24,000 nt of DNA from NCBI GenBank assembly GCA_028711165.1, contig JAQTST010000001.1:394986-418985 (forward strand), written 5' to 3'. Below, one piece after another: positions 1-24,000 of the stretch. Positions within the stretch are counted from its first letter, which is position 1; each line of letters starts with the position of its first letter. This stretch comes from Candidatus Nanoarchaeia archaeon. GTDB taxonomy: Archaea; Nanobdellota; Nanobdellia; Pacearchaeales; GW2011-AR1. The position numbers and the translations under genes are program-made. Under the pieces are notes generated by a model, which saw nothing but the letters and a program-made list of their open reading frames with translations, did no database searches and was not told the DNA's origin.

Positions 1-1
1 G

Positions 2-1423
2 CAAGATGGATATCTTGGAAATGGCAAGGGGGAAGAAAATACAAATTATAGTTTTACATACTGGTTTAATTCAACTGTAATTCCAAACAGCACTGATTCG
101 AGAATATTTAATCTTACAGCAGAAGTTGATTTCTATGACATTAAAGCAGGACAGAGGTATACATTTATTTCAGATTCCGGATATCTCATGAATGTTTCAT
201 TACCTGAAGGAGCTTCGTGGATTTTTAAGAATTGTTCATGGAATAAATCAAATCAATTATATCTTTGTGGTGTTCCCCAATTTGCAGGAGGGACTTATGA
301 AGAAGCATTAATTGGCGATACAATTAATATAACACAGAGCATTTTGAAATGGCTATATCAAGATGATTCTCTCGAAATAAAATCTTATCCTTATAATATG
401 ACTTATCTTCCAATGAATACTTCTGATAACAAGAAATCTTATGCAATAATTGAAAAAAGAAATTCAAGCCTGATTTATAATTTAACTTTTCCATATAATA
501 CAAAAGTTTGGAATTTCATAAATAAAACAATTGAATGTGAAAATTGTAACTCTTTAAATTTATCTTTTAATCGCTATGAAATGAAAATGTTTTTCATAAA
601 TATTTCCAATATTTCTCTGACAGAAGGAAATATCGCTGAAGTAAGGGATGATTCAAATAATATAGTCGACGATAATGTAGAAGTCTGGTTTACTGGCATG
701 TCAGATAATTCCACAAAACATATCGACAGTAATTTAACTTCGGCTATCAACTTAACTGCAAACTTTTACGTCGATAGCTGTTCTATTTCTTCAATATATT
801 ATGTCTCTGAAACAGGAACATATTCCAAAACTTATGGTTCTTCTGAATGGAACTGTTCGGGGAATATGGTAACATTAAATATAACAGGAATAGAACCTGC
901 GACAGGAAGCAATATGATTTATATAACTTATAAAACATCACCGGCTGAAGAAGATATAGAAACAACAACCGGAAATCCACGGCCGAAAAATATTACAATT
1001 AATAATGGTTCAATTTCTCCGGAGAAAGATTATGTTTACAAAGTTCATAAATTTGATAAAATCTTTTTCATTCTTAACAATGTTACGTATACTATTACCA
1101 TAACTCAAATAGGAAATGGTTTTATTGATTTGGAGATAGAACCTTCCTCAATTGATTTGGCTTTACAAATTAATGAATCAAGAGATATTGATTTAAATGG
1201 AGATAAACCGGATGATATTTCAATAACATTAATTGATATAAAATCTGGAACAGCAAAAATTTCCATAAAATTATTGGAAAATAAAGAACTTCCGTACTCT
1301 GAAAAACCAGAAGAAAAACTCATCAGCACCGAAGATAAAATAGTGTTTATTCTTGGATTTTTAATAATATTAATCCTTATTATAATCATTTTACTGAAAA
1401 TTAAGGTTCATTCTGATAAATAG
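2..1423 (+). CDS. Cell-surface glycoprotein-like protein, 5'-truncated by the window edge, with a C-terminal transmembrane anchor
   Basis: The reading frame is open from nt 2, with no stop before the listed ATG at 188, so the ORF enters from upstream. I hand-counted 25 N-x-S/T sequons in the 473 translated residues. The protein is Asn/Ser/Thr/Ile-rich and ends in the hydrophobic helix IVFILGFLIILILIIIILL followed by the basic tail KIKVHSDK. No family recognised. Confidence 0.6.
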   Translation, partial: QDGYLGNGKGEENTNYSFTYWFNSTVIPNSTDSRIFNLTAEVDFYDIKAGQRYTFISDSGYLMNVSLPEGASWIFKNCSWNKSNQLYLCGVPQFAGGTYEEALIGDTINITQSILKWLYQDDSLEIKSYPYNMTYLPMNTSDNKKSYAIIEKRNSSLIYNLTFPYNTKVWNFINKTIECENCNSLNLSFNRYEMKMFFINISNISLTEGNIAEVRDDSNNIVDDNVEVWFTGMSDNSTKHIDSNLTSAINLTANFYVDSCSISSIYYVSETGTYSKTYGSSEWNCSGNMVTLNITGIEPATGSNMIYITYKTSPAEEDIETTTGNPRPKNITINNGSISPEKDYVYKVHKFDKIFFILNNVTYTITITQIGNGFIDLEIEPSSIDLALQINESRDIDLNGDKPDDISITLIDIKSGTAKISIKLLENKELPYSEKPEEKLISTEDKIVFILGFLIILILIIIILLKIKVHSDK

Positions 1424-1508
1424 AAATGTTTTTAAAATTGTCCGGGCTTAATTTGGAATGAAAGGAAATGACATTTCCTCTCTAACATATTTGAAAGGAG
1501 GTTTACAT

Positions 1509-1997
1509 ATGAGAAATAAATTTTTTAGAGACCAAAAGGGATTATCGACAATCGTTGTTACTCTTATCATAATTCTATTGTCTTTAGTTTCAATAGGAAT
1601 TGTATGGGTAGTTGTCAATAATCTTGTTAAAGGCGGTACTTCTGGAGTTGAGATTGGTTCAAAATGTTTGGAAGTTGATGTAGCAGCTACAAAGACAAAC
1701 TGCAGTGCAGTTGCAACTGAAATGTATTGTGCTGTAACTTTATCAAGAACCGGAACAGGAAGTGATGCAATTGGCGGAGTCAAGTTAGTTTTCAAGAATG
1801 AAACTAGCGGAGTCAGCGGGGCTTCAATAGTAGATGTCCCAGGAGATATTCCACAATTAGTAACTCAAACTACAGCAAGTTTGGATACAGGTTTAACAAC
1901 CACACAGGGAGTAAACAAAGTTGAAGTCACAGTTTACTTTGATGATGCTGATGGTAATGAACAACTTTGTCCAAGAACAAGTCCCTATAGCTTTTAA
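1509..1997 (+). CDS. Archaeal type IV pilin-like protein (class III signal peptide)
   Basis: An internal ATG at 1509 is preceded by GAAAGGAGGT (about 1494-1503), a strong SD. The N-terminus MRNKFFRDQKG/LSTIVVTLIIILLSLVSIGIVWVV has a short basic leader, a KG prepilin-peptidase-type site and a long hydrophobic helix. The remainder is Thr/Ser/Gly/Val-rich. The ORF-track start at 1458 lacks an SD. Confidence 0.65.
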   Translation: MRNKFFRDQKGLSTIVVTLIIILLSLVSIGIVWVVVNNLVKGGTSGVEIGSKCLEVDVAATKTNCSAVATEMYCAVTLSRTGTGSDAIGGVKLVFKNETSGVSGASIVDVPGDIPQLVTQTTASLDTGLTTTQGVNKVEVTVYFDDADGNEQLCPRTSPYSF

Positions 1998-2014
1998 TCA
2001 AAACTTTTTTATTT

Positions 2015-3190
2015 TTATTTATCTTTTTTGATTAAATAAACTTCATCATTCTTCCTGACTTTTGGAAGTTTGATTCCTATTTCTTGTCCTTTTTTTCCTT
2101 TTACTTCAGATTTTCTGTTAATCTCGATAGAATCAATTTCTGATTTCACGATTCCTGTTGTATCTCCGATGATTACTATTTTATCGCCGATGTTTAATCC
2201 AGAAACAAGCTTGACTGCTGCGACGCCGACATTATCAAAATAGTGTGTTACTTTTCCGACAAAATGTTTTTTCTCTGCTGAGGCATTATTTTCTGTCTTT
2301 GCAAAATCATCCGCGGTTGGCGTTTTCAAATAAAATCCTGATGAATATCCTTTATTGTAAATTTTTTTTAACTCTTCCATCCCTTCGGCGATTTCCTTTT
2401 TGCTTAATTTTTTATCGAGAGCTTTTCTGTAAACTCTTACGACAGCGTCGACATATCTTGCATCCCGGTTTCGTCCTTCGATTTTGAAAGATTTTATTCC
2501 TGCCTTTTTCATTTTTTCAATGAAGGGTAAGGTGCACAAATCTTTTGCAGAGAAAATTCTTGAGTTTTCAACTTTCAATTCATTTCCTTCGTCGTCTTTT
2601 ACTGTATAACTTCTTCTGCAGGGATGCAAACATTCCCCGCGATTTGCTGATTTGTTAAACAAAAATTGCGAAGTGAAACATCTTCCTGAAACAGCGACGC
2701 ACATTGCTCCGTGACAGAAAGTTTCTATGTCAATTATTTTTGAGATTTCTTTTATCTGCTTTAGATTTAATTCTCTCGCCAAGATTATTCTTTTCGCTCC
2801 AATTTGCTTGAAGAATTTTGCTGATTCGATATTTGAGACAGAAGCCTGAGTTGAGACGAAAAAAGGAATTTGATATTTTCTGCATAAACTGATTACGGCA
2901 AAATCCCAGCAGATTATTGCATCAACTTTTCCTTTAACTTTTTGGATTATCTTTTCAATTTTTTTTAACTCGCTGTTGTAAATTATTGTGTTTAATGTTA
3001 AATATCTCTTAACATTCTTTGACTTAGACATTTTTTCGATTTCGTCCAAATCTTCTATCATGAAATTTCCTGCCTTTGCTCTCATTGAGAATTCTTTCAG
3101 CCCGAAATAAACAGCGTCGGCTCCTGCATTGACGGCTGCTGCTAACATTGAGAAATCTCCTGCTGGTGCGAGAAGTTCATATTTTTCCAT
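2015..3190 (-). CDS. Peptidase U32 family protein (collagenase-like / RlhA-TrhP-type)
   Basis: The N-terminus MEKYELLAPAGDFSMLAAAVNAGADAVYFG is the typical U32 start (ELLAPAG...AGADAVY). Also present are the cysteine-containing core FCHGAMCVAVSGRCFTS and ECLHPCRRSY, and a C-terminal beta-barrel-like tail. ATG start confirmed at 3190. Confidence 0.85.
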   Translation of the reverse strand: MEKYELLAPAGDFSMLAAAVNAGADAVYFGLKEFSMRAKAGNFMIEDLDEIEKMSKSKNVKRYLTLNTIIYNSELKKIEKIIQKVKGKVDAIICWDFAVISLCRKYQIPFFVSTQASVSNIESAKFFKQIGAKRIILARELNLKQIKEISKIIDIETFCHGAMCVAVSGRCFTSQFLFNKSANRGECLHPCRRSYTVKDDEGNELKVENSRIFSAKDLCTLPFIEKMKKAGIKSFKIEGRNRDARYVDAVVRVYRKALDKKLSKKEIAEGMEELKKIYNKGYSSGFYLKTPTADDFAKTENNASAEKKHFVGKVTHYFDNVGVAAVKLVSGLNIGDKIVIIGDTTGIVKSEIDSIEINRKSEVKGKKGQEIGIKLPKVRKNDEVYLIKKDK

Positions 3191-3352
3191 TTAAATTTCT
3201 GTTAAAATAAGTTTAAAAAGTCTTTTTATTTGAAACTTTTATGACAGCTAGAATTAGGACTTGTCGGCATCATTAGGAAGCTAGATTTTCTTAGTGATAA
3301 CTCTTTCAATAAGTTTTTTATACCATTTCTGTTTCAATTTATTAACTATAAT

Positions 3353-3424
3353 GGCGATTGTAGTTCAGTGGCAGAACGTGCGACTGTGGCTCGCATAACG
3401 GGAGTTCGATTCTCCCCATTCGCC
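3353..3424 (+). tRNA. tRNA-His (anticodon GTG) with genome-encoded G-1; no encoded CCA
   Basis: Hand-folded cloverleaf. G-1:C73 pairs. Acceptor GCGATTG/CATTCGC has one U5:U68 mismatch. D stem GTTC/GAAC with loop AGTGGCA. Anticodon stem TGCGA/TCGCA with loop CTGTGGC (GTG). 4-nt variable loop. T arm GGGAG-TTCGATT-CTCCC. Confidence 0.9.
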
Positions 3425-3441
3425 CTGCAAAAAGAGGAAAA

Positions 3442-3861
3442 ATGAACATATTATTTATCTGCAAATACAATGCTTTCAGAAGCAGAATTGCTGAAGAATA
3501 TTTTAGGAAAATAAATAGAAATCCGTCGGTAAAAATAATTAGCCGTGGGTTGATTATGGGCGGGGTTCCTGACAAAGAACAGATTCAAATTTCTAAGCAA
3601 ATTCTGGGAATAAAAATTAACAAAAGAAAAGCTCTTCCTGTTACAAAATCCGAACTGAAAGAAGCAGATTTAATCGTCGTCGTTGCTAATGATATTCCAA
3701 GAATAATTTTTGACTATAACGGAAACATTCTCCAAAAGAAAGTGAGAATCTGGAAAATAAAAGATGAGCAAAACCGAAACAAAAACAATATTAAGACGAT
3801 AGTGCTTTTGATTAAAGATAAAGTCGAGAGATTAAATAAAGAATTGGAGAAAAGAAAATGA
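3442..3861 (+). CDS. Low-molecular-weight phosphotyrosine phosphatase / ArsC-like phosphatase
   Basis: N-terminal P-loop ILFICKYNAFRSRIAEEYF matches the C-x5-R-(S/T) LMW-PTP signature. About 139 aa, the typical size. SD GAGGA lies 4-8 nt upstream. The stop overlaps the hisS start (ATGA at 3858-3861). Confidence 0.75.
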   Translation: MNILFICKYNAFRSRIAEEYFRKINRNPSVKIISRGLIMGGVPDKEQIQISKQILGIKINKRKALPVTKSELKEADLIVVVANDIPRIIFDYNGNILQKKVRIWKIKDEQNRNKNNIKTIVLLIKDKVERLNKELEKRK

Positions 3862-5000
3862 ATACAGAAATTGTCAAGGGATTCAGGGATTACACCGGCG
3901 AAGATGCTGAGAAAAAATCTGAGATAAAGAAAATTTTAGTCGAGACTTTTGAGAAGTACGGATTTGAACCTGCTGAAACGCCGATAATTGAAAATGAAGA
4001 GTTTGTCCGGGGGGAAAATAAAGAAGATGAAGCTGTCAGTGATATTTACAAATTGAAAGATAAGGGGAACAGAAATCTTGCGCTTAGGTATGAGTTTACT
4101 TTCCAGCTGAAAAGAATTGCGAAGAATAAGAAACTCCCTTACAAGCGATATGAGATTGGAGAAGTTTTCAGAGACGAGCCAGTAAGTTCAAATCGGTTCA
4201 GACAATTTACTCAGTGCGATGTTGATATCGTCGGGAGTTCTGTAAAAGAAGAAGCGGAAATTCTCTCTTTAGCTAATGAGGTTATGAAAAAAATTGGAGT
4301 AAAACCAAGTATCTTAATTAATAACAGAAATCTGCTTAATGAAATTCTTGAATCTGAAGGAATAAAAGCAAAAGAGCAGGTTTTGAGAGAGATTGATAAA
4401 TTTGGCAAACTTCCTGAAAAAGAAATTTTGGAAAACCTGAAAAAATACAAGGCAGAGAAAATTTTGTCTTTGCTGAAAAAAGGAGAAAGCTATTTTTCTA
4501 AATTTGAATCATATAAAAGAATTTTAGAACTAATGAAATACTGCAATTATTACGGAGTGAAAGTTTTGTTTTCTCCGACGATAATAAGAGGTTTGAGCTA
4601 TTACAATGGAAGTGTTTTTGAAATTAAAACTGACAAAATAAAAGAAACAATCTGTGCCGGGGGAAGTTATATGATTAACGGAATTCAGGCGTCAGGGATT
4701 TCATTTGGGCTTGACAGACTTGTGCAATTAGCAAAATTGGAAATTGAAAAAGAAAAATATTTGGTTATTTCCCTCGACAAAGATAAAGATGCAGTTAATA
4801 TTGTAAAAAGATTAAGAGAGAAAAATAAAATTGCCGAGATTTATTACGGTAAACCGACGAAAGCTCTGGAATATGCAAACTCTTACAAAATAAATAAAGT
4901 AATCTTCGTAGGAGAAAAAGAAGTCAAGGCGAAAAAGTTTAAGATTAAGGATATGACGAGCGGGAAAGAAAAATCTATCGATTTGTCAACGAAGTTTTAA
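3858..5000 (+). CDS. hisS: Histidyl-tRNA synthetase (class II, archaeal/eukaryal-like motifs)
   Basis: GFRDY near the N-terminus; LRYEFTFQLKR (compare LRYDLTVPFAR); motif 2 FRDEPVSSNRFRQFTQCDVDIVG; motif 3 region GGSYMINGIQASGISFGLDRL. The C-terminal alpha/beta anticodon-binding-like domain reads YLVISLDKD...VIFVGEKE. At 380 aa it is somewhat short. Confidence 0.85.
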   Translation: MNTEIVKGFRDYTGEDAEKKSEIKKILVETFEKYGFEPAETPIIENEEFVRGENKEDEAVSDIYKLKDKGNRNLALRYEFTFQLKRIAKNKKLPYKRYEIGEVFRDEPVSSNRFRQFTQCDVDIVGSSVKEEAEILSLANEVMKKIGVKPSILINNRNLLNEILESEGIKAKEQVLREIDKFGKLPEKEILENLKKYKAEKILSLLKKGESYFSKFESYKRILELMKYCNYYGVKVLFSPTIIRGLSYYNGSVFEIKTDKIKETICAGGSYMINGIQASGISFGLDRLVQLAKLEIEKEKYLVISLDKDKDAVNIVKRLREKNKIAEIYYGKPTKALEYANSYKINKVIFVGEKEVKAKKFKIKDMTSGKEKSIDLSTKF

Positions 5001-5032
5001 GAAAAAACTTCGGAAGAGAGTTTGCTGAAAAT

Positions 5033-5236
5033 ATGATAACATTAAATAATCCAATTGCAGATTTTTACAAGCAGGCAGAATTAGAAGGAAGAATAATAAA
5101 ACTTCCACAAGGAGATGTTGAAAGATGCGCTGGCAGAATTAATGCTGAGATGGAAAGATTTGACAGAGAATGGAAATATAAATGTGCAAAATCAATTGAA
5201 GAATTAATGCATTCTTATGTTTCTAATTCACCTTAA
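5033..5236 (+). CDS. Hypothetical small protein (67 aa)
   Basis: This is the only ORF filling the hisS/dph6 gap and its composition is non-repetitive. The SD is weak, and the 3' end overlaps the convergent gene by 14 nt. No recognised family. Confidence 0.3.
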   Translation: MITLNNPIADFYKQAELEGRIIKLPQGDVERCAGRINAEMERFDREWKYKCAKSIEELMHSYVSNSP

Positions 5237-5894
5237 TTTCCCGACGGAAAGAATTTTCTCCTTCTTTGGAATCTTTGAATGATTTAACTTTCAGTTCTTT
5301 TTTGAATAATGGACAATTAAGCACGAATGTTTCAAACTCTCCGCCTTCGCCTGCTGCGTGGATTTGATATTTTTCTTTTAATTGCATGACTTCTTCTATA
5401 AATTTCTCGTCGATAATTCTACCAAGCCAGGATTTGTCCAAAGGAAAAGCAAACACACCAACGATTACGATTTTAAATTTAGCATCGATTAATTCTTTCA
5501 AATATGGAATTTCTTCTTTATGCCAGATTGGGTTAAGACATTTTATATTTAGTTTGTCGCAGATTGCCTGAATCCTGCTTGCCTGATAATCTGAATGAAG
5601 TGCTCCTGTAACTAATGTGTCAAAATCGTATTTCCTTTTTGCTTTTTTTATTGCTTTTTCCAAATCAACAAGTTCTGATTCTTTTTCTCCTTTTGTCTTG
5701 CTGAGGATAATCGGAAGATTCATTATTTTTGCCTGCTTTTTGACTTGTTTTATCGACGGAGTGTGAAACATATAACTTGCTTTGTTCTTCGAGAAAATTG
5801 AAATCAGGCAACTCAATTCAAATCCTTTTTCTTTTGCAAGGTAAGCTGCATAAGTTGAATCTTTCCCGCCAGAAAATAAAACTGCTGCTTTCAT
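5223..5894 (-). CDS. MJ0570-family ATP pyrophosphatase (diphthine-ammonia ligase Dph6-like)
   Basis: N-terminal PP-loop AVLFSGGKDST and the C-terminal AAGEGGEFETFVLNCPLF motif are characteristic of the MJ0570/Dph6 N-type ATP pyrophosphatase family. Confidence 0.8.
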   Translation of the reverse strand: MKAAVLFSGGKDSTYAAYLAKEKGFELSCLISIFSKNKASYMFHTPSIKQVKKQAKIMNLPIILSKTKGEKESELVDLEKAIKKAKRKYDFDTLVTGALHSDYQASRIQAICDKLNIKCLNPIWHKEEIPYLKELIDAKFKIVIVGVFAFPLDKSWLGRIIDEKFIEEVMQLKEKYQIHAAGEGGEFETFVLNCPLFKKELKVKSFKDSKEGENSFRREIKVN

Positions 5895-6751
5895 TCTTCT
5901 TCCTCGTCTTCTTCATTTATTTCTTCGTCTTTAAAATTCTCAGGATTCTTGTCGTATTCTTCAAGTTCTTTTCTCAAATCTTCGAAAGGGTCGGGATTAT
6001 TTTTCAAAAAAGTTTCTCTGAGCCAAATATGAACCTCATCGAATGGATTTTTTTGTTCGAGCCAGATTTTTTTCTGGTCTTCAAGGTAAAGTAATGGAAG
6101 AAAAGAGATAATTTTCTCGTCTTTATTGATAAGAAATTCAGTGAATGAAACTTTATTTTCTTTTTTCTGGCTGAACCAATCGGTGAGATTTCTGTATATC
6201 TCAGTGATTTTGTCTTTTATGCTGAACTTTCTTTTTGGAAGCGAGAATGAACTTTCTCTGAGGGTATTTTTGGAGACGATTTCTTTTTTTATTCTCCTGT
6301 TTTCTGTAACTATCGCTTTATTCAGTGATTCCATAAGTTCTTTCAGTGTAACTTTTTTGAATCTTGGCATCGGGCTTCGTGGAATTAATTCCGGAATCTC
6401 GTCGTCTAATTCTATTCTTTCAAATGCAGTTTTATTCGGTTCTTTTTTTCCAAAGAGAATTTCATCAATACTTTTTATGTATCTATTAAGAAGAATTTCT
6501 GATTTTATTCTCAGAAGCAGAGAAGCAGCGAGGAGAACTTTGCTTGAGACAAAAAAATCTGCCTCTTCTATTTCTCTTATTTTTTCGAGATATTTGTCAG
6601 AGAGAACAATTATATTGATGTCCCACGGATTTAGCTGTTCTGTATTAATCAAATCGTAAATAATTTCCTGCCATCCTATTTCTCTATTGAACAATAAATC
6701 GTGAATCTGTTCTTGCTGGACAGAATTTTTTCCTTTTTCTTCAGTCTCCAT
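5891..6751 (-). CDS. scpA: Segregation and condensation protein A (kleisin ScpA)
   Basis: N-terminal region WQEIIYDLINTEQLNPWDINIIVLSDKYLEKIREIEEADFFVSSKVLLAASLLLRIKSEILL matches the ScpA N-terminal helix pattern. Acidic C-terminal tail. Stop/start overlap (ATGA) with the downstream Dph6-like gene. Confidence 0.8.
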   Translation of the reverse strand: METEEKGKNSVQQEQIHDLLFNREIGWQEIIYDLINTEQLNPWDINIIVLSDKYLEKIREIEEADFFVSSKVLLAASLLLRIKSEILLNRYIKSIDEILFGKKEPNKTAFERIELDDEIPELIPRSPMPRFKKVTLKELMESLNKAIVTENRRIKKEIVSKNTLRESSFSLPKRKFSIKDKITEIYRNLTDWFSQKKENKVSFTEFLINKDEKIISFLPLLYLEDQKKIWLEQKNPFDEVHIWLRETFLKNNPDPFEDLRKELEEYDKNPENFKDEEINEEDEEEE

Positions 6752-6920
6752 AGAATAAATAAACTATTTTATTTTATAATTGTTCTGCTTGCACCCCACA
6801 CATTGCTTCGGTAGTACCTAATAATCTATTTTAGTAGTGCCTAAAAGATAGTCTTTCTGAAAAAATTATTTACTACTTTATTGTTTACAACGCTTGTCAT
6901 TTTTTAAGGGTAACATTATA

Positions 6921-6934
6921 GAAAAGTTTATATA
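6921..6934 (+). promoter_or_regulatory. Candidate archaeal BRE/TATA promoter (GAAAAG-TTTATATA) with no downstream ORF
   Basis: TTTATATA at 6927-6934 is a canonical archaeal TATA octamer, preceded by the purine-rich GAAAAG. The following ~130 nt on the + strand contain no ATG. Confidence 0.3.
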
Positions 6935-6968
6935 CTGGGTTTCTTTAGTTTTTTTATCACCTCTTTTT

Positions 6969-7022
6969 CCCCAGGAGAGGCTTCAAGTTATCTTTTTGAT
7001 CAGCTTGAAGAACCTCCTAGGG
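6969..7022 (+). ncRNA. Candidate structured small RNA core (long imperfect hairpin); function and strand uncertain
   Basis: CTTCAAG (6981-6987) pairs perfectly with CTTGAAG (7004-7010). The stem is extended by GGAG/CTCC and CCC/GGG pairings with small bulges. It lies ~35 nt downstream of the TATA box at 6927-6934, inside a 340-nt ORF-free gap. Confidence 0.3.
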
Positions 7023-7092
7023 TTTGTAACTAATAATTATTGGGATTATCTCATCTAAAATTGAGCACGAATTTTAATTATTATTTCAAGAA

Positions 7093-8406
7093 TTATTTCT
7101 TGGTCTCTAACGGAGAAAAAATATACTTGAGGATTGCACCAATTGTACCAATAATCTTCTCTCCCAGACTATTATAATCATGCCATGTATAATACATGTC
7201 CCTCGTGAATCTTTCTTCTTTTGTTGAATATTCCTCTGGATATTTAACAGAATCAATGGAATATTCTTTCTCTAAAGTTTTTTCCATTCTTGAACGATAT
7301 CTGCTTTTAATTTCACTTTCAGAAGAAAATTCCGAGCCATACAAATCTTTCAACATAGTTGATAGTTTTTCTTTTTGCTTAGATATTAATGAAGCAATTT
7401 CCTCTATTTTTGGCATTTCTTTTGCTTTCTTTTTCACAAAATTACCAATAATGGGAATATTCTCTTTTACATGTATTATTTGATATGTTTTGGAAGAAGC
7501 CAAATTTAGTATATAATCAAGATCTCTTATGCTGACATTTAATTTTTCATAAAATTCTTTTTGCTTGTCTTTGTCAGAGAATTCTAAAAGTTTTCTTAGT
7601 TTTATACCAAGCATCCCAGAAGGATTTTCATTAAATAATTTCTGTTTCTCTTTAACCAATTCCTCAAAATAAGAATTAACATCTTCAGTCAAATTTTGAA
7701 TATATTTTCTTTCCTGATAAAAATGTCTCGTTAAACTTGCTGGGACTTTTTTCAATAATTTATCTAAATATTTATTCAAATATTCTTGAGGATTAAACTG
7801 TTTTATCTTAGAAAAAAACCCATTAACTGTTTCATTTACCTTTTTTATCAATATGTCTTCTAAACCAAATCCTTCAGAAAATTTATCTTCTACAATATCC
7901 TTTTTTGTTTCTAATATTTTTTCTTTTGATTTTATATTTGTCCCATACAATCCATTAATTGAAATAATTACTTCCTCTTTTTCTTTATTTATTTCTCTGC
8001 TGATCTTTGCAAGTCCTTCTTGTAAATTACTGTTCACATTTTCAATGTTGTCGACGATAGATTCGACATATTTTTTCTGTTTTTCTGGATTGGAGAAAGA
8101 AATTAATTCTCTTGGAGTTATGTCCAGCACTCTTGTAAAATCCTGTTCAATAGAATCTTTGATAAACTGATACTTTTCTTCTTTTAATTCTTTTAACCAT
8201 CCGTCTATATTTTGCACAGCATTGGTTATTCCAGACCATTCTGGCTTAATTTTTTCAGAAAACTGTTGCGGAACCTGATAAAAAAAATTATCAATCCTGC
8301 AGAATTTTTCCATTAGATTAAATTTAGATAAAGAACTAAATGATTTATCTAATAATCTTATTGATTGGTCTTTTAATATGTTTTCTAAATCAAATTCTAA
8401 TTTCAT
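7093..8406 (-). CDS. Hypothetical Lys/Glu-rich, predicted all-alpha (coiled-coil) protein, 437 aa
   Basis: Long uninterrupted ORF with ATG at 8406. Heptad-like K/E/L/I-rich sequence throughout. No motif I can assign to a family. Markedly AT-rich: sampled 60-nt lines are about 20% G+C. Confidence 0.6.
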   Translation of the reverse strand: MKLEFDLENILKDQSIRLLDKSFSSLSKFNLMEKFCRIDNFFYQVPQQFSEKIKPEWSGITNAVQNIDGWLKELKEEKYQFIKDSIEQDFTRVLDITPRELISFSNPEKQKKYVESIVDNIENVNSNLQEGLAKISREINKEKEEVIISINGLYGTNIKSKEKILETKKDIVEDKFSEGFGLEDILIKKVNETVNGFFSKIKQFNPQEYLNKYLDKLLKKVPASLTRHFYQERKYIQNLTEDVNSYFEELVKEKQKLFNENPSGMLGIKLRKLLEFSDKDKQKEFYEKLNVSIRDLDYILNLASSKTYQIIHVKENIPIIGNFVKKKAKEMPKIEEIASLISKQKEKLSTMLKDLYGSEFSSESEIKSRYRSRMEKTLEKEYSIDSVKYPEEYSTKEERFTRDMYYTWHDYNSLGEKIIGTIGAILKYIFSPLETKK

Positions 8407-8425
8407 TTTAAGATTTTATTGAAAA

Positions 8426-8638
8426 TTATTTGGCTTTACTCACAAACTCGGAATAATGACATTTCCCGCAATAAACTCTGTCTTTTGCAATCATCAGGAA
8501 AACTCCTGGTCCGCAACGAGGACAAGTTTTCTCTCTCTTGATTGTGCTTCCCTCTATCTTATATTTTGAATATTTTTTGCTGGTAGGTTTATTCTTATGC
8601 GGTTTTTTTCCTTTTTTTACTCCTGCTTTTTTACCCAT
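8426..8638 (-). CDS. rps27ae: 30S ribosomal protein S27ae (eS31)
   Basis: Lys-rich N-terminus followed by the zinc ribbon CPRCGPGVFLMIAKDRVYCGKCHY. Last gene of the conserved rpoE'-spt4-S24e-S27ae cluster. Confidence 0.9.
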   Translation of the reverse strand: MGKKAGVKKGKKPHKNKPTSKKYSKYKIEGSTIKREKTCPRCGPGVFLMIAKDRVYCGKCHYSEFVSKAK

Positions 8639-8922
8639 TATTTCTTTTCCTCTGATTTATTATTTTCTTTTTGAGTTTTTATTTCTGTTTTTTCTTTGTC
8701 TTCTTTTGAATGGTATACATTTGCAGTAATTATAAAATTCTTTGAACCAAATGTTCCTGCAATTTTTTTTATTTTTACATTTTCAGGAACTGATGAAAAC
8801 TCCTTTGATAAAATTTCTGCTGCTTCCTGCATTTTTGGCGGAACAGCTGATTCAAAATTTACCTCAACTTCTTTCCTCTGAAATAAAGGATTTTCTCTTT
8901 GTTTTAAAATTGTAAGAGTCAT
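8638..8922 (-). CDS. rps24e: 30S ribosomal protein S24e (eS24)
   Basis: ILKQRENPLFQRKEVEVNF...KIKKIAGTFGSKNFIITANVYHSKED matches the S24e pattern. Operon context supports the call. Confidence 0.9.
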   Translation of the reverse strand: MTLTILKQRENPLFQRKEVEVNFESAVPPKMQEAAEILSKEFSSVPENVKIKKIAGTFGSKNFIITANVYHSKEDKEKTEIKTQKENNKSEEKK

Positions 8923-9104
8923 CTTGTTTTAATTGCAAGGTTTCCTTTGTCTTTCAAATTTAATTTCTGGGCAATCTCTGATTTTTCGGGATTTAGCAAG
9001 ATTATTCTTCCCTTGAAACTTTCAGTAGCTTCTTTAGAATCGCATTTAGGGCATTTCTCATCTTCAAATATTGTATTACAAATTTTACATGCTTTTGGTT
9101 TCAT
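8919..9104 (-). CDS. spt4: Transcription elongation factor Spt4 (RpoE'')
   Basis: 61 aa. Zinc ribbon CKICNTIF...CPKCDS followed by FKGRIILLNPEKSEIAQKLN. 4-nt overlaps with both neighbours. Conserved position after rpoE'. Confidence 0.85.
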   Translation of the reverse strand: MKPKACKICNTIFEDEKCPKCDSKEATESFKGRIILLNPEKSEIAQKLNLKDKGNLAIKTR

Positions 9105-9712
9105 TTCTTTTTCTTTCCTCCCTTGCCCTTTGCTGCTTTCTCTTCGTCTTTTAATGCTTTTTGTTCAGCTTTATTTTTCTTTAGAGTATCTTCTTTAATC
9201 CATTCAATTTTTCCCAATCCAGGTTGTCTCATTGTCAGTCCGATTTTTAATTCTCCACCTTTGTGAGATATTGCAACGATTCTCGCAATGCACAAATCTC
9301 CCTGTTTTAATGTTCTCTTTGATGCTTTTCCGATTAATGAATTTGTCTTGTTGAAACTGACATAATCATCCATTGTCTGCGAGATGTGAATCATTCCTTT
9401 CATTGCACCCAAATCCATGAATGCTCCGAAATTTGTTATTTCTGCAACTACCCCGTAAACAAGTTCCTGCAGTTCAGGTCTCCAAACGAGCAACTTGAAT
9501 CTTGAACGATAGTAAGCTGCACCGTCGCCGGGGATTATAACTCCCTCACCAACCTCGAGAACTTCAATAATTGAAAGAACTTTTCCTAATTCTTTGTCAT
9601 AGAAGTCAGTGTAGGTTTCTTTAAGCTGTTTTTCAACGGACTCGATAGTAGGCAACCCGAATAATTTCGGCTCTACTCTTATGTAATCCTCAACTTCAGA
9701 TATGTAGAACAT
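9101..9712 (-). CDS. rpoE: DNA-directed RNA polymerase subunit E' (Rpo7), with S1 domain
   Basis: MFYISEVEDYIRVEPKLFG...GEGVIIPGDGAAYYRSRFKLLVWRPELQELVYGVVAEITNFGAFMDLG is the Rpo7 N-terminal domain plus S1 fold. Lys-rich C-terminal tail. Confidence 0.9.
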   Translation of the reverse strand: MFYISEVEDYIRVEPKLFGLPTIESVEKQLKETYTDFYDKELGKVLSIIEVLEVGEGVIIPGDGAAYYRSRFKLLVWRPELQELVYGVVAEITNFGAFMDLGAMKGMIHISQTMDDYVSFNKTNSLIGKASKRTLKQGDLCIARIVAISHKGGELKIGLTMRQPGLGKIEWIKEDTLKKNKAEQKALKDEEKAAKGKGGKKKK

Positions 9713-9723
9713 TTTAACAAAAA

Positions 9724-10188
9724 TTATAACAAAAATCGGTTTAAAAAGGTTATTATATGTCTATAGAGAAAGCTGAACAAATAACCGAGGACAATCCAGA
9801 TTAAAAACATCTGCAGGCTTATTATCCCCATAAAATTAAGAAAATGATTAGAGTAATCCCAAAGTTTATGTCCGAATACAATTAAGGAGAATAATCCACC
9901 AATTAATTCCCATGCCAAAATTATCACTGCATTGAGAATTCCCCAGTAGACAAATTTGACTTTCTTTTTTTCCAACAGTTTTTCAAAAAAGATTAATATG
10001 ACTCCAACAAAACCATAGTAGGGAATAAAATATAATTTTAAATTTAACAATTCAAATAACCCTTTATCATAAGCAATTCCTCTTCCACCAACAAGTCCAA
10101 AGAGATACTCCATCAGAGAACCCAGAAAAGAGAAAGCAATAAAATAAAAAATATACATCACAAAGTTGAAATTTCTTTTTTCTTTCAT
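9724..10188 (-). CDS. Integral membrane protein (4-5 predicted TM helices), family uncertain
   Basis: Hydrophobic segments FVMYIFYFIAFSFLGSLMEYLFGLV, LYFIPYYGFVGVILIFF, WGILNAVIILAWELIGGLFSLIVF and MGIISLQMFLIWIVLGYLFSFL. The ATG overlaps the stop of the upstream PIN gene (ATGA). Confidence 0.6.
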   Translation of the reverse strand: MKEKRNFNFVMYIFYFIAFSFLGSLMEYLFGLVGGRGIAYDKGLFELLNLKLYFIPYYGFVGVILIFFEKLLEKKKVKFVYWGILNAVIILAWELIGGLFSLIVFGHKLWDYSNHFLNFMGIISLQMFLIWIVLGYLFSFLYRHIITFLNRFLL

Positions 10189-10541
10189 TTCACAATTTCC
10201 AGCCTTTTTTCTCCCCTTATTGTCATCTTCTGATTTTTAATTCTTGATTTCATTTCTCTATCTAATGTTGCAATAATCCAACCTTCATTTTCTCTTGCAG
10301 TTTTTATAATTCCTTTATCTACATTTTTTCCATGCAGAGTAATTTTTTTGAATTCATTTTTCTCCAAAATCTTTAGCGCAATTTTTGCTTCGGGTTTTGA
10401 GTTTGAAATTCCCCTAAGTTCTTCAATTACCTGTTTTGGAATTATCACTGACAAGCCCAGCGATTGAACTTCTTCGAAAAAATCTATTTTTTTTCTGACG
10501 CACGAAAGAATAAAATTTGTGTCGAGCAAAGCATATTTCAT
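10185..10541 (-). CDS. PIN-domain protein, Fcf1/Utp24-like (COG1412-type)
   Basis: MKYALLDTNFILSCVRKKIDFFEE...VIIPKQVIEEL...IATLDREMKSRIK follows the Fcf1-type PIN pattern (DTNF...EL...T.D.eL..R). Confidence 0.75.
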   Translation of the reverse strand: MKYALLDTNFILSCVRKKIDFFEEVQSLGLSVIIPKQVIEELRGISNSKPEAKIALKILEKNEFKKITLHGKNVDKGIIKTARENEGWIIATLDREMKSRIKNQKMTIRGEKRLEIVK

Positions 10542-10606
10542 ACGCTACAGAATGAACAGATGTATAAAAACTTAACATTTATTAATGGGAATTTCTTTTT
10601 TTCTTT

Positions 10607-11170
10607 ATGCAGGAAAAAGAGAATGCTCTCAGGATTCTTCAGGAAGCAAAGGATGCAATTAAGAATAATGATTCCATCAAATTGAAATTGCTGAGCAACC
10701 AGACGAACAACACCGCGTCGCTGACTCAGGACCCCGACAATATTGCCGTCGCTGTTGCTGTTTATTCTATCAGCAAAATAGTTGAGAGAGTCGAATACAG
10801 AACTCTTCCCGGCTGGAAAGATTTTTACAAGACAATTAATTCTGCCATCGATAACTCCATATCTGCAATAAAGAAAAATGATGACGCAAAACTTACAGAC
10901 AGTCTTATTTCCATCCGAGATGCTGTTTCGAAACTTTCGGGGAGGCTGAAAGATTATATTCAGGATGTTTTCAGAAAAGCACAGATAAACAAAGCTTCGA
11001 AAATTTATGAGCACGGGATTTCCATGGAACAGACTGCAAATCTTTTGGGGATAACTTTGTTTGAACTTGCAACTTATTCAGGGCAAAAACCTGAAGGTGC
11101 TGAAGCTCCTCTGGCAAAAACTCTCGACGTCAAATCAAGAATTAAAACTGCAATGGATTTATTCCGATGA
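10607..11170 (+). CDS. Hypothetical helical protein with a C-terminal helix-turn-helix
   Basis: The C-terminal segment GISMEQTANLLGITLFELATY is HTH-like. 4-nt overlap (ATGA) with the following PIN-like gene. The competing antisense ORF 10538..11014 is low-complexity. Confidence 0.6.
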   Translation: MQEKENALRILQEAKDAIKNNDSIKLKLLSNQTNNTASLTQDPDNIAVAVAVYSISKIVERVEYRTLPGWKDFYKTINSAIDNSISAIKKNDDAKLTDSLISIRDAVSKLSGRLKDYIQDVFRKAQINKASKIYEHGISMEQTANLLGITLFELATYSGQKPEGAEAPLAKTLDVKSRIKTAMDLFR

Positions 11171-11874
11171 TTAAAAACAATTCTGCAACTAAGGTAATAA
11201 TTTTTGATTCAAGCTCTCTGATAAATTTTACAATGAATGGATTGCTGGAAGAGTTTGGAGAATTGAAAAAAAGATTTGATGGGAAATTTATTATAACAAA
11301 AGAAGTAAGCGCAGAGGTTATAGACAAACCAATGACAATTCCCCGATTCAAACTTGAAGCTTTGAAAATAAAAAAATTGATTGATGAAAAAATTATTGAA
11401 TTGCCGTCGGCAATCGGGATTGATGACAGGGAAGTTACAAAAAAAACAATGGAAGTCAAAGACAAGGCGAATAACATGTTTTTTGGGCGGGGAAATGCGA
11501 TACAAATTATCCACTCAGGAGAAGCTTCGTGTCTTGCACTTAGCATTCTGCTTAATGAGAAAAAAATAGATAATGTCCTTTCTGTCGACGAGAGAACTTT
11601 GAGGATGCTTGGGGAAAAGCCTGAAAATCTGTCGATTTTCCTCGGAAGAAAATTACATGCAGATATACAAATGCACGACGAAAATCTGAGTTATTTTCAG
11701 AATTTCAGATTTATACGTTCAACAGAACTGATGTATGTTGCGTACAAAAAAGGAATAGTAAAGCTGAAAAATCATAATGTTCTCGACGCTATTCTTTACG
11801 CGCTGAAACTTAACGGCTGTTCAATTTCTGACGAGGAAATCAGCGAGATGAAAAGAATGAATAATAATAAATAA
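11167..11874 (+). CDS. PIN-like nuclease-fold protein (predicted), 235 aa
   Basis: Acidic residues sit in PIN-like contexts: VIIFDSSSLINF (Asp), IIHSGEASCLALS (Glu), LSVDERTLRML (Asp). Larger than VapC-type PINs. Family assignment is tentative. Confidence 0.5.
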   Translation: MIKNNSATKVIIFDSSSLINFTMNGLLEEFGELKKRFDGKFIITKEVSAEVIDKPMTIPRFKLEALKIKKLIDEKIIELPSAIGIDDREVTKKTMEVKDKANNMFFGRGNAIQIIHSGEASCLALSILLNEKKIDNVLSVDERTLRMLGEKPENLSIFLGRKLHADIQMHDENLSYFQNFRFIRSTELMYVAYKKGIVKLKNHNVLDAILYALKLNGCSISDEEISEMKRMNNNK

Positions 11875-11980
11875 GAATGTAAGACACCTTATCGGTTTCT
11901 TAACACTCAACTTCCCTTTAAATTTGAGTCAAGCCTGATCATAAAAACAATTAAAAATAGATTTCTTTTCATTAGTTCAT

Positions 11981-12092
11981 GGGTGCATAGGCTAATGGTA
12001 GACTGGCTGCCTCCAGAGCAAATCTCTGAGATTTCCTCTCTCCGCATTTGCAGAGAGAGCAGCATATCGGGGTTCGATTCCTCGTGCGCCCA
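11981..12092 (+). tRNA. tRNA-Trp (anticodon CCA) with a ~41-nt intron at the canonical 37/38 position
   Basis: Acceptor GGGTGCA/TGCGCCC (one G:U) with A73. D arm GGCT-AATGGTA-GACT (one mismatch). Anticodon stem GCTGC, completed by GCAGC (12059-12063) after the intron. Loop CTCCAG.A gives CCA. T arm CGGGG-TTCGATT-CCTCG. An oligo-T run (TTTTT) follows immediately after position 12092. Confidence 0.85.
12017..12057 (+). other. tRNA-Trp intron (boundaries +/-1 nt because of flanking A residues)
   Basis: Removing this segment restores the anticodon stem GCTGC/GCAGC. Internal self-complementarity is present: GCAAAT/ATTTGC, AAATCT/AGATTT and CTCTCT/AGAGAG. Confidence 0.7.
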
Positions 12093-12118
12093 TTTTTATC
12101 TCCCAGAAAGAATTAGAA

Positions 12119-13174
12119 TTATTCTTTTAAATGGCTTATCTTTTCCAGCATCTCGTTAATTTTTTCCTCTTCGAAAAAGGGAATTAAATCTTCTTTTTTA
12201 AGTTCAAGAATTGCCACTAAATTTTTGAAATTTTTGATTAAAGTTCCCGCTTCTTTTTCTGAAATTCCTGCTCTTCCAAGAGTTCTGTGCCCTTTTGAAG
12301 TTATGTCGCTATCTTCTGATAAACCGAGACATTGTTTTATATTTTCAAGTTCGAGAAGCTCATCGTAACTCAGTACAGAAAGAATTTTTTTAGAACGACT
12401 CAATCCAAGCCGGGTGTAATCTCTTATGACGTCGTCGATTTCTTTTTCAACTCTGTAAAGAATTTCTTTCAGTCTTGATTTTACTATTGTTCCCTCTGCT
12501 CCTAATTCGATGATATACCCTTTCAATGTTTCTGAAATTTTTATAATCATAATTCCTCTCTGGATTAACAAAAGAGATTTTGCAAGTGCAGGTCTTTTTT
12601 TTAGCTCTTCTCTGTCTAACTCATTTTTATTTTTTTCAAAAACTTCTTTGTGCTTTTCAAGAATCTGGAGAACTTCTGTTGCTCTCCTGATTATATCACT
12701 CGTGCTTCTGATAACATATTTTATGTTCTTGTAAAAAAGTGCAATCTCATCTCTTCGCTGAGAGACTGTTATAACGACGGTTTCTGCCTGTTTTGCTGTT
12801 CTTTCTGCTGCTTTGTGCCTTGTACCTGTCTCATTTGAAGCGATTGAATTATTCGGCGTCAGAAGAACATTTGCATGCAGAATTTTTTTCAAATCTTTTG
12901 AGAGAATTATTGCTCCGTCCATTTTGCTCAGTTCAATAAGCCTTTGGGGAGTTACTCTTGAATTTATCTTGAAACCTCCCTCGAAAATATTCTCTGTAAA
13001 TTCATTGTAGGCGACAATCAGTCCCCCTGTTTTTGCTTTCTGGATTCCTTCAACTGCCGAGCGAATAGAAGTTCCCGGAGAAATAATTTTCAATATATCT
13101 GTGATTTCTTCTTTCTTGACTTCTTTTTTGCCTTCAACGAGCCTTACCTGGATCTCCTTTTTTTCCTCTTCCAT
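12119..13174 (-). CDS. disA: DisA-type diadenylate cyclase (DAC domain + linker + C-terminal HhH)
   Basis: DAC motifs are present: GGLIVAYNE, MDGAIILSKD, ETGTRHKAAERTAKQAETVVITVSQRRDEIALFYKN. A long helical linker follows. C-terminal HhH-like GRAGISEKEAGTLIKNFKNLVAIL. Start set to the ATG at 13174 (GGAG 8 nt upstream); the ORF-track start at 13195 is a TTG. Confidence 0.85.
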   Translation of the reverse strand: MEEEKKEIQVRLVEGKKEVKKEEITDILKIISPGTSIRSAVEGIQKAKTGGLIVAYNEFTENIFEGGFKINSRVTPQRLIELSKMDGAIILSKDLKKILHANVLLTPNNSIASNETGTRHKAAERTAKQAETVVITVSQRRDEIALFYKNIKYVIRSTSDIIRRATEVLQILEKHKEVFEKNKNELDREELKKRPALAKSLLLIQRGIMIIKISETLKGYIIELGAEGTIVKSRLKEILYRVEKEIDDVIRDYTRLGLSRSKKILSVLSYDELLELENIKQCLGLSEDSDITSKGHRTLGRAGISEKEAGTLIKNFKNLVAILELKKEDLIPFFEEEKINEMLEKISHLKE

Positions 13175-13273
13175 TCTAAAATCTCCGAAACACAACAGGA
13201 ATATATTTTGTCTTTAAATATTTTTATCTGTTTTTTTAAATAACTTTAAAAATAAAATCGTCGATATATAACG

Positions 13274-14683
13274 ATGAAAAGGGGGAAAAAAATTTCTGAA
13301 AATTGCCTGAAAGAAGAAACAAAAAAAATTAGTGTAAAAGAAGGTGTTGCCTACAGTTTCATGGACGGGGCAGGGCTGAGATATATCACACCTTATGCTC
13401 TTGCAATCGGCGCGAATAATGCACAGATAGGTTTTCTTACTTCAATTCCGTCGCTGTTGGGAAATTTCTCGCAATTTTTTACTTCGAAAGCTGTTGAAAA
13501 ATATCCAAGAAAAAAAATAGTCGCAGTGAGCATTTTCCTGCAAGCTTTAATGTGGATACCTTTGATTATACTTGGTTATCTATTTTTCTATAAAAATTTT
13601 GACCACGGACTTAGCGCGACGCTGATGATTGTTTTTTTTACATTGATGGTTCTATTCGGAGCTTTTGCATCTCCTGCCTGGAATTCTCTGATTAAAGATA
13701 TCGTCGATAAATGCAGGGGAGAATATTTTGGAAAGAGAAACAGGATTCTTGGAATCACTTCAATTTTAGTCATGCTTGCCTGCGGTTTTATACTTAATTA
13801 TTTCACCAAGATAAATTTACTTCTGGGATTCGGAATAATTTTTGGAATTGCATTTATTGCAAGATTGATATCCGGATATTTCATGACTAAATATTATGAA
13901 CCAAAACTCAAACTCGAAAAAGGATATTATTTCAGTTTCTGGGAATTTATCAAAGGTGTTCCGAAAAGCAACTTCGGAAAATTCACAGTATTCATCGGGC
14001 TGATAAGTTTTGCAGCGTCGATAGCATCGCCTTTTTTTGCAGTTTATCTGCTCAGAGATTTGAATCTGAGTTATTTAATCTGGACTGTTGTCGTTGTCTT
14101 TAATTCAATCGGAACGTTTTTGTTCATGCCGTTGTGGGGAAAATTCGCTGACAAATACGGCAACCTCAAGGTTTTGAAATGGACAGGTGCATTCGTCGGG
14201 GCGATACCTTTGTTATGGGTTGGAGTCATGTTTGTCTTACCAATAAATGTTCCATTGGTAATTGTTTATCTTAGTGCTATTGAACTTTTCTCGGGATTCA
14301 TCTGGGCAGGATTTAACTTGTCAGCAACTAATTTTATTTACGACGCAGTAAGCAACCAGAAAACTGCTTTATGTATTTCTTATTATAACATAATCAACGG
14401 AATAGGGGTTTTTATCGGTGCAAGCATTGGAGGACTTTTAGCTTCTATGAATTTTAATATTTTTGGAATTGGGCCTCTTTTATTTATATTCTTAATAAGC
14501 GGAATTGCAAGATATCTGATTTATCTATTTATGATTCCCAAGATAAAGGAAGTCAGAGGAGTAAAGGAATACCACGACGGAGAATTTAAAAAAGAACTTA
14601 AAAAAATGCTGGTGCCTCCGCCATTCAGATTCTTAAAACACCATCACACATCTACCAGTTCTTTTATTGTTCCGAAATTGTAA
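13274..14683 (+). CDS. Major facilitator superfamily transporter (about 12 TM helices)
   Basis: Alternating hydrophobic helices throughout. MFS-like loop motifs are present (GKRNRILG after TM2-3; PLWGKFADKYGN in the second half). Confidence 0.8.
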   Translation: MKRGKKISENCLKEETKKISVKEGVAYSFMDGAGLRYITPYALAIGANNAQIGFLTSIPSLLGNFSQFFTSKAVEKYPRKKIVAVSIFLQALMWIPLIILGYLFFYKNFDHGLSATLMIVFFTLMVLFGAFASPAWNSLIKDIVDKCRGEYFGKRNRILGITSILVMLACGFILNYFTKINLLLGFGIIFGIAFIARLISGYFMTKYYEPKLKLEKGYYFSFWEFIKGVPKSNFGKFTVFIGLISFAASIASPFFAVYLLRDLNLSYLIWTVVVVFNSIGTFLFMPLWGKFADKYGNLKVLKWTGAFVGAIPLLWVGVMFVLPINVPLVIVYLSAIELFSGFIWAGFNLSATNFIYDAVSNQKTALCISYYNIINGIGVFIGASIGGLLASMNFNIFGIGPLLFIFLISGIARYLIYLFMIPKIKEVRGVKEYHDGEFKKELKKMLVPPPFRFLKHHHTSTSSFIVPKL

Positions 14684-15381
14684 ACTTCGTTTTTGCCGGC
14701 AGCATATACCACAAAATTTTTCAGATTCCTTTTAGGAATTATTGAAAAATAATCTTCATATTCATGCTCGATTGAATTTATTGTTGTCCCTTCAATTGTT
14801 GCGAGAAAACTCGGAAGAATAATAATATTTTTTCTTTTGAATTTGCCGACGAGAAAACACTTGTATTTCTCTCTTTTCACTCCTGATTCTTCTGCGAGGA
14901 TTATTGACGGATGAAGATGTCCGATGACAATCGTTTTTATCTTTTCACCAAATATCTCCGGAAAAAGTTTATGCCCGTGGGTGAAAGCCAAATCACCGTC
15001 GATAAAATAATCCTTTAGCCTGTCTGAAAAAGAGTAATCAATTGTATCGTGATTTCCTTTTATGAGAATTACCTTTTTGTCGTCGATATATCCTTTCAGA
15101 AATTTCAGAATATCATTGAAATAATTTTTTTCTTTCCATTCATATGAAAAAGAATGCTTGATATCTCCGATAAAAACAATTTTTTTCAGTTTGAGATTTC
15201 TCTTTTTTATTTCTTCGAAAATTTCTGCCAGTTCTTTTTTTACTTCTTCAATCTGCATTTCAGGGACGAGAACTCCTGACTGCTGGAGCTTGTATTCAAA
15301 TCCGAGATGCAAATCTCCGACTGCAAGAATTCCCTTTTCAGGGAAAAATATTGTTTTTCCGAGGAAGATATAATTTTTCAT
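14644..15381 (-). CDS. Binuclear metallophosphoesterase (COG1407 / MPE-like, calcineurin fold)
   Basis: Metal-ligand motifs appear in order: VGDLHLG, IGDIKHS, KGNHD, THGH, IGHLHP. Start moved to the ATG at 15381, because the ORF-track TTG at 15393 lies inside the tRNA-Arg acceptor stem. Confidence 0.85.
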   Translation of the reverse strand: MKNYIFLGKTIFFPEKGILAVGDLHLGFEYKLQQSGVLVPEMQIEEVKKELAEIFEEIKKRNLKLKKIVFIGDIKHSFSYEWKEKNYFNDILKFLKGYIDDKKVILIKGNHDTIDYSFSDRLKDYFIDGDLAFTHGHKLFPEIFGEKIKTIVIGHLHPSIILAEESGVKREKYKCFLVGKFKRKNIIILPSFLATIEGTTINSIEHEYEDYFSIIPKRNLKNFVVYAAGKNEVYNFGTIKELVDV

Positions 15382-15382
15382 A

Positions 15383-15529
15383 TGCCCCTGCAAGGATTTG
15401 AACCTTGGTCACAAGCTTTTCGCGCATTCTTTGAAAAATAGTTTCTTTCTTCAAAGCCTAATTCTTTCTTTTCTAAAGAAAGAAGTGGCACCGCAAGCTC
15501 GCATTCTATCCAGACTGAACTACAGAGGC
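15383..15529 (-). tRNA. tRNA-Arg (anticodon GCG) with a 73-nt intron at position 37/38
   Basis: Minus-strand fold. Acceptor GCCTCTG/CAGGGGC (one G:U) with A73. D arm GTTC-AGTCTGGATA-GAAT. Anticodon stem CGAGC/GCTTG is restored after intron removal. Loop TTGCGG.A gives GCG. T arm CAAGG-TTCAAAT-CCTTG. No encoded CCA. Confidence 0.8.
15418..15490 (-). other. tRNA-Arg intron (73 nt)
   Basis: Lies between G37 (15491) and A38 (15417). Contains the 9-bp hairpin TTCTTTCTT/AAGAAAGAA, the 7-bp hairpin CTTTGAA/TTCAAAG, and a 3' segment CGCGA able to pair with the anticodon-loop TTGCG (the anticodon-intron helix expected for a splicing substrate). Confidence 0.7.
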
Positions 15530-15580
15530 TTATTATGCGATGGAGATGAAACTAGAAAAAAGTTTGTATTTATAAATTAA

Positions 15581-15958
15581 TTAGATTGGAGTTATGCTTA
15601 TCTCACAACTGTCATCACAAACACAAATATGTGAATAATCACTAACCTCGTCGCCGACATTATTGCAATTCCATCTTATTCCCGGGAAATGTCCTTTGCA
15701 GGCGTTGTTTGTTATGCAGGATTTTTCCAACTCGAAAACATCATCTTTCAGCATGTCGTATTTTACTAACAACTCATTTAACTGAGAACTTAAATTATTC
15801 CTGTCTGAAGTTAATTGCTGAACTTGTTCTTCCAACGAATTGATTGCAGCTTTTACTTTTATCCCAGTGTAAACACCATAGATTAAAATAACGACGAGAA
15901 CAGCGATAATAGAAATTAAAATTATTGTAACTTTACTTCTCTTTTTTTTCATTATCAT
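15581..15958 (-). CDS. Membrane-anchored hypothetical protein: N-terminal TM helix, coiled coil, Cys-rich C-terminal domain
   Basis: MIMKKKRSKVTIILISIIAVLVVILIYGVY (basic then TM), followed by the heptad-like segment LEEQVQQLTSDRNNLSSQLNELLVKYDMLKDD, followed by 7 Cys in the last ~45 aa. Start set to the ATG at 15958; the ORF-track start at 15991 is a TTG. The ATG at 15952 is equally possible. Confidence 0.55.
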   Translation of the reverse strand: MIMKKKRSKVTIILISIIAVLVVILIYGVYTGIKVKAAINSLEEQVQQLTSDRNNLSSQLNELLVKYDMLKDDVFELEKSCITNNACKGHFPGIRWNCNNVGDEVSDYSHICVCDDSCEISITPI

Positions 15959-16088
15959 AAATATAAAAAGAAGTATATAAATTTTTTTCAAATAAATTTA
16001 AAAAGTATATTTGCATAATGTATATTATAATATAATCATTACTGAAAGTAAATATAAATTTACATTCAATGAAAGGAGGTAAAAAAAT

Positions 16089-16265
16089 ATGGCAAAAAGA
16101 GGAATGAAATTGAGCATGCACAAATTCAAGGGAATAGCAATGATTGTTCTTGGTTTATTGGTAATCGGAAATGTTTACTGGCAGGTTGTAGACTGGGGAA
16201 CATTCATAGGAGTTGTTATTGCTTTGACAGGAGCAATGAAATTATTCATGAAGCATAAGATGTAA
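16089..16265 (+). CDS. Small membrane protein (58 aa, two hydrophobic segments); below the ORF-track cutoff
   Basis: ATG at 16089 is preceded by GAAAGGAGGT with 8-nt spacing. Translation: MAKRGMKLSMHKFKGIAMIVLGLLVIGNVYWQVVDWGTFIGVVIALTGAMKLFMKHKM, with stop TAA at 16263-16265. Confidence 0.55.
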   Translation: MAKRGMKLSMHKFKGIAMIVLGLLVIGNVYWQVVDWGTFIGVVIALTGAMKLFMKHKM

Positions 16266-16313
16266 GAAGATAAATTTTATTTTTTATTTTTTGATATAAA
16301 TAAGAACAAGAAA

Positions 16314-16709
16314 ATGAAAATATATGCGCGTTCGATAGAGAAAGATACTCTGAAGAATAATTACTTCAGGAGAGTTTTGTTTACTGGAAAGCACGCTCAA
16401 CTTGTTGTGATGTCTTTGCTTCCAGGAGAAGAAATTGGAAATGAAATACATAAACATGTTGACCAGTTTTTCAGACTTGAACAGGGCGAGGCAAAATTTG
16501 TTCTGCATAACGGGAAAGAGAAACATATCGTGGGAAATGGCGACGCTGTTATTGTGCCTGCAGGAACCTGGCATAACGTAATAAATAATTCTAAGACGAA
16601 GAAATTGAAATTGTATACGATTTATTCGCCACCAAATCATCCGCCCGGAAGGAAGCAGAAGACGAAAGCGGAAGCGGAGAGGGCTGAGAAGAGGGAACGG
16701 AAACATTAA
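16314..16709 (+). CDS. Cupin-domain protein with a basic C-terminal tail
   Basis: Cupin motifs GEEIGNEIHKHVDQFFRLEQGEA and GDAVIVPAGTWHNVIN. The tail KQKTKAEAERAEKRERKH is Lys/Arg/Glu-rich. Confidence 0.8.
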   Translation: MKIYARSIEKDTLKNNYFRRVLFTGKHAQLVVMSLLPGEEIGNEIHKHVDQFFRLEQGEAKFVLHNGKEKHIVGNGDAVIVPAGTWHNVINNSKTKKLKLYTIYSPPNHPPGRKQKTKAEAERAEKRERKH

Positions 16710-17651
16710 TTACAAAATCAGTTTTTTCTCAAATACATAATAGTATATACTTTTCATTACGGTTAATATTAAAAGAATTATCTCCATAGATGAATCTTTC
16801 TCTATCTTCCATAATTCTAATATAGTCTTTTGAACTTTATGAGAATCTGGATTTCTGAAAGATCCAATAAAATGACACATTATTCGATGTTCTGATAAAA
16901 TTATTAAATTTTTTTTTGATGCAAGAACATCAGCAACTTCTCCAATCCCATTACTATTCTCTAAATTTATATTTTTATCCTTACCTATCCTTCTTAGAAA
17001 AGATTCAAATGCCCCCGCGGCATCATCTATAGAGAGATTTATTAATGAGTCGGATAATAATTTTCTTTCTGGGTCTGTGATATAATTAAATCCTCCTTGT
17101 CCAAGTTTTTCTGAAATAAAAATTTGAGATTCAAAATTATTATTTATTTTTGAGATTAGACTATTAATATATTCTATATTTGGTTTCGAATTTGAAAATA
17201 ACATTGTCAATGAATCTTTTGAAAGCCCAGTTAATCCAAGATATTTACAAAAATTTGTAAAAGTTTTAATGATTATTTTTTCATTAGAAGAATTCAAATC
17301 AAATACAACTTTAGTTTTTCTAACTGAATCTTCAATTAAGTTATCTTTTAAAATATAATCGGCTAACAAAATAAATGGCTTATAATTTAGAAGAGCTTCT
17401 CGAAATAAAATTTGAAAATTGCTTCTAAATTTTGGAAGAAGTAATGCACAATATTGGGATAAAAAAATTTTTTCATCTTTCTCTTCAAATAATCCTAACT
17501 GAATCCCCATAATTATCGCTCTTTTTGTATATTGTGAAGTTCTGTCAATATAACTTGCTAAATAATCAATATTTCCTTCTTTTTTTGATAAAGCTTCAAT
17601 ACAAGAAACTATTGCTTCGGCAGTAATTTCAGGAATTACTTGCTCTTCCAT
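16710..17651 (-). CDS. Hypothetical protein with a C-terminal HEPN domain (Ymh/TIGR02391-like, Rx4H motif) and an N-terminal wHTH-like region
   Basis: The C-terminal ~110 aa read AAGAFESFLRRIG...GIGEVADVLA...HFIGSFRNPDSHKV...MEIILLILTVMKSIY. This reproduces the layout of Ymh-type HEPN domains, including the G..RNP.sH catalytic motif. Start set to the ATG at 17651 (AGGTGA SD just upstream); the ORF-track start at 17657 is a GTG. Very AT-rich. Confidence 0.65.
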   Translation of the reverse strand: MEEQVIPEITAEAIVSCIEALSKKEGNIDYLASYIDRTSQYTKRAIIMGIQLGLFEEKDEKIFLSQYCALLLPKFRSNFQILFREALLNYKPFILLADYILKDNLIEDSVRKTKVVFDLNSSNEKIIIKTFTNFCKYLGLTGLSKDSLTMLFSNSKPNIEYINSLISKINNNFESQIFISEKLGQGGFNYITDPERKLLSDSLINLSIDDAAGAFESFLRRIGKDKNINLENSNGIGEVADVLASKKNLIILSEHRIMCHFIGSFRNPDSHKVQKTILELWKIEKDSSMEIILLILTVMKSIYYYVFEKKLIL

Positions 17652-18495
17652 CTTCACCTAAAGACTTCAATTCTTTTATTAATTCAGCTACCTTCTTAGA
17701 AATTATGATTACATCTGACTTTTCATCTATCTCTAAATTAATATTAAAAATAAAGGGATAATTTGATTTCAATAAATCAGGCAATTTAATTTGCGTAGAA
17801 GTTGGAGATATTTCATTTTTCTCGATAGCTAAATTTTTAACATTCTTATTTTCTTGAATGGATTTTATTTCTTCTGATTTTAATGATAAATTGGAATCAC
17901 TAAGTTTATATTTTTTTGTTGTTTCATCAAATTCTAGAATATTAGCATATTCCAGATAAGTTATAAGTTGAGATAATGCTGTTTGATGATAAGTTTTATC
18001 TGCTTCGCAATACTTCCCTAAACTGCTAATGAGTTCTTCCTCATTCATTTCTGGTTGTAATTTAAATAATTTTAAAGTATATTCTCCAAACCAGGTTGGC
18101 AATATAATTTTTTTAAAGAATTCTCCAGCCCCTTCAGAGTTCCATTCTAATTCATTACAAAATTCTATAGTTTCTTTAGTAGGTAAATAAGTATAATTCT
18201 TTTCTGCAATTAACATATTTATTTTTTGAAAAAAAGCAAGAGCCCCACTAACTATTGTAAAATGCATGCCTGTAATTGGTGCTACATCCTTAGCAGAAAC
18301 AGGATTTTTTCCTTTATTACTTGAAATATTTAATGCCTTAAGTATTTTAATTTGTTTTTCTACAGATGATCTTCCATCTGGAAGTGGAAACTTAGTATCT
18401 CTAGATTGACGAGTTCTTTTGTTTTCATTAATAACCTCTTCTTTTTTTTCTTCAGAAATATTCTCAATTTCATTAGGTTCTAAATTTTCTAACAT
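17629..18495 (-). CDS. Hypothetical protein with two winged-helix-like modules; partner of the HEPN gene
   Basis: ATG at 18495. Acidic N-terminus, then VEKQIKILKALN...VSAKDVAPITGMHFTIVSGALAFFQKINMLIAEKNYTYLPT and ...ALSQLITYLEYANILEFDETTKKYKL, both with wHTH-like helix-turn-helix-wing patterns. Its 3' end overlaps the HEPN gene by 23 nt. No family recognised. Confidence 0.55.
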   Translation of the reverse strand: MLENLEPNEIENISEEKKEEVINENKRTRQSRDTKFPLPDGRSSVEKQIKILKALNISSNKGKNPVSAKDVAPITGMHFTIVSGALAFFQKINMLIAEKNYTYLPTKETIEFCNELEWNSEGAGEFFKKIILPTWFGEYTLKLFKLQPEMNEEELISSLGKYCEADKTYHQTALSQLITYLEYANILEFDETTKKYKLSDSNLSLKSEEIKSIQENKNVKNLAIEKNEISPTSTQIKLPDLLKSNYPFIFNINLEIDEKSDVIIISKKVAELIKELKSLGEDGRASNS

Positions 18496-18548
18496 ATAAA
18501 TTTATATAAAAAATATCTCTTTTTAAGAATTATTGCCTCTAATCACTT

Positions 18549-18612
18549 ATATTCTTCGTATGCAACTCATTTCATTCGCTTCCTGTCTTCATATTCTTCG
18601 TATGTAACTCAT
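18549..18612. repeat. 22-bp direct repeat (21/22 identical), copies at 18549-18570 and 18591-18612, straddling the Lhr stop codon
   Basis: ATATTCTTCGTATGCAACTCAT versus ATATTCTTCGTATGTAACTCAT, read directly from the sequence. Copy 2 encodes the helicase C-terminal residues HELHTKN. Copy 1 lies just 3' of the TGA (18572-18574). Confidence 0.75.
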
Positions 18613-21157
18613 GCATCCTCTTTAGAAATGCCTGCTTGTCCTCTATCTTGATTAAATCGCTTTGTCCTTCAAGAAGAATTCCGATGGCGAACGGAGATGG
18701 GACATCGACGTCCCTGATTTTTAATTTTACTCTTCCCTCTGATATCCACTGAAGAATAATTTTAGCATTTTCAATGTCCATTAAATCTTCAAGCACTTCT
18801 CTTCTTGCTTCGCGGAGGATTGGAAATTCAGACGAGATTTTTCTGACAGCAGCGAGGACAAAATGGCTTTTCATATTCTGCTTTCCGACGCTTCTTTTTA
18901 CTCCCTTGTAAGTTCTCAAAATCATCAGCGAACGGCTGGCACAATGCCTGAACCTTCTCGCGAGAACATCTGTCTTTTCAATTGCCTCTTTCAAAACTTC
19001 CTCTAAATTTTCCGGCTTGATAAAATTCATAACTTTCTCTATATTCATTTTTTCCCCTGCGATGTAAAAACTATTATCATTTATTCCAAGTTCAATATCT
19101 CTGCCTCCTCCTCTTCCCAAAAGAAAACCAATTGCCCTCGACAAAGCGTCATTGACTCTTCTTCCGTACATAGAATGAAAAATAAGATAATTCTTCTGCG
19201 ACTTGTATCTCTCAACCAAAAGAATGCTAGAATTTGGAATCTCAAGAAAGTTATGCTGTTCCTTGAAATAATTGTAAATCGCTTCTGCTGTAGAATCCTC
19301 GACGTAAAGTGTTTCTTTAATCAAACTTATAATTTCTGATTTCTTTGCTTTGCTCTTAAATTTCTCACTCATTAAACTTCTGAACTTATTAATCTCCATC
19401 GCAGAATCGAAACTCAACGGCAGCATTTCTGAAAACCACGACGGGATAGTCGGAGAACGCTGAATATCTGCCTTGACATAAACATTCATTCCTTTAGTAT
19501 ACATGTAAAGATATTTTTTTCCTCCTAAAACAAATACGTCTCCTTTTTTCATTCTCTCCAAAAATCCTTCATCAATTGCACCAACTGGCTCTCCTGACGG
19601 CGCAATCTTCACAGTTATGAAAGACTCGTCAGGAATTGTTCCGATGTTTGTAAGATACATGACTCTCGCCATTTTTCCTTTTTTACCAATCTGTTTTGTT
19701 TTTGCATCATACCAAATTTTTGCGTAGACATTAGTTTTCTCGAGAGCATAATCTCCAGCAAGATAACTTATAACGTCGAAGAAATCGTTTCTTGTCAAAT
19801 TTGAATAACAGTAACTTTTCTTCACCAAAGAAAAAAGCTCGTCGATGTCGCAGATTTTATAAATAGCCATCCCAAATATTTGCTGACTCAAAACATCGAG
19901 ACAATTCTTGGGGAAATAAATTCTGTTGATTTTTTTCTCAACCATTTCTTTCTGGATAACAGCGCACTCGACTAAGTCATCTCTTCCTGTAACAATGAAT
20001 CTTCCCTTTGCTGTTTCGTGAAGCTTGTGTCCTGCTCTTCCTAATCTCTGCAATGCTCTCGCACTTGATTTCGGACTTCCTAACATTATAACTAAATCAA
20101 TAAAACCAATATCTATCCCCAATTCAAGAGAAGTTGAACAAACAACAACTTTTAATTTTCCGTCTCTCAATCTTTCCTCAATATCAAATCTTGAAGTCTT
20201 GCTCAAAGAAGAATGATGTGCTGCAATATTATCGTCGCCGTATTCTGTCGGGAAATTATCTTTCAAATGATTTACAACCCGCTCTGTCGCAGAACGCGTG
20301 TTCGTGAAAATCAAAGTTGTCTTGTGCTCTTTTATCAGAGAGTCAACCAGACTATACATATTATTTCCAAAAGTCAATTCGCTGATTAAATCTCCGATAG
20401 TTAAAAGTTGAACATCTAACTTTTTTGTTAGTTTTACTTCTGCTATGAAAACTTCTCTTTCTTTATCTATTCCGACGAGGAATTTTGCAACTTCATCCAG
20501 CGGAGCAATCGTAGCGCTCAATCCAATTTTTACTGGCCAGATTAAACTAACTTCGTTCAGTCTTTCCAATGTCAAACTCAGGTAAACTCCTCTTTTATTG
20601 TCAAGAGCATGAATCTCGTCGACGATGCAGAACTCAACTGCTTTCATGTAATCAACAAACTTTTTCGTTGTCAGAATTATTGCGAGCGATTCAGGAGTCG
20701 TAACTAAAATGTGCGGGGCTTTCCTTGCCATCTTTGCTCGTTCAGAAGTTGTTGTGTCACCTGTCCTCAAACCAACACGAATTTTCTGAAGCTTGATATT
20801 TTTCTCTTCGGCAATCTTGTAAATCTCTTCAAGAGGTTCAATCAAATTTTTGTGAATATCATTGCTAAGTGCTTTCAGGGGAGAAGTATAAACTGCATAA
20901 ATCTTTTCTTCAAGCTGGTTTTTTTCTGCGAGCATGATGAGATAATTAATTATCGCAAGGAAAGATGTCAGAGTTTTCGAACTTCCTGTCGGCGCTGAGA
21001 TAAGAATATTTTTCCTTTCCCAGACATTGAGAACTCCGTACCTCTGAGTAATAGAGAAATCCTTGAATTTTGAAAAAAACCATTCCTTAACAAGAGGATG
21101 AAGCATTTTTTCTATCTCTTTGCCTTCTCTTTCTTCTGCCTGTAAAATTTCTGTCAT
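18572..21157 (-). CDS. lhr: Lhr-type ATP-dependent DEAH-box (SF2) helicase with a C-terminal DEAD-associated domain
   Basis: Motif I ISAPTGSSKT, motif II CIVDEIH, motif III LSAT, motif VI LQRLGRAGH. The ~400-aa C-terminal extension is typical of the Lhr core (WH + domain 4). 861 aa. Confidence 0.9.
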   Translation of the reverse strand: MTEILQAEEREGKEIEKMLHPLVKEWFFSKFKDFSITQRYGVLNVWERKNILISAPTGSSKTLTSFLAIINYLIMLAEKNQLEEKIYAVYTSPLKALSNDIHKNLIEPLEEIYKIAEEKNIKLQKIRVGLRTGDTTTSERAKMARKAPHILVTTPESLAIILTTKKFVDYMKAVEFCIVDEIHALDNKRGVYLSLTLERLNEVSLIWPVKIGLSATIAPLDEVAKFLVGIDKEREVFIAEVKLTKKLDVQLLTIGDLISELTFGNNMYSLVDSLIKEHKTTLIFTNTRSATERVVNHLKDNFPTEYGDDNIAAHHSSLSKTSRFDIEERLRDGKLKVVVCSTSLELGIDIGFIDLVIMLGSPKSSARALQRLGRAGHKLHETAKGRFIVTGRDDLVECAVIQKEMVEKKINRIYFPKNCLDVLSQQIFGMAIYKICDIDELFSLVKKSYCYSNLTRNDFFDVISYLAGDYALEKTNVYAKIWYDAKTKQIGKKGKMARVMYLTNIGTIPDESFITVKIAPSGEPVGAIDEGFLERMKKGDVFVLGGKKYLYMYTKGMNVYVKADIQRSPTIPSWFSEMLPLSFDSAMEINKFRSLMSEKFKSKAKKSEIISLIKETLYVEDSTAEAIYNYFKEQHNFLEIPNSSILLVERYKSQKNYLIFHSMYGRRVNDALSRAIGFLLGRGGGRDIELGINDNSFYIAGEKMNIEKVMNFIKPENLEEVLKEAIEKTDVLARRFRHCASRSLMILRTYKGVKRSVGKQNMKSHFVLAAVRKISSEFPILREARREVLEDLMDIENAKIILQWISEGRVKLKIRDVDVPSPFAIGILLEGQSDLIKIEDKQAFLKRMHELHTKNMKTGSE

Positions 21158-21215
21158 ATTATTAAATTTAGATAATTTTTATAATGTAGAAGTGATACTA
21201 AACGTTTATAAATCT

Positions 21216-21235
21216 ATATGAAATATAATTCATAT
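21216..21235. promoter_or_regulatory. 20-bp near-perfect palindrome overlapping the ArsR-family start codon: candidate autoregulatory operator
   Basis: ATATGAAATATAATTCATAT has 9 of 10 symmetric pairs and a TGAA...TTCA core resembling ArsR/SmtB-type operators. The ATG of the regulator gene is at 21234-21236. Confidence 0.45.
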
Positions 21236-21554
21236 GAATAAGAAGCCATGCAAAGAAAGTTATAATATTTTTTTTACGAATCTTGCAAATCCCCTGAAAA
21301 TTGGAATAATTCTTTCTCTGAGAGAAAACAGGAAAAATGTAACTGAACTCACCAGAGAACTTGGGGTTGAGCAGAGCAAAATTTCACACGCGCTGAAATG
21401 CCTTAAAGAATGCAAAATTGTCGAGGCAAAAGCCGACGGGAAATCAAGAGTTTATTCATTGAATCGGGAAACAATTTTGCCGATGCTGGAACTTATTGAC
21501 AAGCACGCTTCTGTTCACTGCAAAAATAAATGCTGTTTTAATAGTGAAAAATGA
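21234..21554 (+). CDS. ArsR/SmtB-family winged-helix transcriptional regulator with a Cys-rich C-terminus
   Basis: LANPLKIGIILSLRENRKNVTELTRELGVEQSKISHALKCLKECKIVEAKADGKSRVYSLN is the ArsR-type HTH plus wing. C-terminal HCKNKCC. ATGA overlap with the cysteine desulfurase gene. Confidence 0.85.
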   Translation: MNKKPCKESYNIFFTNLANPLKIGIILSLRENRKNVTELTRELGVEQSKISHALKCLKECKIVEAKADGKSRVYSLNRETILPMLELIDKHASVHCKNKCCFNSEK

Positions 21555-22702
21555 AAACAATTTATTTAGACAATGCTGCAACAACGCGAGTTGACGACGA
21601 TGTTTTGAAAGAGATGATTCCTTACTTTACTGAAAAATACGGGAACGCTTCTTCAATGCACTTCAAAGGACAGGAGGCAAAGTTTGCGATGGAAAAAGCC
21701 AGAAAAATAATTGCAAAAGAAATCGGTGCCAAGCCAGAAGAAATAATTTTCACGTCGGGAGGAACAGAAGCAAACAATCTTACGCTTAAGGGTTTGTTTT
21801 TCTGGAACAAAGAAAATGAAACAGGAAGAAATCATATTATAACGACGAGGATTGAGCATGACTGCATTTTGAATACCTGCAAATGGCTTGAAAGACAAGG
21901 TGCAAAAATAACTTATCTCGACGTCGACGCTGAAGGTTTCATTAATCTGAATGAACTCGAAGATTCGATAACTGACAAGACAATTGTTGTTTCTGTAATC
22001 CACGGGAATAATGAAATAGGAGTTATTCAGGATTTGGAATCTATCGGGAAAATTTGCAGGGCTAAAAATGTTTTGTTCCACACTGACGCGTGCCAGAGTT
22101 TTACCAAGACTTTCCTTGATGTCCGAAGACAAAATCTTGATTTTGTGACTCTGAATGCCCATAAGATTCACGGGCCGAAAGGGGTTGGGGCTTTGTATAT
22201 TCGTGAAGGAATTAAAATAACTCCGACGATGCACGGGGGCGGACACGAGAGAAAAATAAGAAGCGGAACAGAAAATGTTTCTGGAATTGTCGGGTTTGGG
22301 AAAGCTGTTGAAATCGCAAAGAAAAAAGATGTCGAGAAAATGATTAGACTAAGAGATAAAATTATCGACGGTATTTTGAGAATTCCTAACACGAGATTAA
22401 ATGGTTCGAGAGAAAAAAGACTTTGCAATAATGTAAATATTTCTTTCAATAATATCGAGGGAGAATCTATTGGCGGTTATCTTGAAACTTTTGGAATCTG
22501 CACGTCGACAGGAAGTGCCTGCGCGTCGCACTCATTAGAAACAAGTCATGTCCTGAAAGCAATTGGTTTGCTTCCTGTTCAGGCAAACAGCACCTTGAGA
22601 ATTTCAATCAGCAAATATACAACAGAAGAAGAAGTAAATTATTTATTAGAGAAACTTGTTCCTGTTGTGGAAAAGTTAAGAAAAATGTCCCCTATAAAAT
22701 AA
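21551..22702 (+). CDS. iscS: Cysteine desulfurase (NifS/IscS, class V aminotransferase)
   Basis: IYLDNAATTRVDDDVL, FTSGGTEANNL, PLP-lysine region LNAHKIHGPKGVGALY, RSGTENV, and the active-site loop STGSACASHS. Confidence 0.9.
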   Translation: MKTIYLDNAATTRVDDDVLKEMIPYFTEKYGNASSMHFKGQEAKFAMEKARKIIAKEIGAKPEEIIFTSGGTEANNLTLKGLFFWNKENETGRNHIITTRIEHDCILNTCKWLERQGAKITYLDVDAEGFINLNELEDSITDKTIVVSVIHGNNEIGVIQDLESIGKICRAKNVLFHTDACQSFTKTFLDVRRQNLDFVTLNAHKIHGPKGVGALYIREGIKITPTMHGGGHERKIRSGTENVSGIVGFGKAVEIAKKKDVEKMIRLRDKIIDGILRIPNTRLNGSREKRLCNNVNISFNNIEGESIGGYLETFGICTSTGSACASHSLETSHVLKAIGLLPVQANSTLRISISKYTTEEEVNYLLEKLVPVVEKLRKMSPIK

Positions 22703-22769
22703 AATGACATTTATCATTCATTCAACAAAGTTAAATGAAAGGAGGATGAGTCCTATTCAGTAATTTATA

Positions 22770-22898
22770 ATGAAACCAAAAGCAAAAAAGTTCAAAGCCC
22801 ACGCATGTGCTTTCAGGAATGAAGCAGAATGCGAAGAAGATTTGGAAGAAGCTGGTTCCAACTTAGACGAGGCTGAGGACGAATTTTTCGACGATTGA
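22770..22898 (+). CDS. Possible 42-aa peptide with a basic N-terminus and a strongly acidic C-terminus
   Basis: MKPKAKKFKAHACAFRNEAECEEDLEEAGSNLDEAEDEFFDD. The stop TGA is 4 nt before the ATG of the DUF1858 gene (tight coupling). No convincing SD. Below the ORF-track cutoff. Confidence 0.3.
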   Translation: MKPKAKKFKAHACAFRNEAECEEDLEEAGSNLDEAEDEFFDD

Positions 22899-22902
22899 TA
22901 AA

Positions 22903-23139
22903 ATGAAAAAAATAACAACAAAGAAAAAAGTAAATGGAATTACGAAGAATATGACATTCGCAGAAATACTTGAAAAGCATCCTGAAGCGGGGAATGTTCT
23001 ATTTGAAAGTGGGTTGCATTGCATTGGTTGTGGCGGAGCAATGTATGAAACAATTGAACAAGGTTGCATGATGCACGGAATGGGAAAAAAGGAAATTGAT
23101 GATTTAATTAAAAAATTGAATGGAGGAAAAGGGAAATGA
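22903..23139 (+). CDS. DUF1858-type protein (hybrid-cluster-protein-associated redox disulfide domain)
   Basis: ITKNMTFAEILEKHPEAGNVLFESGLHCIGCGGAMYETIEQGCMMHGM...IDDLIKKLN matches the DUF1858 pattern, including the CxxC. Confidence 0.7.
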   Translation: MKKITTKKKVNGITKNMTFAEILEKHPEAGNVLFESGLHCIGCGGAMYETIEQGCMMHGMGKKEIDDLIKKLNGGKGK

Positions 23140-23387
23140 AAGTTAAAGAAAAAACTGAAGAAATGCCCGAGGGATTTAAATTAATAATAAAATGGATTTT
23201 CTTAGTTGTTGGTGTTCCCGGATTAGTAGAAATATTTTTGAGAGCATCAATTCAGCAGAGTTTTGAAACGATGACTTCTGGTTGGCAAATTTTTATAGTA
23301 ATTATGTTAATTATAATATTTGTAGTTTATGAAGTTCTTTCAATTAAATATTTAGTAGAAAAAACTAAAGATTATTTTAATTTATAA
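23136..23387 (+). CDS. Small membrane protein (two TM helices), hypothetical
   Basis: ATGA overlap with the upstream gene. Hydrophobic segments IIKWIFLVVGVPGLVEIFL and WQIFIVIMLIIIFVVYEVL. Confidence 0.5.
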   Translation: MKVKEKTEEMPEGFKLIIKWIFLVVGVPGLVEIFLRASIQQSFETMTSGWQIFIVIMLIIIFVVYEVLSIKYLVEKTKDYFNL

Positions 23388-23388
23388 A

Positions 23389-23787
23389 ATGACAACCATA
23401 ACATATTCAAAAAAAGTTATCAAGGAATTTACTAACCCGAAAAACATGGGCGAGATAAAAGATGCCGACGGGATTGGCAAGGTTGGAAATCCTGTCTGCG
23501 GTGATGTGATGTGGCTTTACATTAAAGTCGGAAAAAATAAAACAGGGAAAGAAATTATTACAGATATCAAATTCAAGACATTTGGCTGTGCTGCTGCGAT
23601 TGCGACATCGTCGATGATAACACAACTTGCAAAAGGCAAGACACTCGCCGAAGCTGAGAAAATAACGAGAAGTGACGTCGCTGAATCTCTGAAAGGACTT
23701 CCCCAAGTTAAAATGCACTGTTCTAATCTTGCGAGTGAAGCACTAAAAAAAGCGATTGAAGATTACAGAGAGAAGAGAAATAATTGA
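23389..23787 (+). CDS. iscU: Fe-S cluster assembly scaffold IscU/NifU-like
   Basis: The three conserved cysteines sit in canonical contexts: GNPVCGDVM, FKTFGCAAAIATSS, VKMHCSNLASEALKKAI. Confidence 0.9.
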   Translation: MTTITYSKKVIKEFTNPKNMGEIKDADGIGKVGNPVCGDVMWLYIKVGKNKTGKEIITDIKFKTFGCAAAIATSSMITQLAKGKTLAEAEKITRSDVAESLKGLPQVKMHCSNLASEALKKAIEDYREKRNN

Positions 23788-23956
23788 TTTCCATACTTTT
23801 ATAAACCGCGATTTCTCTGCACTTGTATAAGAAAACGATTATTGGATAGCGAGTTCCCACATACGAAAATAACTATAGACAGGGTATTTGCTATAGATTA
23901 TAACATTTCTTGTTAGAAATACCAAAACGAAAGTAAATAAGTATTAGAAAAAAACA

Positions 23957-24000
23957 ATGCAACAATTTGAAAAACTTGGATTAAGCAAAGAAGTACTTTT
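23957..24000 (+). CDS. 5' end of an ORF running off the window; N-terminus resembles DEAD-box RNA helicases
   Basis: MQQFEKLGLSKEVL resembles the F..LGLS..ll start upstream of the Q motif. Only 14 codons are visible. Confidence 0.3.
   Translation, partial: MQQFEKLGLSKEVL

Follow-up and report, generated by a model that had tools for sequence, protein, structure and literature searches.

A predicted HEPN ribonuclease paired with a paralogous winged-helix partner in an AT-rich two-gene cassette of a nanoarchaeal genome

Two overlapping genes, here called A and B, form an AT-rich cassette in the genome of a Candidatus Nanoarchaeia archaeon. The reading that we favour, with moderate confidence, is that the cassette is a horizontally acquired mobile two-gene conflict module in which a HEPN RNase is gated by a paralogous winged-helix partner, in the manner of toxin-antitoxin (TA) or abortive-infection systems. 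B, the predicted effector, has a wHTH/AAA_assoc_C-like module at its N-terminus and a HEPN domain at its C-terminus. The features on which the following description relies are listed below; coordinates are those of the window, the whole 24,000-nucleotide stretch of DNA that was analysed.

17629-18495, minus strand: gene A, 288 aa, an ORF identical to NCBI PHQ66_02465.
Residues of A: disordered N-terminus, 1 to ~35; winged-helix module of two wHTH units, ~36-200; low-complexity linker, ~205-255; conserved C-terminal strand-plus-helix, ~256-281.
16710-17657, minus strand: gene B, 315 aa from a GTG start, an ORF identical to NCBI PHQ66_02460.
17629-17651, minus strand: end of A lying over the start of B, 23-nt overlap, read from the sequence.
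17193-17657, minus strand: shared winged-helix module (B residues 1-155), a MarR/IclR-like wHTH plus a helical part matching AAA_assoc_C.
16713-17075, minus strand: putative HEPN domain, DUF4145-like (B residues 195-315), from family-consensus profile matches.
16839-16856, minus strand: Rx4H motif RNPDSH, R268...H273 (B residues 268-273), from the translation.
18496-18571, minus strand: AT-rich spacer between the Lhr helicase gene and A, 76 nt, presumed promoter/operator with TTTATATA-like boxes, from the sequence only.
18549-18570 and 18591-18612, unstranded: two copies of a 22-bp direct repeat, 21/22 identical, at the right cassette border.

A and B lie on the same strand and their overlap depends on the start chosen for B: 23 nt from the ATG at 17651 (313 aa, the start annotated by NCBI), the value already given by the sequence-only reading, or 29 nt from the GTG. 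An overlap of 23 nt implies that translation of the two genes is coupled. In homologous A-B pairs elsewhere the genes share 4 nt or leave a gap of a few nt. The cassette is the lowest-G+C 1.8-kb stretch of the window (gene-level z -2.1 and -2.5), with 26.3% G+C compared to 33.3% for the window, 37.2% for the adjacent Lhr helicase gene and 40.9% for the cupin gene. GC3 is 15-16% in A and B against 21-42% in all other genes of the window (36% in Lhr). The AT-richness first estimated from sampled lines is therefore confirmed, although the contrast then given (20-25% against 40-45%) was exaggerated. The cassette was probably acquired horizontally.

Searched on its own, B matches no model in Pfam, NCBIfam (including TIGR02391), PADLOC or PHROGs, and hence no HEPN model. 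The consensus of its family matches DUF4145 with 36 bits (E 7e-9, gathering cut-off 23.1) and approaches Hypoth_Ymh with 24.5 bits (cut-off 25, model positions 6-117 of 119 aligned); the HEPN_RiboL-PSP, HEPN_Apea and HEPN models also match it, at residues ~200-310, and TIGR02391 from NCBIfam does not. Sub-family consensus sequences score 22-36 bits against DUF4145 (cut-off 23.1), and this model is matched by 24 of 136 natural family members (best E 6.8e-5), Abi_C by 3 of 136. H273 does not vary among these 136 diverse members, and R268 and E218 are each kept in at least 90%. The motif most often begins with RN, and members without Rx4H mostly carry Rx5H; one or the other is present in all family sequences that cover the region except two. 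Because the family consensus matches HEPN families and R268 and H273 are conserved, we assign the C-terminal domain of B, at the level of sequence profiles, to HEPN and place it closer to DUF4145 than to Ymh. The scores would fit a distant sister group of DUF4145 rather than a member, and we infer that B is an RNase. The sequence-only reading had seen a clear Ymh/TIGR02391-like HEPN with RNPDSH as its Rx4H motif: the motif is indeed found, at residues 268-273, and is conserved across the family, and the HEPN call stands for the family profile, but it is not clear from B alone and DUF4145 outscores Ymh.

In the AlphaFold2 model of B (mean pLDDT 86.5) an N-terminal winged helix is followed by an all-helical C-terminal half. 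The helix at residues 255-268 ends at R268, and pLDDT falls below 50 at residues 273-280, directly after the motif. Foldseek searches of the model against PDB and BFVD returned only generic winged-helix proteins; the top PDB matches are the wHTH proteins MarR, IdeR and Sso10a. Sequence searches of the PDB with the C-terminal consensus and with profiles A1 and A4 likewise yielded nothing beyond wHTH regulators and noise. The wHTH-like character noticed earlier in the N-terminus is borne out both by this model and by the family consensus, which matches many wHTH families at residues 9-70 and AAA_assoc_C at residues 46-144 (E 7e-7 to 8e-8).

The partner A is also built on winged helices. Its AlphaFold2 model has pLDDT >90 over residues 40-200 and contains two H-H-H-E-E units, in agreement with the two winged-helix-like modules proposed from the translation. 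A gives no usable match in Pfam, NCBIfam, PADLOC or PHROGs; Foldseek against the PDB finds generic winged-helix proteins only (the best being RPC62, cullin, SelB and MntR, with E of at least 2.6e-3). The A family comprises 24 proteins, and A orthologues precede B in other loci. No nucleotidyltransferase match was found in A or in any upstream partner, all of which are winged-helix proteins.

Profile comparison indicates that one homologous winged-helix module occurs both in A and in the first ~150 residues of B. In hhalign the B module aligns with residues 36-201 of A (93.5%, E 2e-7), and the relationship is also found by hmmsearch. Related archaeal loci include further paralogous winged-helix subunits, g1 (~445 aa) and g3 (~227 aa), in the order g1-A-g3-B, and the B module aligns likewise with residues 181-339 of g1 (95%, E 3e-8). 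The A-B pair of the window is the minimal form of this three- to four-gene operon. A degenerate HEPN at the C-terminus of g1 was ruled out (hhalign probability 0.3%). A relationship to kleisin/kite proteins (JetB, MukE, ScpB) or an ESCRT-II-like architecture was dropped since the Foldseek matches are only to generic winged helices; the JetB matches concern single members, with E 0.004-0.008.

The family of B is rare and patchy. A profile search recovered 307 clusters at 50% identity (E<=1e-3), nearly all of ~320 aa, and close relatives number 14 among 5.8 billion proteins. They occur in DPANN archaea, Methanolacinia, Thorarchaeota and, in the bacteria, Peptococcaceae. A degenerate-pattern locus search with the close alignment found one copy in GTDB genomes, three in JGI metagenomes and none in the viral contigs of IMG/VR. 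Fifteen loci were sampled, the window among them; most were retrieved by searches that started from A or B, and they come from DPANN, Methanolacinia, Thorarchaeota and bacteria. In every one of them B is immediately preceded by a gene of the A family or one that resembles A. The homologues are therefore neither universally conserved housekeeping genes nor a pair confined to this genome. The identity matrices of A and B correlate (Mantel r=0.62, p=0.0016), A diverging faster (34-36% identity against 45-52% for B). B is interrupted in two of the 15 loci; interrupted genes are often seen for toxins. Against PADLOC-DB v2 the 136 members of the B family gave only scattered matches with E of at least 2e-4, and the four proteins of the extended operon (g1, A, g3, B) nothing below E 2e-3.

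The neighbours of the pair differ in every locus. Genes of mobile elements are frequent beside the module: a serine recombinase in locus L003, tyrosine integrases in L012 and L016 and DDE transposases in L011 and L013. Those of L003, L012 and L016 are directly upstream and on the same strand as the module. Cas1 is found upstream of the operon in L005 only (in L004 the upstream side is outside the view). The Peptococcaceae copy (L014) is located in a defence island, with type I R-M, an AAA_21 ATPase, AbiH, a CAP12-type TIR protein and Fic. The window, L001, L002, L004 and L015 have metabolic or housekeeping surroundings. The window itself is a housekeeping neighbourhood and not a defence island, and the adjacency to a helicase is kept in none of the other loci.

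This helicase, which the sequence-only reading had correctly placed 76 nt upstream of and co-oriented with the cassette, is an Lhr-type SF2 protein with DEAD, Helicase_C, WH_Lhr and DEAD_assoc domains. The 22-bp direct repeat had been taken to bound the cassette, but both copies are at the 3' end of Lhr, one within the gene and the other just beyond its stop in the same reading frame (ELHTKN...), and no copy is found at the left cassette border. The repeat may be a recombination scar; att sites were ruled out because both copies lie on a single side of the cassette. Integration into a tRNA gene was also ruled out: a tRNA gene with an intron is found 1.2 kb to the left, and no repeat connects it to the cassette.

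Under the preferred reading, B would be a HEPN-superfamily RNase of a DUF4145-like branch, with an intact Rx4H site and an N-terminal nucleic-acid-binding winged-helix module. A is predicted to bind B through the shared module, through its own C-terminal element or through both, and in the complex would block formation of the active HEPN dimer or mask the active site. The winged helices of A probably also autoregulate the operon. Loss or displacement of A, or binding of a foreign nucleic acid or protein, would free B to cut cellular RNA, and the resulting growth arrest would appear as toxin-antitoxin or abortive-infection behaviour. The inhibition of B by A, the role of the pair in defence or addiction and its TA or abortive-infection function are what we infer from domain content and genomic context. 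A bolder proposal, which we regard as tentative and rather doubtful, is that the g1-A-g3-B operons and the A-B pairs together represent an undescribed archaeal and bacterial class of HEPN immune or conflict systems, whose paralogous subunits, built on the AAA_assoc_C-like module, would form a hetero-oligomer able to detect foreign nucleic acid, with the RNase gated through the exchange of subunits.

The same chemistry, a HEPN toxin with a winged-helix antitoxin, could also have been selected to retain a small integrated mobile element, the pair acting as an addiction or stabilisation module and not in antiviral defence of the host. The recombinases directly upstream in three loci, the transposases near two others and the isolation of the window copy, an AT-rich insert amid housekeeping genes with no other defence genes, are in keeping with this. 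However, neither a recombinase nor an att repeat or tRNA-linked repeat was found to accompany the pair in the window, the L014 copy sits inside a classical defence island and the L016 integrase (279 aa) could, we presume, be a housekeeping XerA-type enzyme; we consider this explanation unlikely. A slightly lower probability is given to a regulatory nucleic-acid-binding complex in which the HEPN domain (of the MtlR type or another non-toxic kind) would serve in ligand binding, dimerisation or narrow RNA processing, with no role as a toxin or in defence. Winged-helix modules dominate all subunits, the best structure and profile matches are to transcription regulators, several loci lie in ordinary metabolic neighbourhoods, and two members (P0090 and P0139) have lost the motif Arg. 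Yet the catalytic Arg and His are kept almost universally, the family is rare, patchily distributed and foreign in base composition, and no conserved target operon adjoins the pair, since its neighbours vary from locus to locus.

It is very improbable that A and B form a three-gene helicase-plus-HEPN system with Lhr, comparable to the known fusions of HEPN/DUF4145 to SF2 helicases and restriction enzymes (PMC3710099). The co-orientation and the 76-nt spacer would allow it, and Lhr resembles the DpdJ and BrxHI models of PADLOC, but none of the other 14 loci has Lhr or any conserved helicase beside the pair, the adjacency being unique to the window. Moreover Lhr scores 1103 bits against PRK13767, an NCBI housekeeping-type equivalog with a cut-off of 849, and its base composition (37% G+C, GC3 36%) is sharply unlike that of the cassette. 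Synteny thus largely rules out Lhr as a functional partner.

Prokaryotic immune and TA systems repeatedly use HEPN RNases as effectors, and defence in DPANN archaea is poorly charted. Two "hypothetical proteins" here become a defined and testable unnamed family of ~300 clusters at 50% identity in archaea and bacteria, covered by no Pfam, NCBIfam or PADLOC model, with a motif that can be mutated and a partner that carries the effector's own module. If the pair is a defence system, a paralogous winged-helix gatekeeper would be a new regulatory logic for HEPN effectors, and the family would help to locate defence or mobile islands in archaea; should the pair prove to be an addiction module and nothing more, its TA architecture would still be new. 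The surprise is moderate, since the general idea that a HEPN toxin has a partner to neutralise it is already well known.

Several known systems share parts of this organisation. Like B, Csx1/Csm6-type CARF-wHTH-HEPN proteins and Csa3 combine a winged helix and a HEPN domain in a single polypeptide, and there are weak wHTH-level matches to Csa3/cas_HTH and CasR; in A-B, by contrast, a CARF or Rossmann sensor domain is missing and linkage to CRISPR is not conserved. A Dpd system was ruled out, the DpdJ-like and DpdG-like matches reflecting generic Lhr and wHTH similarity (DpdG 20 bits, cut-off 80). HEPN-MNT pairs resemble A-B in being two overlapping co-transcribed genes, one of them for a HEPN RNase with Rx4-6H, and in their mobile and patchy occurrence, but in A-B the partner is a tandem winged-helix protein and not a minimal nucleotidyltransferase, and both proteins are two to three times larger. 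Generic type II TA systems likewise have an upstream overlapping gene, and the tandem wHTH partner (predicted to bind DNA) and the pairing in 15/15 loci agree with them; A (288 aa) and B (315 aa) are much larger than the classical components.

Type IX retrons offer a precedent for the masking of a HEPN site by a winged-helix protein: in Retron-Kva2 this protein is wrapped around the HEPN subunit and covers the active site until a trigger acts (bioRxiv 10.64898/2026.07.14.738597; PMC7736814). The association of HEPN with an overlapping winged-helix gene is common to both; however, the gene order is opposite, the retron HEPN lacks a canonical Rx4-6H, and the retron winged-helix protein consists of two alpha-beta HEPN-binding domains and one HTH rather than a module held in common with the effector. 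The A-B and type IX proteins showed no relationship at the level of sequence, and a retron was ruled out: there is no reverse transcriptase in the window or among the locus genes and no retron RNA (in the window, Rfam finds only tRNAs). Ymh proteins (PF09509/TIGR02391) share with B an RN...H-type motif and an A..E..lR first helix. They occur solo or fused to paraMORC, AbiJ-NTD or AbiTii (PMC3710099), whereas B has a winged-helix fusion and only its family consensus nears the Ymh cut-off (24.5 against 25 bits).

DUF4145 (PF13643), an established HEPN family (PMC3710099), is the top-scoring HEPN family for the B consensus and has a conserved Rx4-6H. In RAZR (PD-T7-4) its domain has been shown experimentally to be an abortive-infection RNase (PMC13017515), it also occurs in the defence proteins Ishtar and BxaP (bioRxiv 10.64898/2026.07.06.735840; PMC10799925) and it is found at some type I HsdR N-termini; the C-terminal consensus of B weakly matches the N-terminus of the type I R-M endonuclease model PRK11448. 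The known DUF4145 systems are single genes with HEPN fused to a zinc ribbon, a beta-rich domain, HEAT repeats or restriction/helicase modules. B itself is below the DUF4145 threshold, and in contrast to these systems its HEPN domain is fused to a wHTH/AAA_assoc_C-like module and a paralogous partner is encoded directly upstream in each of the 15 loci.

The cassette consists of A, the winged-helix partner, and B, the predicted HEPN effector. Each is identical to a hypothetical protein (A to PHQ66_02465, B to PHQ66_02460) on a 623-kb contig of a Candidatus Nanoarchaeia (DPANN) MAG. The genes overlap by 23 nt if the ATG start of B is taken.

17629-18495, minus strand: A, an ORF of 288 aa
16710-17657, minus strand: B, an ORF of 315 aa from a GTG, or of 313 aa from the ATG at 17651 (the NCBI start)

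The sequence-only reading had described a clear Ymh-like HEPN domain in B. This is not reproducible from the B sequence alone, since as a single sequence it has no match in Pfam, NCBIfam (including TIGR02391), PADLOC or PHROGs, nor among PDB sequences. Fourteen close homologues were found among 5.8 billion proteins. Searching 1.84 billion cluster representatives with a profile retrieved 307 relatives at E ≤ 1e-3 (224 at E ≤ 1e-10), nearly all full-length at ~320 aa. Across 136 diverse aligned family members, H273 and W283 never vary, and R268, E218, L221, G237 and P94 are conserved in at least 90%. The motif, RNPDSH in B (R268-H273), takes the form Rx4H or Rx5H in nearly all members, usually beginning with RN, and its Arg is absent from only two of the sequences covering the region. 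When members were scanned individually against Pfam, 24 matched DUF4145 (best E 6.8e-5) and three Abi_C. Consensus sequences emitted from the B-family HMMs gave HEPN matches, all at residues ~200-310: DUF4145 (up to 36 bits, E 7e-9; gathering cut-off 23.1), Hypoth_Ymh (24.5 bits; cut-off 25), HEPN_RiboL-PSP (E 8e-5), HEPN_Apea and HEPN. Both DUF4145 and Ymh belong to the established families of HEPN domains (PMC3710099). In the AF2 model of B (mean pLDDT 86.5) the C-terminal half is all-helical; R268 ends one helix and H273 opens the next, with residues 273-280 poorly predicted. B very probably contains a HEPN domain whose catalytic motif is intact. This domain is nearer to DUF4145 than to Ymh, as a distant sister of DUF4145 at best, and is divergent enough to evade current models.

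Our main new result concerns the N-terminal region of B. In the B consensus, residues 9-70 match many wHTH families and residues 46-144 match AAA_assoc_C (PF09821). For A, the AF2 model starts with a disordered N-terminus, followed by two H-H-H-E-E winged-helix units (pLDDT >90), a disordered linker and a C-terminal helix, and Foldseek returned generic tandem-wHTH matches only. B residues 4-155 were aligned by hhalign with A residues 36-201 (93.5%, E 2e-7), and the A-type proteins of the loci are detected by the B-family HMM. These alignments indicate that the winged-helix modules of A and B are homologous; the partner therefore has a paralogue of the module that forms the N-terminus of the effector itself.

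Pairing was assessed in 15 independent loci with B homologues (the window, L001-L004, L006, L008, L009 and L011-L017); L007, a repeat of L002, and the truncated L005 and L010 were left out. An A-family or divergent A-like gene lies directly upstream of B on the same strand in 15/15. These partners have a common layout (module, linker, C-terminal strand-helix) and usually a 4-nt overlap with B. Among the hosts are Methanolacinia paynteri, an unclassified archaeon MAG, a Thorarchaeota MAG, a Peptococcaceae bacterium and another bacterial assembly. Matrices of pairwise identity for A and for B are correlated (Mantel r=0.62, p=0.0016), with faster divergence in A. A four-gene operon, g1-A-g3-B, occurs in five metagenomic archaeal loci; in it, g1 (~445 aa) has two module copies, one above the AAA_assoc_C cut-off, and g3 (~227 aa) is a clear A paralogue (hhalign 99.6%, E 8e-25). 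With its two genes, the cassette in the window represents the minimal form. In a variant operon (L006:6655-10578), g1-A-B has an A-like gene downstream; its A shares 55% identity with the A proteins of L004 and L013, but its B only about 25% with theirs, which suggests partner exchange between sub-families. The B homologue is broken into two ORFs in two loci (L009:1222-2119 and L011:7239-8196), reflecting either a frameshift or stop (toxic-gene decay) or an assembly error.

Other features of the window are as follows.

18572-21157, minus strand: Lhr-type helicase, 861 aa, with DEAD, Helicase_C, WH_Lhr and DEAD_assoc domains (NCBIfam PRK13767, 1103 bits)
18549-18570 and 18591-18612: 22-bp direct repeat, 21/22 identical
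16314-16709, convergent to B: cupin gene
15383-15529, minus strand: tRNA gene, 147 nt, presumably intron-containing (Rfam; missed by ARAGORN)
14644-15393, minus strand: metallophosphoesterase
11981-12092, plus strand: tRNA gene, 112 nt, presumably intron-containing (Rfam; missed by ARAGORN)

The cassette is foreign in composition. At 26.3%, its G+C content is below that of the window (33.3%), Lhr (37.2%) and the cupin gene (40.9%); the cassette is the window's minimum-G+C 1.8-kb stretch, and GC3 is 15-16% in A and B and 21-42% in the remaining 23 window genes. The contrast first estimated by hand (20-25% versus 40-45%) was thus right in direction but overstated in size. At 16707-16712 the stops of B (G+C 26%) and the convergent cupin gene (41%) abut with zero intergenic bases, a very sharp composition boundary without space for terminators. 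Two further low-GC3 genes (21-23%) without a Pfam match, 188-1423 (plus strand) and 7093-8406 (minus strand), may also be foreign or fast-evolving.

The 22-bp repeat, originally thought to bound the cassette, does exist but does not flank it, because both copies lie at the Lhr 3' end: one within the ORF (...HELHTKNMKTGSE), the other immediately beyond the stop with the frame unchanged (NELHTKNISD). It is a duplication of the Lhr 3' coding end, perhaps a scar left when the AT-rich cassette was placed here, or perhaps a small tandem duplication altering the Lhr C-terminus. No repeat joins the tRNA gene at 15383-15529, 1.2 kb left of the cassette, to the cassette borders. The metallophosphoesterase and Lhr genes are on the same strand, 3.2 kb apart, separated by the cassette, the cupin gene and two small membrane-protein-like ORFs. 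In other prokaryotes, Lhr-core and MPE genes often lie side by side, and the intervening block may therefore be an insertion. In the window the cassette is surrounded by housekeeping genes (HisRS, diphthamide synthase, ScpA, a DisA-like DAC protein, an MFS transporter, metallophosphoesterase, cupin and class V aminotransferase). The DisA-like diadenylate cyclase (12119-13195, minus strand; DAC and DisA-linker domains) is found here in a small DPANN genome.

HEPN RNases work as dimers with a composite Rx4-6H site, restrained by partners or sensor domains (PMC3710099; PMC13017515). We lean towards a toxin/defence-type reading, in which B would be the effector and A its translationally coupled, faster-evolving partner. 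A would bind B via the common module and/or the A C-terminal strand-helix, preventing productive HEPN dimerisation or covering the active site, and would probably repress the promoter too. Once A is lost or displaced, or the winged helices bind a ligand, B would be free to cut RNA and halt growth. The Peptococcaceae pair is embedded in a defence island (L014:1-13259), amid type I R-M, a 929-aa SMC_N/AAA_21 ATPase, AbiH, a CAP12/Pycsar-type TIR protein and Fic.

Elsewhere the module is adjoined by a serine recombinase in L003, tyrosine integrases in L012 and L016 and DDE transposases in L011 and L013; a 409-aa Cas1, which from its length could be of the solo or casposon type, and a 257-aa protein lie directly upstream of g1-A-g3-B in L005:1347-5568 (the same operon as L004:132-3914). 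Surroundings are unremarkable in L001, L002 and L015, and no copy of the pair was found in IMG/VR. An element-addiction role, with the chemistry unchanged, is unlikely. A non-toxic regulatory or RNA-processing complex is slightly less likely still. Coupling to Lhr, whose stop is 76 nt from the A start, is highly improbable and is contradicted by synteny, Lhr adjacency being confined to the window among the 15 loci.

The cassette resembles a predicted HEPN toxin with a neutralising partner. It is not a type IX retron (no RT or ncRNA), a HEPN-MNT pair (no nucleotidyltransferase), a Ymh family member (score under the cut-off) or any PADLOC system, and no component of the module matched a PADLOC model. 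The literature search found no paper on the A/B architecture and one mention of AAA_assoc_C/PF09821, in an unrelated context. The type IX retron offers a structural precedent, a winged-helix protein that wraps and masks a HEPN nuclease, but differs in its RT and msDNA, non-canonical HEPN and unrelated WH architecture (bioRxiv 10.64898/2026.07.14.738597; PMC7736814). The DUF4145 effectors validated so far, RAZR, Ishtar and BxaP, are single-gene proteins (PMC13017515; bioRxiv 10.64898/2026.07.06.735840; PMC10799925), in which DUF4145 is fused to partners other than that in B. As a putative HEPN module, the cassette is still of a general type that was to be expected; the family is well delimited, testable and cross-domain, and its paralogous-partner logic is unusual.
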